DNA from: an uncultured Clostridia bacterium | GTDB taxonomy: Bacteria; Bacillota; Clostridia; Christensenellales; UBA1242 | Reading direction: 5' to 3' | Assembly: GCA_944383335.1 (NCBI GenBank) | Contig: CALWPD010000001.1 | Span: 1,901-65,900, forward strand | Length of the DNA stretch: 64,000 nt | Shown here: in pieces, positions 1 to 64,000 of the stretch | How the letters are laid out: every line of letters starts with the position of its first letter | Numbering within the stretch: position 1 is the first letter of the stretch | The notes under the pieces: model-generated | The model's input: only the letters and a program-made list of their open reading frames with translations | Told to the model about the DNA's origin: nothing | The model's database searches: none | Translations under genes and position numbers: made by a program

Positions 1-1228
1 CTCCAATAATTACATATTTTAAAAAATCTGATTTATCGCTGAGTGTGTCCAAAAAATCCATAAATGGTTGAAAATGATTGTATAAAAGTTTATAAAGTCC
101 TATTATATCAGTTTTCTCTTTACGAATTTTATTGATGACAGTTGCAATATCACGCTTTACAACTTCGTTTATTTTTTCTTGCATCTGATTTGAAAGAATG
201 AGAGATTTTAATGATTTTTTATCATCATCCAAAGTTTGAATAATCTCAAGCGGTGTCAACATCAAAGAAATTTCATATGTTACATATGGCCTACCAGAGA
301 GAAATTTAACTTTTGGTGAAACTCTATGGCTATCTATCGCAAAGGTTATGCTTGCATCTTGCATATTCTGTTCGTTAACTTCGGTGATGGTTATAATCTT
401 TTGAAGGTCGCTTTCAACTATCCAATTCACACCTTTCATCTCGTCTTTTGTCAATAGATATTGAAATTTACCTTTATTGAATACCGCATGTTCTGTCTTA
501 TATGAAATTGTGCTTTTTTTCTCTTGTTCGCCTGACTGTGCATCAGACGCCGTTTGCTCTTGTCCGCCAGACTGTGCTTGCCCTGACGAACTACTATCTA
601 TGCCGTTTATAGGCTCACTTTCAAGCTTAACATATCCAAGTGTGGATATTTTAATGTCAGAATAATATCCTTTCAAAAATGAATCAATGCTTATATCTTT
701 TGTGTATGTTTCATTAAACTCATTGTTTATCATTTCACGCATTTTATACGATGATGATTGCTCCAATTTTTGAGCACTATCCAATAAATCTTTTGCCTTG
801 CCACTGCAATAAAGTAATGGAATGGTGTTTGAAATTTTCCCACCAATGATTAAAGCATTTAATATCTCTGCAATGTTGTCATCTGCAAAGTCTTGAGATA
901 TAACTATATATCCAACATGCCCCATTAAAATGCGTCTACCAACAGCCGACTCTATGCTTGAGAAAGCATTGGCTAGTGTAGCGCCAGTCCCTTCCAAAAG
1001 TTTGGTGTTTTCTCGCATCTCAGATTTTGAAATTTCTGATAAAGCCAACACTGAAACTGCAATTTCTTCGTCCTGCTTGTCCACGCCAATGGCAGTTATT
1101 ATTGCACTGCGGAAACTTAGCGATGGAATGGTTATTGCTGAAGGTAAAAAAATTATCAGCACCAAAATAAAATAATAAAGTGCATACGAACATTTAATTT
1201 TGTTTAGACTTCTCTTTAACCAACTCAT
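1..1228 (-). CDS. Ger(x)C-family spore germination receptor subunit (partial; C-terminal end lies beyond window start)
   Basis: Absent from the ORF track because it runs off the window. Manual minus-strand translation from ATG at 1228 (SD AAGGAGAAAGG upstream; overlaps the preceding stop by 35 nt) gives MSWLKRSLNKIKCSYALYYFILVLIIFLPSAITIPSLSFRSAIITAIGVDKQDEEIAVSVLALSEISKSEMRENTKLLEGTGATLANAF... I verified the frame codon-by-codon only for about 960-1228. The rest, down to position 1, was read less rigorously and appeared open. The AIGVDK-type motif and the position after A- and B-subunit genes fit the third gene of a gerA-type operon. Confidence 0.7.
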   Translation of the reverse strand, partial: MSWLKRSLNKIKCSYALYYFILVLIIFLPSAITIPSLSFRSAIITAIGVDKQDEEIAVSVLALSEISKSEMRENTKLLEGTGATLANAFSSIESAVGRRILMGHVGYIVISQDFADDNIAEILNALIIGGKISNTIPLLYCSGKAKDLLDSAQKLEQSSSYKMREMINNEFNETYTKDISIDSFLKGYYSDIKISTLGYVKLESEPINGIDSSSSGQAQSGGQEQTASDAQSGEQEKKSTISYKTEHAVFNKGKFQYLLTKDEMKGVNWIVESDLQKIITITEVNEQNMQDASITFAIDSHRVSPKVKFLSGRPYVTYEISLMLTPLEIIQTLDDDKKSLKSLILSNQMQEKINEVVKRDIATVINKIRKEKTDIIGLYKLLYNHFQPFMDFLDTLSDKSDFLKYVIIG

Positions 1229-2306
1229 CACCTTTCTCCTTATCAAATAAAAGTAAAGAAACATAAAACAAAGGTATAATTATCCACGCCAAAATGCCAA
1301 AGTATTTTAAATAATTAAATACAAAATTTATAATTAATTCAAGATTATAAAATACAAATAATTGAAGTGTTATAATTGAAAGTGTTATAAAAATTATCGA
1401 ATGAATTTTATTTTGATATCCAACTATTTTTTCATATATATTTTTTGCTGTTAAAAAATATATTGCTCCTTGGAAAAAAATAATAAACATATAAACCAAA
1501 ATTGCAATAATATCAATATTCCCAGAATTTCCTATATTTCTATTATATTGTGTTATATCAGCAATGGCATCTTTATGCAAAAATGCAGTTACATTAAATA
1601 GTCTTATATAAATTATATATAGCGCAATTAAAATAATTAATGTAATAATAACATATGCAAAAATAATTTTTTTCATATTTTTTTGATATTTTATTTTATC
1701 AGATAAAATAGCAACAAATAAAAAATCTGAAAACCAGAAGCCGACTTCACCACAAGTGTTTAAAATATTAGAAATGTTCTCTTTAAAAATTGGGCCAATC
1801 TCTCCATATGAAAAGGTTATCTCTGATAAAAATAGGCAAAATACTAACCCGATAAATATAAAAACAAAACCAAATTCAACAGTCCTTGCCGAATTTTTTA
1901 AGCCCGAATAAACCATTGATATCACAACTGGCAAAAAAGTCATGAGATATAAAGTAAGCTTAAAATCTTCATCTACGATATCTCGCATATAGGATATTGC
2001 TTCGTTGTTTAACATCAAAATTTTTAAAATAAAAATCCCAAACAAAAAAGAATATATGATTTTTGCAACTATTGTACCAAAAACCTTTTTTATAAGTTCA
2101 TAAAGTGAAAGATCTGGATATTTTTCTTTTGCTTTTAAATATAGAAAAAGAATCATTAAATCTAACGCAAACATAATAAGAGCTACGATTATAGCGCTTG
2201 ATGTTGACATTTCGACAAGTATTGAAGGAAGTGTTATAAGTTTTAGAGCAAGCATAGAAATTGCACAAAAACACGCTGTTTGCCTTACGGAAATTTGTTC
2301 ACTCAC
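1194..2306 (-). CDS. spore germination receptor subunit B (GerAB / spore-permease type integral membrane protein)
   Basis: 370-aa polytopic hydrophobic ORF between the GerAA-type and GerAC-type genes, overlapping both (8 nt and 35 nt). Confidence 0.8.
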   Translation of the reverse strand: MSEQISVRQTACFCAISMLALKLITLPSILVEMSTSSAIIVALIMFALDLMILFLYLKAKEKYPDLSLYELIKKVFGTIVAKIIYSFLFGIFILKILMLNNEAISYMRDIVDEDFKLTLYLMTFLPVVISMVYSGLKNSARTVEFGFVFIFIGLVFCLFLSEITFSYGEIGPIFKENISNILNTCGEVGFWFSDFLFVAILSDKIKYQKNMKKIIFAYVIITLIILIALYIIYIRLFNVTAFLHKDAIADITQYNRNIGNSGNIDIIAILVYMFIIFFQGAIYFLTAKNIYEKIVGYQNKIHSIIFITLSIITLQLFVFYNLELIINFVFNYLKYFGILAWIIIPLFYVSLLLFDKEKGDELVKEKSKQN

Positions 2307-3717
2307 TTTTCAGTCCCCTTATATCATCATTCGACTTTATTGACTGTGGTCTTTTTCTCATCTTTGGTATGGGCTTTTTATGCAGTCCATCCTTTAAATC
2401 TTGCTGCACTCTTGGAGAGTATGGTGCAAGATTTGGTGCATTAAATTCATTCATAGAATTTAAATAGTTTACAAAATATATCATACCGCCAACCACACCT
2501 AGTAGTCCAAGCGTTCCGCCCAACAACAAAAACACAAGCCTTACTATGTTTAGTTGTGGTGCCTGATTTGGCACTGTGTAAACAGCTATTAAACTAAGAG
2601 CTATAACAATTATCCCCGGTGGAGATATAAGTCCTGCCTGCACTCCTGTATCTCCAAGCACAAGTGCGCCAACAATGCTTGTTGCAATACCCAAATATCT
2701 TGGAAGCCTTAAGCTCACCTCATAAAGCATCTGAAATAAAATCAAGATAAACAAAACTTCAATAAATGGCGTAAAAGGTAAATTTTGTGTTGTGGCGCTT
2801 ATGGTTAATATATATTTAAGTGGCACAACCCTGTAGTGATAAAGTCTTAAACTTAAATAAACGCCCGGAATCACTGTTGCCATTATTATGCCAAAAGCAC
2901 GAACATATCTAATAAAAGTGGCATAATGTGAGTTGGTGTAGTAGTCATTGCTATTTTGAATATCCTCAAACATCACAAAAGGAAAAGTTATAACTATTGG
3001 AGAACCATCAACTGCAATCGCAACACGCCCTTCCATGAGCTTTGCTGTTACAATATCCGGTTTTTCCATTGAGCCATATTGTTCAAATAATGAATTGGGC
3101 CTACCTACGATATATTCCACCAAATAGTGTGGATCAAGCACAATATCTGTATTTATTTTTTTTAGTTTATTTTCAATTTTTTTTACTATTTTTTTATCTG
3201 CCAAATTGTCCATGTAAAACATAGATACCTGTGTATGCGACATCTCGCCAACAAAAAAACTTTTGATTACTAAATGCTTTGATGGCAACTGTTTGCGCAT
3301 AAGTGCTATGGTGGTTTTTATGCTTTCTGTAAAGCCTTCCCTTGGACCTTGAATTGTTGGCGAAGTGGGTGGCTCGGCTGGTTGTCTTGTTGGAAAAAAC
3401 TCCATATCAATGGCAAGTGCATCTGTTTCGCCGTCAACAAACAACAAAACTTTGCTTCTTAATAAGCACCTTACGAAGTCATCTTTTTTAACATTCTCAA
3501 TCTCTGCAACTTTTAAAACACTTGATGACAAAACATTTAAATTTACTTCACCTTTGTGCTCTAATAGCGGGGATATTACTGAATGCACTAAAAGAGTTTT
3601 ATCTATGGTACTTTTTATAAACAAAAGATAGACATTTTTATCGTTAACTAAAAATTGTCTTTCTACAATATCTGGATTATTATTTAATTGTTTTTTTATA
3701 TCCTCTATAATTTTCAT
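2299..3717 (-). CDS. spore germination receptor subunit A (GerAA/GerKA family)
   Basis: Contains the QGPREGFTESIKTTIALMRKQL segment typical of the GerA family, plus a C-terminal membrane domain. The ORF-track start (GTG 3732) lies inside the SD AGGTGG, so ATG at 3717 (MKIIEDI...) is preferred. Confidence 0.85.
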   Translation of the reverse strand: MKIIEDIKKQLNNNPDIVERQFLVNDKNVYLLFIKSTIDKTLLVHSVISPLLEHKGEVNLNVLSSSVLKVAEIENVKKDDFVRCLLRSKVLLFVDGETDALAIDMEFFPTRQPAEPPTSPTIQGPREGFTESIKTTIALMRKQLPSKHLVIKSFFVGEMSHTQVSMFYMDNLADKKIVKKIENKLKKINTDIVLDPHYLVEYIVGRPNSLFEQYGSMEKPDIVTAKLMEGRVAIAVDGSPIVITFPFVMFEDIQNSNDYYTNSHYATFIRYVRAFGIIMATVIPGVYLSLRLYHYRVVPLKYILTISATTQNLPFTPFIEVLFILILFQMLYEVSLRLPRYLGIATSIVGALVLGDTGVQAGLISPPGIIVIALSLIAVYTVPNQAPQLNIVRLVFLLLGGTLGLLGVVGGMIYFVNYLNSMNEFNAPNLAPYSPRVQQDLKDGLHKKPIPKMRKRPQSIKSNDDIRGLKSE

Positions 3718-3770
3718 AAAAAAACATACCACCTAAAAGTAGTATGTTTTTAATTAAAAATTATATTCTT

Positions 3771-5057
3771 TTATTCAAACTTTACATTTACTTCGCTTGA
3801 ACTTAAAAGATATACATCATCACCAAGTGCACGAATAGATAAACTGGTTATGTCTTTTGCCAAAATGTGTGGACTTAAATCAATATTTATTGTGCCTGCA
3901 AAATTCGTTTTGTAAGTGTACTTATACGTTTGATTAATTGTTATCTCAAAGGTTATCATTAAATCTTTTTGTTCATCACTATCAATATTAAATGAAAGTA
4001 CATTACTTGATCTACTATAACTCACATCGCTTGGAGACAAAAGTTGTTTCACAATATCATATTCGACTGGAGCGCTAAGATTGCTATTAGTATAAAAACT
4101 TCCTGCCTGTGAAATTGCTTGGACATACAAATAATACTTTCCTGCAGGGTTTATTTTTAAGGCCGACAAATCAAAAGAAATAGTTTGAGATGTTTCAGCG
4201 GCTTGCTCAACCGTGAAATAAAGTGGTACACTGCCATCTGTTCCATAATATACATAATAAGCACTGGCATTCGCTATCCTTTGCCAAAAAAGCGAATTTG
4301 ATTGCATGTTTACAACTGGAGTATCAAGCACATCTCGATATACATATGTGTAAACTGCACTATATTCTGAATTTTCTCTTTCGTTCTTGCCTATGTATCT
4401 TGCTTGAATTTGATATTCTCCCACATTTTTAAGATAACTTGTAAATGTAAAGCTTGGGCTGTCTGATTTTATTATATCACTTTTTTCATCGTTGGAGATT
4501 TTAAACTCATATTTTATTGCCTTATTGTTCTCTTTTACACTAACTATTGTTCTATCACTTAGTGAATGCACTGTTATATTTGGTGGCGCCTGAATTTTTG
4601 TATACTGTGGTGAAAGTCCAAATACAAGCCCAATCACAAGTCCAATTATACACAATATACAAATCGTAATTATTATCCAAAATTTTTTCCCAAATTTGTG
4701 TTTTTTATTTCCATTATCGTCAAATGTTTCTTGCTGTTTACTTTCTTTCTTGGATTTTTTCTCTGATTTTTTTTCTTTTACTTTTTTGGGTTTTTTTATT
4801 TTTGATTTCTTACCATCACTATTTGTCAAAGGTTCACTTTGTGCTGTTTCATCATGTAATGTTTGTAAGTCATCATTTTGCACACTTACACTAGCGGAGT
4901 TTTTAACTTCGCTTGATTGCTGACGCCTCTTTTCAAACATCTTTTTGATATGTTCTGGCATTTGTATTTGATTGTCTAAATTTTTATCATCCATATGCGC
5001 CTTTAACCTTAGTTTACACAATTTATTATAATTTAACACCACAAAAGTGTCAAACAA
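3771..5057 (-). CDS. hypothetical single-pass membrane protein (Lys/Glu-rich cytoplasmic N-terminus, beta-rich extracellular region)
   Basis: Long ORF. It has a KKSKIKKPKKVKEKKSEKKSKKESK low-complexity stretch, one TM helix (FWIIITICILCIIGLVIGLVFGL) and then about 270 aa of Y/S/T-rich sequence. No family recognised. The true start may be the internal MDDKNLD (4994). Confidence 0.5.
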   Translation of the reverse strand: MFDTFVVLNYNKLCKLRLKAHMDDKNLDNQIQMPEHIKKMFEKRRQQSSEVKNSASVSVQNDDLQTLHDETAQSEPLTNSDGKKSKIKKPKKVKEKKSEKKSKKESKQQETFDDNGNKKHKFGKKFWIIITICILCIIGLVIGLVFGLSPQYTKIQAPPNITVHSLSDRTIVSVKENNKAIKYEFKISNDEKSDIIKSDSPSFTFTSYLKNVGEYQIQARYIGKNERENSEYSAVYTYVYRDVLDTPVVNMQSNSLFWQRIANASAYYVYYGTDGSVPLYFTVEQAAETSQTISFDLSALKINPAGKYYLYVQAISQAGSFYTNSNLSAPVEYDIVKQLLSPSDVSYSRSSNVLSFNIDSDEQKDLMITFEITINQTYKYTYKTNFAGTINIDLSPHILAKDITSLSIRALGDDVYLLSSSEVNVKFE

Positions 5058-5119
5058 ATATACCTTAAAAATATTGACAGATCACTTAATTGATTCTATA
5101 CTTTTTCTTGAGGTTACAA

Positions 5120-5704
5120 ATGAAAAAGTTTTTTAGTGATTTTAAAAAATTTATAACTCGTGGAAATGTTGTTGATATGGCAATAGGCGTTATTGTTGCA
5201 AGTGCTTTCACTGCGATAGTAACCGCTCTGACAAATGGTATTATTATGCCATTTATTAATTATCTACTTTCTCTTGGTGGCACTGGACTTGATAGTGCTT
5301 ACACATTCTTAAAAAGAGTTGAAGATCCTTTGACTGGTGAAGTTGATCTTGCAAACAGTATTTACATCGATTGGGGTTCGTTTATAACATCCATTATAAA
5401 TTTCTTGCTTGTTGCATTTGTGTTATTTTGCATTTTAAGAATTTTTATGAAATCAAAAGGATTTTTGCAAAAACAAATCTCTGAATATCCTACAAGTGCA
5501 GAAAGAAAACAACTTAAAGCCATGGGTGTAAATGTTAAGAACAAGCGTGAGCTACTTGCAAAGACAATAGAACTTCGTGAAAAGAAAAAGGCGGAAGAAG
5601 AAGAAAAGAAACGCCTTGAACACAAACCAACCACAGAAGAACTACTTGCGGATATAAAGATCCTACTGGAAAAACAATCGCAAAACAAAAAAGAAGAAGA
5701 ATAA
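5120..5704 (+). CDS. mscL: large-conductance mechanosensitive channel MscL (with extended TM2-to-C-helix linker)
   Basis: FKKFITRGNVVDMAIGVIVASAFTAIVTALTNGIIMP is the canonical MscL N-terminus/TM1. The C-terminal TTEELLADIKILLEKQ matches the MscL C-terminal helix. Start moved to ATG 5120 (SD GAGG 7 nt upstream); the track start at 5090 is a TTG. Confidence 0.9.
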   Translation: MKKFFSDFKKFITRGNVVDMAIGVIVASAFTAIVTALTNGIIMPFINYLLSLGGTGLDSAYTFLKRVEDPLTGEVDLANSIYIDWGSFITSIINFLLVAFVLFCILRIFMKSKGFLQKQISEYPTSAERKQLKAMGVNVKNKRELLAKTIELREKKKAEEEEKKRLEHKPTTEELLADIKILLEKQSQNKKEEE

Positions 5705-5713
5705 ATAAAATTT

Positions 5714-5739
5714 GGGCTTGTTTATTGCAAGCCTTTTTC
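5714..5739 (+). terminator. intrinsic terminator after mscL
   Basis: gggcttg-tttattg-caagcc stem-loop followed by TTTTT. Confidence 0.6.
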
Positions 5740-5781
5740 ATATTTTTTTTATAACTTTAATATATTAAATTAGGAGATTTT

Positions 5782-6039
5782 ATGGTGAAAGAAAATATAT
5801 TAAGACTAGTAAATAGAAATGACCTAAGTATAACTGGTGTTGAAAAAGTAATCTCTTTTTCTCCAAATGAGGTCAATTTGCAAGCACTTGACTGTGAAAT
5901 GAAAATAATAGGAAGAGAACTCCAAACTGTTAAACTTGATGAAGAAAATGGCGACCTTGTAATAAGTGGAGTTATTGAAAGTATAAAATGGAGTGATAAA
6001 AAAGAAAAGCAAAGTTTGCTTAAAAGAATATTCAAATGA
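5782..6039 (+). CDS. yabP: sporulation protein YabP
   Basis: 85 aa. The pattern LVNRNDLSITGVEKVISFSPNEVNLQ...LVISGVIESIKW is typical of YabP. SD AGGAG lies upstream, and ATGA stop/start coupling links it to the next gene. Confidence 0.8.
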   Translation: MVKENILRLVNRNDLSITGVEKVISFSPNEVNLQALDCEMKIIGRELQTVKLDEENGDLVISGVIESIKWSDKKEKQSLLKRIFK

Positions 6040-6413
6040 TTCTTTTTGAAACTCTCTCTCAACCTTTAATATTATTTTTTGTTATTGTGTCTGGTTTTTT
6101 ATCTGGGCTTTTCTTTGATGTTGCATATATAATATCTTTTCTTTGTAATGATAACAAAATTGTCAAAAACTTATTAGAATTTTTTTCTACAGTGTGCACT
6201 TTTTTTGTACTGTTTTTAATCAATCAAAAATTTTTATATGGTCAGTTTAGATTATATGTAGTACTATTCTTTTTTCTATCTCTAATATTTGAACAACTTA
6301 GTCTTGGAAAACTTATTGCAAAAACTAGAAATTGGTGTTATCATATGTTTAAGAAATTTTCACAAAGGATAGTTAAATTATGCAAGAGAAGAAAAAATTC
6401 AAAACAACACTAA
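6036..6413 (+). CDS. yabQ: spore cortex biosynthesis protein YabQ-like membrane protein
   Basis: 125-aa hydrophobic protein with GFLSGLFFDVAYI, immediately after yabP as in Bacillus/Clostridia. Confidence 0.65.
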   Translation: MILFETLSQPLILFFVIVSGFLSGLFFDVAYIISFLCNDNKIVKNLLEFFSTVCTFFVLFLINQKFLYGQFRLYVVLFFFLSLIFEQLSLGKLIAKTRNWCYHMFKKFSQRIVKLCKRRKNSKQH

Positions 6414-6685
6414 TTATCATGTCTGTCGTGGCGTGTTGCTTTTTGCTTGTTGGAATAATTCAAACCTTTGTATTAAACTCTCAAAAAAGTACATTAAATG
6501 ACCTTGAAAACACAAATGCTGAACTTGGTTTAAAAGAAGAAGAACTTAAAGAAATCCACGACTACATGTGTCAAATTGAAGGCGAACATGATGAAAAAGA
6601 ATGTATCATTGACAATAACTACTTAGAAAAATATTGGGAATTAAACAATGGTTATGGTGAAGATGGTGATAAGATAGTCCAATAA
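6380..6685 (+). CDS. divIC: septum formation initiator (DivIC/FtsB-like)
   Basis: One N-terminal TM helix followed by a coiled coil (LNDLENTNAELGLKEEELKEI). Conserved yabP-yabQ-divIC gene order. Confidence 0.6.
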   Translation: MQEKKKFKTTLIIMSVVACCFLLVGIIQTFVLNSQKSTLNDLENTNAELGLKEEELKEIHDYMCQIEGEHDEKECIIDNNYLEKYWELNNGYGEDGDKIVQ

Positions 6686-6690
6686 AAAAT

Positions 6691-6720
6691 AAAGGCAAAG
6701 TTAAAGCCTTTATTTTTTTG
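6691..6720. terminator. bidirectional intrinsic terminator between convergent genes
   Basis: taaaggc-aaagttaaa-gccttta stem with an A-run upstream and TTTTTTT downstream. It overlaps the last codons of the minus-strand gene 6710..7201. Confidence 0.6.
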
Positions 6721-7201
6721 TGTTGATTTTTAGTCTCGCACCACAATATTCGCAAGCAGAAATCTCTTTATCTAAAGCAAGCGTTGCCCCACAATATGGG
6801 CACTTATGAGTTATCACTGTCTCTTGGTTCTGAATAGGCTTTAGTACTTCACCTTCAATCAAATATCCTTTTAAATATCTATTTGTGATCAAAAAATTTA
6901 TAGTGGAAAGTACAGCCTTTGGTTTCTGCCCTATACTTGAAGCAATGCTGTTTATGTTTAACAAATTGTCATTTATAATACAATCCAAAACTGCAATATT
7001 TGTTTTTTGTTCAACATATTTCACAAATGCTATTGGTGTGCCATAAAACCCTAAAACGACACCAACAATGCCCACAACCAGTAAAAAAGTTATACCTTTT
7101 GTTGCTCCAAATATTATTCCCAAAATTCCAAACACGAAAAAACAAAACAACAAAATACAAAAAATTAATGTTTTTATGTGAGTTGATTTTAATTTATTCA
7201 T
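6710..7201 (-). CDS. hypothetical membrane protein with C-terminal zinc ribbon
   Basis: Two to three N-terminal TM helices, a middle region and a C-terminal CPYCG...CEYCG motif. Confidence 0.5.
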   Translation of the reverse strand: MNKLKSTHIKTLIFCILLFCFFVFGILGIIFGATKGITFLLVVGIVGVVLGFYGTPIAFVKYVEQKTNIAVLDCIINDNLLNINSIASSIGQKPKAVLSTINFLITNRYLKGYLIEGEVLKPIQNQETVITHKCPYCGATLALDKEISACEYCGARLKINTKK

Positions 7202-7233
7202 ATTATAATTATATTACAAGTAAATAAAAATGT

Positions 7234-8361
7234 CTAGTTTTCGCAATATCTTTGTATCATTTTTACTTCATCAGGTTTAAGTTCAACATCATCTTGGCTC
7301 AAAAGGCACATTGTGCTTATTGATCCTATATTGGTTGCTTGGCTATTTGCAATGATTTTTCGTACGGAGAAGTTTGTTTTATCACTATACATTCCGGGTC
7401 TATCTTTAAAATATGTATCGAGCGCTGATAGTACTCCTAATGTGTTTAAAACAAACACAACAACATTTTGACCATGATATAATAAGCTTTTTGAATAGTT
7501 TAAAGCATCGTTTATTTTGGCAAAACTGTACTGAGTAGGCTCATCCATTAGCGTTAAGATTTGAGTTAAACCATCAATCATATCAAGTTTAAGTTTTGTT
7601 TCAATTCTAGCTTCAAGGCTGATTACGACGCATTTGCATCCTTTTTCATTAAACTTTTTAGTTTTTTCTTTGATATATTGTATTTGCATATCTAGATTTT
7701 GGCAAACATGCACCTTCGATTGCCCCATTTTAAAGTCTTGACCGTCTAGTTCTGCATTCGGTATAATGGGCGTAAAATCCAAATTGTACTTATTTTGCAC
7801 CGCAGACAAGTCATCTATTTCGCTTATCTCATTCACCCTGCCATAGCCTTTGTTTTTATAATAATATGCCGTCCCATGAATTAGATCTCCAACAATGAGG
7901 TTATATTTCTCGATGTAATTTTCATCAATAATGACCATTGTCCTATCTTTGATTTTAATTTGACTTATGACAAAATAATTATTTTGGCTTGTTTTGCTTA
8001 AAATACCTTTGAATTCGATTATATTCGTACTCAAAGGCAACTCACTCTCCACAAAATTTTGATCCAGCACAATGTAATTATCGTCCTGCTTTTGTGGAGA
8101 TATGAAATATTCCAGTTCCTTGTCTCCATTTATGATTAAATTGCTTTGAAGATCACCTTCATCTCCAATAGTTTTGACTGGACGGCCAATTTTTTTGTTA
8201 AACACAGGCTTTTGTTCGCCGCGTTGAATTCTCAAAATCTCACTTATTAAAATATCTCGCCTTTTTGATGTTGGAGAATTTACGCCACAATGTCTCGCTA
8301 TACGCCTTAAGTCATATATTCCCAATTTTTCCAATTTATCTTCTGTAATGCCGTTGTACAT
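7234..8361 (-). CDS. Rho-like protein with Rho_N and RNA-binding-like regions but degenerate ATPase motifs
   Basis: The N-terminus LEKLGIYDLRRIARHCGVNSPTSKRRDILISEIL resembles the Rho N-terminal helix bundle. YIEKYNLIVGDLIHGTA aligns with Rho QIRRFNLRTGDTISGKI. FKMGQSKVHVCQNLDMQIQYI sits where Rho has [25 protein letters not shown], so the P-loop is absent. LMDEPTQYSFAKINDALNYSKSLLYHGQNVVVFVLNTL aligns with Rho [38 protein letters not shown]. Good SD (AGGAGGAAGCC-ATG). Confidence 0.6.
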   Translation of the reverse strand: MYNGITEDKLEKLGIYDLRRIARHCGVNSPTSKRRDILISEILRIQRGEQKPVFNKKIGRPVKTIGDEGDLQSNLIINGDKELEYFISPQKQDDNYIVLDQNFVESELPLSTNIIEFKGILSKTSQNNYFVISQIKIKDRTMVIIDENYIEKYNLIVGDLIHGTAYYYKNKGYGRVNEISEIDDLSAVQNKYNLDFTPIIPNAELDGQDFKMGQSKVHVCQNLDMQIQYIKEKTKKFNEKGCKCVVISLEARIETKLKLDMIDGLTQILTLMDEPTQYSFAKINDALNYSKSLLYHGQNVVVFVLNTLGVLSALDTYFKDRPGMYSDKTNFSVRKIIANSQATNIGSISTMCLLSQDDVELKPDEVKMIQRYCEN

Positions 8362-8430
8362 GGCTTCCTCCTAATTTGTTGTAGTTTACCATATTTTTGT
8401 ACAAAAGTAAACATTTTTAAATAAATTGTT

Positions 8431-9777
8431 TTACATAAGTAAATTACCATTGTTTGTGTTTACAACTTTTAAAATGTTTTCAATTTCGCCATTTAATGCA
8501 TTTACATAAACATAGTATGTCGCTCCGTCATTTGTACATATGTTCTCATAACAAAGTATTTCTCGATTATACTCAAGTGGCGCTAAACATAACCTTGTTT
8601 CTTTGATATAAAGATCATTTGGAACAACCTCTTTAGCACTGTCGACATCAAGTGATGCATTGTTTATATTCCTTTTGGTGTGATTGGTGTAATATGATGA
8701 TGCTTCAAATCCTACAACGATTCCACTTGCGAGGTCGACTTTTACCTTGACAAGATCAGGATAAAGTATAATGCCATCTTGCAATGGTGCCAAATTTATA
8801 TATGCATCCGCTCCTACCACATCACTCCATACGCATTTAGTGTTTTTTATTCCTGTTGAAGAAGTGAAATCAATGGCGATATTTTGTGCATCAGAAAGTG
8901 AATAATTTTTAGTTTTGTCATTATCGCCAACGCTTAAAGTTAATATTTTTGAACCGTTTTGAGTAACTTGTACATACATTGCATCACCCGAAATTGTGGA
9001 GAGCTTAAAATCATATGTCTTAAAATGCCCATTAGTCTCACCAAGGTATGTAACACTTTCTTCATTAATATCTTTAAAAACTTCCAAAATAGTGTTTTTG
9101 GCAACATTATTTGTAACTTTGTCAAAATTTAGATTCTTAATTTCTTTGTCTACCATTGAATCAGAGAATGGTCCGTCATATATCATTGCAGGATATTCCA
9201 CATCTTTTGATTTAAGATTTTGAAGTATTTGTGTAAACTTATTCAAATCGCCATCAAATGATACACTGGCATCATAAATTTTACCATTGTAAATGTTTTC
9301 TGACATTTTATTTATGTTGTCTTTTAAAATCGTGAATGCCTGTTTTAACTCTCTCAGTGTGTTAAGTTCAGTATCGCTTAACCTTTCCCCACGGTCAATT
9401 TTATTTGAAAGAGTTTGTGTATAACCACTCACTTGATTTATAAACTTTATTGTTTCATTTATGCCATTTATAGACAATGGCAAAGCACTTAAATTTGAAG
9501 TCGCCTGCGCAGTGTTTTTACTTATTTCAGAAAGTAAGCTTTTTGAGTAAGCATTTTCTCCACTAACAGCAACTTTGCTTAATTTTATTTCACTATTGTT
9601 TATATTATCAACAAGTTCGGAATAGTTTCTTTGATAAATATTTTCAAGATCAAGTTTAAGTTGATTTTGTTTTGACATTGATATTCCATAAAGTGCAATG
9701 AATGTAACTAGTGCAATGCCAAGAATAATCGACAGCAAAATTAAAAAAGTATTGCGTCTTTTTAGTGATTTTTCCAT
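8431..9777 (-). CDS. ypeB: germination protein YpeB
   Basis: 448 aa with an N-terminal TM anchor, immediately downstream of sleB as in Bacillus. Size and architecture match YpeB. Confidence 0.8.
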   Translation of the reverse strand: MEKSLKRRNTFLILLSIILGIALVTFIALYGISMSKQNQLKLDLENIYQRNYSELVDNINNSEIKLSKVAVSGENAYSKSLLSEISKNTAQATSNLSALPLSINGINETIKFINQVSGYTQTLSNKIDRGERLSDTELNTLRELKQAFTILKDNINKMSENIYNGKIYDASVSFDGDLNKFTQILQNLKSKDVEYPAMIYDGPFSDSMVDKEIKNLNFDKVTNNVAKNTILEVFKDINEESVTYLGETNGHFKTYDFKLSTISGDAMYVQVTQNGSKILTLSVGDNDKTKNYSLSDAQNIAIDFTSSTGIKNTKCVWSDVVGADAYINLAPLQDGIILYPDLVKVKVDLASGIVVGFEASSYYTNHTKRNINNASLDVDSAKEVVPNDLYIKETRLCLAPLEYNREILCYENICTNDGATYYVYVNALNGEIENILKVVNTNNGNLLM

Positions 9778-9786
9778 AATCTCCTC

Positions 9787-10449
9787 CTATATAGCAAACA
9801 CATGCTTGCCAATCGTTACAACTGTTTGTCGTGTCCAAATCCATTCGCTTGTTGCTGTTTCTGGATTATAATAATATAAACATCCGTATGTAGGATCCCA
9901 GCCGTTTAAAGCGTCTTTTGCTGCGCTGTACGCTGTTTCATTTGGCTCCAAATTGATTTGTCCGTCATTTACTGCCGTGAATGCCCAAGGTTGATATATG
10001 ACTCCACTAATTGTATTTGGAAACTCTGGGCTGTCAACTCTATTTAAAATCACCGCAGCCACAGCGACCTGTCCAACATAAGGCTCTCCTCGTGCTTCAG
10101 CATGCACGCATTTTGCCAAGAGATATAAGTCCTGCGAAGTATACGAAGTTCCAGACGAAAGTCCCAGTGCTTTTAGTGTGTTTGGTCCAACAATCCCATC
10201 CACACTAAGACCATAATCACGCTGAAAATTTCTTATTGCAGTAACGCTTTGACTTCCCAAAATTCCATCAATGTTTCCTTTATAATAGCCCAAATCCTTT
10301 AATTTTTGTTGTATCTGCTTATTTTCAGTTTGTGAAGCAGTAATTGCAACTTCTTCATTTGGCTTGAATGCATCAATTAAAATATATGTTCCACTATAAG
10401 CAAGAGCAAATAAAGCCAGTAAAAATACAAAAATCTTTTGTTTTTTCAT
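9787..10449 (-). CDS. sleB: spore cortex-lytic enzyme SleB (PG_binding_1 + Hydrolase_2)
   Basis: LKDLGYYKGNIDGILGSQSVTAIRNFQRDYGLSVDGIVGPNTLKAL is a peptidoglycan-binding repeat. LAKCVHAEARGEPYVGQVAVAAVILNRVDSPEFPNTISGVIYQPWAFTAV is the SleB-type hydrolase core. Confidence 0.85.
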   Translation of the reverse strand: MKKQKIFVFLLALFALAYSGTYILIDAFKPNEEVAITASQTENKQIQQKLKDLGYYKGNIDGILGSQSVTAIRNFQRDYGLSVDGIVGPNTLKALGLSSGTSYTSQDLYLLAKCVHAEARGEPYVGQVAVAAVILNRVDSPEFPNTISGVIYQPWAFTAVNDGQINLEPNETAYSAAKDALNGWDPTYGCLYYYNPETATSEWIWTRQTVVTIGKHVFAI

Positions 10450-10459
10450 ACTAAACTCC

Positions 10460-10978
10460 TTATCCTAAGATTGATTTTAGTATCTCCAAAATTCTAGATT
10501 TATACAAAATATCTTGACTATTGTTTGAAATAAAGCAAAGTGGTGGATAAACAACACACCACCAGTTGTCGCCTTCTGCCGAGCCAAGTTCCACAATCAA
10601 ACTATCATAAATTCCGCTTTCAAGTACCACTCCGTCATAACTTCTGGTTGGAAATTGTTCCTCGCAAAACTTAACGTTAGCACCATAATCAAAGCCCTGC
10701 GATGCAAGAATATCCTCTGCAATTTTCTCCAAATCATCTAAACTGTTATTAATTACATTCACAAAGTCTTCACGAGACTTGGCATTTGAAATAAATGGAA
10801 TAAGATAAGACACAATTTCGTCTTTTATTTCATATTTTACATTTTGGTCAACAGTCAAATTACTATTTGCCCTGACATGTATGCGTATGTATTCCTGCTT
10901 AGGCCTTGCACCAAAAATTCCAAACAAAACAAGTCCGAGTGTTAAAATTACAACCAATATAGAAATCGTTTTTTTCAT
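10460..10978 (-). CDS. spoIIR: stage II sporulation protein R
   Basis: IRIHVRANSNLTVDQNVKYEIKDEIVSYL is the SpoIIR signature, with a signal anchor. Start moved to ATG 10978 (SD GGGAG). Confidence 0.8.
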   Translation of the reverse strand: MKKTISILVVILTLGLVLFGIFGARPKQEYIRIHVRANSNLTVDQNVKYEIKDEIVSYLIPFISNAKSREDFVNVINNSLDDLEKIAEDILASQGFDYGANVKFCEEQFPTRSYDGVVLESGIYDSLIVELGSAEGDNWWCVVYPPLCFISNNSQDILYKSRILEILKSILG

Positions 10979-11037
10979 AAAAAAATCTCCCACAACATTT
11001 ATTGACGTTGTGAAAAAATTTATACATACAAATTACA

Positions 11038-11913
11038 TTATTTAATTGACTTGAAAAGCAGTTGTGGTATATTTACTTCGCAGGCCTCATAAAAATTGTT
11101 TACACTTGCACTTGTGTTAACCTCGCATACAACTGGCCCATTAATGCTTTTTAATATATCCACAATGGCAAAATCACATCCAATCACCTTGCTTGCACCG
11201 ATGGCGAGTTGTTCATCTAGATATGTTGGAACATATTTATCTATACTGCCACCAAAAGAAAGATTTGACCTAAAATCTCCGCCATTATTGCGACGCCTAA
11301 ATGCTGCAACCACTTTGTTTTTTATAACGAACAATCTTATATCGCTTCCACTTGCCTCAACAATAAATTCTTGAAGAAGAAGCATATTCCCTCCAAGTTT
11401 TTCAATAAGGTCATACAGCTCTTCTTTGGTCTTGCATAAATAGACGTTTTGTCCATAGTCGCCATACCAACCTTTCACAATCATTGGAAGTCCAAGGTCT
11501 GAAATTGCGTTGTTTAAAAACAATATTGCTTTATTTCTATTAAATTTAGTCATCATTGGAAAAATAACCGTTTTAGGAATATTGATATGATTTTTGGCAA
11601 GAATTTGATACATATTTGCCTTATTTTCACAAATATCAATAGCAAAAGCACTGTTCACAACCTTTACTCCAAGCATCTCCAAATTCCTTGCCAAATGAAA
11701 ATCTTTATCAAAAAAAATAGCATAATCATATGTTCCAAAGGATTCATGACACTTTACCATACTATTATCTATAAATGTGTAAAGTTGAACATTTGAAACA
11801 AAATCTAACATAATATTCATTTCTTTTGCGGACTCAACAAAGAGTTTATTTTGTTGCTTGAATTCCTCTTGACTAAGCGTGTCGTCATGAACAACTAAAA
11901 CTTTGCCTCTCAT
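11038..11913 (-). CDS. RimK-type ATP-grasp ligase
   Basis: DIRLFVIKNKVVAAFRRRNNGGDFRSNLSFGGS...GCDFAIVDILKSINGPVVCEVNTSASV matches the RimK/GSH-synthase ATP-grasp core. Preferred start is MRGKVLVV at 11913 (SD GGAG 7 nt upstream). Last gene of the dap operon. Confidence 0.75.
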   Translation of the reverse strand: MRGKVLVVHDDTLSQEEFKQQNKLFVESAKEMNIMLDFVSNVQLYTFIDNSMVKCHESFGTYDYAIFFDKDFHLARNLEMLGVKVVNSAFAIDICENKANMYQILAKNHINIPKTVIFPMMTKFNRNKAILFLNNAISDLGLPMIVKGWYGDYGQNVYLCKTKEELYDLIEKLGGNMLLLQEFIVEASGSDIRLFVIKNKVVAAFRRRNNGGDFRSNLSFGGSIDKYVPTYLDEQLAIGASKVIGCDFAIVDILKSINGPVVCEVNTSASVNNFYEACEVNIPQLLFKSIK

Positions 11914-11947
11914 ACTTTTCTCCAAAGTTATGTTAGCACAAAGTCCA

Positions 11948-12949
11948 CTATTTTGCAATATTAAAATATATTTGTTTAATCATTTTATTTACACTATGTA
12001 TATCTGTACAAATGTAAACATATTTTTTTGAAATATAATTAATATTATCGTAAAACTTTTTTAATTTATCTAAACTTGTAGTCTTGACTACAATTTGACA
12101 GTAATCTCCAAGGCATTTAAAACACACAAAAATACAGGCGTGGTTATTGTGATCTATGGTGGTAAAATTTTTACTTGGTGAGAAGATGTTTTTGACTTTT
12201 ATAACAACATTTGTATATTTTAAAATTTTGCAAACATCTTTATGTAAAACTTTTGCATCACAAGATGAAAAGAGTTGGCAATCATCAATCGACATATATT
12301 TTATAGTCCTTGCATTTTTAACAAATTTTGGATTAACTTCTTTTATCCCATTTTCATCGGTATAATTTTCATAATATTTAGCCTTTATCACTCGTGCAAT
12401 TACTGCTCCAGTAATATCTCCACCACCCCTTGAAAACAATTTAATTTTACCATCTGAAATTCCATAAAAACCAGGAATTAATATTTTTTTATATTTTTTT
12501 AAATAATAATTTAATTTTTTTTCAATTTTATCATAACATAATTTATCTTTTTCAAAATAAATTATCTTTTCAGCAGGAATAAATATTATGTTTAAATATT
12601 TTGATAAAATTTTTGAAGTCAAAAATTCTCCCCGGGAGATGAAATATTCACTATCGTTATCTAAAAGATATTTTTTTTGATATTTTTTTAAATAATAAAG
12701 AATATTAAATTTTACATTTGTTAGATCGCACAAATATTTTAATTTATTATATATTTTTATTAAAATGGTTTTTTCTTTTTTTATAGTATATTCAATCAAA
12801 AGATCAGTTAATTTGTTATCGTCATTCTCTGTTTTTCCGATTGCTGAAAATACCAAAACTGTCCTTTGGTCATCTTTAACTAGTTTTTGTATATTGTGTA
12901 GTGCGCTTTGACTTGTTGTGGTTGTGCCACCGAACTTACAAACAATCAA
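11948..12949 (-). CDS. aspartate kinase (short form, 333 aa)
   Basis: The N-terminus MIVCKFGGTTT...VLVFSAIGK and SRGGGDITGAVIARVIKA (compare GRGGSDTTA) are amino-acid-kinase-fold motifs. The C-terminal regulatory region looks too short for two full ACT domains. Confidence 0.75.
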   Translation of the reverse strand: MIVCKFGGTTTTSQSALHNIQKLVKDDQRTVLVFSAIGKTENDDNKLTDLLIEYTIKKEKTILIKIYNKLKYLCDLTNVKFNILYYLKKYQKKYLLDNDSEYFISRGEFLTSKILSKYLNIIFIPAEKIIYFEKDKLCYDKIEKKLNYYLKKYKKILIPGFYGISDGKIKLFSRGGGDITGAVIARVIKAKYYENYTDENGIKEVNPKFVKNARTIKYMSIDDCQLFSSCDAKVLHKDVCKILKYTNVVIKVKNIFSPSKNFTTIDHNNHACIFVCFKCLGDYCQIVVKTTSLDKLKKFYDNINYISKKYVYICTDIHSVNKMIKQIYFNIAK

Positions 12950-13593
12950 ATTATATCCTCCATGGTATAAAGCCCAATTTTTTTATTTTTAATAAATTTA
13001 CAGGCAAGATACGCTCCATTACAAAAAACCTGTTTTGAATTTGCCGTATGTTTTATTTCAAGTTTCTCATCTTTTAAATAAAAAGTAATTTCATGTTCTC
13101 CCACAACATCACCCACACGATAAGCATGAACCTTCAAATCAATGCCTTTTTTGTTTAATATTTTTATAAGTTCTTTGGCTGAGCCACTAGGTTTATCTTT
13201 TTTGTTCTTGTGGTGAACCTCGCTTAACACCGCTTCCAAATTCTCAACCTTTTTTAAACTGGTCATAAAACGCTTGAAAAGCGTAAACAGTATGCTAAAA
13301 TTTGCAGACATAAATATTGGAATACTTTTGCTATATTTTTTTATCAACCTAATATTTTGCATCTTGTGATTTGTTGTTGCAATCACCAATGGACATTTGC
13401 GCTTGTATGCCAGGTTTAGATTGTCAGGCAAGGCATCGGATGTTGAAAAATCTAGCACTATATCATAGTCTATATTTTTTATAATATCCCTATTGTCGAC
13501 ATCGATTTTAAAATACTCAATACAGTGTTCATCAAAGTATTTTGACATCTCTTTTCCCATTTTTCCTTCACTGCCAACTAACAAAACTTTCAT
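12946..13593 (-). CDS. dapB: 4-hydroxy-tetrahydrodipicolinate reductase (short DapB)
   Basis: MKVLLVGSEGKMGKEM is a Rossmann N-terminus. EVHHKNKKDKPSGSAKEL matches the E(A)HHxxKxDAPSGTA catalytic motif. 4-nt overlaps on both sides. Confidence 0.8.
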   Translation of the reverse strand: MKVLLVGSEGKMGKEMSKYFDEHCIEYFKIDVDNRDIIKNIDYDIVLDFSTSDALPDNLNLAYKRKCPLVIATTNHKMQNIRLIKKYSKSIPIFMSANFSILFTLFKRFMTSLKKVENLEAVLSEVHHKNKKDKPSGSAKELIKILNKKGIDLKVHAYRVGDVVGEHEITFYLKDEKLEIKHTANSKQVFCNGAYLACKFIKNKKIGLYTMEDII

Positions 13594-14450
13594 AAAAACT
13601 CCTTTAAATTTTCAAGTTCATTGTCAATCAACGTGCAATATTTTTCACTTAATGGTGTAAGAGGTAATCGTAAAATGTTTTGTATTATCCCTAAACTTGA
13701 AAGAGCATATTTTATGGGAATAGGATTTGGCTCGCTAAACATTAAATTGTTGAAATTATAAAATCTTTTTAAAATCTCACTCCGTCTTTTTGCGTCTGTA
13801 TGCACACTTTGCATAGCCTTTGGAAAAATGTTTGATGTAACACTTACTATACCTTTTGCACCGAGTGCGTAGAACACTTTGGCCAAGTTATCATTGCCAC
13901 AAAGTACAGGTAATGTGTTTTTATGAAAAACGTCCAATATGTGTAAAATATCTGTACTCGCCTCTTTGAGTGCGACCACATTCTTAAACTTTGCAAGTTC
14001 AGTAAGGGTATCTGCACTTATGTTAATATTAGTTCGAGATGGAACATTGTAAACAATAATCGGAATATTCACATTGTTTATCTGCTCAAAATGCTTTAAT
14101 ATTCCACTCTGGGTGCATTTTGAATAATATGGGCTAACCACAAGACAAGCATCGGCGCCATATCTTTTAGCCAAAGATGTTTGACTAACCGTCGTTTCTG
14201 TGTCTGGTGCACCTGTTCCTACGACGAGCTTTGCAAAAGCAGGCATATGTCTTTTAGCAATTTTTATCATCTTTATGCGGTCATTTTGGGAAATACTTTC
14301 ACATTCACCAGTGGAACCTAAAATAAGAATATTTTTTATTCCAAGTAAAATTTGCCTTTCAATAAGCATTGAAAAAGCATCAAAATCAACATTATGCTGT
14401 AAATCAAAAGGTGTTACAAGTGCTGTTGTGATACCTTCAAACATATTCAT
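13590..14450 (-). CDS. dapA: 4-hydroxy-tetrahydrodipicolinate synthase
   Basis: GITTALVTPF...ILGSTGECESIS...VVSPYYSKCTQSGILKHF...IIVYNVPSRT is the classic DapA pattern. Confidence 0.85.
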   Translation of the reverse strand: MNMFEGITTALVTPFDLQHNVDFDAFSMLIERQILLGIKNILILGSTGECESISQNDRIKMIKIAKRHMPAFAKLVVGTGAPDTETTVSQTSLAKRYGADACLVVSPYYSKCTQSGILKHFEQINNVNIPIIVYNVPSRTNINISADTLTELAKFKNVVALKEASTDILHILDVFHKNTLPVLCGNDNLAKVFYALGAKGIVSVTSNIFPKAMQSVHTDAKRRSEILKRFYNFNNLMFSEPNPIPIKYALSSLGIIQNILRLPLTPLSEKYCTLIDNELENLKEFL

Positions 14451-15388
14451 CTCCCAATTAATTTGATTAAAATTTCAACACCATTTTGTGCTGCACCTTT
14501 TCTTAGGTTGTCAATAACTACAAACATTGCGAAGTGTCTTTCGTCATACTGGCGAAGTCCACTAACAAGTACATCATCTTGTCCTTTGGCAAGTAATGGC
14601 ATAGCACACTCCACATATTTCACGTTTGGAGTATTTATAATACGTTGTTTTATTTGACTTTTTGTGCACTTTTCTTGTGTTTCAAAAAATATGCTTATTC
14701 CATGACATACATCAATAGGCACTCTAACGGTTTGAGCCATGACAAAAAGTTTATCATTGTGTAATATTTTTTTTGTTTCGTAAATAATTTTTTTTTCTTC
14801 AACACAAAAATTATTTTCGTCTTTATTACCTATGTATGGTATTAAATTATTGTCAATAACATAGTCTAATTTTTTTAGATTTTTGCTATTTTTCTCATAA
14901 CGCTCATCTAGTGCCAGCTTCCCCGCTCCGCTTAATGACTGATAAGTAGATATATAAACACTTTTTAATCCAATGTAATTATTAATTCTAAACAGTGCCA
15001 TTACCGCACCCGTTGTGGCACAGTTTGGATTACAGATTATATTCCCTGATATATCTGCGTAATTGATTTGTGGTACTATTAAAGGATACTGTTTTCTAAA
15101 TTGTGCAGAGAAGTCTATAACAATCGTTCCATTACCAGCAAGTCTTGGAACATATTTTTTAGAAATATCTTCACGAGTGCACATAAGCACATAATTATAA
15201 TTTTGCAAAAAAATATCTTCACTTAATGCGTTGACTTTATATGGTTTGGACTTTATATATAAAGTCTTACCTTCTGATTTTTGGGAAGCAAATAGAAAAA
15301 AATCGGCTTCTACACCTTTTTCACCTAAAATATCCAGCACTGTTCTACCCACCTGTCCGCTGGCACCAACTATCGCAATTTTGTCCAT
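14447..15388 (-). CDS. asd: aspartate-semialdehyde dehydrogenase
   Basis: IAIVGASGQVGRTVL is the NAD(P)-binding N-terminus and ICNPNCATTG is the active-site Cys region. Start moved to ATG 15388 (SD GGAG). Confidence 0.85.
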   Translation of the reverse strand: MDKIAIVGASGQVGRTVLDILGEKGVEADFFLFASQKSEGKTLYIKSKPYKVNALSEDIFLQNYNYVLMCTREDISKKYVPRLAGNGTIVIDFSAQFRKQYPLIVPQINYADISGNIICNPNCATTGAVMALFRINNYIGLKSVYISTYQSLSGAGKLALDERYEKNSKNLKKLDYVIDNNLIPYIGNKDENNFCVEEKKIIYETKKILHNDKLFVMAQTVRVPIDVCHGISIFFETQEKCTKSQIKQRIINTPNVKYVECAMPLLAKGQDDVLVSGLRQYDERHFAMFVVIDNLRKGAAQNGVEILIKLIGR

Positions 15389-15467
15389 AATAAAACTCCA
15401 CAAGTATTAGATGATAAAAAACAAAATTGTGTGATAAAATCTATAAAATTACATTTATAAGGTTGCA

Positions 15468-15498
15468 AAATAAAAAGACTACGAGAATACTCGTAGCC
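15468..15498 (-). terminator. intrinsic terminator after the lipoprotein gene 15514..16890
   Basis: The minus strand reads ggctacgag-tatt-ctcgtagtc followed by TTTTTATTTT. Confidence 0.6.
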
Positions 15499-15513
15499 TA
15501 TTTATATTAATAT

Positions 15514-16890
15514 TTATTCGCTATCGCTGTTTCCAGTTCCAGTTAAATCTGACTCCAAAACAGACGCAATGCATTCAACTCTAAGTTGTGGATTGTTTAA
15601 TGTCGCTGTGTGAATATTTGCTCTATGACAATAATACGTGTCTGTTGTATTGGTTGAAAGTTGAGCATAAAAATAAATATATTCTGGATTGCCAACTTCA
15701 TTATATACTAAATCACAAGCACCTTGTTGAATATTTGACATTTCTGCAAGCGTTTGAGGAATTTTATCACGATAACTTATTCTATACAAACCATTTGCAG
15801 TTGTGTAATAGACATAGTCCCCATATACTAATTCAATATTTGCGTCTTCGCCAACAAGAATAATGTAATTGGCCTTGTTTTCTTCTCCTTTTGTTGCAAG
15901 AAATATTTTTGAATATGCTTCATATACAACATTTTTTGCATTAATTGGTGTGAAGTTGGCTATATTATCAGTTCCATCAATTTCTCCATCAACTGTCCAT
16001 TGTACGCAATCGCTTCCAAAAGAATTGAAGTTTGAAATTGAATAATAATATGCAATGGAATCGCCAGTATCTTGTTTGTAATAAAGCATTCCATCCGAGT
16101 AACAAACAAGTGTAATCGCATTATAATTATCTTGAACAAGAAAACTGCTTTCATTAGATGTTATATCATATCTATAAAGTGAATTGCCTGTAAGCCCTGC
16201 ATCTTGGTCCTCTTCAGAAAGTGCTTTTGTGTAATAAAATGCATCTATTTCACCAAACTGTGTTGGAAAGACCACATCTGTTACATCACTAACAAGCTCA
16301 GTTGGCTTTGAAATTGATTTACCAATGGTAATTTTAATGACTTTTGAGTTATCAAATATAAGAACATAGTTTTCATTGTTTTCATCATCAGTTGCAAAAA
16401 AGAATTCTCCGCGAGATTCGGTTGTTGTATAAATTTCTTTAAGACCAGTTCCATCAAGGCATATGCGATACAGCGTTGTCAAATCAAAACGATCAGTTCC
16501 ATTGTCTTCTTTATGCGTATTTGGTGAAGTAAAATACAAGTGCTTGTCCAATACATACATATTTTCATTGTCAAACCCAGAAATTTTGCTATATACTTTC
16601 TCAACATTTTCAATTTTGCCATCTTCATCTGTGGTGGTGAAACCATACTCATTAGTTTTGACTCTATAAATAGAATTATGCTCTGCAGTTTTTTCGGTGT
16701 TGTCATTGCCACTAAGTGATGAATAATCAACATATGTGTTAGCAAAATAGACATAATCACCAACTGTTACAACACTTCCTCCATTACTCAATATATCACC
16801 GGTTGGCACATTTAATTTTGTACCACATCCGGTGAGAAGAAAACTAACACATAAAAGTAAACACGCTAAATAAGTAAAAATCTTTTTCAT
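15514..16890 (-). CDS. lipoprotein, probable beta-propeller (DUF5050-like repeats)
   Basis: Lipobox LLTGC|G. Repeated Y-V-Y-F ... IYR ... DG segments resemble the repeat pattern of DUF5050-type propellers. Family assignment is from memory only. Confidence 0.55.
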   Translation of the reverse strand: MKKIFTYLACLLLCVSFLLTGCGTKLNVPTGDILSNGGSVVTVGDYVYFANTYVDYSSLSGNDNTEKTAEHNSIYRVKTNEYGFTTTDEDGKIENVEKVYSKISGFDNENMYVLDKHLYFTSPNTHKEDNGTDRFDLTTLYRICLDGTGLKEIYTTTESRGEFFFATDDENNENYVLIFDNSKVIKITIGKSISKPTELVSDVTDVVFPTQFGEIDAFYYTKALSEEDQDAGLTGNSLYRYDITSNESSFLVQDNYNAITLVCYSDGMLYYKQDTGDSIAYYYSISNFNSFGSDCVQWTVDGEIDGTDNIANFTPINAKNVVYEAYSKIFLATKGEENKANYIILVGEDANIELVYGDYVYYTTANGLYRISYRDKIPQTLAEMSNIQQGACDLVYNEVGNPEYIYFYAQLSTNTTDTYYCHRANIHTATLNNPQLRVECIASVLESDLTGTGNSDSE

Positions 16891-16909
16891 AAATTATTAT
16901 CCTTAAAAA

Positions 16910-17515
16910 TTACGCAATCGAATCAATAGTTTCAAACATTACAACAAAGTTATTTTCAATATCTGAAAAACTTGCTGTGTAATCTTTGACCATTGTACTG
17001 AGAGTTATTTCTTTCCATGAAGGATTTTCATCATACTTATAACCACCTATTTCAATAGGACCGGATACAGAATTTACGATATTGCCAGAATCTGTTCCAT
17101 ATTCGTTTATGCTAACGCGAATTGGTTTGTCTGAATAGTTGTAAACTTTAATTGTATAAATAATTGGTTCAGTTACTGATGCAAATTCCAAACTTTCCAA
17201 TATTTGCCATTCACCGAGTGAATAGTTTGGATCATTTCGTAAACTCTCATTAAATTCAACATCTTTATAGGCACCGATAGCATATAAATAATCTTCAACG
17301 CTATCATAATCGCCTGGTGCAGAGGACAAATTGGTCTGTATTGCACCAGAAACCCTACATTCAAGTCCTACATATACATCTTCGGCAGGTCTAAACCCAA
17401 TAGTGTTCGTTACAGAAAAAGTTTGTGTAAGATGAGCATACACACTAAATGCAAGTAAACTTACACAAAGTACCATACTGATAATTGTAGTTAAAATAAT
17501 AGATGACCTTCGCAT
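16910..17515 (-). CDS. hypothetical secreted/anchored protein
   Basis: N-terminal signal/anchor MRRSSIILTTIISMVLCVSLLAFSVYA, then a beta-rich 170 aa. No family recognised. Confidence 0.5.
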   Translation of the reverse strand: MRRSSIILTTIISMVLCVSLLAFSVYAHLTQTFSVTNTIGFRPAEDVYVGLECRVSGAIQTNLSSAPGDYDSVEDYLYAIGAYKDVEFNESLRNDPNYSLGEWQILESLEFASVTEPIIYTIKVYNYSDKPIRVSINEYGTDSGNIVNSVSGPIEIGGYKYDENPSWKEITLSTMVKDYTASFSDIENNFVVMFETIDSIA

Positions 17516-17593
17516 TTATTCACACCTCTACAACCTTGATATAATAAGTTTATTCTTTTAGCAAATATAAGTCAAGCAATCACACTTATTTTT

Positions 17594-17830
17594 TTACATA
17601 CTCTCGGTTTTTATTCTCACTGTGCCACATAAAACATCAAAATACGAAAAAGTCTGAACTTTTTCATTGTATAAAATTGTAAAAACGCTTGGATAAGTAT
17701 TATCAATGACTGCTTTAAAAGTATCAAATTTCTTCCTACCTCTGTTGACACAAAATTCACAAGTCTTACCTTTAAGAGAAAAAATTTGTGCTTTAATTTC
17801 ACCAAGAGCCTCTGTATTTTTCCTAATCAT
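17594..17830 (-). CDS. veg: Veg (DUF1021) biofilm/sporulation-associated small protein
   Basis: LGEIKAQIFSLKGKTCEFCVNRGRKKFDTFKAVIDNTYPSVFTILYNE...TFSYFDVLCGTVRI matches the Veg family pattern. Start at ATG 17830 (SD GGAGGA). Confidence 0.8.
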   Translation of the reverse strand: MIRKNTEALGEIKAQIFSLKGKTCEFCVNRGRKKFDTFKAVIDNTYPSVFTILYNEKVQTFSYFDVLCGTVRIKTESM

Positions 17831-17880
17831 ACATTCCTCCACTCTTGGTTATTGACATAAAATTTATATTTTAATCACGA

Positions 17881-18405
17881 TTAGTCATCATCTTCATCGT
17901 CAAAATCATCATCTTCGTCGTCGTCATCATCATAAAGGTCGTCATCATCTAAATCGTCATCATAATCGTCAGAACTTTCATCGTCATCATCTTCTCCATC
18001 TTCTTCATCATCTTCAAGTTCATCATCATCAAACATAATATCATCATCAAGACCGGCACCTAAAATATCATCGTCATCATCTTCTTTAACTGTAACACCA
18101 TCGCCAAGTTCTTCATCTTCACTTTCAAAATCATCATTTTCATCACGATTGACGTAATCTGACCAATCGTCTTTATCCTTATCTAAACTTTCAGGGTCAA
18201 TATTTCTTTCTTTCATACATTGTGGACACATAACCTCATCAGGTCCAATATAATTAGTCTTGCAAATTGGACAGAGTTCAAGATCAAGTTCATCATCTCC
18301 ACCACCAACTTGCATTTCCTTTTTGCACACACTGCAATATTTATCTTTTTTTAAACAATAATTAAGTTCACATCGTGGACATCTAATATACTCTTGTTTA
18401 GACAT
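17881..18405 (-). CDS. double zinc-ribbon protein with about 110-aa poly-Asp/Glu tail
   Basis: CPRCELNY...CSVCKKEM and CPICKTNY...CPQCM are two CxxC-x-CxxC ribbons. The C-terminal half is almost entirely D/E (DDDDLYDDDDDEDDDFDDEDDD). Confidence 0.6.
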   Translation of the reverse strand: MSKQEYIRCPRCELNYCLKKDKYCSVCKKEMQVGGGDDELDLELCPICKTNYIGPDEVMCPQCMKERNIDPESLDKDKDDWSDYVNRDENDDFESEDEELGDGVTVKEDDDDDILGAGLDDDIMFDDDELEDDEEDGEDDDDESSDDYDDDLDDDDLYDDDDDEDDDFDDEDDD

Positions 18406-18483
18406 ATTTTTCTCCTTAAAAAATCACCTTATTATGCACTAAATATTATGCTTTGTCTACTATTTTATTCAAAAAAATTTTTT

Positions 18484-19257
18484 TTATTTTTCAAGGCTTT
18501 GTTGGTTATTATATGTTACAACTCCATGTTTTGTTGCACGCATAAGTATATTATTTGACCTAAAATCTTTAATTTCATTGTAATCAACAAGATTTCCATC
18601 TACATCAAGATAGTACACCTTGCCGTTTTCATCCTTATATTGCTCAACTTGATTGGCATAAATTACATCATTTTGTGCTTGGACTAAAACATCATTTTGA
18701 TTTAACTCCTCGCCCATGACATAGCGATTTAATAGCCCAAAAATATCTTTACAATTAAAATCATTTAACAAATAATTAACAATATATTTCCTGTAATCTT
18801 TTTGTGTAAGTGCTCCAGATCTTTTGTGAACTGCGTCGACATTTAAAAGTCCTCTGTCAACATTCTCCAAGGTGATATCTGCTGAATATTTATATGCATC
18901 TACAATTTCTGAGTAGCGCACTGCACCACGTACACTATTTAAAAAAGTTGAGAAATATAGACAATATGCACACAACGTATAGGTATCAAAGCCATCGTAA
19001 GGATTTTGGCTAGATAAAATATTTAATAGATGATTAAATCTGTGAGGGTATTTGCCATTGCCATCATAAAGCTCATGAACAATTTCCGATTTTACAAGTC
19101 CCAGCCCTGAAGTGCCAATTATCCTAGATAAAAACCCTGAAATTTGTGAATTTTGGCGCATAATCACAAGGCGAGCAAGCAAACGAACCTTGTCGTCTTC
19201 CGTCATATTTTGCAGTTTTTTTATTGCTTGATGGGTTAAACCTTTATCCATATGCAT
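18484..19257 (-). CDS. hypothetical protein
   Basis: 257-aa ORF in the same orientation as its neighbours. No motif recognised. Confidence 0.45.
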   Translation of the reverse strand: MHMDKGLTHQAIKKLQNMTEDDKVRLLARLVIMRQNSQISGFLSRIIGTSGLGLVKSEIVHELYDGNGKYPHRFNHLLNILSSQNPYDGFDTYTLCAYCLYFSTFLNSVRGAVRYSEIVDAYKYSADITLENVDRGLLNVDAVHKRSGALTQKDYRKYIVNYLLNDFNCKDIFGLLNRYVMGEELNQNDVLVQAQNDVIYANQVEQYKDENGKVYYLDVDGNLVDYNEIKDFRSNNILMRATKHGVVTYNNQQSLEK

Positions 19258-19354
19258 TATTATATAACAAAGTTATAAAAATATCAAGAATAATACACAC
19301 TTAGAGTGTTGGAACCCTTTGACTGATGTGGATTTTTTAGTTATTCGTAAATGT

Positions 19355-19395
19355 ATATAAAAAAATAAAAGCCAAAATTAAGTGGCTAAAGCAAG
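19355..19395 (-). terminator. weak intrinsic terminator after the 19475..21016 gene
   Basis: The minus strand reads agcca-cttaattt-tggct followed by TTTTATTTTTTT. The stem is only 5 bp. Confidence 0.4.
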
Positions 19396-19397
19396 GC

Positions 19398-19468
19398 CAG
19401 AGTGGCAAGCCGTGCACCCGAGTGTAACTCTACATTCGATGGTACACAGGCGCCACTACACAAAGCTC
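19398..19468 (-). other. G+C-rich extended hairpin in the 3' UTR (unknown function)
   Basis: On the minus strand: agtggc/gccact (6 bp), gcc/ggc (3 bp) and gtgtacc/ggtgcac (7 bp with one G.U) enclose a 22-nt loop. It lies between the TAG stop (19475) and the terminator. Confidence 0.35.
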
Positions 19469-19474
19469 TTTACA

Positions 19475-21016
19475 CTAATTTTGACTATTTTTTTGATAAT
19501 ATAATGCAATGCGTGTATCTTCAGTTAAAACATCTTCGGTTATGCTTGGATTTTGCTTATAAATAAGTTCTGGCCGGATAAAAAGTTTTTTTGCTATATC
19601 CCAAATTTTTTCACCCACTTTGCCAAAATAAATCTCTATTGCACAATCTTTCTCTGGTAATTGCTCCGAGATTTCAATATCAGATATAACTGCTCCTTGC
19701 GTGGTTTTACATATATTTGAATGAACTAAAAGTACAGCATCAACATAAACATCTCTACCTTTTTTAACCATTACATCAACATCACAAACAGAAACTTCGG
19801 TATCAAACATAACATCACCCTCAATATCTGTTTGATAACTCACCACAAAAGGAATTTCAACATCGACAGAGTTTGGTCTTGACTCCTCATCATTAAAATA
19901 AATTAAATTGCTGGTTAATACGCCACTGAGATTATATGTACCATTGTCAATGTATTCATTTGTTATTATTGCTTTTGAATAATTTACCGCAAGCAATTTA
20001 TCTATTCGTGGCTCATCATCAGAAAGTACCAAACTACCTTCAATTTTTTTGTCAAACGAAATTGGTTCGCAAGAAATTGTGTTTTCATAACTCTGAGTTG
20101 TGCTATTTATAACATTATTTGTACTAAATAAGTCGCAAGGAACTGCTATTGTATCCATTGTATAAAGTGCCATAACAACATCAAGTGGTATTGTTATACT
20201 AAGTTTGACTTCTTCTCCATTATCGGAAACATTTGTTACAACTTCACAACTGTTGTCATCAATTACAACATCAGTTAAACTGCCCTTTTTTGCATATTCG
20301 CACTCAACTTCTTGCTTTATTTCGGTTTTGTTATAAACAGTTTTGATTTGTTGATCTTCTGTGTCAGTAACATATGTTATTTTACTAACAAGTGTAGCAC
20401 AAAGCGTAACAAAACCTTCGCTGGCTTCGGCACTTATTAAATGGACATCGCTTGTTGTGGAAATGACTTGCCGTACTGGTTCTTTGACGCTAACTTCGAT
20501 ATTTTCTATCCAATTACTTCGACAGGTTCCCGAAAGTGATTGATAAGTTATTTCTTCATTTTTTGTGCAAATATCTTCAGTTGTTTGGCATAAATATGGC
20601 ACCTCAACTTTGGAAAGTGTATAGACTTTTAAATTTACTTCATATTGCACCTGAGCAGTATTATTATTTAATGCTGTTACCTTGGACTCGACATTGCATA
20701 CTCTTGCCAAAACTTGTGAATTTGGCGTAATATCGCTATTTTGCACTTTAATCGAATATGGCGAGCAGTATGTGGCATTTCCAACTAGCCCTGACTCCGT
20801 AAGATAAACTATTGCCACAAGCGCATTTCCGCTGATATTTGCTTCACCCATAAGCGCCTCAGTTTGTGGCAAACCACTACAAACATTTACTGCGAGTATC
20901 TTTATAATACTTTCAGAACTGTCGATTTTTACAGAACACTCAAAAGATTGAGTAACATCATTTAATCTTGTCTTTTTTACTGAATAAAATTTTTCGTATG
21001 AATTATTGTTCGCCAT
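19475..21016 (-). CDS. DUF3794-repeat protein with C-terminal LysM domain (SipL/SpoVID-like spore morphogenesis candidate)
   Basis: The C-terminal IEIYFGKVGEKIWDIAKKLFIRPELIYKQNP...RIALY is LysM-like. The long beta-rich N-terminal region has a size (about 513 aa) and architecture resembling clostridial SipL. Start at ATG 21016 (SD GGAGGG). Confidence 0.55.
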   Translation of the reverse strand: MANNNSYEKFYSVKKTRLNDVTQSFECSVKIDSSESIIKILAVNVCSGLPQTEALMGEANISGNALVAIVYLTESGLVGNATYCSPYSIKVQNSDITPNSQVLARVCNVESKVTALNNNTAQVQYEVNLKVYTLSKVEVPYLCQTTEDICTKNEEITYQSLSGTCRSNWIENIEVSVKEPVRQVISTTSDVHLISAEASEGFVTLCATLVSKITYVTDTEDQQIKTVYNKTEIKQEVECEYAKKGSLTDVVIDDNSCEVVTNVSDNGEEVKLSITIPLDVVMALYTMDTIAVPCDLFSTNNVINSTTQSYENTISCEPISFDKKIEGSLVLSDDEPRIDKLLAVNYSKAIITNEYIDNGTYNLSGVLTSNLIYFNDEESRPNSVDVEIPFVVSYQTDIEGDVMFDTEVSVCDVDVMVKKGRDVYVDAVLLVHSNICKTTQGAVISDIEISEQLPEKDCAIEIYFGKVGEKIWDIAKKLFIRPELIYKQNPSITEDVLTEDTRIALYYQKNSQN

Positions 21017-21170
21017 ATTCCCTCCAATTTTCATTATGCTATATTGTATTTGAAAAAAACTATGTTTAGAACAAAAATTAAAAAAAGATATAATCTAAGT
21101 TGTTTTTGAATGCATAAAAATTTTTAAATAATGGAGATTAATAACATAAATTTATTTATTTAATGCCACA

Positions 21171-21204
21171 AAAAAAATGCAAAGTGGGTTAATCTTTGCA
21201 TTTT
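21171..21204 (-). terminator. intrinsic terminator after tuf
   Basis: The minus strand reads aaatgcaaag-attaaccc-actttgca followed by TTTTTTTT. Confidence 0.7.
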
Positions 21205-21243
21205 CAAATAGATATTTGGGTTTTAATATCTAAATTTTATTTA

Positions 21244-22446
21244 TTATTGTTCAATTTTTGAAACTACACCGCTACCAACTGTTCTGCCGCCTTCACGAAT
21301 AGCAAAGCGAAGTCCTTCTTCAATAGCGATTGGAGTGATAAGTTCAATTTCCATTGTTACATTATCACCTGGCATAACCATTTCAACACCTTCTGGAAGT
21401 TTGATTGTACCAGTAACATCAGTTGTTCTAAAGTAGAACTGTGGACGATAACCATTGAAGAATGGAGTATGACGGCCACCTTCTTCTTTCTTCAAGACAT
21501 AAACTTGAGCACTGAATTTTGTATGAGGTTTGATTGAGCCTGGTTTTGCAAGAACTTGTCCTCTTTCGATTTCATCTCTTTGAATACCACGAAGAAGAAG
21601 TCCTACATTATCTCCTGCTCTTGCTTCGTCAAGAAGTTTTCTAAACATTTCGACACCTGTGATAACTGTTTGTTTACCACTGTCTTTCATACCAACGATT
21701 TCAACTGTATCATTGAGTTTAACTGTTCCTCTTTCAACTCTACCTGTTGCAACTGTACCACGACCTGTGATTGTGAATACATCTTCAACTGGCATCAAGA
21801 AAGGCTTGTCTGTTTCACGAACAGGATCTGGAATATATGAGTCGATAGTGTCAAGTAACTCTTGAATTGGTTTTAACCATTCACTATTAACATCTCCCGC
21901 TTCGCACGCTTCACATGCTTTAAGAGCGGAACCTTTGATGATAGGAGTTGTGTCTCCTGGGAAATCATATGAAGTTAAAAGTTCACGAATTTCCATTTCA
22001 ACAAGGTCTGCAAGTTCTGGGTCTGCCTGATCCATCTTATTCATGAAAACAACAATGTATGGAACACCAACCTGACGAGCAAGCAAAATATGTTCTCTTG
22101 TTTGAGGCATAGGACCATCTGCTGCTGAAACAACAAGGATTGCTCCATCCATCTGTGCGGCACCTGTAATCATATTCTTAACATAGTCTGCGTGTCCTGG
22201 GCAGTCTACGTGTGCATAGTGCCTTTTTTCTGTTTGGTATTCAACATGCGCGGTGTTGATTGTAATACCTCTTGCTTTTTCTTCTGGTGCCTTGTCGATG
22301 TCTTCATATTTCATCTTTTCAGCAAGGCCTTTAAGTGCGCAATATTGGCATATAGCAGAAGTAAGAGTTGTTTTACCATGGTCAACGTGTCCAATGGTAC
22401 CAATGTTTACATGGACTTTACTTCTATCGAATTTTTCCTTAGCCAT
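21244..22446 (-). CDS. tuf: elongation factor Tu
   Basis: [18 protein letters not shown] and NKMD G-motifs. Full-length 400 aa and unmistakable. Confidence 0.98.
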
Positions 22447-22482
22447 TTTAAAATAATCTCCTTTTTTAATTTAGTCTTAATG

Positions 22483-22510
22483 ATTTTATCATAATTTTTG
22501 TTTTTTGCAA
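22483..22510 (-). promoter_or_regulatory. candidate sigma-A promoter for tuf (extended -10)
   Basis: The minus strand reads TTGCAA-16 nt-TAAAAT, with the last spacer bases forming an extended -10 (TGATAAAAT), about 35 nt upstream of the tuf SD. Confidence 0.5.
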
Positions 22511-22568
22511 AACAATTTTAATAAATATTTTTTATTTGAAAGTCGCTATTTAAACGACTTTAAGAAAT

Positions 22569-22655
22569 CTCATCATCCTAAGCACTGCTTCCCTGACGGA
22601 TAGACGAAGAGTCTCATCTGCTTTCTTACCAAGACTGACCAAAAGCAAGCAAGAC
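22569..22655 (+). repeat. mosaic repeat module M1, copy A
   Basis: 87 nt (ctcatcatcctaagcactgcttccctgacggatagacgaag...aaaagcaagcaagac). By manual alignment it has 77/87 identity to 36349..36435. Confidence 0.85.
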
Positions 22656-22669
22656 TATTCACACAGCAC

Positions 22670-22872
22670 GCAGGAATTTAGTTACCTAAATGACTGTCTA
22701 GCCTGGCATAGCAGTAAACAAAGTATTGCTATGTTCGTACTGTGTCTTTTCAAAGAACACAATTTTTGAGAATTTTGCAAAGAAAGACGAGGCTCGGCGG
22801 GGACTCCCACGCAGGAGTGTACAAAATCGTACATGACTGTGTGGGGGTTGCCCGGCAGAAACAAAGTATTTC
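22670..22872 (+). repeat. 203-bp direct repeat, copy 1 (contains two hairpin cores)
   Basis: Identical by eye over 203 bp to 22951..23153 (offset 281 bp). Contains core copies 22667..22697 and 22806..22845. Confidence 0.9.
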
Positions 22873-22950
22873 TTAATTTGTACTTTATTTATTTTGTTTT
22901 TGCAAAATTAACTAAAAGCAAGCAAGACGAGGCTCGCTATGTCAGGTTAG

Positions 22951-23153
22951 GCAGGAATTTAGTTACCTAAATGACTGTCTAGCCTGGCATAGCAGTAAAC
23001 AAAGTATTGCTATGTTCGTACTGTGTCTTTTCAAAGAACACAATTTTTGAGAATTTTGCAAAGAAAGACGAGGCTCGGCGGGGACTCCCACGCAGGAGTG
23101 TACAAAATCGTACATGACTGTGTGGGGGTTGCCCGGCAGAAACAAAGTATTTC
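22951..23153 (+). repeat. 203-bp direct repeat, copy 2
   Basis: See copy 1. It ends 19 nt before the fusA stop codon (23172). Contains core copies 22948..22978 and 23087..23126. Confidence 0.9.
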
Positions 23154-23171
23154 GAAGCAAAAACTCAAAAA

Positions 23172-25250
23172 TTAGCTTTTTTTGCGTTCGCCGACAATCT
23201 TCTCAGTTATAGACTTAGGCACTTCCTGATATTTGAGTGGTTCCATAACGAATGTACCACGTCCTTGGGTTTGAGAACGAAGGTCAGTCGCATAACCAAA
23301 CATCTCAGCAAGAGGAACTTCGGCACGAACACGTTGATATCCTGGAATTGAATCATTTCCAAGAAGTATACCACGTCGTGCGGTAAGATTGCCCATTACA
23401 GTACCAAGATATTCATCTGGAACATCCACTTCAACTTTCATAATTGGTTCCAAAAGTACTGGGTCTGCCTTTGCGGCACCTTCTTTAAATGCAAGCGAAC
23501 CAGCAATTTTGAACGCCATTTCACTGGAGTCGACATCGTGGTACGAACCATCAAATACTGTCGCTCTAAAGTCTATAGTCTCATAGCCTGCAATTACACC
23601 GTTCATTCTTGCTTCATCAATACCTTTGTTGACTGGTTGAATAAATTCTTTTGGAATAGAACCGCCAACTGTTTTATCAACAAATTCATATCCCGAACCC
23701 GGTTCAAGTGGTTCAAACTTAACCCAGCAGTGTCCGTATTGTCCTTTACCACCACTTTGACGAACAAATTTACCTTCTGCCTCGACTGTTTTACGAATTG
23801 TCTCACGATAAGCAACTTGTGGTTTACCAACATTAGCCTCAACTTTGAACTCACGAAGAAGTCTATCCACAATAATTTCAAGGTGAAGTTCACCCATACC
23901 AGAAATAAGGGTTTGTCCCGTTTCTTGATCCGTTTGAACTCTAAATGATGGATCTTCTCTCGCAAGTTTTCCGAGTGCTATCGCCATTTTTTCTTGCATA
24001 TCTTTGGTTTTTGGCTCAATAGCAAGTTGGATAACAGGTTCTGGAAATTTCATACTTTCAAGCTGAATTGGATGGTCTTCATCGCAAAGTGTATGTCCTG
24101 TAATTGTATCTTTAAGCCCAACGATTGCAGCTATATCACCTGCTTTTACCTCACTTATTTCAGTACGATTATTAGCATGCATACGAATAAGTCTTCCAAC
24201 ACGCTCAGTCTTTCCTGTATTTGCATTATATACGTATGAGCCTGCTTTAAGTGTCCCGCTGTATACACGGAAGAATGTGAGTGTTCCCACATATGGGTCG
24301 GTGGCAATTTTGAATGCAAGTCCTGCAAGTGGAGCATTGTAGTCTGGATGGCGATATTCTTCTTCACCAGTTTCTGGGTTTATGCCCTTAATAGACTCAA
24401 TGTCTGTAGGTGCTGGCAAATAATCAACCATTGCATCAAGTAAGTTTTGAACACCTTTATTTTTATATGATGAACCGCAAAGCATAGGAGTAACTTGTTT
24501 TGAAATTGTGGCTTTTCTAATTGCTTGTTTAAGTTCGTTGATAGTAATTTCCTCTCCACCGAAATACTTCTCTAAGAGTGCATCATCTGTTTCAACGATT
24601 GATTCAATGAGTGCATCATGGCGTTTTTGTGCCTCTTCTTTATATTCTTCTGGAATTTCAACTTCATCAACAATCTTTCCAAGGTCATCTTCTGGGATAT
24701 AAGCCTTAAGTGTCAAAAGGTCTATAATACCTTTAAATGTATCGGCCATTCCGATAGGCATTTGAAGTGGCAATGGTTTTGTGTGAAGTCTATCCCTAAC
24801 TGATTCAACACATTTGTCGAAGTATGCATCGTCTCTGTCCATTTTGTTTACAAAGATTATTACAGGGACTTTGCATTCATTTGCTTGACGCCAAACTGTT
24901 TCAGTTTGTGGTTGAACTTTATCACGTGCACTGAGAACTAAAACTGCGCCATCAAGTACTTTTAATGAACGCAAAACTTCGATAGTGAAGTCAACGTGTC
25001 CTGGTGTGTCGATAATGTTTATTTTATGGTTTTTCCAATGGCAAGTTGTGCAGGCAGATGTAATAGTTATACCACGTTCTTGCTCCTGCTCCATCCAGTC
25101 CATTGTAGCAGCACCATCGTGAACTTCACCAATTTTGTGGTTGATACCAGTATAGAAAAGAATTCTCTCTGTTGTTGTCGTTTTGCCGGCATCAATGTGT
25201 GCCATAATACCGACATTGCGAGTTAAAGATAAGTCATCATTCTCTGGCAT
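23172..25250 (-). CDS. fusA: elongation factor G
   Basis: [23 protein letters not shown] and NKMDR motifs. 692 aa, full length. Confidence 0.98.
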
Positions 25251-25458
25251 ATTATTTCTCCTTTTTTATAAATTTTTCTTTTTTTTTGTTTTTTTAAACA
25301 CAAAATGTTTTTAAACATATGTTTATTGCAAAGATATATTTGATAATATATCTGCCCTTTTTAACTTAACATTGACAAATTGTCAGATAAGTTGTGTTTT
25401 GAAATGCAGTGCATTTCTTGGTTAAAAATTATATTGACTTTTTGGGGGACCCATGAGA

Positions 25459-25520
25459 TTCTTCGCTTCGCTCAGAATGACAATACATGGTTAAGTTTCT
25501 TCGCTTCGCTCAGAATGACA
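25459..25520 (+). repeat. two copies of the 24-nt motif ttcttcgcttcgctcagaatgaca (period 38)
   Basis: Copies at 25459..25482 and 25497..25520. The same ctcagaatgac word recurs at 36660..36733, and its reverse complement (gtcatcctgag) occurs at 36351. Confidence 0.85.
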
Positions 25521-25564
25521 GAAAAAGAACGAAGTATTTCGAATCAAAAAATCAAAAAAATTTT

Positions 25565-25678
25565 AAAACGCAAAATTGTGTGGCAGATGCTAGGCTCGGC
25601 GGGGACTTCCACGCAGGAGTTTAGTTAACCTAAATGACTGTGTGGAAGTTGCCCGACAGTAAACGACGCAGATGCCCA
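25565..25678 (+). repeat. 114-bp direct repeat, copy 1 (hairpin core 25605..25649)
   Basis: One mismatch to 25703..25816 (offset 138 bp). Confidence 0.9.
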
Positions 25679-25702
25679 CTCTGTTCTTTTGTACAAAGCC
25701 GT

Positions 25703-25831
25703 AAAACGCAAAATTGTGTGGCAGATACTAGGCTCGGCGGGGACTTCCACGCAGGAGTTTAGTTAACCTAAATGACTGTGTGGAAGTTGCCCGACAGTAA
25801 ACGACGCAGATGCCCAAAATTTTGCGTTTTA
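25703..25831 (+). repeat. 114-bp direct repeat, copy 2, closed by 15-bp terminal inverted repeat
   Basis: gtaaaacgcaaaatt (25701..25715) is the exact reverse complement of aattttgcgttttac (25817..25831). The right arm overlaps the rpsG stop codon. Core at 25743..25787. Confidence 0.9.
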
Positions 25832-26302
25832 CCAGCGGTAGTGAGCAAACGCCTTGTTAGCCTCTGCCATCCTGTGCATCTCATCTCTACGCTTGATTGC
25901 ACTGCCTTGGTTGTTGTAGGCATCCATAAGTTCACCTGCAACTTTTGCTTCCATTGTGCGCTCACTATTACGTTTTCTAGCAAATTGAACAAGCCAACGG
26001 ATAGCAAGGGTTTGACGGCGTTCTGGACGAATCTCCATAGGTACTTGGTATGTTGCACCACCAACACGCCTACCTTTTGTTTCAAGAACAGGTTTTACAT
26101 TTTCAACTGCTTGAGTGAAAACATCAATCGGATCACTGCCTGTTTTGTCCTTTATAATGTCAAAAGCGCCATATACTATGTGCTGAGCGATACCCTTTTT
26201 CCCATCATACATAACTTGGTTGATAAACTTTGAAACAAGTTTGTTGTGGAATTTTGGATCTGGCAAAACATCTCTTTTTGGCACTCCACTTCTTCTTGGC
26301 AT
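25829..26302 (-). CDS. rpsG: 30S ribosomal protein S7
   Basis: [18 protein letters not shown]... is a canonical S7. 157 aa. Confidence 0.98.
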
Positions 26303-26333
26303 TTTGAATCTCCTTTTAATAAATTTTTAATTT

Positions 26334-26711
26334 TTAATTTGATTTTGGTTTTTTTGCACCGTATTTTGAACGGCTTTGCATACGCTTTGCAACACCGGCC
26401 GTATCAAGACTTCCACGAATGATGTGATATCTGACACCAGGAAGATCCTTTACACGTCCACCACGAACAAGAACAACGCTGTGCTCTTGAAGATTGTGTC
26501 CAATACCCGGAATGTAGCAAGTGCCTTCTTGACCGTTTGAGAGTTTTACTCTGGCGATCTTACGAAGAGCGGAGTTAGGTTTTTTAGGTGTTGTTGTTTT
26601 AACTGAAAGACAAACTCCACGTTTTTGAGGACAATTTTCAAGAAGTGGTGATTTACTCTTTTTGTCAAAAGTTTTTCTACCTTTACGAACTAACTGATTG
26701 ATTGTAGGCAT
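26334..26711 (-). CDS. rpsL: 30S ribosomal protein S12
   Basis: [12 protein letters not shown]...[10 protein letters not shown]... is a canonical S12. Confidence 0.98.
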
Positions 26712-26738
26712 TTTTCCCTCCTTTATAGATTTTCAACA

Positions 26739-26781
26739 TAAAAACAAAAAACGGCAAATACGGAACAAACCCATATTTGCC
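26739..26781 (-). terminator. terminator-like hairpin in the rpsL leader (candidate attenuator)
   Basis: The minus strand reads ggcaaata-13 nt-tatttgcc followed by GTTTTTTGTTTTT. It ends about 28 nt before the rpsL ATG. Confidence 0.45.
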
Positions 26782-26926
26782 AGTTGTCATGCTAAAAGAA
26801 TTTAACACAACATGCAAAGTGCAATTTACACTATTCGGTAAGCTATGGAAAGTTTGTTACCTGCTGTTTGTTAATGTTGGCCTAATATAAAGATTAGGAC
26901 TTTTGGTTTACAAAAAAAACCTTTAA

Positions 26927-26956
26927 GAGAATAACAAACTTTTTAACATTTGTCAA
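26927..26956 (-). promoter_or_regulatory. candidate sigma-A promoter for the str operon
   Basis: The minus strand reads TTGACA-17 nt-TATTCT, about 215 nt upstream of rpsL. Confidence 0.4.
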
Positions 26957-27001
26957 CTAGATAAATATTGTTTTATGCAAAAAGATGATGTTAATAAACT
27001 A

Positions 27002-27796
27002 TTATTTTTCCATACCGCCGTCTAATGATACTTTATGACTATTCTTTTTCTCCAATCCAAACTTTTTGTCAAATTGTCTTTTTATCTCACCATTAAGATT
27101 TAATGAAAATAAATTTATGACAGTATTTCTTTTTTCTGGTGATTCTATGGAATTTATATGCTCTTCTAAAATCTCAACACACTTTGACGAAAACTGTTCT
27201 GAATCAAATACAGATGAGTGAATATAAAGAATTGTTTTTGGAGATTGTTTTAAAGTTTTTAATAGTTCCCACTCTTTTGTGTTAAATAGATATTGTGTAT
27301 TTACATCAAGATAATATGTATGATAGTCAGTTTGGTTATAATATGAGCGAAGTTTTAGCATACCCATATCTTCTGCACATTCACCTTCTTCCACAAGTGA
27401 AAACAAATATTTACCACCTTTTACGTTATAAGTATGCCCGTTGTCGTCAACATAAAAAGGGAATGCTTTGCAATTTTCTTTATAAAAAATCTTACCTTTA
27501 TTTTCAAAAAATTTATAGTCTTCTCCGTCAAGAACTTCAACACAAGCACTTCCATCACTTTGAACTTTAACTATTTTGTCTGCACTGCAAAAAATATTGT
27601 TTTTCACAAGCTGAATTGGTTTTAAAAAAATTACAGTATATGATGTTCTTTTATCGACCACAGTGTTGCCATTTGGAAGCTTTAAGGCGTAACCACTGAA
27701 ATTGCCAATCATGGTGTCGCCATGAATAACATCAATCAAATCTTTACTGGTTAAATATTTTGCATTTGCCATTCTTACAATCTTTATTGAATCCAT
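27002..27796 (-). CDS. hypothetical cytoplasmic protein
   Basis: 264-aa ORF with no TM segments and no motif recognised. Confidence 0.45.
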   Translation of the reverse strand: MDSIKIVRMANAKYLTSKDLIDVIHGDTMIGNFSGYALKLPNGNTVVDKRTSYTVIFLKPIQLVKNNIFCSADKIVKVQSDGSACVEVLDGEDYKFFENKGKIFYKENCKAFPFYVDDNGHTYNVKGGKYLFSLVEEGECAEDMGMLKLRSYYNQTDYHTYYLDVNTQYLFNTKEWELLKTLKQSPKTILYIHSSVFDSEQFSSKCVEILEEHINSIESPEKRNTVINLFSLNLNGEIKRQFDKKFGLEKKNSHKVSLDGGMEK

Positions 27797-27885
27797 ACTT
27801 TTCTCCTATTTGCGAGATAAAATATACCATAGAGAATATTAAAAATCAATACAAGTTTTGGAGAAAGTAATTTGAATACCAAATT

Positions 27886-28851
27886 TTAGACAAATTTATA
27901 TATTACATTCAGTATTAAAAATGCAATATAAATAACGTATAGGCACAAAAGTACAATTCCCTGCCAACGATAAGTCCTTTTTTTGAAAAGTATTGGAAGA
28001 ATTAAAATTAATGTAAAAAGTAATGTGAGTGGTAAAGAAACAAAGGCTGTTTCATTGGTAATTGGCATACCATCGTTCCATGCAACCAAGCGTGAAACTC
28101 CCAAAATAAGTGTTAAGTTTAAAATGTTTGAGCCAACCACATTTCCCATCGCAAGGTATGGCGTCTTTTTTTTAAGTGATGTTATGACTGTTACAAGTTC
28201 AGGTAAACTTGTGCCAATAGCAACAACTGTAAGTCCCACAAATTGCTCACTTATTCCAATAACCCTACTAAGATATTCTACCTTATCTACTAAAAGATAT
28301 GCGCCTCCGCCTATTGCTGCCGCACCAAGTACAAACAAAATTATTGCAAGCCAAAGCGGACGCTGAATGTCATCAACTTTGCCTTTGTTATGCGTTTCCA
28401 TATTTTTTGCGTCAATATAATTGAACACAAAAAACAAAATTGTAATTGCGATCATAACCCACGCTTGCCAAATATTAACTTCATCAAAAAAAGCAATAAT
28501 GGTTACAAAAATGGTTGCACAGATCAAGAGATAATATTTGAGTACCCCACCTCCACCGATTTTTGATGGCATAAAACAAATGCCTATTGCCATAACAAGT
28601 CCAATGTTACAAAGTGCCGAGCCAACAGCATTACCCACCGCCAAATCAGTTGTTCCATGCACACTTGAAATTATGCCTATTAAAAGTTCCGAAAAAGTCG
28701 TGGCAAGGCTCATAAATGTTGCACCAAAAATGATTTGTGGTATGTGTGCTTTTTTTGCAAGCACCGCTGATGACGAAACAAAAACATCACCACCCTTAAC
28801 CACTAAAAATAGTGCTACCACTAATAGAACTACTGCGATTGCTATATCCAT
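27886..28851 (-). CDS. Ca2+/Na+ antiporter (CaCA family, YrbG-like)
   Basis: Two alpha-repeat motifs, GNAVGSALCNIGLV and GNVVGSNILNLTLILG, and about 10 TM helices. Confidence 0.85.
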   Translation of the reverse strand: MDIAIAVVLLVVALFLVVKGGDVFVSSSAVLAKKAHIPQIIFGATFMSLATTFSELLIGIISSVHGTTDLAVGNAVGSALCNIGLVMAIGICFMPSKIGGGGVLKYYLLICATIFVTIIAFFDEVNIWQAWVMIAITILFFVFNYIDAKNMETHNKGKVDDIQRPLWLAIILFVLGAAAIGGGAYLLVDKVEYLSRVIGISEQFVGLTVVAIGTSLPELVTVITSLKKKTPYLAMGNVVGSNILNLTLILGVSRLVAWNDGMPITNETAFVSLPLTLLFTLILILPILFKKRTYRWQGIVLLCLYVIYIAFLILNVIYKFV

Positions 28852-28892
28852 ATTACTAGTTTAACACAAAATGCATATGTTATTTATTCATT

Positions 28893-30680
28893 TTATAATT
28901 TTTCAACAAAATTTTTTATTTTTATTGCAAGTGCCGTATCTATACCCTTCACCAAAGACAATTCCTCAATGCTCGCCTTTTTTATTTCATCCACAGAAGA
29001 AAATTGACTAAGTAGTGCCTTTTTTTTAACTTTTCCAAGTCCTTTAATTTCATCAAGTGGTGATTTTATTTCATTTTTTGTTCTAAGATTTCGATGAAAG
29101 GTTATCGCAAAGCGGTGCGCTTCATCGCGAATGCTTTGAAGTACTCTCAATTCACTGCTTCCACGACTTAGCATAACAGGAATATTTTGTCCGACAATAA
29201 ATACTTCTTCAAACTGTTTTGCAAGAGATATTATGTCAATATCTTTTTCAAGTCCAAATTGTTTTAAAACTTCATAAGTTGAACTAAGTTGACCTTTTCC
29301 ACCGTCTATCACCAGTAAATCTGGTTTTTGTGAAAAACTTTCATCTTCACCCGAAAGTTCTTTTAATCTTCTTTTCAAAACCTGTTTTAAACTTTCAAAA
29401 TCATCAACCTTGTTGAGCCCTTGAATTTTAAACTTTCTATACATCTTCTTGGCTGATCTACCCGCAACGAACACCACCATTGACGCAACTTGATTTGTCC
29501 CACTTATGTGCGAAATATCATAACACTCCATCCGATTTGGAACGTTTTTTAGATTTAGTTTTTGTTTTAATTTTTCAAGTGCACCTATGGTTTTGTCGTA
29601 CTCAATATCCTCGCTATACTGTACTTTCTCAAGATGCTCTTTTGCATTTAGTGTTGCCATGTCCACAAGACGTTTTTTTTGTGCCTTTTGTGGTACTTCT
29701 ATTTTTGCCGTCAAGTCCATATGTCCGCTAACTGGCATATTTAACAAAACTTCTTTGGGTTGAAGGTGGCAAGAATAATATTGCATCAAAAAACTTTCCA
29801 TAGTTTCGCTTTCGACAAGTGAAGCATCACGCACGCTTTGAGTGCTGACTCCAAGCACTTTACCGTGCCTAATAGTCATTACACAAATTGCCCCTATAAC
29901 TCCATTGTTAACATAACTTATGACATCAACAATGTAATCGTTTGGAACATCAGCAACAACTTTCTCTTTAAGTGCACGCACCATTTTTATCATATCCCGA
30001 ATTTCAAGTGCACGCTCAAAATTTTCATGAGAGGAAGCAATCTCCATTTTTTTTTGTAATATTTCTTCAATTTCATTGTCATTGCCACGCAGAAAATCCA
30101 TTGCTTTTTGAACAATTTTTTTGTAATCCTTTGAAGAAATTAAATGCGCACATGGTGCACTACAAAGCCCAAGTGAATAGTTTAAACATGGGCGTTTGGG
30201 AGTCTTTGTCAATTTTTGCTTACAAGTTCTAAGTGGATATGCCATATTGACTATTTTTATGAGTTTATAAGGACTTATGGCCGAAATGTATGGACCAAAG
30301 TATTTTGCCCCATCTTTTTTGACTTTTCGCACCACTTCCATTCGTGGATATTCATCCTTTAATGTAACACGAATATATGGATAGGCCTTATCATCTTTTA
30401 ACAATATATTATAAAAAGGTTTGTATTTTTTTATCAAATTGTTTTCAAGTGCAAATGCATCACGCTCAGAAAGTGTGATGAAATATTCAAAATATTCCAC
30501 ATTGTGCACCATTGCCATAACCTTTGCTGGCTTTGGAGTGTTGTTGAAGTACTGGCTGACTCTGTTTTTTAAATTTTTTGCTTTTCCAACATATATCACA
30601 GCACCGCTTTTTGAGTGCATAACGTATACGCCAGGCTGCGTGGTTAAATTCTTTAATTTTTGTTTTATATTATCGTTCAT
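28893..30680 (-). CDS. uvrC: excinuclease ABC subunit C
   Basis: GIY-YIG N-terminus (GVYVMHSKSGAVIYVGKAKNLKNRVSQYF), UvrC Cys-rich region and C-terminal (HhH)2. 595 aa. Confidence 0.95.
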   Translation of the reverse strand: MNDNIKQKLKNLTTQPGVYVMHSKSGAVIYVGKAKNLKNRVSQYFNNTPKPAKVMAMVHNVEYFEYFITLSERDAFALENNLIKKYKPFYNILLKDDKAYPYIRVTLKDEYPRMEVVRKVKKDGAKYFGPYISAISPYKLIKIVNMAYPLRTCKQKLTKTPKRPCLNYSLGLCSAPCAHLISSKDYKKIVQKAMDFLRGNDNEIEEILQKKMEIASSHENFERALEIRDMIKMVRALKEKVVADVPNDYIVDVISYVNNGVIGAICVMTIRHGKVLGVSTQSVRDASLVESETMESFLMQYYSCHLQPKEVLLNMPVSGHMDLTAKIEVPQKAQKKRLVDMATLNAKEHLEKVQYSEDIEYDKTIGALEKLKQKLNLKNVPNRMECYDISHISGTNQVASMVVFVAGRSAKKMYRKFKIQGLNKVDDFESLKQVLKRRLKELSGEDESFSQKPDLLVIDGGKGQLSSTYEVLKQFGLEKDIDIISLAKQFEEVFIVGQNIPVMLSRGSSELRVLQSIRDEAHRFAITFHRNLRTKNEIKSPLDEIKGLGKVKKKALLSQFSSVDEIKKASIEELSLVKGIDTALAIKIKNFVEKL

Positions 30681-32274
30681 ATAATATTTTTTTTATATTC
30701 TCCAAAATCTTATTGGCATTTTCGTCTGCTCTTACACTGTTATCATCCCTATAAAATAAATAAATTTTGAGTTTTGGTTCTGTTCCACTTGGGCGAACTA
30801 TGAAACGAAGCTTTCCGGCACGGTATTCAATAAAGTTTTGTTTATCAAGACCAGTTTCATCGTTTAAATAGTCCACTGTGCTTTCGATTTTATAGTCCAA
30901 AATATGCTTTATGGGTTTATTTCTAAGACTTTCAACCACATTATTCATGCGTCTTAAACTGTCCGTGCCTTCAAACGTAATACTGTCTCCAAGTGTACAA
31001 ATATAGCCATAAGCATGGTAAATTTTTTTAAGATATTCATCAAGTGAACTATTGTGGTCTTTTAGCCATTGAGCGATTTTGCATATAAGTAATGATGCCA
31101 CTATCGCTTCTTTGTCATAGGTATTTTTTTTCACAATATATCCGCAGCTCTCTTCAAAAATAAGCAATGGCTCTTTTCCGTTTTGTTTTTCAAAATGGGC
31201 TTTTTCGCCAAGACTTTTAAAGCCTGTTAATGTTTTGTACAATGTAACGTTATTATTTTTGCAAATACTTTCCACAAGCGGACTTGAAACCACACTTGTT
31301 ACTACAAAGCTGTTTTCTTGTTTGTAATTTTCAATAAGGTATTGCAAAAAAATATAACCAACTTCATTGCCTGAAAGCTTTTTGTAAGTATGCCCTGTTT
31401 TTATCATTACACCAAGTCTATCAGCATCGGGATCGGTTGCAACAATTAAATCTGCATCAATTTTTTTAGCAAGTTTTACGCTCTCTTTAAATGCGTCAAT
31501 AAATTCAGGATTTGGATACGGACAAGTTGTAAAATTTGGATCAGGATTTTTTTGACAGTGCGGAATGTGATATTTAAATTTATTTGTTTTTAAAATTTTT
31601 GTAACAGCACGAAATCCTGTACCATTGAGTGGAGTGTAGACAATTTTGAGCGACTTTTTGGTGATATCTGTATCACCTTCAAGATACGCATCTAAAACTT
31701 CATCACCCAAAACTTTGATGTTGCGTGGTTTTAATTTGTATGTGCTATTATATACTTCCACTTCATCTATTTCATTAAATATTTTGGATATTTGTTTTTG
31801 TGCATCGCTATCAATTTGAATGCCTACCTCATTTATAATCTTTATGCCATTAAACTCTCGCCTATTATGGCTGGCTGTTATCATTATACCAATGTCTGCC
31901 TTTTTGTACCTTGTGGCAAAAACACAAAGTGGCGTTGGAGCAAATTTTTTAAAAACATAAACGAGAATACTATTGTTTGAAAGTATGCGAGAAAAAATTT
32001 GCGCAAATTTCTTTGAGTTATGCCTTGTATCATAACATACCACTGCCGTGGTCTTGTTGTTTGCGAGCATATATTTTGCCGTTGCATAGGCAAGACGACT
32101 TACAGTAACTTCGTTTATTCCTCCACTGCCCAAAATCATTTTTCCACGCATACCGGCCGTTCCAAAATCGAGTATGGTCTTAAAATTTTGATCCCTTTGT
32201 TCATTTGTTAAAAGTTTTAAACGCTTTTGCAGTTTTTTATCTTTTATCTTATTCCATGTATTGAAATCACTCAT
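30670..32274 (-). CDS. phosphoglucomutase/phosphomannomutase-family phosphosugar mutase
   Basis: GTAGMRG, the active-site loop TASHNRREFNGIK and the metal loop DPDADR. Confidence 0.85.
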   Translation of the reverse strand: MSDFNTWNKIKDKKLQKRLKLLTNEQRDQNFKTILDFGTAGMRGKMILGSGGINEVTVSRLAYATAKYMLANNKTTAVVCYDTRHNSKKFAQIFSRILSNNSILVYVFKKFAPTPLCVFATRYKKADIGIMITASHNRREFNGIKIINEVGIQIDSDAQKQISKIFNEIDEVEVYNSTYKLKPRNIKVLGDEVLDAYLEGDTDITKKSLKIVYTPLNGTGFRAVTKILKTNKFKYHIPHCQKNPDPNFTTCPYPNPEFIDAFKESVKLAKKIDADLIVATDPDADRLGVMIKTGHTYKKLSGNEVGYIFLQYLIENYKQENSFVVTSVVSSPLVESICKNNNVTLYKTLTGFKSLGEKAHFEKQNGKEPLLIFEESCGYIVKKNTYDKEAIVASLLICKIAQWLKDHNSSLDEYLKKIYHAYGYICTLGDSITFEGTDSLRRMNNVVESLRNKPIKHILDYKIESTVDYLNDETGLDKQNFIEYRAGKLRFIVRPSGTEPKLKIYLFYRDDNSVRADENANKILENIKKILYER

Positions 32275-33554
32275 ACTTCTCCTTCATCTACATCTAAAGA
32301 TTTTGTATCATCAATTTGTATTGAAGCGTCATCAAGTGTAGCAACATCTTTAAGTTTCCTTTCAATCGTACGAGATTTTTTGGTTGCAAATTCAATAGTA
32401 CTTGATGCTTCATCTAGTTTTTTCTGAGTTTTTGCCAAAAGATCAACAAACTTAGAAAATTCACGCTTGAACACGCCAAGCAAATTCCAAACTTCGCTGG
32501 AACGCTTCTCTATAGACAAACTCTTGAAACCGAGCTGCAAGCTGTTGAGTAGTGCCGAGAGTGTGGTCGGACCGCAAACGACAATCTTGTATTGTTGTTG
32601 AAGAGTCTCCGTAAGACCTGGAATTCTAAGTACTTCGGCATAAAGTCCCTCGATTGGCAAATACAAAACGGCAAAATCTGTCGTCTTTGGCACAAAAATA
32701 TATTTTTCATTTATGCGTTTTGCTTCTTCCTTAACGCGCCTTTCAATATTTTTTACTTGAAGGTCAATATCTTCCTTAGAGCCATTTTCACTAACTTCGA
32801 CAAGTCGCTGATAGTCTTCAAGTGGAAATTTGGCATCTATTGGCAAATACACTTCACTGCTATCATCTTTTCCTGGCATACGAACCACGAAGTCCACACG
32901 CTCAGAATTTTTTGGATTTATGTTGACTTGCGAATAATATTGCTCAGAAGTTAAAATTTGTTCCAAAAGTGAACCAAGCTGAACTTCGCCCCAAGTGCCA
33001 CGAGTTTTAACATTTGTCAACACTTTTTTTAGGTCTCCCACGCCACTTGCGAGTTGCTTCATAACTCCAATACCTTCATACACAGACTGCAATCTTTCGT
33101 TTATTATGTTAAAAGATTGGCTAAGTCGATTTTCCAAACTAACATTAAGTTTTTCATCAACGGTTTGACGCATTTGTTCAAGTTTTTTTTCATTTTCTTG
33201 CTGAATTCTTAGAAGACCTTCGGTTAATTGAGTTGTGGCGTTTCGCATGCTTTGTTCCACTCCGTTTACAAGTGTTTGGACCTGAGCTCGGATATCTTCA
33301 AGTTTTTGGTTTTGAAGCATATCGTTTTGTGAAACAGTGTTGACAAGTGTATTTGAAATTTGTGTAATATTTTGCGAAAAGTTATTAGCAAGCATATCCA
33401 TTTTTTCATTTTGAACTTTTTCCAAAATTTTTATTTCATCGGCTATTTTTTGAGTATCTATGTTTTGTTGCGATTTTGTTTTTTTAATTAAAATTAATAT
33501 CAAGAAAACAATACACAAAATACTCAGCACCAAACTAATTATTTGTAATATCAT
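32271..33554 (-). CDS. rmuC: DNA recombination protein RmuC
   Basis: N-terminal TM helix, a long coiled coil and a C-terminal RmuC nuclease-like region (VDFVVRMPG...LPIDAKFPLEDY). Confidence 0.8.
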   Translation of the reverse strand: MILQIISLVLSILCIVFLILILIKKTKSQQNIDTQKIADEIKILEKVQNEKMDMLANNFSQNITQISNTLVNTVSQNDMLQNQKLEDIRAQVQTLVNGVEQSMRNATTQLTEGLLRIQQENEKKLEQMRQTVDEKLNVSLENRLSQSFNIINERLQSVYEGIGVMKQLASGVGDLKKVLTNVKTRGTWGEVQLGSLLEQILTSEQYYSQVNINPKNSERVDFVVRMPGKDDSSEVYLPIDAKFPLEDYQRLVEVSENGSKEDIDLQVKNIERRVKEEAKRINEKYIFVPKTTDFAVLYLPIEGLYAEVLRIPGLTETLQQQYKIVVCGPTTLSALLNSLQLGFKSLSIEKRSSEVWNLLGVFKREFSKFVDLLAKTQKKLDEASSTIEFATKKSRTIERKLKDVATLDDASIQIDDTKSLDVDEGEV

Positions 33555-34797
33555 AATTTTTTATCTCCAAAATAAGTTCATCTTTTTCATTTTTAATTTC
33601 ACCATCAAAAACTTTTAAAAGCAAATTATGTAAAATTTCATCATAATATTTGCCATCTATTTTTGGAATATATTTTTTAATATCAAAAGCACTTATTTTT
33701 AAATCTTTTATACGTATTGGAATATGATAATTTGTGATATATCTATAGAAAAAATTATATTTATTAAACAAAAATATACTGTCTTTTGCCAGTAGTTTTC
33801 CTATGCTTTCAAAATTATCATAATATTTTATAAAATATTCTTTATTTGACAATCTATTTTTCGCATCGAAATAGCCACATACCACATTAATTAAATATTC
33901 TTTTGTTTTTAAAGAAAAATTAAATCCCTTTTGTCCCAGCATATATTCAAGATAATATTCCACACAGTCGGGATCTATGGCATTTATCATATCTACTAAA
34001 AGCGCTTCAAGTCTAAGGGTTTGAACTTTTTTGGAAAGTTTAAGTTTAATTTTTGGAACTGTGCAATAAAGTGCCGTAAAAGCATTGAGATAATTTAATA
34101 ATTTTAATGCCCTTATATGTGAACGTTTTTTTGAAATACTATATTTTTTATCACAAATTAATATTTTATTTAGTTCTTCCTGTTTTCTTGTGCCTGAGAC
34201 ATCTTTTATTCTATAAGACATTTTCTTCGCTATTTTATATGTATTTTTCTCAATTTTAAAACCCAGTTCTGATGCTATTCTAATCATACGAAGAATTCTT
34301 AATCCATCACATGAAAAAACGAATTCTGGAGTTTCTATTGTTCTTATTCTCTTATATCTTAAATCATAAAGTCCAGAATATATATCTATTATTTTTTTTC
34401 GTGTAATACTAAAATAAATACAGTTTATTGTGAAATCACGCCTTTTGGCATCTTGACGAAGATCATCAACAAAATTGACAGAATTTGGTGTGTGTTTTCC
34501 TGTTCCATCATATATTTCAGTACGAAAAGTGGTATGTTCATACACTTCATTTCCAATGCATATATCAACTGTACCAAGTCGTATATTTTTTGGTTTAACC
34601 TTGTACTGTGTGCCTTCTAAAAGCTCCATAATCTCTGTGGGTGTTAATTTGCTGGCGATATCAATATCAGTTCCACCTATTCCAAGAAGACTGTTTCTGA
34701 CAAAGCCTCCAACAATAAATAACTCTGCCTTTTTCTTTAACTTTTGTGCCAGTTTTTCAAGATTTTCTGGAACAATTATATCTTTAAACTGTTTCAT
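33535..34797 (-). CDS. cca: CCA-adding enzyme / poly(A) polymerase-family tRNA nucleotidyltransferase
   Basis: LFIVGGFVRNSLLGIGGTDIDIAS and RRDFTINCIYF motifs. The track start is a TTG at 34818; ATG 34797 is preferred. Confidence 0.75.
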   Translation of the reverse strand: MKQFKDIIVPENLEKLAQKLKKKAELFIVGGFVRNSLLGIGGTDIDIASKLTPTEIMELLEGTQYKVKPKNIRLGTVDICIGNEVYEHTTFRTEIYDGTGKHTPNSVNFVDDLRQDAKRRDFTINCIYFSITRKKIIDIYSGLYDLRYKRIRTIETPEFVFSCDGLRILRMIRIASELGFKIEKNTYKIAKKMSYRIKDVSGTRKQEELNKILICDKKYSISKKRSHIRALKLLNYLNAFTALYCTVPKIKLKLSKKVQTLRLEALLVDMINAIDPDCVEYYLEYMLGQKGFNFSLKTKEYLINVVCGYFDAKNRLSNKEYFIKYYDNFESIGKLLAKDSIFLFNKYNFFYRYITNYHIPIRIKDLKISAFDIKKYIPKIDGKYYDEILHNLLLKVFDGEIKNEKDELILEIKNYDITNN

Positions 34798-34847
34798 AAT
34801 TTTAAGTATAACACACAAAGCACATTTTGAAAATATTTTTTAATCTG

Positions 34848-36344
34848 TTATTTATTATTTTTTTTATTCTTTTGCTTACTAAGAAGTTGTTGTTTTAAGA
34901 TATCACTTCGTTTTAAATTATATCTGGAAATTATTGCCATAGCGATAGAAATTGATATGGCACAACCACCAAACACAATTAGGCCCAAATAATTTTGCAC
35001 TTTAAGTGCCTGAACAGGTTGAGATGCATCAAACTTGATTAAGTCAAGTAGTACACCAATCAAAAGCAATGCCAGCGAGTTAGCTACATTATATGCAAAA
35101 GTCATGTATCCTGAATATGTTGCACTATTGTTTTCTCCCGTTTTTAGTTTGTCCATTGTAACATTGTCGGCAAACATACTCATGGGCAAACTATACAGTG
35201 CACCTGAACCAAACCCACAAACAAAAATGCATAACAGTATAACATAAAAACAAATTTTTGCACCAATACTCTCACGAAAAACAAACACCCAAAATGTCAA
35301 AAAAATTCCTATCAAAATGACAAAATATGACCATCTTAGCGTTGGTTTTTTGTCTATTCTACGAGATAGATATATCCAAAAAGGTTGACTAAGTATGGCG
35401 CCTAAAAAAAGTCCCGCCATGATTATTGGTATTTGTGTGGAATTAAAGTGAAAACAATAAGTAAAGATATGCATTCCAACCGATGTCAAAAAAGCGGTTG
35501 AAATAAGTGCTACAGAATAAGAAATTATAATTGCACCATAATTTCTTTGTTTTAGCACTAAAAAGAAATTGTAAAATATTTTAAAAAAAGCATTTTTTTC
35601 TTTTTTCTTTGATTCTTTATAATGCACAGACCTTGCTCTTTTGAATGTACCAACAACTGCGATAAGTCCAGAAACTAAACTTATGGCACTTGTGGTATAG
35701 GCTATGTAAATATATCCACTTTGTGCAAGTTGTCCTTGTTCTCCACCGGGCATAAAAATCATCATGAGAACACTAGGAAGCACCATACCCAAAATAAAAA
35801 ATACAGTTTTGTAACCTTGCAACGTGCTTTGCTCGTTATAACCCGGTGCAATATCTATGCCAAGTGCGACATAAGGTGTCGCAAAACAGGTGTTGGCCGT
35901 TTCAAGCGCAAGAAGCATAATCACTAACCAAAAAAACTTTGCAATTTCACTCAATGAACTTGGTACGCTCCAAAGTAATACATTAAAAACAACTATTCCA
36001 AGTGTACCAAAAAACAGATATCCAAGTCGCCTACCCCAAAATTTTGAATGAGTTATATCACTTAAGTATCCAATTATCGGATCGCTTAGTCCATCCCAAA
36101 ATGCCGAAAGTGCAACACATAGTCCCACCAGTGAGCCCCGAATTCCAAGCACGCTTGTACCAAAAAACATCATAAAAGTTGTCATAGCTTGCGAAACAAC
36201 GCCATAACCTAAATTCCCTATTGCGTAGCAAAGTTTGGTGCCTGTACTTAATTTTTTCACTAAATTATTGTATGCAATATGGCATTTTTTTATTTTATTT
36301 TTCTCATCATACCGTCGCTCTGAGAATTGCCTACCTGACAGCAT
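34848..36344 (-). CDS. MFS transporter, glycoside-pentoside-hexuronide (GPH) type
   Basis: 12-TM profile with a KLCYAIGNLGYG N-terminal motif. The start is ambiguous. ATG 36344 lies 5 nt from repeat module M1. An alternative GTG at 36260 gives a typical MKKLSTGTKLCYAIGN N-terminus. Confidence 0.8.
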   Translation of the reverse strand: MLSGRQFSERRYDEKNKIKKCHIAYNNLVKKLSTGTKLCYAIGNLGYGVVSQAMTTFMMFFGTSVLGIRGSLVGLCVALSAFWDGLSDPIIGYLSDITHSKFWGRRLGYLFFGTLGIVVFNVLLWSVPSSLSEIAKFFWLVIMLLALETANTCFATPYVALGIDIAPGYNEQSTLQGYKTVFFILGMVLPSVLMMIFMPGGEQGQLAQSGYIYIAYTTSAISLVSGLIAVVGTFKRARSVHYKESKKKEKNAFFKIFYNFFLVLKQRNYGAIIISYSVALISTAFLTSVGMHIFTYCFHFNSTQIPIIMAGLFLGAILSQPFWIYLSRRIDKKPTLRWSYFVILIGIFLTFWVFVFRESIGAKICFYVILLCIFVCGFGSGALYSLPMSMFADNVTMDKLKTGENNSATYSGYMTFAYNVANSLALLLIGVLLDLIKFDASQPVQALKVQNYLGLIVFGGCAISISIAMAIISRYNLKRSDILKQQLLSKQKNKKNNK

Positions 36345-36348
36345 TTCC

Positions 36349-36435
36349 TTGTCATCCTGAGAACTGCACCCCTGACGGATAGACGAAGTATCTCATCTGC
36401 TTTCTTACCCAGACTGACAAAAAGCAAGCAAGACG
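36349..36435 (+). repeat. mosaic repeat module M1, copy C
   Basis: 77/87 identity to 22569..22655. Begins with gtcatcctgag, the inverse of the ctcagaatgac word at the other end of this locus. Confidence 0.85.
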
Positions 36436-36519
36436 AGGCTCGGCGTCGTCGAGACTGTCGCTTTGGGCTTCAATTTGCTATTCGCAAATTTTTGCTTTTC
36501 GCTCCGTTTCTCCTCTCCC

Positions 36520-36552
36520 CAAAAAGTTTCCGTAGGTACTTTTTGGGGGCCC
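36520..36552 (+). repeat. perfect 11-bp-stem hairpin ccccaaaaagt/actttttgggg
   Basis: The exact inverted repeat is separated by 10 nt. The right arm (actttttgggg) also occurs alone at 25435..25446. Confidence 0.8.
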
Positions 36553-36625
36553 CGACACCCACGCAGGAGTTTAGTCCACTAAATGACTGTGTGGCTTGGC
36601 ACGCTAGAAACAAAGTATTACGACG
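36537..36625 (+). repeat. hairpin-core repeat module M2, copy C (core 36558..36594)
   Basis: cccacgcaggagtttagtccactaaatgactgtgtgg followed by gaaacaaagtatt, as in locus A. Confidence 0.85.
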
Positions 36626-36659
36626 CTTTTTGTCTGTCTGGGAGATTTTTCGCTAACGC

Positions 36660-36751
36660 TCAGAATGCTAATAAAACTCAGAATGCTAATAAAACTCAGA
36701 ATGACTAATAAAACTCAGAATGACTAATAAAACTCATCATAACTAAAAAAG
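36660..36751 (+). repeat. 18-19-bp tandem repeat ctcagaatg(a)ctaataaaa x4 plus one degenerate unit
   Basis: Units at 36660, 36678, 36696 and 36715, with a degenerate unit at 36734. A partial extra copy (aatgactaataaaa) lies at 36790. Confidence 0.85.
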
Positions 36752-36816
36752 TCCACATGGCCCAAAAAATCTGCATAACCAAAAGGCTCTAAATGACTAA
36801 TAAAAACTAAAAAAAC

Positions 36817-36848
36817 ATAAAAAAACTAATGCTAAAGTCAAGCATTAG
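36817..36848 (-). terminator. intrinsic terminator after the 853-aa lipoprotein gene
   Basis: The minus strand reads ctaatgct-tgacttt-agcattag followed by TTTTTTT. Confidence 0.7.
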
Positions 36849-36860
36849 TTTTTGTATTTA

Positions 36861-39422
36861 TTAAGCAACTTCTCTTGGGTAGAAACGCAACACTGCACCT
36901 ATTCCAAACAATGTGTAGATATTGATATAATCTCCTACAGGTATATCTTTGTATGTGGCAATTTCTGTATTTAAAATTGCTACTTGCTCCTGTATTGATT
37001 TATTATTATAATCACTTAATTCTTCAAATATCTGTGCTTGTTGCATACCCACAGGTATATATGTCATTAAATTCATACTAGGCATTTGTGACTGAACTAG
37101 TGTAGCGACATTCCCAAAACTTGTTACTGTTTCTTGAAGTTTTTGAGTTTTTTCATCAAGAGTTAGTTCTGCAAACTCTTGCAAATCTATTTTTAATGGA
37201 GTCAACATTGGAGGTATAACTGTTTCATATTGTGGATATGAGTTTGAAACTTCTGCAATGATTCCATCAATCACGCCGTTTAATACTTGTGCCATAACAG
37301 ACAATTTGAACATACTTCCGTCTTTTATGTTTTCAGTAGCACCTTTCATAAATGCACCAGTTGCATTATCTTCAACATAGTTAGCACTATTTGTTCTTGC
37401 CAAATTTGCGACATTTGAACTTAAATCAAGACCATAGTTTGAAGATTTGTCTGCTACGGTGTAGTCACCAAGTCCATAATATTTTTCATAATCGTCATAT
37501 GTATCAAAAATATTTAATGTGCTTGCGATGTTTGATGCTGCCAAACCTTGTTCTCCATTTTTTAACACAGCAACTAAATTGAGTTGTTGATATGATTGAC
37601 CATCTTCCACTAGCGTACTTGGAATGATAGTTTTTCCTGTATCAGGAAGTCCTGCCTCGCCATTGAAAATGGTGTTAAGTAAAGGAATTTGTGCAACCAA
37701 CGCATCAGCACCATATATTACAAACCAAGGCGACTGAGCAGTTATCACAGATTCCATAACTGTGTCAACAAGATTTATATGACTTGGATATCCAGTTTCA
37801 GGATTGTTGTCCTGTTGCAAACAATGGTCTGCTATTATTGCAGGGCCACCTGCTTGTTTATATTCACAATCCAAGAACAATACATTTTTTGAACCCCAAC
37901 CATAGAACGCACATTGATAGAAATTATAACCTTTGCTCTTTTCTATAACATAATTTCCAATAAATTCATTTTCAACACCGTCATTAACTTCAAGTCCTAA
38001 TTGAGTAAAGTAACCAATATAGAAGTTGTTGATTAAGGTGTTGTATGCATTGAAATTTACTCTGGAGTTTTTCATAAGCAATATACCACCAGAATTGACT
38101 GGATCGTTGTTTAATTCAATATTTCCAGTAAAGGCAACATTTTTCCAATTAACTTGTGTCTCTGCTTTAATTGAATTTTCACTTGCCCAAGTGTAAAATA
38201 CACAAAGGTGTGCTGTCATATATTGAGCGTCAACTGTATCACTGTCAACTTTAACGGCTAAATCTGGATTACTTCCATCATTTTCTACAACCATTTTTGG
38301 AAATTGACTCAAATCAACAGTGAAGTAATTCCCTATAAAATTAAATTCATCACCTGAATAAATTCTTCTATTGTATAGTCCAAGACTTTGGTTGTCAACA
38401 GGAGTACCAAGCAATTCTTCTGTTGTGTAATCTTTTGCTAAATCGTAGTTTGTTGTAGTTTCGGTCCAGAACATATCTTTTCCATCGGCAGTTTTTTGTC
38501 TTACATCATCTTTTGTTATTACGATGTTGTCCTGAAGAATTATACCTTTTATATTTTTTACATCATCATATGTAAGTCCAAGCTCTTCCCAAATTTGACT
38601 ATATGAGTTATCTTCATTGTGGAACACAGAAAGTTGTTTTGCCGTGTATACATTGTATGCATCAACAACGCAAAGTTCTGCACTGAATGAAACATCTTCC
38701 AAACTTGCAGAAGCATCAATATTGCTTGGGCAAACATCAACTTTAAATGTATGTCCCACTGCGTTTTCAGTGAAGTCAAGTTCTGTATTTTCAGTGTCTA
38801 TGCTGACATAGTAGGCGATATCATCATTTTGAAGTTGTTGATATTCGCCGTCTTGCAAAAGACTAACTGTAATATTTGTCCTAACCTTTTCAATATCTCC
38901 AACAAAATTGTCAAGCCCATCAAAACCACCTGCAACTATTCTGAAGTTGAAAGCATTGTCATCACCAACATACAAAGGTTGTTCTTTATCTTTATATTCA
39001 ATATTTTCACTAGCATCATTTATTTTGTTTGTTGAATAATCTGCTAAAAGTTTGCTGGTCAACGACGAAACAGACAAAATATCTGCTTCGGTTGCAACAA
39101 CTCTTATCGTTACAAAAATTTCTTTTGATTGGTCATTGTCATCGGTATATTTGATTGATAGACTTTTATCTCCTGTTGTTTGTGTGTCTATTGTACCAAA
39201 ACTTAAGTTTTCTGCGGAAACTTCTTTTTGTGTATCGTCTTCATAAGTTACATACACAACAACATTTGATGTGTCAAGTGTTTTTCCTTTTTCAATGACA
39301 GTTTCCAAGGTGCCATTTTTTAATGTCATTGTGCTGATTTTGTTGCCACCACAAGCGACAAGAGCGACGGCAGACAGCATAAAAACACTAAATAGCATAA
39401 GTATTTTTGTTATTTTTTTCAT
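36861..39422 (-). CDS. large surface lipoprotein (N-terminal Ig-like domain, probable beta-helix body)
   Basis: Lipobox LVAC|GG. An Ig-like module (VVVYVTYEDDTQKEVSAENLSFGTIDTQTTGDKSLSIKY) and then about 700 aa rich in N/G/Y/D. Last gene of the ABC cluster. Confidence 0.6.
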   Translation of the reverse strand: MKKITKILMLFSVFMLSAVALVACGGNKISTMTLKNGTLETVIEKGKTLDTSNVVVYVTYEDDTQKEVSAENLSFGTIDTQTTGDKSLSIKYTDDNDQSKEIFVTIRVVATEADILSVSSLTSKLLADYSTNKINDASENIEYKDKEQPLYVGDDNAFNFRIVAGGFDGLDNFVGDIEKVRTNITVSLLQDGEYQQLQNDDIAYYVSIDTENTELDFTENAVGHTFKVDVCPSNIDASASLEDVSFSAELCVVDAYNVYTAKQLSVFHNEDNSYSQIWEELGLTYDDVKNIKGIILQDNIVITKDDVRQKTADGKDMFWTETTTNYDLAKDYTTEELLGTPVDNQSLGLYNRRIYSGDEFNFIGNYFTVDLSQFPKMVVENDGSNPDLAVKVDSDTVDAQYMTAHLCVFYTWASENSIKAETQVNWKNVAFTGNIELNNDPVNSGGILLMKNSRVNFNAYNTLINNFYIGYFTQLGLEVNDGVENEFIGNYVIEKSKGYNFYQCAFYGWGSKNVLFLDCEYKQAGGPAIIADHCLQQDNNPETGYPSHINLVDTVMESVITAQSPWFVIYGADALVAQIPLLNTIFNGEAGLPDTGKTIIPSTLVEDGQSYQQLNLVAVLKNGEQGLAASNIASTLNIFDTYDDYEKYYGLGDYTVADKSSNYGLDLSSNVANLARTNSANYVEDNATGAFMKGATENIKDGSMFKLSVMAQVLNGVIDGIIAEVSNSYPQYETVIPPMLTPLKIDLQEFAELTLDEKTQKLQETVTSFGNVATLVQSQMPSMNLMTYIPVGMQQAQIFEELSDYNNKSIQEQVAILNTEIATYKDIPVGDYINIYTLFGIGAVLRFYPREVA

Positions 39423-39498
39423 CGTTTACTCCTAACTTTTAAAAAATAATTAGTTTTATTATACAATATATTATTTACCATTGCAAGCAAAAAATATA

Positions 39499-39960
39499 CT
39501 ATCTTACAATAACCCATATTTCTTCTGAAATACTTGTTCCGTCAACAGAGCGTATTTCCAAAGGAAAAGTTACAGGCCTTTCAAACAAAAGTATTCGCAT
39601 TTCTTTTCCATTTTCATCTTTGACAAATGTTACACCACTTGGTGGATTTGCTTGGTCATACACAAACACAATGTCCTTGTTTGTTGCATTGTCGGGCAAA
39701 ACACGAATTTCAATGTAAAGATAAGTTCCCACAGGCACACCGTCATCGTTCAACTTTCCGGGCGTTGTAAAATTTAATCTAAGATATTTTTTCCCGCCAT
39801 TTTCGGTAACCGTTACATTGTCATCTGTTTCGTTGACACATTGAATTTCCGTAACTTTGATGACCTCATCAAACACCTTTGCTTTCATTCCAAAAAAGGC
39901 AATAACAAAAATTGAAACAACATATATTATACCAATCATTAAAATTGTAACTTTCCGCAT
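39499..39960 (-). CDS. small membrane-anchored Ig-like protein
   Basis: One N-terminal TM helix plus a beta-sandwich-like region of about 120 aa. The start overlaps the stop of the upstream permease gene by 1 nt. Confidence 0.5.
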   Translation of the reverse strand: MRKVTILMIGIIYVVSIFVIAFFGMKAKVFDEVIKVTEIQCVNETDDNVTVTENGGKKYLRLNFTTPGKLNDDGVPVGTYLYIEIRVLPDNATNKDIVFVYDQANPPSGVTFVKDENGKEMRILLFERPVTFPLEIRSVDGTSISEEIWVIVR

Positions 39961-41609
39961 TACAACATCTCCTTATAATAGACTTTTATTTTGTTTATAT
40001 AAAGCCATAGCCTCAGCGCAAAAAACGCAATAGCGAACAAAAGCACTTTGTAAAATGCGCTGGTTATATTTTCTGAGACAAAGAAGAATACCAAAAATGC
40101 AAATATAACAGACAAAATCAAGCTGTAAATAAGCGACTTTACATCATTTGGATTGTTCGAATGTTCTCCAGTCGTTTGGTATTGTCTGTATTGTGGGTTC
40201 ATTATGTCAAGTTCTGCCGACCACAATAAATGTGCAGCATAAACAAGATAGATCATAAATATTATGACTATAGTTTGAAGTGCAGAATAATAAACATATG
40301 CACTAAATATTGAAACGGAAACAACTATGGCGACAAAATTAACTATCATGGGCAATACAAGTTTTGCAAAAAGTCCCTTAATATAAGGCGAAGGATTAAT
40401 CCTTTGTAAGTAATTTGACGCACCTTCTTCACTATATATATGTGCATAAGGAACGCTTGACGACATAGACATAAGCAAAATCATCAATATGTTGAATGCC
40501 GCTATCATATATCTCCCCGTTGCACGAACATCCATTGCTGAATACAACTTGTTTAACAGCAAAATGAGAATTGGCATCCCAATTAATACAAGCACCAAAT
40601 TGGTAAGTTTACTAAATGACCGCATACTAAACAAAACTTCTTTTTTAAGATGCGACACAAAAGGTTTTTGTGCCTTGATTTTTCGTGGTTTTATGTCGGC
40701 TTTTCTTTTATATTCAAATGATGAACTTACAATCTTAAAATAAAATGGTCTGACGAGAAGATAAATTAGACCAAACATAACTAAAAGTACTGCAATAATT
40801 ATCGCCAAATTTATAAAAGTTTGGCCGCTAAATAGTGCATTTGTAAGCCCCATTCTTTTTCCAACAACAGCAATAACAACCATATAGCATGGATAAAAAA
40901 CTTGACTCATCAGATCCAAAAAGTCTTGTATTTCCCAAAATGTTGTGCCCCAAGAACTTATGATATTTATATTTGTTGGCAAAATGCTAATTATAAACAA
41001 AATCGCTGCTACTACAGCTGCAGTAAAAACAATCAAAACTGCAATTTCTAACCATTTGTACTTGTTGACAAAGTTGACAATATACATAAGCGGAATTGCG
41101 AGCAAACTCCCCAAAACGACAGGCAGTGCAACAACAAAGATGTATGGAATAAAAATCCAAATATAAAAGTAAAATGGCAAGGAGTTGATTATTCCATATG
41201 CTACAAAAAGTGGCAAAAGATATGTTAAGTTTCTGATAAGCTCATAGATATAGTAAACAACAACTTTTGAAATGAACACACTTGTCCTGTTCACTGGAAA
41301 AGTCAAAAGAAGAGCATTGTCCTTTCCAAAAAACAGTGTTTTGGCAAGACCTATTGTACAAACTAAAATGGACAGAATATACATTATACTAAAAACAAGT
41401 CCGAAAAAGTTTTGAGGAATACCTTGAAGCAAAGATACAAGCCTTAACCTGTCAATCATAAAAAATGCTAAATATATGACTGCCGTGATTACCACAAATT
41501 TGAGAATTGATAAAACTATCTTAAAAATTGCTGATTTTTTATTTTTAAGAAATGACATATCAACTTTATCTTTTAGCTGCATAAACACAAGTGTTTTAAA
41601 ATTATTCAT
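39960..41609 (-). CDS. polytopic membrane protein, putative ABC exporter permease
   Basis: 549 aa with more than 10 hydrophobic helices. 8-nt overlap with the upstream ABC ATPase fusion gene. Confidence 0.55.
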   Translation of the reverse strand: MNNFKTLVFMQLKDKVDMSFLKNKKSAIFKIVLSILKFVVITAVIYLAFFMIDRLRLVSLLQGIPQNFFGLVFSIMYILSILVCTIGLAKTLFFGKDNALLLTFPVNRTSVFISKVVVYYIYELIRNLTYLLPLFVAYGIINSLPFYFYIWIFIPYIFVVALPVVLGSLLAIPLMYIVNFVNKYKWLEIAVLIVFTAAVVAAILFIISILPTNINIISSWGTTFWEIQDFLDLMSQVFYPCYMVVIAVVGKRMGLTNALFSGQTFINLAIIIAVLLVMFGLIYLLVRPFYFKIVSSSFEYKRKADIKPRKIKAQKPFVSHLKKEVLFSMRSFSKLTNLVLVLIGMPILILLLNKLYSAMDVRATGRYMIAAFNILMILLMSMSSSVPYAHIYSEEGASNYLQRINPSPYIKGLFAKLVLPMIVNFVAIVVSVSIFSAYVYYSALQTIVIIFMIYLVYAAHLLWSAELDIMNPQYRQYQTTGEHSNNPNDVKSLIYSLILSVIFAFLVFFFVSENITSAFYKVLLFAIAFFALRLWLYINKIKVYYKEML

Positions 41610-43920
41610 CTTTGACCTTATTTACCTTTTCTTCTTTTGTGATTGAAATCAAATCAACTTCATTTTTATTTATATCTTCAACATTTTTATTTTTTGCTTT
41701 TTTGTCATCTTTTTCAAGCTCACTTTGTTCAACATAGGTGTATGGAACATTCACACTACTTGTGTTGAGATAAAATTCTTCGAGTGTCTGATGTTTTTCA
41801 ATATCCTCTACATTTGCAACCTTTAAAATTTTACCACGCTTTATTATTGCAATTTTGTTGCACAAACTTTCCACAATATCTATAAGGTGGCTAGAAAAGA
41901 ATACGATATTCCCTTTTTTTGCGTGTTCACGCATACACTCCTTAACTTGATATATACTTACAGGGTCAAGTCCAGTTAATGGCTCATCAAGGATCCATAC
42001 CTTTGGATTATGAACAAGTGCACTCATTATTGCAATTTTTTGTTTCATACCATGTGAATATGTTTTGATTTGATTGTCAAATGCATCTTTTAACTGAAAC
42101 ATCTCAACATATTTGTTTATTGCTTCTTCTCGCTGATTCTTGTCAACTCCATATAGGTCTGCAATATAATTTATATATTCTCTACCAGTCAATTTCTCAT
42201 AAAGGGCATAGTGGTCAGGAACAAAACCTATTTGCCTTTTTGCCATAACTGGTTGTTTTTGAGTGTCATAGCCACACACTTCAATTTCGCCACTTGTTAT
42301 AGGTAGTATTCCAACAATACTTTTAATAATTGTACTTTTCCCTGCACCGTTGTGCCCCAAAAAGCCAAATATATCACCTGCTTCTATTTCCAAATCTGCA
42401 TTGTAAACAGAATAGATTTTACTTGTTTTGTACCTTTTTGAAACATTTCTTAAAATCAATTTATCTTTGTTTTGTAAATCCATAGGTTCCTCCAATGACC
42501 TTCCATTTAATTCACTTAAAAGCACCAATTCGTCGAGCTTGATCTTGCGTTTTCTAGCGAGGATATCGTCAATGATGTCAAAAAATGTGTAAGCCCCCTC
42601 ATACAAAAACCACATCATAAGTCCAAATGCAACATACACCAAGAAGAAAAGCAACTGATATACCGGATAAAATGTAAAAATTAAGTTAGATATTTTAAAA
42701 GTTAACTCAATCTTGAATATATTCTCTGCCCATTGTCCAAGTTTGTCAACAATGAAGTCGCTGTTCAAGAAAAAATAGTCCACAGTGCCATAATTTGAAA
42801 ACCAAGCGTTTAAAATCAAAACAAGCACAAAATAGCAGGCAAATCCAACCATTGAATATTTAAACTGTCTTAGTTTTGGTCGTTTGTACACTTTTAGGGC
42901 GACAATTAAAAGTGGCATAAAAAATGCAATGTAGTGATTGACATAAAACTTAACAATTTCGGTGGAAAACAAATTGATACCATCGGCATAGTTTGGCATG
43001 AGCATTGCCAAAAATGCTCCAAGAACATTGATAAAATAAGTAAAGTAAAACAGTTTTTCCCACTTAAAAATTAAACATAAGGGTATGATATACATCGCAG
43101 TGTTGCACAAGTGGAAAGGCCAATGCAGAACATTTACAAAATCACTAAAACGATAATTTAAACTGAAAGTGATAAGTGTTCCAAGCGAAATATACAGCAA
43201 TATCAAACGAATAGCCTCAGATTTTTTATTTTTTAATACTATGTAAATAAGACAAGGAATGATAAAAGCTAAATACAATATTACTCTGTGTGGTAATGTC
43301 AAATCTTTTGGATCAATACCATAGTTTATATAGCCAAAAAACGCCTGCAAAATATACGCTGGCATAGTTGCAAGCATAATAAAAGGTATGTATGCAAAAA
43401 CTATTGCGTCGTTCTTTGAAACTTTGAATCTGTCATTTTCAAAAAACACAACCACACAATAGGCAACAAGTATACCAAGTTCAACGCCAATAAGAAGTGT
43501 TCTTATGTCAAAAGATGAGTATGCGCCCTCGCCGACAATTCCTACTGTGATGTAGTACACAAATCCAACACAAAAAATTGTAATGACAGAACAAAAGTAC
43601 TTAATCAAAACTGCAAATTTTGATGACTTGAAAAAAGGATACAAAATAACAAGCAAATTTACGGCATACAAAAGCCAATTAAGTATCAAACTACAACCAG
43701 TCAAAGTTCTGCTTTGAATTGGTGAGTTACCCAAATCAAAAACATTGCTAATTGCATCATGTCCAAGCATAAACCTCAAGAAAAAAACAACACCAAGTAT
43801 TCCCGACAATATTTTTAAAGCGTTGTTTTTTATTTCTCTTCCTTTGAATTTTGCAACAAAGTATAAAACGACCAATGAAATTGAAATTAAAGCCAAAATA
43901 ACTATCTGTGCAATTAACAC
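41602..43920 (-). CDS. fusion protein: polytopic membrane domain with YwaF/TMEM164-like HLC motif + C-terminal ABC ATPase
   Basis: The C-terminal 280 aa carry Walker A GHNGAGKST, signature YSHGMKQK and Walker B ILDEPLTGLD. The N-terminal region of about 470 aa has more than 12 TM helices and includes HWPFHLCNTAMYIIPLCLIF. Confidence 0.75.
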   Translation of the reverse strand: MLIAQIVILALISISLVVLYFVAKFKGREIKNNALKILSGILGVVFFLRFMLGHDAISNVFDLGNSPIQSRTLTGCSLILNWLLYAVNLLVILYPFFKSSKFAVLIKYFCSVITIFCVGFVYYITVGIVGEGAYSSFDIRTLLIGVELGILVAYCVVVFFENDRFKVSKNDAIVFAYIPFIMLATMPAYILQAFFGYINYGIDPKDLTLPHRVILYLAFIIPCLIYIVLKNKKSEAIRLILLYISLGTLITFSLNYRFSDFVNVLHWPFHLCNTAMYIIPLCLIFKWEKLFYFTYFINVLGAFLAMLMPNYADGINLFSTEIVKFYVNHYIAFFMPLLIVALKVYKRPKLRQFKYSMVGFACYFVLVLILNAWFSNYGTVDYFFLNSDFIVDKLGQWAENIFKIELTFKISNLIFTFYPVYQLLFFLVYVAFGLMMWFLYEGAYTFFDIIDDILARKRKIKLDELVLLSELNGRSLEEPMDLQNKDKLILRNVSKRYKTSKIYSVYNADLEIEAGDIFGFLGHNGAGKSTIIKSIVGILPITSGEIEVCGYDTQKQPVMAKRQIGFVPDHYALYEKLTGREYINYIADLYGVDKNQREEAINKYVEMFQLKDAFDNQIKTYSHGMKQKIAIMSALVHNPKVWILDEPLTGLDPVSIYQVKECMREHAKKGNIVFFSSHLIDIVESLCNKIAIIKRGKILKVANVEDIEKHQTLEEFYLNTSSVNVPYTYVEQSELEKDDKKAKNKNVEDINKNEVDLISITKEEKVNKVKDE

Positions 43921-43998
43921 TATATTTCTCCTAATGTAATGTGAAAATTAAAAAAACTTAAAACTAAAAGAAGTGTAACACAATAAAATATCAGTTGT

Positions 43999-44718
43999 CT
44001 AGTTTTTTTCAATCAGTGCTAAAAATTCGACATTGCCATCTTTTCCCAAAATTTTTGATGTTGTAATTTTTTTTATGTCTATTTGGTTTTGCTTGAAATT
44101 TTGCGTTACACTGTCCAGTGCTAGTTTGTGATATTTTTTATCTTTTATAACTCCACTGCATTTTTTTGCAACATCTTTTCCACATTCAAATTGCGGTTTG
44201 ATTAGCACAACTCCAAATTTTGCAAAATCTAATAAACGTCTTAAAACATCAGAAATTTTTGTAAGCGATATAAATGAAACATCGCATACAAAAATATCAA
44301 TATCCTTCACGCTTTCAATATTTAGCGCACGAATATCCGTACCAGACATATCCACAACTCTTTTATCATTTTTTAGTCCTTCATCCAGTTGGTTTGTTCC
44401 AACATCCAAAGCATAGACTTTTTTTGCACCGTTTTTTAAACAATAATCACAAAATCCACCTGTGGAAGCACCAATATCCAAGACAACAAGGTCCTTGGCA
44501 CTGAGTCCAAAATCCAAAAAAGCACCTTGTAACTTTTCTCCCGCTCTTGAAACATAGATGTTATCTTGATTAATCCTTACTTCATCATTCATTTGCACCA
44601 TAAGCCCACACTTTTTGGCGAGTTTGTTGTTGACACAAACTTTACCCGAGCGTATAAGCAACTGTGCCTTGCTTCTTGTCATATCAAAATGTGTTTGTAA
44701 ATATATATCCAATCTCAT
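43999..44718 (-). CDS. tlyA: TlyA-family rRNA 2'-O-methyltransferase (S4 + FtsJ domains)
   Basis: MRLDIYL...TRSKAQLLIRSGKVCVNNK is an S4 domain and VLDIGASTGGFCDYCL is a SAM-binding motif. Confidence 0.85.
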   Translation of the reverse strand: MRLDIYLQTHFDMTRSKAQLLIRSGKVCVNNKLAKKCGLMVQMNDEVRINQDNIYVSRAGEKLQGAFLDFGLSAKDLVVLDIGASTGGFCDYCLKNGAKKVYALDVGTNQLDEGLKNDKRVVDMSGTDIRALNIESVKDIDIFVCDVSFISLTKISDVLRRLLDFAKFGVVLIKPQFECGKDVAKKCSGVIKDKKYHKLALDSVTQNFKQNQIDIKKITTSKILGKDGNVEFLALIEKN

Positions 44719-44833
44719 AACATTATTTTATAACCTTTCTTCTTTATGAGGTATTATAACACGAATATATCAATATGTAATGCTTTTATTTACAAATTTT
44801 TAAACTGTCAGTTTACCAATAATTACTTTTTTG

Positions 44834-44862
44834 TTGATTTTTTAAATTTGTTATGATATATT
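44834..44862 (+). promoter_or_regulatory. candidate sigma-A promoter for rpsF-ssb-rpsR (extended -10)
   Basis: TTGATT-17 nt-TATATT with TG at -15/-14. The leader of about 65 nt contains two short hairpins (gcaat/attgc and ctttga/tcaaag). Confidence 0.5.
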
Positions 44863-44931
44863 GTTCCTTGAGCAATAGATATTGCCTTGCTTTGATAATT
44901 CAAAGCCGTTAGTCCAAAAGGAGGTATTTGT

Positions 44932-45210
44932 ATGAAATATGAACTTATGTATATCATTTCACAAGATGCAAATGATGAGCAAAAAGAAGCCTTGATTTCA
45001 AAGTTCCAAAAGATGATTGAAGACCGAGGCGGAAAAATCCTTTCTCTTGAAAAAATTGGTATGAAAAAGTTTGCTTATCCTATCAACTTCAAAAATGAAG
45101 GCTACTATGTTCTCATGACTTTTGAAGCGAATCCAGACGTTGTTGATGAAATGAACAAACTTATGAACATCACAGAACATATTGTTAGGCAGATGTTTAT
45201 CAGAAAATAA
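44932..45210 (+). CDS. rpsF: 30S ribosomal protein S6
   Basis: MKYELMYII... is a canonical S6. SD AAGGAGG. Confidence 0.95.
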   Translation: MKYELMYIISQDANDEQKEALISKFQKMIEDRGGKILSLEKIGMKKFAYPINFKNEGYYVLMTFEANPDVVDEMNKLMNITEHIVRQMFIRK

Positions 45211-45219
45211 GGAGAAAAT

Positions 45220-45621
45220 ATGAACAAAGTATTTTTAATAGGCAATTTAACTCGTGATCCTGAACTTGCCACCACCAATAGTGGTGTTTCTGTTTGTAGA
45301 TTTTCTCTTGCCGTAACAAGGAATTATTCGAATTCTGACGGTGAGCGTGAAACAGACTTTTTGAATATTATCGTATGGCGAGGTCAAGCAGAAAATTGCC
45401 ATAAGTATTTAAAAAAAGGTTCTAAGTGTGCAGTTTCTGGGTCTATCCAAACCCGAAGTTATGACGCACAAGACGGCACAAAAAGATATGTTACTGAAAT
45501 CGTTGCCGACAATGTTGAATTTTTAAATTCACGCAGTCAATCCGGTGAAGGGATGGATAAACCAAAAGAAAAAGAAGTTGCTGAACTCGAACCTGTCGAT
45601 GATGACACACTTCCATTTTAA
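45220..45621 (+). CDS. ssb: single-stranded DNA-binding protein
   Basis: MNKVFLIGNLTRDPEL... is an OB fold, with the acidic tip DDDTLPF. Confidence 0.95.
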   Translation: MNKVFLIGNLTRDPELATTNSGVSVCRFSLAVTRNYSNSDGERETDFLNIIVWRGQAENCHKYLKKGSKCAVSGSIQTRSYDAQDGTKRYVTEIVADNVEFLNSRSQSGEGMDKPKEKEVAELEPVDDDTLPF

Positions 45622-45637
45622 TTAAAAGGAGAATATT

Positions 45638-45937
45638 ATGAGCGAAGAAGTTAAAGAACAAACATCAGCCCCTGTAGAAGAATCACAGGAACCCGCTGTT
45701 GTTGAAAAGAAAAAATTTAAACGCCCTACATCCAAAAAGAAAGTTTGTGCATTTTGCGTAGACAAGACAAATGTTATTGACTATAAAGATGGTGCAAAAC
45801 TTAGGCGTTATATAACTGAAAATGGAAAAATTCTTCCAAGACGCCAAACAGGCACTTGCAGCAAACATCAAAGAGAACTTGCAAATGCAATTAAGCGTGC
45901 AAGAGTTATGGCAATTCTTCCATTCAAAGGTGAGTAA
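45638..45937 (+). CDS. rpsR: 30S ribosomal protein S18 (with about 25-aa acidic N-terminal extension)
   Basis: [18 protein letters not shown]...[31 protein letters not shown] is a canonical S18. Confidence 0.95.
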
Positions 45938-45940
45938 AAC

Positions 45941-45976
45941 AAAAAGCAAGCTAATTCAATCAGCTTGCTTTTTTAT
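45941..45976. terminator. bidirectional intrinsic terminator (rpsR / convergent 430-aa gene)
   Basis: aagcaagct-aattcaatc-agcttgctt flanked by an A-run and TTTTT. Confidence 0.7.
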
Positions 45977-47268
45977 TAAAAACTTATTAGCATTGCAGGG
46001 CGAACATTATGATCCATGTAAAGATTATCTCCAATCGTCCCCACATTACCTAATGTTGTAACATTGTGTTCAATTCTACCTGTTTCGTTATTTGGAGAAC
46101 GAAGCCAATAGAACTGTGGCGAATCGGACGGCCATTTTCTTGCCTCATCATTTGCAAATAATGTTTCTGCCTCTTTGTAACTTAAAAGCCAAAATTTGTC
46201 CTTATGTGAACTTCTATAAAACGCATCACCACTGCTTAAGGCATTTGGAAATGTTACACTCCCCCCATTTGGACTCCCATACATTTGCGAATACAAATCG
46301 GACAATGTTCTTCCAATAATAGAATTAAATAAATCATCATGCTCTGTATCTATATTAAAATCTGTATACATGTTTGAATAATGCGAAGTTGTGTCTATGC
46401 TTGCCCATTGCCAATCTATAATATTGCAATTTTTATATACATTCATTCCATTAAGGTACTCCCTTATTGTGCTGGTTGCATAATCATTTACTTTTATGCT
46501 TGTCCAACCACTCTCTGAATGATTTGTACTATTATATGAGTTATTGTACACCACGTTAGTGAGTGGTAAGTTGTCAGATGGTCTTTTAATTAGTGTATTT
46601 GAGTCAAGAACAAACACCCCTATGCCAGTTGTTGGAATAACTGTTCCATTTGTAAAGCGTTTGTAATTTGATGAGCCTTGTGTGCCAGTCCCAATAAGTC
46701 GCCACTTTATATACTCGTTTTGGTAATTGTTTTCACTTGCATTGTCCATCATAAGCGTGCCCAATTCAACATATACATAGCCATTATCGTTATGGAATAG
46801 TGATGGTTGTTCATCATAAAGTATGTAAATACCTAACTCCGACAAATTTACACTTTGGCTTGAGTTGTCTATATAAATTTTATATATGTTACTCCCCTTT
46901 AAGTATAGTGATGATGCATTAACCTTTACCCCACTATGCCCTGTAGGGTTATACCTTATGAACATTCGTGCATAATTTTCTAACTCGGAACTCAGTGAAA
47001 GTGATATCTCTGACCTTTTCCCTTGTGGTATTTCCAAACTATAATTTAGTGGATAAGGCGTGTTGGGATCTAATGCCAAATTTGTATTTATTGTTGTGGT
47101 GTTTGAAGCTATTTTTGTGATTGTAACTTTTGGTTTTGGTGGCTCATACATAACACTGCCAGTTACATTATATTGTACAAATGTTGTGCAATAAACCCCG
47201 AAAAAAATTAGACAAAAACTAAGAAAAATTCCACACAAACTAAACAATATCCGAAACTTTCTCACCAT
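45976..47268 (-). CDS. secreted/anchored protein with C-terminal FWLLS...YWLRSP module
   Basis: Signal anchor. The C-terminal KFWLLSYKEAETLF...FYWLRSPN is a module I recognise from many Firmicutes secreted proteins (DUF6273-like, from memory). Confidence 0.55.
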   Translation of the reverse strand: MVRKFRILFSLCGIFLSFCLIFFGVYCTTFVQYNVTGSVMYEPPKPKVTITKIASNTTTINTNLALDPNTPYPLNYSLEIPQGKRSEISLSLSSELENYARMFIRYNPTGHSGVKVNASSLYLKGSNIYKIYIDNSSQSVNLSELGIYILYDEQPSLFHNDNGYVYVELGTLMMDNASENNYQNEYIKWRLIGTGTQGSSNYKRFTNGTVIPTTGIGVFVLDSNTLIKRPSDNLPLTNVVYNNSYNSTNHSESGWTSIKVNDYATSTIREYLNGMNVYKNCNIIDWQWASIDTTSHYSNMYTDFNIDTEHDDLFNSIIGRTLSDLYSQMYGSPNGGSVTFPNALSSGDAFYRSSHKDKFWLLSYKEAETLFANDEARKWPSDSPQFYWLRSPNNETGRIEHNVTTLGNVGTIGDNLYMDHNVRPAMLISF

Positions 47269-47486
47269 ACGCTCCTAATTTGGATTTTTCAAAGCCACAG
47301 TTTTTTCTATTTATTTTACCCACCCTTTCCCAAACATGTCAAGTTTTTGATATTTTTTTAAAAAAATTTTGTCATTGCTTATGCCTTGAGTAATATTTAT
47401 TTTAAGTTATCAAGATACCACTAATATATTGTCGACACAATACCAAAAAAAAATTAAAAAATTTTTAAAAAATTAGCACTTTCTTG

Positions 47487-47515
47487 TTGACATTGCTAGC
47501 AAGTGGAGTTATAAT
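47487..47515 (+). promoter_or_regulatory. consensus sigma-A promoter of hsp20
   Basis: TTGACA-17 nt-TATAAT exactly. The spacer contains the 10-bp palindrome ttgctagcaa. Confidence 0.65.
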
Positions 47516-47549
47516 ATGCTTGCATTTAAAGATGCAGGAGGTAAATATT

Positions 47550-47975
47550 ATGAAAGATTTAATTTCAAGAAATAATAATTTTGATTTGTGGGATCCATTT
47601 TTGGACTTCTTTGATGTTCCATCACGTCCAAAACATGAAAGAGAATTTAATAATCTTATGAGAACAGATATCAAAGAGACCGATAATGGTTACGAACTAG
47701 AAGTTGATTTGCCGGGCTTCAAAAAAGAAGATGTTTCTGTTGATATCAACAACGGATATTTGACAATCACTGCTCAAAAGAAAACCGAACAGGAAGAACA
47801 TGGAAAACACCACTATATCCGCAAAGAGCGATACTATGGTAGCGCTCAAAGAAGTTTTTATGTTGGCGATATCAAAGAAGAAGATATAAGTGCCAAACTT
47901 GAAAATGGAACTCTATCAATCACTGTTCCAAAAGAAAAACAAGTTGAATCTAAAAAGAAAATCGAAATTAAATAA
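47550..47975 (+). CDS. small heat-shock protein (Hsp20/alpha-crystallin family)
   Basis: MRTDIKETDNGYELEVDLPGFKKEDVSVDINNGYLTITAQKK...GSAQRSFYVGD...AKLENGTLSITVPK is the classic ACD. Start at ATG 47550 (SD AGGAGG). The track ORF start (47484) lies inside the promoter. Confidence 0.9.
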   Translation: MKDLISRNNNFDLWDPFLDFFDVPSRPKHEREFNNLMRTDIKETDNGYELEVDLPGFKKEDVSVDINNGYLTITAQKKTEQEEHGKHHYIRKERYYGSAQRSFYVGDIKEEDISAKLENGTLSITVPKEKQVESKKKIEIK

Positions 47976-47990
47976 CATTTTGGTTATAAA

Positions 47991-48022
47991 AAACTCACTC
48001 AGGATTTTGAGTGAGTTTTTTG
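47991..48022 (+). terminator. intrinsic terminator after hsp20
   Basis: ctcactc-aggatttt-gagtgag followed by TTTTTT. Confidence 0.7.
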
Positions 48023-48145
48023 ATTGTTTTGTATAATTTCATATGTGTTAAAATGTACTGGGCAAATCTCAGAGATTTCTTTTTACAATTTAAATGACAA
48101 TAAGTGAGATTTCCCTCACTCAAGTGGTATCAAATGACAAAATAA

Positions 48146-49318
48146 TCAAACCCAAGGCAACAATTTAGTTGCAGAGATTATATCACAGCGTTTCGCAAAA
48201 GCGGATAGTCTTATATAACCTTCCCCAGACTCTCCAAAACCACTACCCGGAACACATACTATGCCGTATGTATATAACAAAAAATCAAAATATTCCCAAG
48301 ATGATTTTGATATAGGAATTTTTACCCAAACATATGGAGAATTATTGGATGATAAAAATTCAAAATTATTTTTTTTCAAGCAATTTTTTAATATTTTTAA
48401 ATTTTTTTTATAGTAATTGATATTTTTTTGACAAATTCTTTGACCTTCATCTGTAAGTGTAAAAAATGCCCCTTTTTGAATGTGATATGGTACACCATTA
48501 AAAAATGTACATTGATGTCTAAGCCACATTTTGTTGATTTTTATATTTTGCCTTGTTAAAGTTTTTGGTATGATGGTGTAACTGCATCTAAGATTCGTAA
48601 AACCTGCCGATTTTGAAAAACTTGATATTTCAATCGCACAATATTTTGCGTTTTTTACTTCAAAAATAGATTTCGGACTCTTATCTTCAATGAAGCTTTC
48701 GTATGCATTGTCAAATAAAATTATCGACTTAGTTCTATTTGCAAAATTCACCCAACTTAGTAGATCATCATAATTAAGCGTTGCTCCCGTTGGATTGTTT
48801 GGCGAACAAATGTATATTAAATAATTTTGATTTTCTGACAAAGTATTTGGCAACATTTTATATTGATTTTTTTTTGTAAGCGGCAAAAGTATACAATTAT
48901 TACCACGTAAATTGTTACTATCTAAATATGCTGGATATGTGGGGTTTGCTATAACTGCTGTTACATCACTAAACAAATTTAATATGTTTGTTACATCACA
49001 GCCAGCTCCATTGCTTATGAATATCTCATCTAAATCTAGTTTAATTCCACGAAGTGCATATTTTTTAGCAATAGCAGTCTTCAAAAAGTCGTAACCAGTT
49101 TCCGGCGGGTATCCTTTAAATGTTCTACTATGTATTTGCTCATCAAGTGCTTTCTTTATTTTGTCAACAAGCCTTTTGTCCATCGGGCGAGTTACATCAC
49201 CTATTCCAAGATTATATATTTTTCTTGTTGGATATTTTGCTTTAAAGTCTAACATTTTTTTGCTTATTTCAGTAAAAATATAGTTTTTTTGCAAAACATA
49301 ATTTTCATTTATTTTCAT
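48146..49318 (-). CDS. dapL: LL-diaminopimelate aminotransferase (DapL type)
   Basis: NENYVLQKNYIFTEISKK...YNLGIGDVTRP and SFSKSAGFTNLR (PLP lysine region) match the DapL pattern. Start at ATG 49318 (SD GGAG). Confidence 0.8.
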   Translation of the reverse strand: MKINENYVLQKNYIFTEISKKMLDFKAKYPTRKIYNLGIGDVTRPMDKRLVDKIKKALDEQIHSRTFKGYPPETGYDFLKTAIAKKYALRGIKLDLDEIFISNGAGCDVTNILNLFSDVTAVIANPTYPAYLDSNNLRGNNCILLPLTKKNQYKMLPNTLSENQNYLIYICSPNNPTGATLNYDDLLSWVNFANRTKSIILFDNAYESFIEDKSPKSIFEVKNAKYCAIEISSFSKSAGFTNLRCSYTIIPKTLTRQNIKINKMWLRHQCTFFNGVPYHIQKGAFFTLTDEGQRICQKNINYYKKNLKILKNCLKKNNFEFLSSNNSPYVWVKIPISKSSWEYFDFLLYTYGIVCVPGSGFGESGEGYIRLSAFAKRCDIISATKLLPWV

Positions 49319-50090
49319 AGTAAACTCCGTCAAAAACATATTGACACTCTCCGGTCATTATTATTTCATCATCTATGCAAATATCAAGTTTTCCGCCGTC
49401 TTGGCAAACAATCACATTATTTTCAACCAAACCCTCACAGTTTGCAACATAGGCACTTGCACAAGCCCCGCTTCCGCATGCCAATGTGAACCCGCTTCCC
49501 CTTTCACAAACTTTTAAAAAAATAGTGTTTTCTTTAATGGAAGCCAAATCTACATTTATGCCGTTTTGAAAACAAGGCAAATTTTGAATTTCTGTGCATA
49601 GTTTTTTGAAATCAAAACAAAAGTCTTTTACAAACACCACACAGTGTAAATTGCCTATGTCCACAACATATAATTTGAATTTTTGACCTTTAAAACTTAA
49701 AATTTTGGTATCAATAATTTTTGCACTACCCATATTTACACTAACAACGGCAATATGATTGTGTATATCTTTGATTAAACAATAAAGTAATTTTTCTCCA
49801 CTTTGTATTGATATATCAAATTTATTTAATTTTTTACACATATAATATGCAACACATCTTGTGGCATTTCCGCAGAGAGTTGCTGGGCTTGCATCGCTGT
49901 TGTAAATTCGCATTTTAATATCTGCGATCTTTGATTTTTCGAGTATAACCACTCCGTCTCCACCTACCCCATTATGACGATCGCATATCTTTCTTATTAT
50001 TTTTTTTGATAAAGCATTATTTTTTGAATTAAGGTTATCAATAAAAATATAGTCGTTGCCAACTCCATTCATTTTAAAAAATTTAATCAT
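49305..50090 (-). CDS. dapF: diaminopimelate epimerase
   Basis: FFKMNGVGNDYIFID, plus two catalytic Cys regions (GNATRCV and ACGSGACA). Confidence 0.9.
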   Translation of the reverse strand: MIKFFKMNGVGNDYIFIDNLNSKNNALSKKIIRKICDRHNGVGGDGVVILEKSKIADIKMRIYNSDASPATLCGNATRCVAYYMCKKLNKFDISIQSGEKLLYCLIKDIHNHIAVVSVNMGSAKIIDTKILSFKGQKFKLYVVDIGNLHCVVFVKDFCFDFKKLCTEIQNLPCFQNGINVDLASIKENTIFLKVCERGSGFTLACGSGACASAYVANCEGLVENNVIVCQDGGKLDICIDDEIIMTGECQYVFDGVYYENK

Positions 50091-50178
50091 AATAATATAT
50101 ATTAAAAATGTGTAAAAATGTTGAAATTTGTTATTGACTATTTTTTATATCTAAGTTAAAATCGCTAGTGGTGAATAA

Positions 50179-51171
50179 ATGTTTAATATAAGTAATAAAT
50201 ATTTAAAACATTCAGTAAATATTTTGTGCATATTGGTCGGCACTTTTATTATGGGTGCTGGCTTTAATATTTTTTATGCCCCAAACAATATTTTGCTTGG
50301 TGGATTTGGCGGTCTTTCCACAATAATTTCATATCTTTTATCGCTTGTGAATTTAACTGTACCAATGTCTGTAATATATCTTGTTTTAAATGTTTTGCTA
50401 TACATTCTTGCAGTAAAAATTTTAGGCAAAACATTTGCCATCTATGCCATTATTGGCATTGTTTCATATTCACTGTTTTTGGAGTTTTGTACTTTTCCAG
50501 TCATAAGTAAAGATCCACTACTTTGTAGTATTTATGGTGGATTCTTGACGGGACTTGGAATAGGTATAATAATAAGATGTGGTGGAACGACTGGCGGTGG
50601 AGATATGCTTGGATGCATTATTAACCACAAAAATCCAAAAATATCCATAGGCTGGGTTACAATTTTTGTGAATTGTTTTGTAATTTGCATTTCACTTTTG
50701 ATCTATGGGCTCAATCTATCACTATATTCCATAATAGGAATTTTTATCGCCGGAAGAACTGGAGACATCATAATTGAAGGTCCACGCTCAGTAAAGGCTT
50801 TTTATATCATTTCTCCAAAAGTGGATGAAATTTCCAACAAACTTTTAACCGACCTACATCGTGGAGTAACTACACTTGAAGCAAACGGAATGTATAGCCA
50901 CAAGCATATGGAAGTGATACTTTGCCTTGTTAGTCAATTTCAAATACCAAAATTAAAACAAATTGTATATGATATTGACCCTTCTGCTTTTTTGTTTTCA
51001 ATTTCTGTAAAAGAAGCGATGGGAAAAGGCTTTCACAAGTTTGAGAAACAAAAATCAATTTTAATACACAAAAAAGAAAAACAACACCTTGCCACAAATA
51101 TTTCAGAACAAAGTTACAAGACTACTCCCACAAAAGAAAACCCAATCCAAAAAATAGATGGAGAAGAATAA
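50179..51171 (+). CDS. YitT-family membrane protein (DUF2179 C-terminal domain)
   Basis: Five to six TM helices with GGTTGGGDMLG, then a soluble domain of about 90 aa. Typical YitT layout. Confidence 0.8.
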   Translation: MFNISNKYLKHSVNILCILVGTFIMGAGFNIFYAPNNILLGGFGGLSTIISYLLSLVNLTVPMSVIYLVLNVLLYILAVKILGKTFAIYAIIGIVSYSLFLEFCTFPVISKDPLLCSIYGGFLTGLGIGIIIRCGGTTGGGDMLGCIINHKNPKISIGWVTIFVNCFVICISLLIYGLNLSLYSIIGIFIAGRTGDIIIEGPRSVKAFYIISPKVDEISNKLLTDLHRGVTTLEANGMYSHKHMEVILCLVSQFQIPKLKQIVYDIDPSAFLFSISVKEAMGKGFHKFEKQKSILIHKKEKQHLATNISEQSYKTTPTKENPIQKIDGEE

Positions 51172-51218
51172 TTTGCATAAAAAAACTTTATCATGATTGA
51201 TAAAGGTTTAAAATATAA

Positions 51219-51488
51219 TTATTTAACTTTTTTTTGTGGAACAACGCAGTCCACAAGCATTACAACATCGTGCATGTTTCTTTTATATACTTCTTCAAAT
51301 GTGCTTGGATAGTCCATTTCTATATCAAACTTCTCAGCATAAGTGCAGTACACTTTTAAACTTTCTTTAGCAAACAAATATGCATCCTCAATGGTGTCGC
51401 CATCAATGGTGATGCCAAGGTCAGGAAACAAAGCGATAAATCTATCATATTCTTTATAAAACACTGCGGGGAATAAATATTGCTTCAT
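51219..51488 (-). CDS. HicB-like antitoxin-fold protein (UPF0150), orphan
   Basis: MKQYLFPAVFYKEYDRFIALFPDLGITIDGDTIEDAYLFAKESL matches the HicB N-terminal fold pattern. No HicA-like ORF is adjacent on either side. Confidence 0.65.
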   Translation of the reverse strand: MKQYLFPAVFYKEYDRFIALFPDLGITIDGDTIEDAYLFAKESLKVYCTYAEKFDIEMDYPSTFEEVYKRNMHDVVMLVDCVVPQKKVK

Positions 51489-51631
51489 TAAAATCTCCTA
51501 GTTTGCTAATTAGTTATGCCATAGGGCTTTATAGTATTATAAAACAATAATATCATATTTATTTGTATAATCAAAATATTTTGCGACAAAAATAAAAAAA
51601 GTTCAGAACACAACTGAACTTTTTTAAATAT

Positions 51632-51826
51632 TTAAAATTCAAACTCATTATCCATATTGTTTTGTTTTACAGACTCAGGATTATAACTAAATGATTTTGT
51701 TATTTTGTTGATTTGAGTTTTTTGACCATAAGCATAGAATACACTCTCAATCCCTACTGCAGGAACTGTAACTTCTCTTTTTAAATTTAATTTTGCATCA
51801 AATTCTTTTTTTGTGCTAACTTTCAT
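51632..51826 (-). CDS. small hypothetical protein (64 aa)
   Basis: Good SD (GGAGGGAATA-ATG) and followed by the terminator hairpin gttcag/ctgaac (51601..51619). No family recognised. Confidence 0.4.
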   Translation of the reverse strand: MKVSTKKEFDAKLNLKREVTVPAVGIESVFYAYGQKTQINKITKSFSYNPESVKQNNMDNEFEF

Positions 51827-51913
51827 TATTCCCTCCAATGTGGCTAATTTAATTCGTTAGTATATTAACACACTTTGGAAGGTTTGTCCATACCTATTTT
51901 TAATTTTTTTTAT

Positions 51914-52714
51914 TCATGTAGAATTTTTTGATGATTTTTTATTGGATTTTTTCGTAATATTTTTTTTAGTTGCTTCCACCGACTGCTTTAAGGCATCCAT
52001 AAGATTTATTACATTGTGTGAAGGTATAATTTTGCTTGGCTTAATTTGCTCACCTTTAATCTTCTTTTGTATTGCAGAAAATACCTTTTGACGATATTCA
52101 TCTTTATATTGCTTTGCGTCAAAGTTCTTTGTCATATTCTCTATAATCTTTTTTGCAAGTTCAACTTCGTCTTTTGTGGTGGCTATGCCACTTATATCCT
52201 TTGGTACAGATTGTATTTCATCATAAAAATGTAGTGTATACAACAGCAAGTTTCCATTTTGTTCTCTAAGTGCAACAAGTTGCTCTTTTGTTCCCAGCAC
52301 TGTTTTGGCGATTGCCACCTTGTTTTCCTGCTTCATTGCTTTTTTTAACACAACAAATGCTTTTTCGGCACTGGTTGGAATAACGTAATATGATTTATCA
52401 TAAAGAATTGGATCTATCTCACTTAAACTAACAAATTTTTCTATTAAAATGCTTTTTTGTTTTTTTGACTTTATATTTTCGAGTTCTTCATTGCTTAAAG
52501 TAACATATTTACCTTTTTGATATTCATATCCCTTGATGATGTCCTCATTTTTTATATTATTTGGACAATCTTCACACGTTTTTTTATATTTTATGCGTTG
52601 ATGATTTTTTTTGTATAAAAGATTAAAACCAATGTCATTGGGTTTAACGCATGAATACAATTCAATGGGTATGTATACCACACCAAATTCAACAGCGGTT
52701 TTATAACTTCGCAT
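51914..52714 (-). CDS. ku: Ku (non-homologous end-joining DNA-end-binding protein)
   Basis: The N-terminus SYKTAVEFGVVYIPIELYSCV, the overall length and a basic K-rich C-terminal tail match bacterial Ku. Confidence 0.85.
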   Translation of the reverse strand: MRSYKTAVEFGVVYIPIELYSCVKPNDIGFNLLYKKNHQRIKYKKTCEDCPNNIKNEDIIKGYEYQKGKYVTLSNEELENIKSKKQKSILIEKFVSLSEIDPILYDKSYYVIPTSAEKAFVVLKKAMKQENKVAIAKTVLGTKEQLVALREQNGNLLLYTLHFYDEIQSVPKDISGIATTKDEVELAKKIIENMTKNFDAKQYKDEYRQKVFSAIQKKIKGEQIKPSKIIPSHNVINLMDALKQSVEATKKNITKKSNKKSSKNST

Positions 52715-52742
52715 ATTTTTAGTATTGACAAAATAAGTTCAA

Positions 52743-54755
52743 TTATTCTGATGATAAAATCTCCCACTGCGTATTTCTGTAAACCAAATAATTTCCATCG
52801 TACAACTCTTCATATCGAGTTATTCCTTCAAGAGTTGTAATTGTTTGACTTAATTCATATTGATTGTTCTGTGAGTTTTTTTGAAGAACATATTTGTAAA
52901 CATTTGTTCCGCGATTTATATAAACATTTATATCCCCATTGGTTTGATAGTATGCTGTAACATTTTTGCCTTCTGCAATTTCAACACTATAAGAGCTTGA
53001 TATACTAGGCAAAAATATATTCTTGTTGGTATCCTTATCCCAAACTATGACCCCACGAAAATATGAAGGGGAATTTATTTTGTTATTTATATCCCTAACA
53101 ACTGCTCCAATCCTGTATGAAGAAGAATAAATTTGTTCGCCATTAAGTGTGATAGCGTCGCCAAGACCACTACCAGAACCCATTAAACTCACCATTCCAT
53201 ACATATCTATCATAAATATGGCATCGCCGTAAAAATCCGAAGAAGTTTCAACCCCCATTCCACCTACTATTGGTTCATAATATGTTACATCTGATGAGTA
53301 CTCATTTTCGTCGGTTATAGAAGAACTATCAATGGTAAATGACGCAAGTGTTCCACTTTTTGTGAGAGAGCCAATCAGTTTACATTGTTCTGAATAACTA
53401 GTGTCAAAAACAACAACGCCATTTTCTACTCTTGTGGTGGGAACTAAATATAAATAACTTATACCATCTGACGGAGTGTTTGTTGCCGAAACGTAAGAAA
53501 GGCTGGAAGTGGAAATATCTAATTCCTCCTTAGATTGTACACCATAATATAATCTACGCCTGTAATCATCCAACATTAAAATATAATAACTATTATTGAA
53601 ACAGTTGATTGTCATAGGTAATTCTTGTTGCAAAATCTCTACATTGTAGCCTTCAACACTCATAGTGTACTCTCGCACAGTAATTTCTCCAATACTTAGT
53701 TGAACATAAAAGTAATTGTATGCTTCATTTGGAATAAATGTAAAACTATCTGAAACATTAAAAGCACCAACTGCCACATCTATATTTCTGTCTTTAACTT
53801 CTTCATCGTTAAGATAAATCCGCATTCGAGCGTAAGTAACATCTGCAGTTTCAACTTTTCCAATAATTTGATAACTTATAGTTACCTTTCCAGAAGTATC
53901 ACAAATAAATTGGCACTTTGGAGTTTTATAAGTATATCCACTACTTTGATATACTTTTGCGCTTATTTGTTCTTTTTTAAAGACCAAACTGCTTACCGTT
54001 CCCGAACTTCCAGAGCCCGAACCCGATTCATTTTCAAGCGTTGTTATTCGTGCACTTAGTGCGGTATCAGCGCTTTGTAAATCAACTATTGATGATGAAA
54101 TAGTGGAAATTGATTCATTTATACCTGAAACATCACTTTCTAGTTCCGAAATATCTTGAGTAACCCCTGTCAATGTGGACAGTGTTGAGTTTATTTCCAA
54201 AACATCGTTTTGCAAATCTTCAACCTCTTGGTTTATGCCAGAAAGGTTAGTTAGCGTTGAGTTGATATCAGCGATATCTGCATTGATTTCAGATATATCT
54301 TGTGTTGACGCATTAAGTGTGGTGTTTATGGAAGATATATCATCTTGCAAATCTTCAATGTCTTGAGATGTGCTTTGTATAGTACTCGTCAATGTTGTAA
54401 GCGTTTGATTTATAGTGGATATGGTTTGTTGAATCTCAGTTATATCTTGAGGTGTATCAGACAACAATGAAAGTGTGGAATTTATTGCTACAATATCTTC
54501 ATTTATGCTATCAACCGTACTACAAAGTGTTTCATAGTTGCTTAGGTGAGAATTAAAGGTATTAGTATGTGTTTGATAGTCATTTAAGTGCTGATTTAGT
54601 TGCGTTTGATATGTAGAAAAAAGTGTCTTGATTTCTTCAAGACACGTTTTTAGTCCAGTCATATATCCTTGTGTGGTTACTTGATTTGAAAGCGACTTTA
54701 TTCGCTTTTCTAATTCTTCAATTTGTGTTTTTAATTGGGCAAGTGTTGTGTCCAT
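52743..54755 (-). CDS. coiled-coil repeat protein with Gly/Ser linker and beta-rich C-terminal domain (fibre/adhesin-like)
   Basis: Start at ATG 54755 (SD AAGGAG). The N-terminal 270 aa contain 21-24-aa repeats (QDIxxLxxDIxxINxTLxxLT). These are followed by a GSGSGSSG linker and a Y/S/T-rich domain of about 400 aa. Confidence 0.55.
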   Translation of the reverse strand: MDTTLAQLKTQIEELEKRIKSLSNQVTTQGYMTGLKTCLEEIKTLFSTYQTQLNQHLNDYQTHTNTFNSHLSNYETLCSTVDSINEDIVAINSTLSLLSDTPQDITEIQQTISTINQTLTTLTSTIQSTSQDIEDLQDDISSINTTLNASTQDISEINADIADINSTLTNLSGINQEVEDLQNDVLEINSTLSTLTGVTQDISELESDVSGINESISTISSSIVDLQSADTALSARITTLENESGSGSGSSGTVSSLVFKKEQISAKVYQSSGYTYKTPKCQFICDTSGKVTISYQIIGKVETADVTYARMRIYLNDEEVKDRNIDVAVGAFNVSDSFTFIPNEAYNYFYVQLSIGEITVREYTMSVEGYNVEILQQELPMTINCFNNSYYILMLDDYRRRLYYGVQSKEELDISTSSLSYVSATNTPSDGISYLYLVPTTRVENGVVVFDTSYSEQCKLIGSLTKSGTLASFTIDSSSITDENEYSSDVTYYEPIVGGMGVETSSDFYGDAIFMIDMYGMVSLMGSGSGLGDAITLNGEQIYSSSYRIGAVVRDINNKINSPSYFRGVIVWDKDTNKNIFLPSISSSYSVEIAEGKNVTAYYQTNGDINVYINRGTNVYKYVLQKNSQNNQYELSQTITTLEGITRYEELYDGNYLVYRNTQWEILSSE

Positions 54756-54838
54756 AATAACTCCTTTTTCACCCAATTTTAAGTTGCACAAGAAAAGTTT
54801 TCAATCATTTATGACAAAAAATGTTTTTCTAATAAACT

Positions 54839-55912
54839 TTATAAGACCTTTTCTATTTCTCCGCCGCCTAGGCACACTTCGCCATCATATAAAACAACAT
54901 ATTGTCCTGGAGTAACAGCACGCTGAGGTTCATAAAAATTAACTTCAATATGGTCGTCCACAATTTTGACATGCACCTTTTGGTCAGGTTGACGATATCT
55001 AAACTTTGCATAGCAATCAAACTCATCTTGTGTTGGTCTTTGTGGAATAAAATTGAATTTTCCACTTACAAGACCATTTGAAAAAAGTTCTTTGCTATTT
55101 CCTTGCGAAACATACAAAATATTTTTTTTGACATCTTTTTTGATAACAAACCACCTTTTGCCATTTCCATCACTTTTTCCACCTATACCAAGCCCACGCC
55201 TTTGACCAAGTGTGTAATACATCACACCATCATGCTTTCCTACAACTTTGCCATCAAGAGTCATAATATCACCTTTTTGGGCTGGAATAAAGTTTTTTAG
55301 AAATTTACGGAAGTTACGTTCTCCAATAAAACAAATGCCAGTACTATCCTTTTTGTGCGCATTACTTAGGTTAAGCTTCTCGGCAATGCTTCTCACCGTT
55401 GGTTTGTCAATATCTGCAAGTGGAAACAATACGCTCTTCAACTGCTGTTGATTTAGTTGGTTCAAAAAATATGATTGGTCTTTGTTTTTATCAAAGGCTT
55501 TTAATAAATAACACTTACCATCTTTTTCTAATTTTTTGGCATAGTGGCCTGTAGCAATATAGTCCGCACCAATCTTTTTTGCAAAGTCCAAAAATGGACC
55601 AAACTTGACTTCACGATTACAAAGTACATCCGGATTTGGAGTGTTGCCTTTTTTATACTGCTCCAAAAAATATGTGAAAACTTTGTCATAATACTCTTTT
55701 GAATAGTTGACAGTATAATAAGGTATACCAATTTTTGTGCATACCCTTTTCACATCCTCATAATCTTCTTTTGCGGTGCAAACTCCGGTTTCGTCATCTT
55801 CCTCCCAATTCACCATAAAAAGTCCGATGACATTGTATCCTTGTTTTTTTAAAAGATAAGCACTTACCGCAGAATCTACACCTCCGCTAATTCCAACAAC
55901 AACTGTAATCAT
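54839..55912 (-). CDS. mnmA: tRNA-specific 2-thiouridylase
   Basis: VVVGISGGVDSAV PP-loop, a CTAKEDYEDV region and GHYA. Confidence 0.95.
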   Translation of the reverse strand: MITVVVGISGGVDSAVSAYLLKKQGYNVIGLFMVNWEEDDETGVCTAKEDYEDVKRVCTKIGIPYYTVNYSKEYYDKVFTYFLEQYKKGNTPNPDVLCNREVKFGPFLDFAKKIGADYIATGHYAKKLEKDGKCYLLKAFDKNKDQSYFLNQLNQQQLKSVLFPLADIDKPTVRSIAEKLNLSNAHKKDSTGICFIGERNFRKFLKNFIPAQKGDIMTLDGKVVGKHDGVMYYTLGQRRGLGIGGKSDGNGKRWFVIKKDVKKNILYVSQGNSKELFSNGLVSGKFNFIPQRPTQDEFDCYAKFRYRQPDQKVHVKIVDDHIEVNFYEPQRAVTPGQYVVLYDGEVCLGGGEIEKVL

Positions 55913-56004
55913 ATGCTAAAATTATAAACAAAAAACACCACAATGTGAAGTGTTTTTTATGATATTTAATTTATTATTCTTAAGTAAGGATAATATTTTA
56001 TGTT

Positions 56005-56457
56005 TTAAAGTTCAATAGAAACCGGTACTTTAAATTTTTTTATACAAATATTAAAGATATCAAAAAGCCACATAATCCCATTTGCACCCACAATTATATA
56101 TATAAAAGTACTTATGCTAACAGGAATTAATCCATTCATACTCAAAATTCCAGCAACAATGAAAATAATTCCAAAAACCAACATGACAATCCCTTTTTTT
56201 AATCTGCCAACATAAAAGAGATGGCCACCCCACAATCCTAAAAAAATACACATTAGCAAAATTTTGTATCGTTTTAAATCGTTTGGCAAAATACTTGTGT
56301 ATACCACTCTATTTTTTTTTCCGGCACGAAGCATTTTTTTACCTGCCCTATTGGTTGCCCATTTAAGTCGTTCAAAAATGAGCCCACAATATGAGCATTT
56401 AACAGCATTTTTTAGGCTTTTTTCACCACATCGTGGGCATTTTTTATAATTCAACAT
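56005..56457 (-). CDS. zinc-ribbon + TM2-domain membrane protein
   Basis: CPRCG...CSYCG at the N-terminus. GLWGGHLFYVGRLKKGIVMLV is a TM2-domain motif. Confidence 0.7.
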   Translation of the reverse strand: MLNYKKCPRCGEKSLKNAVKCSYCGLIFERLKWATNRAGKKMLRAGKKNRVVYTSILPNDLKRYKILLMCIFLGLWGGHLFYVGRLKKGIVMLVFGIIFIVAGILSMNGLIPVSISTFIYIIVGANGIMWLFDIFNICIKKFKVPVSIEL

Positions 56458-56458
56458 C

Positions 56459-57790
56459 TCACTCTCTTTCTTCAGTTAGACAATAAATTCTCTTTGTTAA
56501 TGCATCAACTTTAATTTTATCTGAAATTTCCACGCCCGCAATTATATATACTTCATTGTTTTTGCAAAGTAGTGGAATAAAATCTCTAAGTCTTACAGGG
56601 ACTTTTTTATCTATTAGATAACTTTTCAGTTTTTTTGTTCCACCACTAAACTTTTCGAACACGTCGCCTGCACGCCTAAAACGCCAAATGGCATCTTTTG
56701 GCACTTTATCTGCATCATAATAAAGTTTGTTTGAATCCTTTATACTATTGACTTTTTTAATCATAAGTTTGCCATAATATGGAACAACAAAACTTCCAAG
56801 TTTGTGCTTTTCGCTAAACGTAATTTCTTTCTTTTGTTTGTTTGTGAGTGTTATGTAATCATATTCTTTGTGTAAACTTACTTTAAGTGGTAAATCAATA
56901 CGTTTTCCATTTTCAGCCGTGCTTACAAAATTGATTATCATATCAATATGTTTGCTTTCAATATCCTTGTTGACACCAATAAAACCTAGAGCCCGCATTA
57001 TCATTCGTGAAACTATTGGCTCTGGATATACAAAATACGACAGCGGAATTCGAACTTCCTTATCATTGATTATAAATGCGTCGGTGGGTACTTGAGAGTT
57101 TATATACTCATCATCTTTACTTGCAAGACTGGCAAAATTAAGTATGGAAGTTATTGCATTTGGCCAACGTTTTAAAACAATAGGCATAATCTCATTTCTT
57201 ATGTAGTTTCTATTATACTCATTCTCTTGATTTGTTTCATCTTCACGATATTCAATATCATTATCAAGCACATATTTCCATATAGATTTTTCATCGGTAT
57301 TAAGCATTGGGCGAATAAAAACATTATCACGCATAAGAGTCATACCTTTAAGCCCACTTAAACCACTTCCACGAAACAAATGCATAAGCACTGTTTCGGC
57401 TTGGTCGCTTTGGTGATGTGCTAGTGCAATTTTATCAACGGTGCCACGACTTATTAGTGAATTAAAAACTCCAAACCTAGCTTCTCGCCCAGCACTTTCA
57501 AGAGAAAGTGATTTTTGTTTTGCGAGTGCAGGAACATCCACTTTAAATTTGTATGCCCTTATTCTATTTTTTTTGCAATAGTCCATCACAAACATGGCAT
57601 CAAGTGCACTGTTTTCACGGATTGAATGGTCAATGGTGATTGCAACAACTTCAAAACCTAATTCATATGAAATCGAATTTAGATAATGCAAAAGTGCCAT
57701 ACTGTCCTTCCCACCGCTCACACCAACTCCGATAACATCTCCTTCTTTTATCAAATGATTTTCTTCTATTAATTTTTTAATATTTTCCAT
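56459..57790 (-). CDS. tilS: tRNA(Ile)-lysidine synthetase
   Basis: GVGVSGGKDSMAL PP-loop and AHHQSDQAETVLMHLFRGSG. Start at ATG 57790. Confidence 0.9.
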   Translation of the reverse strand: MENIKKLIEENHLIKEGDVIGVGVSGGKDSMALLHYLNSISYELGFEVVAITIDHSIRENSALDAMFVMDYCKKNRIRAYKFKVDVPALAKQKSLSLESAGREARFGVFNSLISRGTVDKIALAHHQSDQAETVLMHLFRGSGLSGLKGMTLMRDNVFIRPMLNTDEKSIWKYVLDNDIEYREDETNQENEYNRNYIRNEIMPIVLKRWPNAITSILNFASLASKDDEYINSQVPTDAFIINDKEVRIPLSYFVYPEPIVSRMIMRALGFIGVNKDIESKHIDMIINFVSTAENGKRIDLPLKVSLHKEYDYITLTNKQKKEITFSEKHKLGSFVVPYYGKLMIKKVNSIKDSNKLYYDADKVPKDAIWRFRRAGDVFEKFSGGTKKLKSYLIDKKVPVRLRDFIPLLCKNNEVYIIAGVEISDKIKVDALTKRIYCLTEERE

Positions 57791-58099
57791 GATAATTCCT
57801 TTAAAATTAATATACACCACATTGTGTAAGATTTCAAGATTATGTATAAATAAATCAATTCACTTTTAAAAAAAATTTAGTATTTTATATAATTTTTTTA
57901 ATTTTTTTTGGTTTTTTTAATAATATTTAAAAATAATAGCCATACACATTATTGTAAGACAAATAACAATTATGACAAAAGACCAAATCATATGCTTCAT
58001 ATGTATATAGTATACTAACCATAGATTAAAGTCAATTCAAAAACAAGTTGCAATTACTATTTTTTTTTGATATACTATAAAAAATAGGGAGTTGTGGAT

Positions 58100-58678
58100 A
58101 TGGGTATAAAAAATAACAATGTTCTTTCAAGAGATCAAATTACAGCCCTCAATATCATAAAACAATATGGGTATGAGAAATTTATTTCCAAACTTGGAGA
58201 AAATGGCGGATACATTACAAAAGAAAAAGTTAACATCCTTTCTCCATCCAAAAAAACTTATTTTGTGCCTGTTTATGTTTCACCAGAATTTGCGATGCAG
58301 GTCATAAACCGCAAAAAACTATACGATTTTTATTCTCAGTTAAGGCAATATGAAAATAGTGTCGTTGATTTAAAGCAACAGCAACTTGCAAGTGATTATG
58401 CACACATCATAAAAAAGGTTCAAAACATATGTTTGCAACTTAAAGATGATGAAGCGGTTTATGAATTCATATCCTATTTAACTAAAAAGTTTGAAAGCGA
58501 TATATCTCTGGAGATTGTGGTAAATAAGCCATCAATATTTAGCCATGTTCCTCCTGACTATAGGTGGAATGTTAAATTAATAACTCCGCCACTCAAAAAG
58601 GACTTAAGATACATGAGTGCACAGTTAAAACACATTCAAACTTTGCTTGAACAAAATAATCAAAGCACATTATTATGA
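58100..58678 (+). CDS. hypothetical protein
   Basis: 192-aa ORF with SD GGGAG 8 nt upstream of ATG 58100. No family recognised. Confidence 0.45.
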   Translation: MGIKNNNVLSRDQITALNIIKQYGYEKFISKLGENGGYITKEKVNILSPSKKTYFVPVYVSPEFAMQVINRKKLYDFYSQLRQYENSVVDLKQQQLASDYAHIIKKVQNICLQLKDDEAVYEFISYLTKKFESDISLEIVVNKPSIFSHVPPDYRWNVKLITPPLKKDLRYMSAQLKHIQTLLEQNNQSTLL

Positions 58679-58812
58679 AAAAATGGACCTTTCTTTTCAA
58701 GGTCCATTTTTATATATCACATTATATCAAACTCAGAATAACTTAATAAGGTTTATATTCTTTAATGGTCTACGCCAAGAAGTGTGTAACTTGAAATCGC
58801 CCAAATTGCATT

Positions 58813-59871
58813 TCAACTGCACAATTTAGAATTAATATCGTATAAATTTAAAACACTTTGATTCGAAAATGATAAAATTTTATTGGCATATGCGAATTTT
58901 TGTGGGTCGTCTTGCGAGAAAACTTCGATATCATAGTTGCAATTTTTAAATTCAACAAAATTTACATTATCCAAACTTGTATAAAAACACTGCAAGTCGT
59001 TTTGATAGTAAGTGTAAATTTGCAAAAATCTATCAAGTTCTTCCACCGTTGCCGTTTTAGAATTTTTGTCTGCAATCTCCATTTGTGAGTAACTATTTAA
59101 TGTTGTAAAAAATTTATCCGTACTTAAATTTGTATACTCGCCATCAAAAGCGTTTAAATATTCAATGGCTGGGGTTATGGTTGCGACAACGCTTTTTAAG
59201 TTTGCCAAGTTCTTTTGATTTCGTATTACCGTGTCGTTAAGTTCTAAGTAATTTCCATCTGTACCTTTAAAAGAATCAAAAGTCTGATAAATATATTTTT
59301 CACATATTGATATAAACATATTATCAAGTTTTATAATCTCTTGACAAAGGTCAATTAAACTGCGCTTATAATCTTTAAGACTTTGCATAGAGATAATTCC
59401 AAAAGGCTCTGAAGTGATGACTGTGATATCAAGTTCGTGTAAAACGTCGTTAAAAACATCAAACTGTGCATTGGTTATATCTATCTGATTTTCAAAATCT
59501 TTATATTCTTGTTCCACATCTGCGGTGATTTTTGTTGGAGCAACACTCAACGAATTGCTAAAAGCTTGCAAAAAGTGAAATGATGCAATGAATATAGAGT
59601 CATAAACAGTTTCAAGTTCGGTGTATCTTTGAGCATTTGAATGTGTCAGTCCCTGTCGTTTGATTGATTGCAATATTGAAGATATGTTGTCTTCATACAT
59701 AACGCCACCTGAATAGTCAGAATTTAAGCAAAGCGACTGAACAAACTCATTAAATTTTGCATTGGTGTTGTAGTAAAAATTGGCATCAACTTTTTCATCA
59801 CAACCCATCAAGTTCAAACTGACAACAAATAATAAAACAAAAATTGAAAATATTTTCTTTATTTTTTGCAT
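58813..59871 (-). CDS. hypothetical lipoprotein (helical, N/Y/F-rich)
   Basis: Lipobox LNLMGC|DE. No family recognised. Confidence 0.5.
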   Translation of the reverse strand: MQKIKKIFSIFVLLFVVSLNLMGCDEKVDANFYYNTNAKFNEFVQSLCLNSDYSGGVMYEDNISSILQSIKRQGLTHSNAQRYTELETVYDSIFIASFHFLQAFSNSLSVAPTKITADVEQEYKDFENQIDITNAQFDVFNDVLHELDITVITSEPFGIISMQSLKDYKRSLIDLCQEIIKLDNMFISICEKYIYQTFDSFKGTDGNYLELNDTVIRNQKNLANLKSVVATITPAIEYLNAFDGEYTNLSTDKFFTTLNSYSQMEIADKNSKTATVEELDRFLQIYTYYQNDLQCFYTSLDNVNFVEFKNCNYDIEVFSQDDPQKFAYANKILSFSNQSVLNLYDINSKLCS

Positions 59872-59883
59872 TTTTTCTCCTTA

Positions 59884-60849
59884 TTAGACTAAATAATAAT
59901 TATTTTTTAATGCAACTGCGCTGGTTTTTTGTTCTCCATCAAGCGAAGATATATAATCATCGAAAGTATTTTTTGAAAGATTATTTATTATATCGTCGAA
60001 ATTAAGAATCAAAAAATTCGAAAATAATGCATCATAAAAATCACTATTTTTAATATAAGTTGAATCATTTAAAATAATGGAATTATTAAAGTCTGTCAAA
60101 TGACCTATCGCCGTACTCAATGTATTTTGTTCAATATCTAAGGTTGAATAGTTTATGCAAATAGCATTTGCCCAGTAATATAGCGATTTGATATTATACT
60201 TTGTTAGTGGGTTTATGGTAAAGGTGTCAATTAGATAGTTTGTTGTTATATCCGAAATAAGTTTATAATATTTAGTGAGATTGCTAGAAAAATTAATATA
60301 ATATTTGTAATAATTTTGCACATATCTAAATATCGCATTATCATCAGGATATTTTTGAATTGCACTTTGTGTTAAATATTGATTAATGTAAGTTTTACAA
60401 TCCGCGCTTGATTTTAAAATAATTTCTTTCATTTCACTTATTTCACGCTGAAGAGAAAGCATATTACCATCTTTGTCCTGCGTAAAAAGCAAATTTTCAA
60501 GCAAAAAATTATTTTGACTTAACACTGTCTGTATGACCATGTTTAAATCTTTAAATGTCTGTTTTACAGTTTGATAATTTTCGCTGCTAACATTTGTTAA
60601 ATCTTGCAAAGCATTATAAACATTAAAGTTTTGGTTTATTACATAGTTGAAATCATCATTATGAACTAACGAATATGTGTCGTTATATGGCGCATCTAAG
60701 TCAACTCTTGGTTTAAAAATAAAATAACAACCTACTGCAATGGCAACAATAAGCAATATGGAAATTGCTATAACAATAAATTTTTTATTAAAAAATCCAG
60801 ATTTAGCCACTCTAGAAACTCCTTGGGTGTAGTTTAACATAAATTCCAA
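59884..60849 (-). CDS. hypothetical membrane-anchored protein (helical, N/Y-rich)
   Basis: One TM helix (FIVIAISILLIVAIAVGCYFIF). Lies in tandem with the preceding lipoprotein gene (12-nt gap). Confidence 0.5.
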   Translation of the reverse strand: MEFMLNYTQGVSRVAKSGFFNKKFIVIAISILLIVAIAVGCYFIFKPRVDLDAPYNDTYSLVHNDDFNYVINQNFNVYNALQDLTNVSSENYQTVKQTFKDLNMVIQTVLSQNNFLLENLLFTQDKDGNMLSLQREISEMKEIILKSSADCKTYINQYLTQSAIQKYPDDNAIFRYVQNYYKYYINFSSNLTKYYKLISDITTNYLIDTFTINPLTKYNIKSLYYWANAICINYSTLDIEQNTLSTAIGHLTDFNNSIILNDSTYIKNSDFYDALFSNFLILNFDDIINNLSKNTFDDYISSLDGEQKTSAVALKNNYYLV

Positions 60850-60936
60850 GCAAAATCAACAAGATAAAAAATAATATAATTTGCAAAACGCATATTGTTG
60901 CATTAATTTATTTTTTGTTGTATACTTAATACAATT

Positions 60937-62157
60937 ATGCTTCCTAATGAGATTAGAAAAAATTTAAAAATAAGAAAACTTTCAATAGAAAATATTGAAC
61001 AATTTAACGCACTTTTGAAATATTCATTTCAGGTTAGTATGGGTGAGCTCAGTTCCATTGGTTGGAGCGAAAATGGAATCAAAAAATCTAAATCACCCAT
61101 TTTAAAAAAGGCAACTGTTTTTGGTTGGTTTGATAAAAATCAACTAATTTCACAAATTTGCATCTACCCGATGACAGTCAACATATTTGGCACAATGTAT
61201 AAAATGGGCGGAGTAACAGGTGTTGGCACCTACCCCGAATATGCCGGCAATGGTCTAATGCTTGAACTTATGAAGAAAAGTTTGCAAGTTATGAAAAGAA
61301 AGGGGCAAACAATATCCTTTCTTTACCCTTACTCAATACCTTATTATAGGAAAAAAGGTTGGGAGATTGTTTCTGATAAGATGACATATACAATAAAGGA
61401 CACTCAACTCCCTAAAAGGCATGATGTACCTGGAATGGTGAAGCGTGTTCGAGAAAATAGTTTAGACTTAAAACGTCTTCACAATGAATTTGCCATGTAT
61501 CGACATGGCGCAATACTTAGATATAACCTTGAATGGGACGAGTATTGGCGCTGGGAGGGTGATGATATCTTAGTTGCAATATATTATGATGTAAACAACA
61601 AGCCAACGGGATATTTGGTTTACTACCTAGTGGATGAGATATTTAAAATCAAAGAATTTGTATATCTAACTCAAGAGGCAAGACACGGCCTTTGGAACTA
61701 CATTTCAGCACACTTCTCCATGATAAACAAAGTACAAGGTTTAAACTACACAAATGAGCCACTTGCTTTTTTGCTTGAGGATAGCGAAATTAGTGAATCG
61801 ATTGAACCTTATATAATGGCTAGGATTGTCGATTTTGAGGGATTTATAAAAAAATTTCCATTTAAAGATGTTTCATCAAGGACACTGCATTTTGTTATTG
61901 ATGACCCCATCATGGAATGTAACAATGGAAACTTCTCGGTAACATGGGATGATGACGAAAACGTGGTTATTACCAAAGGCGGAACAGAAGGTGAACTTGT
62001 AAAGGCGTCAATTCAAACTCTCGTGGCCATGTTTATGGGATATAAAAGGCCTACATATCTTGCAAGAATTGAAAGGCTTGAAGCAAACAAACGAACGCTT
62101 ACATATCTAGAAAAAATAATCCCTAATGAACAACCTTATTTCTCTGACTACTTTTAA
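60937..62157 (+). CDS. Eis-like GNAT N-acetyltransferase with C-terminal SCP2-like domain
   Basis: 406 aa. GGVTGVGTYPEYAGNGLMLELMKKSL is GNAT motif A. The length and three-domain layout are typical of Eis-family enzymes. Confidence 0.75.
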   Translation: MLPNEIRKNLKIRKLSIENIEQFNALLKYSFQVSMGELSSIGWSENGIKKSKSPILKKATVFGWFDKNQLISQICIYPMTVNIFGTMYKMGGVTGVGTYPEYAGNGLMLELMKKSLQVMKRKGQTISFLYPYSIPYYRKKGWEIVSDKMTYTIKDTQLPKRHDVPGMVKRVRENSLDLKRLHNEFAMYRHGAILRYNLEWDEYWRWEGDDILVAIYYDVNNKPTGYLVYYLVDEIFKIKEFVYLTQEARHGLWNYISAHFSMINKVQGLNYTNEPLAFLLEDSEISESIEPYIMARIVDFEGFIKKFPFKDVSSRTLHFVIDDPIMECNNGNFSVTWDDDENVVITKGGTEGELVKASIQTLVAMFMGYKRPTYLARIERLEANKRTLTYLEKIIPNEQPYFSDYF

Positions 62158-62174
62158 TAAAAATCCACCAGCCT

Positions 62175-62223
62175 AGTGAAGTGAACCTCTTTTTTGCAAT
62201 GCAAAAATGGGGTTCACTTCACT
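62175..62223. repeat. 49-nt near-perfect palindrome immediately after the GNAT gene
   Basis: agtgaagtgaacc tc tttttgca a tgcaaaaa tg ggttcacttcact: 23 positions per arm with 1 mismatch and 1 G.T. No U-tract follows on either strand. Confidence 0.8.
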
Positions 62224-62701
62224 ATCCCGGGGTTTTCTACAATACAAAAGCAGAGAACAATTTCCTTGGCCGTGTCCGTTTTTATCGCACTTTCGTTTTA
62301 CGAGAGTGCATTTGTTTATTAAGTTTTTTGTTAAACGTATACTGCAAAGCCGAGCCACTTGTATTAACCAAGCACACACCTATTGCAAAAATTGACTTTC
62401 AATGTATTTGCCTCTTTAAAACATATCTTAAAAGTGCTAGTATTTAATTTACACTCAAAAGATTTAATTTGAAGACCCTCACTTATTAAACTTTTAATTT
62501 ACTTTAAATTTCTTTGTTAAAGTTGATAATTTTGATTGTATTTAAAAAAATAAATTGACCATACCGTAATAAAAAGGCAGTGTTTCTAGTCTATAAAGTG
62601 TAAAAAGTTTTATGTTTTATTCATATTCTTCTAGCACAAAATCTTTATTTTCATATTCTAAAATTTGACTATGAATAATTTGTAATTTACTTTAATTTTT
62701 A

Positions 62702-63172
62702 TTATGGTATTAATGATATGTAATCAATACTATTTCTTACTGTATCCCAAATCCCTACTTTCATTTTTTTAATCTTTTTACTATTACCAAAATCTAATAG
62801 ATCTTCTCTTCCAAATGTTTTTAAGATTTTATTTAATGAACCTAAACTCTCAGAAGTAAGTAAAAAAGCTTCCTCTGGATCAATTAATTTACAATATGCC
62901 CATAATTGTCCCAAATCTCTTAAAGTCAGTTTAGTAACCTTAGCTTCAATAAAAAACAATTTGTATTCTTTATCTTTCTTTACAATACCCAGAACATCGA
63001 TTTGAATATCTACACCAGTAGCTAAATCATTAATTATTCCATGCTTATACAAAACACGATCTAATCGTTGAGAATGTGCATCTTCTACTATAACTTCCCA
63101 GTTTTTATATTTTCCACTTAAATATTGTTTCAACCATATAGTCATGGGGTTATATAAATCAAATTCTTTCAT
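62702..63172 (-). CDS. PD-(D/E)xK nuclease-fold protein (hypothetical)
   Basis: GVDIQIDVLGIV...YKLFFIEAKV fits the D-x(n)-(D/E)-x-K restriction-endonuclease-like motif spacing. 3-nt gap to the upstream gene. Confidence 0.5.
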   Translation of the reverse strand: MKEFDLYNPMTIWLKQYLSGKYKNWEVIVEDAHSQRLDRVLYKHGIINDLATGVDIQIDVLGIVKKDKEYKLFFIEAKVTKLTLRDLGQLWAYCKLIDPEEAFLLTSESLGSLNKILKTFGREDLLDFGNSKKIKKMKVGIWDTVRNSIDYISLIP

Positions 63173-63175
63173 TTT

Positions 63176-64000
63176 TTATTCCTCATATCCAAGATCCTTA
63201 GCAATATCCTGCCAACAATCATAATGTTTTCCTCTAATCTCTGGTGGTATTGAAACATCATTTTCACTAGGATGCCTTTGTCTAATTTTTGTTATTTTTC
63301 TCTTTTCCCAATAGAATCTATGGGTTATATCAGCAATGTTTTTGCCTGAAAAAGCATAATAATTAGACATTTCATTCGCATATCGATTTAGCGCATTATT
63401 CTTATGAATAACAGTGAAACCAATTGGCAAAAATTCATTAGCCGTAATTTTTATTTGATGTTCTTTTTTCCAAAAGTTTGGATTTCCCTCATTGTATTTT
63501 ACCAACTTTCCATCTCTCATATTTGGATGCGCCCAATCAATAGTGTGAACAGGTATGTCCAAAATTTTAAGTAAATTGCATATTTCTGCAACTACATACC
63601 AGTTGTGCATAATTTCTATATAAACACGATGAGTTATTCCATCAATATAACAATTACTTTTCCTTATGTATGCTGTAACATCACAAAAACCTCTTAAGAA
63701 ATATAGAATCTCATCATGGGGTGCAGTGTAAAAATATTGAGGAACTCTCATTGTCTCAAAAGTTCTTTCATTTTGACACATACGCATAATTTCAGTTATC
63801 AAATAATCAGAGTTTTGTTTCTCAAAATAAATAGTAGAAACTCTATCATTTTGCGTATGGTTTAGTGTTGTGCCAATTGTTTGTTCTAAGGCGGACTTAA
63901 TATCCGCAATACTCGCTTTAACATAAATTTTTACATCATTGCCATCATCTGTTTTTTCATTTTTGTGTGGAATATTAATTAAGATTTTTGTTGTTGAATT
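63176..64000 (-). CDS. LAGLIDADG-like domain protein (partial; N-terminus beyond window end)
   Basis: ILYFLRGFCDVTAYIRKS...HRVYIEIMHNWYVVAEICNLLKILDIPVH...IKITANEFLPIGF resembles one LAGLIDADG homing-endonuclease fold unit. By manual translation the frame stays open upstream of the track start (TTG 63802) to position 64000 (...NSTTKILINIPHKNEKTDDGNDVKIYVKASIADIKSALEQTIG...). Confidence 0.5.
   Translation of the reverse strand, partial: NSTTKILINIPHKNEKTDDGNDVKIYVKASIADIKSALEQTIGTTLNHTQNDRVSTIYFEKQNSDYLITEIMRMCQNERTFETMRVPQYFYTAPHDEILYFLRGFCDVTAYIRKSNCYIDGITHRVYIEIMHNWYVVAEICNLLKILDIPVHTIDWAHPNMRDGKLVKYNEGNPNFWKKEHQIKITANEFLPIGFTVIHKNNALNRYANEMSNYYAFSGKNIADITHRFYWEKRKITKIRQRHPSENDVSIPPEIRGKHYDCWQDIAKDLGYEE

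Follow-up and report, generated by a model that had tools for sequence, protein, structure and literature searches.

A hairpin repeated in uncultured Clostridia is the apex of a 120–140-nt rod-shaped element found at gene 3′ ends

A 40-nt hairpin recurs between the genes of a 64,000-nt stretch of DNA from an uncultured Clostridia bacterium (hereafter the window), and the question it raises is what kind of element it belongs to and on which strand that element acts. An earlier note on this DNA had described seven copies at three loci, all on the plus strand, and had left the choice between a structured RNA and a hairpin mobilised as single-stranded DNA. Scanning the window with a covariance model built from relatives confirmed these copies: exactly seven sites were found, all on the plus strand with scores of 48–102 bits, and no others; on the reverse strand the same sites scored just 12–20 bits. 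The 8-mer ACGCAGGA matched six times on the plus strand (at 22668, 22809, 23090, 25611, 25749 and 36561) and once, at an unrelated position (60476–60483), on the minus strand. Its expected count estimated from shuffles is 0.44, and none of 100 shuffles reached at least seven. The seventh copy (22948–22989) reads AGGCAGGA...CTGTCTAG, in which the pair adjoining the wobble has changed from C-G to G-C, something that the earlier note had overlooked. The four aligned variants in that note agreed with the sequence letter by letter, including the compensatory changes at two pairs of the 5-bp stem (tgtac/gtaca versus tttag/ctaaa), the change of g·t to a-t in one variant, the loop lengths of 4–6 nt and the facing GA dinucleotides. 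It is also evident that the units are richer in G+C (0.40–0.53) than the window (about 0.30–0.34), as had been claimed, and that every neighbouring gene lies on the minus strand.

The 40-nt hairpin is the apex of a larger, rod-shaped element of 120–140 nt, whose true size the earlier note had not recognised. From the outside inwards, the rod consists of an AT-rich outer stem (P1), P1b, an internal loop, the middle stem P2, P2b, the tandem GA and P3. The whole is a long imperfect palindrome with a conserved interior, namely the apex, which holds a tandem G·A and two G·U/G·T pairs, and the asymmetric internal loop (5′ GAGGCUC / 3′ AGAAACAAAG), and the sequences of P1 and P2 vary freely while complementarity is kept. 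The conserved single-stranded blocks are GACGAGGCTCG and CAGAAACAAAGTATT. Below the tandem GA the stem CCACGCAG/CUGUGUGG contains an invariant G·U, which in P2b is kept while the neighbouring pairs swap (CCACGCAG, CTCCGCAG, CTAGGCAG, CAAAGCAG). In the alignment the two G·T(U) positions of the apex are near-invariant (79/84 and 76/84 rows) and the tandem GA/GA is invariant. The copies and the neighbouring genes in the window are as follows.

22806–22845, plus strand: apical hairpin at the tip of unit 2, with P2b CCCACGCAG / CTGTGTGGG, tandem GA, P3 GTGTAC/GTACAT and a 6-nt loop
22640–22738, plus strand: unit 1, degenerate (model match, 49.4 bits; alignment)
22762–22881, plus strand: unit 2 (model match 22773–22881, 91.1 bits)
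22913–23019, plus strand: unit 3, of a different subfamily (AAGCAAGCAAGACGAGGCTCGC...; model match, 102.2 bits; alignment)
23043–23172, plus strand: unit 4, a complete 130-nt rod (model match 23054–23162, 91.3 bits; fold; sequence)
25525–25548, plus strand: isolated 3′ tail (GAACGAAGTATTTCGAA) whose unit has been lost, judged against the 3′ consensus CAGAAACGAAGTATTTCG
25566–25683, plus strand: unit 5, first copy of a 138-bp tandem duplication (model match, 81.3 bits)
25701–25832, plus strand: unit 6, a complete 132-nt rod (model match 25713–25821, 79.8 bits; fold −64.2 kcal/mol)
36410–36641, plus strand: unit 7 (model match 36527–36630, 47.7 bits; weak match 36419–36504; sequence)
21244–22446, minus strand: tuf (EF-Tu; NCBIfam EF-Tu models, 731–742 bits)
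23172–25250, minus strand: fusA (EF-G; NCBIfam TIGR00484, 1116 bits), its stop codon abutted by unit 4
25829–26302, minus strand: rpsG (S7; NCBIfam TIGR01029, 229 bits), its stop codon inside P1 of unit 6

Among the seven copies, those at 22640–22738 and about 36410–36641 are either degenerate or interrupted, and four are products of two recent tandem duplications (281-bp period with 100% identity; 138-bp period with 99%). Unit 1 has kept the apex (core 22668–22697) and lost the 5′ GAGGCTC loop strand together with the 5′ arm of P2. Unit 2 has the 5′ arm of P1, P1b, both loop strands, P2 and the apex; it lacks the 3′ arm of P1 because the next unit follows, and it is a 100% identical duplicate of unit 4 (repeat D2, 22670–22872 = 22951–23153). 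The apex variant of unit 3, TTAGGCAG/CTGTCTAG, retains the G·T. The P1 arms of unit 4 (ATTTTTGAGAATTTTGC / GCAAAAACTCAAAAAT) reach as far as the first base in the stop codon of fusA (23172–23174, minus strand), and those of unit 6 (GTAAAACGC... / ...GCGTTTTAC) hold the rpsG stop codon (25829–25831, minus strand) within the 3′ arm. Unit 5, with a truncated 3′ arm of P1, lies in the tandem repeat 25564–25816 (period 138, 99%). In unit 7 the P1 arms (CAGACTGACAAAAAGC / GCTTTTTGTCTGTCTG), P1b and the 5′ loop strand are intact and the apex lies at 36558–36593, with the 5′ arm of P2 broken at about 36443–36545 by a foreign repeat of some 100 nt ('module B'), which is also found beside pseudo-tRNA-Leu copies at three loci of relatives (L019, L020 and L025). 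The tuf gene lies downstream, in the direction of the gene, of the four-unit array and has a promoter-like site of its own (22511–22483, promoter scan).

Several lines of evidence point to a fold that is maintained. Double-sided changes were found in 24 of the 31 modelled pairs, a result matched by none of 500 shuffles, and 90% of the cells that the model pairs are complementary versus 34–47% when the partner is slid. The P1 arms of the same unit pair at −17.6 kcal/mol compared to −6.6 kcal/mol for mismatched arms (p about 7e-22), and most full units fold as rods at −50 to −87 kcal/mol. For 22780–22865, the plus strand folds at −44.1 kcal/mol (z −6.6) and the minus strand at −27.7 kcal/mol. 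What counts against a selected fold is that complementarity between the arms could also come from copying, for example by template switching on the hairpin, so that covariation alone is no proof of selection. As judged by eye in the alignment of a few units, there is no conserved reading frame from the ATG in ...AAATGACTGTGTGG, since neither the length nor the sequence of the P2 arm is constant and a stop is reached within a few codons.

Outside the window, about 100 further units were found in some 20 related genomes. The covariance model gave 87 matches in the window and 39 other loci, from 20 species-level genomes, and 17 further units lie in metagenome contigs. The carriers, 20 species-level genomes assembled from metagenomes of uncultured Clostridia and a few metagenome contigs, form a small group of uncultured gut-type Clostridia, and the repeat is lineage-specific. 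Each genome has several loci, about one per 20–85 kb of the sequence examined, and the copy number looks like tens per genome, not hundreds. Sequence searches of viral contigs, PLSDB plasmids and INPHARED phages gave no match, nor did blastn against 5,426 genomes of E. coli, a species in which ERIC and REP are present. The whole window had no match at gathering thresholds in Rfam 15, in agreement with the earlier note, which had matched the hairpin to no known RNA family. A permissive Rfam search (E up to 10) of 22440–23180 gave chance-level matches, the best of them being RnaG with 25 bits versus the 153 required, on the opposite strand and offset from the unit. A literature search for a described equivalent returned general papers on REP/REPIN and stem-loop repeats. 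On these comparisons, the element appears to match no described family. None of the outcomes that the earlier note had named as speaking against its claim (an Rfam match, no further copies, no covariation, mixed orientation) was encountered.

The copies are not placed at random. Their orientation has a fixed polarity relative to the convergent neighbouring gene, which bears out the single orientation first seen in the window. In 50 of the 70 evaluable arrays, the distance from the model end to the 3′ end of a convergent gene is 3–23 nt, this gene being an ORF in 46 cases and tRNA-Leu in four. Such strict placement at 3′ ends had not been noticed before. Since the loci comprise 8 kb each, polarity relative to replication is inseparable from polarity relative to the neighbouring gene. 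The arrays are arranged head-to-tail, and the neighbours include the genes for S7, EF-G, EF-Tu, L1, L20, S9, S18, GlnRS, LysRS, AsnRS, DnaN and tRNA-Leu; behind tRNA-Leu the element is followed by a canonical small terminator. The site 3′ of rpsG is occupied in every genome where it was available, down to 77% S7 identity, an occupancy that retention for a host function would explain equally well. Some units lie upstream of genes or beside genes outside translation, namely a GPH symporter, a 196-aa ORF without an NCBIfam family and an ABC-transporter-like ORF assigned by its C-terminal sequence, with no family search.

The sites also turn over. One P1 subfamily can be found behind several different genes, and close relatives differ in the subfamily that stands behind rpsG. 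We had considered that P1 might be the stem of a host terminator with the element inserted in its loop, and rejected this because the same P1 stands behind different genes and different P1 behind one gene. Empty orthologous sites exist: the fusA-tuf spacer is 116 nt in L004 and L005 versus one to four units elsewhere, and the tRNA-Leu of L019 has its terminator directly after it. Chimeric units with non-complementary arms and nested insertions are present, inner units of arrays have one P1 arm missing, and in L022 the last codons of a gene are replaced by the element. When occupied sites were compared with empty ones (at tRNA-Leu, in the fusA-tuf spacer and at the o519 end), no clear direct repeat emerged, the boundaries lying within A/T runs and not being base-exact.

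With regard to the strand, the earlier note had argued that the G·T wobbles, which would be C·A mismatches on the complement, mark the plus strand as the functional one. This was not borne out, the asymmetry being confined to the conserved apex, where 91 wobble pairs occur on the plus strand versus four on the minus strand. In the variable stems, wobbles on the gene-sense strand (the reverse complement of the model) are as common as or commoner than those on the plus strand, with 36 versus 42 in P1 and 85 versus 52 in P2, and we rejected wobble pairs as a guide to the functional strand beyond the conserved apex. Better pairing does not identify the active strand either, although the plus strand folds on average about 10 kcal/mol better than the minus strand, because TnpA_REP binds and cuts the REP strand with the conserved non-pairing bulge (PMC8266576).

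We also looked for signals and a partner enzyme. A crude scan for the Y1 transposase motif (H-x-H...Y-x3-[NQ]) in 606 ORF segments from about 530 kb around the elements found none, and Pfam searches of the ten neighbouring genes in the window found no transposase and no reverse transcriptase. A consensus scan of the window gave no plus-strand promoter ahead of the units; by eye, their AT-rich upstream flanks contain many −10-like hexamers at no fixed distance. The terminator scan found no site spanning a whole unit on either strand, and only a small minus-strand hairpin inside unit 3 (22938–22917). Some P1 arms are pairs of an A-run and a T-run (for example in L025 and L001), which would place a U-tract after the rod in the direction of the gene; the units of the str operon have no such tract.

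Taken together, we consider it about an even chance that we are dealing with a lineage-specific structured repeat of about 120–140 nt, non-autonomous and read as a folded single strand, in which the hairpin serves as the conserved recognition module, and the best reading of its kind, judged by analogy, is a REP/ERIC-like repeat. Copies build up head-to-tail and with a single polarity exactly at the 3′ boundary of housekeeping genes, ahead of any terminator, and their hosts are for the most part translation-apparatus genes and tRNA-Leu. From its position before the terminator, the element would be co-transcribed with the host gene as a 3′ trailer or intercistronic spacer. Arrays then lengthen, shorten and rearrange, the means being tandem duplication, nested insertion and recombination that crosses the conserved core. 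We infer that a trans-acting protein encoded elsewhere may recognise the folded strand, as DNA or RNA, via the irregular apex and the internal loop, much as TnpA_REP recognises REP hairpins, and that such recognition could let the element spread or be maintained. Several observations count against a mobile repeat: no mobilising enzyme appeared in the crude motif scan or in the Pfam searches of the ten neighbours, no target-site duplication is definable, the apparent copy number is low, and the termini are the most variable part and the interior the most conserved, which is the reverse of transposase-bound terminal repeats.

The alternative that survives best, which we hold to be possible but rather unlikely, is a cis-acting RNA of the host in the gene-sense transcript, serving as a processing, stability or termination-tuning signal or as a protein-bound stable trailer RNA; it would amount to a regulon of the translation apparatus. 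Such an RNA would account for the element always lying within the transcription unit between the end of the gene and the terminator, for the strong bias of the neighbours to translation genes, for the occupancy of the rpsG site across the whole sampled clade and for the excess of P2 wobbles on the gene-sense strand. The sense strand still folds well, with −27.7 and −30.7 kcal/mol for the inner 90 nt or so of two units, but its apex has A·C mismatches at two positions and, where the tandem G·A would be, several pyrimidine mismatches in a row (a loop of about 3x3), and it folds worse than its complement. Judged by eye in a few examples, the distal arm of units at the end of an operon is U-rich when read in the sense direction, whereas that of units in the str operon is not. 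The degenerate, chimeric, truncated and duplicated units, the empty sites and the codon replacement resemble selfish turnover and not a tuned site, and the units upstream of genes or beside non-translation genes fit poorly with such a function.

A bolder view, to which we assign a low probability, is an undescribed mode of colonising bacterial genomes, in which a promoter-less structured element inserts with a single polarity precisely at the 3′ boundary of the genes that are transcribed most heavily and then rides on host transcripts. This boundary would be the stop codon in genes for ribosomal proteins, elongation factors and aminoacyl-tRNA synthetases and, for tRNA-Leu, the CCA end that the gene encodes. 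In one version of this view, an enzyme mobilises the element by way of an RNA, cDNA or single-strand intermediate. The tRNA-CCA junctions and the pseudo-tRNA-Leu copies beside the element would fit a template-switching, SINE-like route. In the other version, the element has been domesticated, and a family of trailer-derived RNAs or a 3′-end regulon may serve the translation apparatus.

It is less probable still that the units are a family of independent or antisense small RNA genes read from the plus strand, the well-paired rod itself being the RNA. The apex is typical of RNA, with a tandem sheared-type G·A and an invariant G·U, the better fold lies on the plus strand, covariation is strong and the units are G+C-rich in an AT-rich genome. 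Nevertheless, no promoter-like site precedes the units on the plus strand in the window, no terminator follows them, inner units of arrays lack one P1 arm and the wobble asymmetry is missing outside the apex. Moreover, the 3′ arm meets the end of a convergent, highly expressed gene, so that transcription of such a plus-strand RNA would run head-on into the strongest transcription units that the cell has.

Supercoiling ahead of RNA polymerase is positive, not negative, and gyrase is among the proteins reported to bind the BIMEs of E. coli. A non-mobile architectural site in the DNA (a cruciform or hairpin for supercoil management, or a replication or recombination signal) would suit the position just downstream of highly transcribed genes and the near-equal tolerance of wobble mismatches on both strands of the variable stems, which would follow if both hairpins of a cruciform counted, or if neither strand did in particular, but it is very improbable given that fixed polarity, conserved asymmetric unpaired nucleotides and a strand-specific apex are unnecessary for a cruciform, that positive supercoiling would disfavour its extrusion here, and that turnover is high and copies decay. 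Roles of such repeats in genome structuring are mentioned in the REP/BIME reviews that PMC8266576 cites.

If the reading as a REP/ERIC-like structured repeat is true, a well-defined family would be added from poorly known uncultured Clostridia, with three unusual traits: the sequence is conserved inside and free to vary at the termini, the copies stand at gene 3′ ends with strict polarity, and translation genes and tRNA-Leu are strongly favoured as neighbours. It would offer a clean case for asking how promoter-less selfish elements pick 'safe and loud' sites and which protein reads a tandem-GA/G·U hairpin. The repeats inflate the spacers of the str operon, overlap stop codons and can rewrite C-termini, and they will confuse the prediction of terminators, small RNAs and gene ends in these metagenome-assembled genomes, where the covariance model (R1) can be used to annotate them.

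Among known systems, several were compared with the element and rejected. A kink-turn of the L7Ae type, in which a three-nucleotide bulge precedes tandem sheared G·A pairs, is at odds with the tandem GA, which is a symmetric 2x2 internal loop with G-C and G·U flanks and no bulge. A retron msr-msd, which would need a reverse transcriptase gene next to it and a1/a2 repeats with a branching G, is at odds with tandem units between housekeeping genes, and the genes that neighbour the units in the window included no reverse transcriptase. The cores of hammerhead and hairpin ribozymes, group II intron domain V, CsrA-type GGA sponges and type III antitoxin repeats were considered from the sequence and set aside, the catalogued families having given no Rfam match. 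In MITEs the terminal inverted repeats define the family, whereas here the corresponding P1 differs completely between subfamilies and the conserved sequence is internal.

Where genes are co-directional with replication, the gene-sense strand of the element would lie on the lagging-strand template, which is the strand that IS200/IS605 enzymes use. The imperfect hairpin with mismatched bases is also reminiscent of these elements, whose Y1 HUH enzyme acts on single-stranded DNA and recognises imperfect hairpins with unpaired or mismatched bases strand-specifically (PMC8266576). However, IS200/IS605 elements and their miniature derivatives (PATEs) carry a short subterminal hairpin on the left and another on the right and use a fixed target of four or five nucleotides, whereas the present element is one continuous rod with no recognisable target word, and neither tnpA nor tnpB was seen in the window neighbourhood or the loci. 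Integron attC sites also share features with it: an imperfect palindrome right after an ORF in a single orientation, variable sequence with conserved structure, and a better-defined fold on the strand opposite the coding strand, since in attC it is the bottom strand that recombines, folded and with some bases flipped out (see the summary in PMC8266576). We rejected this identity because no integrase was seen and because the stem base consists of AT-rich variable P1 arms in which the core boxes R″ (RYYYAAC) and R′ (GTTRRRY) are missing; in addition, the tandem units have no intervening ORFs, and the neighbours are essential syntenic housekeeping genes (rpsL-rpsG-fusA-tuf and others), not cassettes.

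REP, BIME and REPIN sequences are likewise multicopy extragenic imperfect palindromes that form hairpins, occur in tandem and mosaic arrays and leave the transposase outside the element. REP hairpins are recognised as folded single-stranded DNA by way of a conserved mismatch bulge, the AA-GC bulge of E. coli REP being required for activity (PMC8266576), and the irregularity conserved in the present stem (tandem GA/GA, G·T) could by resemblance discriminate between the strands. REPINs form long hairpins of about 70–110 nt predicted to fold in single-stranded DNA or mRNA, and REP/REPIN copies number hundreds and are spread essentially at random in extragenic space (PMC3116915), in contrast to the tens of copies fixed here to gene 3′ ends with one polarity. 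A REP is a palindrome of 20–60 nt, alone or as two inverted copies, whereas this element is a single rod whose conserved part is the apex and internal loop; it has no conserved GTAG head (alignments A1–A3), a variable P2 arm lying 5′ of the conserved hairpin. A RAYT, the Y1 HUH gene that such genomes have in single copy and typically with REPs on its flanks, did not appear in the crude motif scan of the sequence around the elements.

The element can also be compared with small stem-loop repeat families. ERIC/IRU, Enterococcus EFAR, Bacillus cereus bcr1, pneumococcal BOX/RUP and the Neisseria Correia element are imperfect palindromes, roughly 100–170 bp in length, which lie in intergenic DNA that is transcribed, in many cases near a stop codon, and form long stem-loops in the RNA of the host; they are lineage-restricted, and the balance between selfish spread and effects on host RNA is debated. 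Compared with these families as generally described, the present element has no sequence similarity to them, given the blank searches of E. coli genomes, plasmids and phages, and whereas they occur in both orientations and have conserved termini, it combines variable termini with a conserved interior and a strict polarity to the upstream gene.

The hairpin word described in the earlier note was found in the window as claimed, with six exact plus-strand sites of ACGCAGGA (22668, 22809, 23090, 25611, 25749 and 36561) and a variant seventh copy at 22948-22989 (AGGCAGGA...CTGTCTAG), in which the pair adjoining the wobble is switched from C-G to G-C. Shuffles gave an expected 0.44 occurrences of ACGCAGGA and none of 100 reached seven; the sole further match (60476-60483, minus strand) falls in unrelated sequence. 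Re-reading the sequence bore out each detail of the alignment: the four variants as aligned, both compensatory pairs of the 5-bp stem, the change of g·t to a-t, loops of 4-6 nt and GA dinucleotides that face each other. Four of the seven copies derive from two very recent tandem duplications:

22670-22872 and 22951-23153: tandem duplication, period 281 bp, identity 100%
25564-25816: tandem duplication, period 138 bp, identity 99%

A pattern scan (CCACGCAGGA-N13-20-TGACTGTGTGG, one genome per species) gave 39 loci from 20 MAGs labelled as uncultured Clostridia, Christensenella sp., Thermoanaerobacterales or Lachnospiraceae, and 8-15 kb around each match was examined. These relatives were all retrieved via the conserved apex, so the sample consists of family members sharing that apex. 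When the loci are aligned together with flanking sequence, the hairpin turns out to form the apex of a ~120-140-nt rod, most full units having a folding energy of -50 to -87 kcal/mol. From outside to inside, the rod comprises:

P1: outermost helix, AT-rich, ~15-18 bp, wholly different between subfamilies
Small internal loop: between P1 and P1b
P1b: GAAAGAC / GUAUUUC, with a conserved G·A
Asymmetric internal loop: conserved, 5′ GAGGCUC / 3′ (C)AGAAAC(A/G)AAG
P2: ~11 bp, variable
P2b: CCACGCAG / CUGUGUGG, with a near-invariant G·U
Tandem GA: between P2b and P3
P3: G-UUUAG / CUAAA-U or variants
Terminal loop: 3-7 nt

The tandem GA forms a symmetric 2x2 loop, which rules out a kink-turn.

The fold is established. 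A structure of 31 pairs was drawn by hand on a seed alignment of 37 sequences; 24 of these pairs showed double-sided changes (211 cells), and paired cells amounted to 90.3%, as against 34-47% when the 3′ partners were slid by 1-3 columns. None of 500 shuffles equalled any observed measure, which upholds the compensatory change claimed before. P1 was too variable for alignment and its arms were tested separately by duplex energy: the mean was -17.6 kcal/mol for arms of the same unit and -6.6 kcal/mol for arms of different subfamilies, and -12 kcal/mol was attained by 75% and 9% of the arm pairs, respectively (p ~7e-22). The P2b wobble stays constant while neighbouring pairs show compensated change (CCACGCAG/CTGTGTGG, CTCCGCAG/CTGTGGAG, CTAGGCAG/CTGTCTAG and CAAAGCAG/CTGTTTTG). 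R1, a covariance model of the kind the earlier note had suggested, here derived from the seed alignment, recovered exactly seven units in the window (48-102 bits) and further copies elsewhere; the window units are all on the plus strand, in keeping with the single orientation reported before, and the reverse strand of the same sites scored 12-20 bits. Over the window and the 39 loci R1 gave 87 matches, two of them reverse-strand echoes, and in metagenomes it gave 17 matches among 17 pattern-scan loci, three loci having no model match.

With regard to strand, the plus strand folds ~10 kcal/mol more strongly per unit than the minus strand. Wobble pairs, counted in minimum-energy folds of both strands for 45 distinct units, were distributed as follows:

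Apex: 91 on the plus strand, 4 on the minus strand
P1: 42 on the plus strand, 36 on the minus strand
P2: 52 on the plus strand, 85 on the minus strand

The asymmetry thus belongs to the conserved apex only, which is clearly under sequence selection, and the variable stems tolerate transitions equally on both strands, or somewhat better on the gene-sense strand. The plus strand had previously been taken as the functional one. Its better fold and the apex bias stand, but the step to function does not, given the P1 and P2 counts and the precedent of REP: TnpA_REP binds and cleaves the REP strand that carries a conserved unpaired bulge, and activity is lost once pairing is made perfect (PMC8266576), so better pairing is unusable for naming the active strand.

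The main new result is the position of the elements at gene 3′ ends. The first base of the fusA stop codon is the last base of one window unit, and the rpsG stop codon (25829-25831) lies inside P1 of another:

23043-23172: plus strand, unit 4, abutting fusA
25701-25832: plus strand, unit 6, overlapping the rpsG end

Grouping of R1 matches gave 72 arrays, 70 of them with an evaluable 3′ side. Fifty of these 70 end 3-23 nt from a convergent 3′ end (ORF 46, tRNA-Leu 4), a distance counted from the model end and hence within P1, and several of the other 20 adjoin pseudo-tRNA-Leu copies or tRNA fragments. The abutted ORFs encode S7 (in many species), EF-G, EF-Tu, L1, L20, S9, S18, GlnRS, LysRS, AsnRS, DnaN and a few others. 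In gene direction, the gene end is followed by the reverse complement of the element (1-4 units) and, where visible, by a normal small terminator, as in the related loci L001 and L038 (tRNA-Leu-CCA / AAAAA-CCACC...GGTGG-TTTTT / AGAGACCGAAAGGGCTTTTTT); in L019, by contrast, the terminator comes directly after tRNA-Leu. Lying between gene end and terminator, the element is inside its neighbour's transcription unit and must be co-transcribed. In L022 (6280-6450) it now supplies the final 3-4 codons and stop of the homologue of o519, a 519-aa SipL/SPOCS-domain protein by Pfam, the C-terminus having been rewritten by insertion of a unit; the C-terminus there is ...YYQKTQK*, compared with ...YYQKNSQN* in the window (19475-19520) and ...YYQKNYK* in L023 (7020-7080).

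The element is also multicopy, mosaic and decaying, with gain and loss at orthologous sites. In L004 and L005 the fusA-tuf spacer is empty (116 nt); elsewhere its content ranges from a single unit with fragments (L022, L023 and L033) through two units (L039) and three (L009) to four (the window). The rpsG 3′ sites of close relatives (97-99% S7 identity) carry differing P1 subfamilies, often with a leftover truncated 5′ arm of an older unit on the distal side. One P1 subfamily, AAAACGCAAAATTGTG.GG, is common to rpsG, asnS and o519-homologue sites; its presence behind different genes makes P1 part of the repeated unit and rules it out as a host terminator stem. P2 modules are common to units of different P1, both within the window and between related genomes, a distribution that indicates mosaic exchange, and chimeric units with non-complementary arms (L009 6626, L039 7857 and L022 3010) show recombination across the conserved core. 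Behind rpsR (S18) in L024 lies a 4.5-unit array, with four full units at 5898-6503 and a truncated one immediately upstream; two units share an identical 75-nt palindrome inserted between P3 and the 3′ GA, hence a further small element nested in the repeat. In window unit 7 (36410-36641), a ~100-nt repeat (module B) splits the P2 5′ arm.

Several other features were also noted. Module B (~100-125 nt, hairpin CCCCAAAAAGT...ACTTTTTGGGG) occurs at ~36443-36545 in the window and in L019, L020, L025 (3901-4017 and 4441-4560), L011 and L017. In other genomes it stands beside pseudo-tRNA-Leu copies (3′ half duplicated, 5′ part aberrant), flanked by inverted tRNA-Leu sequence, and resembles a remnant of a small tRNA-targeting integrative element. 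In gene direction, module A, an 83-nt repeat (22573-22655 and 36352-36434, 90% identity), comes just before the promoter region of tuf and the start of the GPH symporter; at its 3′ end it overlaps a hairpin unit (P1 5′ arm and P1b). Its minus strand holds a 14-codon ORF (MRLFVYPSGKQCLG* / MRYFVYPSGVQFSG*), whose differences, however, are non-synonymous; in the 56 loci searched, an exact 15-mer of module A was absent. Window positions 36659-36736 and 25462-25522 contain a 19-nt tandem repeat, CTCAGAATGACTAATAAAA (4.2 copies, 98%), and the related TTCGCTTCGCTCAGAATGACA, twice; their common word CTCAGRATGAC also occurs on the opposite strand at ~36345-36360. A symmetric 13-bp hairpin with A/T-run flanks (36821-36853), scoring as a terminator on both strands, directly follows an 853-aa ORF (36861-39422) and is probably its bidirectional terminator. 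A long imperfect TCA/TCATC repeat (17874-18137) within a 174-aa minus-strand ORF (17881-18405) would encode an Asp/Glu-rich acidic tract. That ORF and the minus-strand ORFs 27002-27796 (264 aa), 36861-39422 and 18484-19257 (257 aa) had no Pfam match, nor had 27002-27796 and 36861-39422 an NCBIfam match. Judged by eye in a small sample of several loci, P1 polarity seems context-dependent: units at transcription-unit ends (e.g. L001, L013, L018, L024 and L025) have an A-rich P1 5′ arm, giving a terminator-like U-tract after the rod in gene direction, and str-operon units (window 23043-23172, L009 and L022 511) are opposite or mixed.

We give about even chances to a structured repeat that is lineage-specific and non-autonomous, akin in kind to REP/REPIN, ERIC, EFAR or bcr1. 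A cis-acting host RNA within the sense transcript, whether it signals processing, stability or termination or is released as a trailer RNA, would account for the placement, the set of abutted genes and the lasting occupancy of the rpsG 3′ site, but it sits badly with the poorer sense-strand apex and the junk-like turnover, and we consider it rather unlikely. Very unlikely is an independent antisense sRNA: the apex is RNA-like, but in the window no promoter-like site precedes the units on the plus strand and no terminator follows them, the units running into the convergent gene end, and such an RNA would be transcribed head-on into the strongest transcription units. An architectural site in the DNA is highly improbable. 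If the element is a non-autonomous repeat, a trans-acting protein would recognise the irregular apex and internal loop on a folded single strand, and this recognition would underlie its spread or maintenance. The 3′-end siting and bias to translation genes may mean that heavily transcribed DNA or abundant RNA 3′ ends are targeted, that insertions survive only at sites where they do no harm yet are expressed, or that the element passes easily between species by homologous recombination through very conserved flanking genes. Should the family instead reflect a new mechanism of insertion or a genuine RNA regulon, its interest would far exceed that of a repeat of known kind, but this is distinctly unlikely.

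The Rfam comparison, also suggested earlier, returned no family, and no similar sequence was found in the viral contigs, plasmids, phages and E. coli genomes searched; the repeat family is undescribed in the libraries and collections searched. Near the elements, neither a reverse transcriptase (Pfam on ten window neighbours) nor a transposase (the same neighbours, and a crude motif scan of ORFs in the loci) was found. The element is without the core boxes of integron attC, the GTAG head of REP and the paired left and right hairpins of IS200/IS605 ends. As a type it falls among the small structured intergenic repeats, and it differs from the known ones in its conserved interior, its free termini and in being tied strictly, in one polarity, to the 3′ ends of genes.
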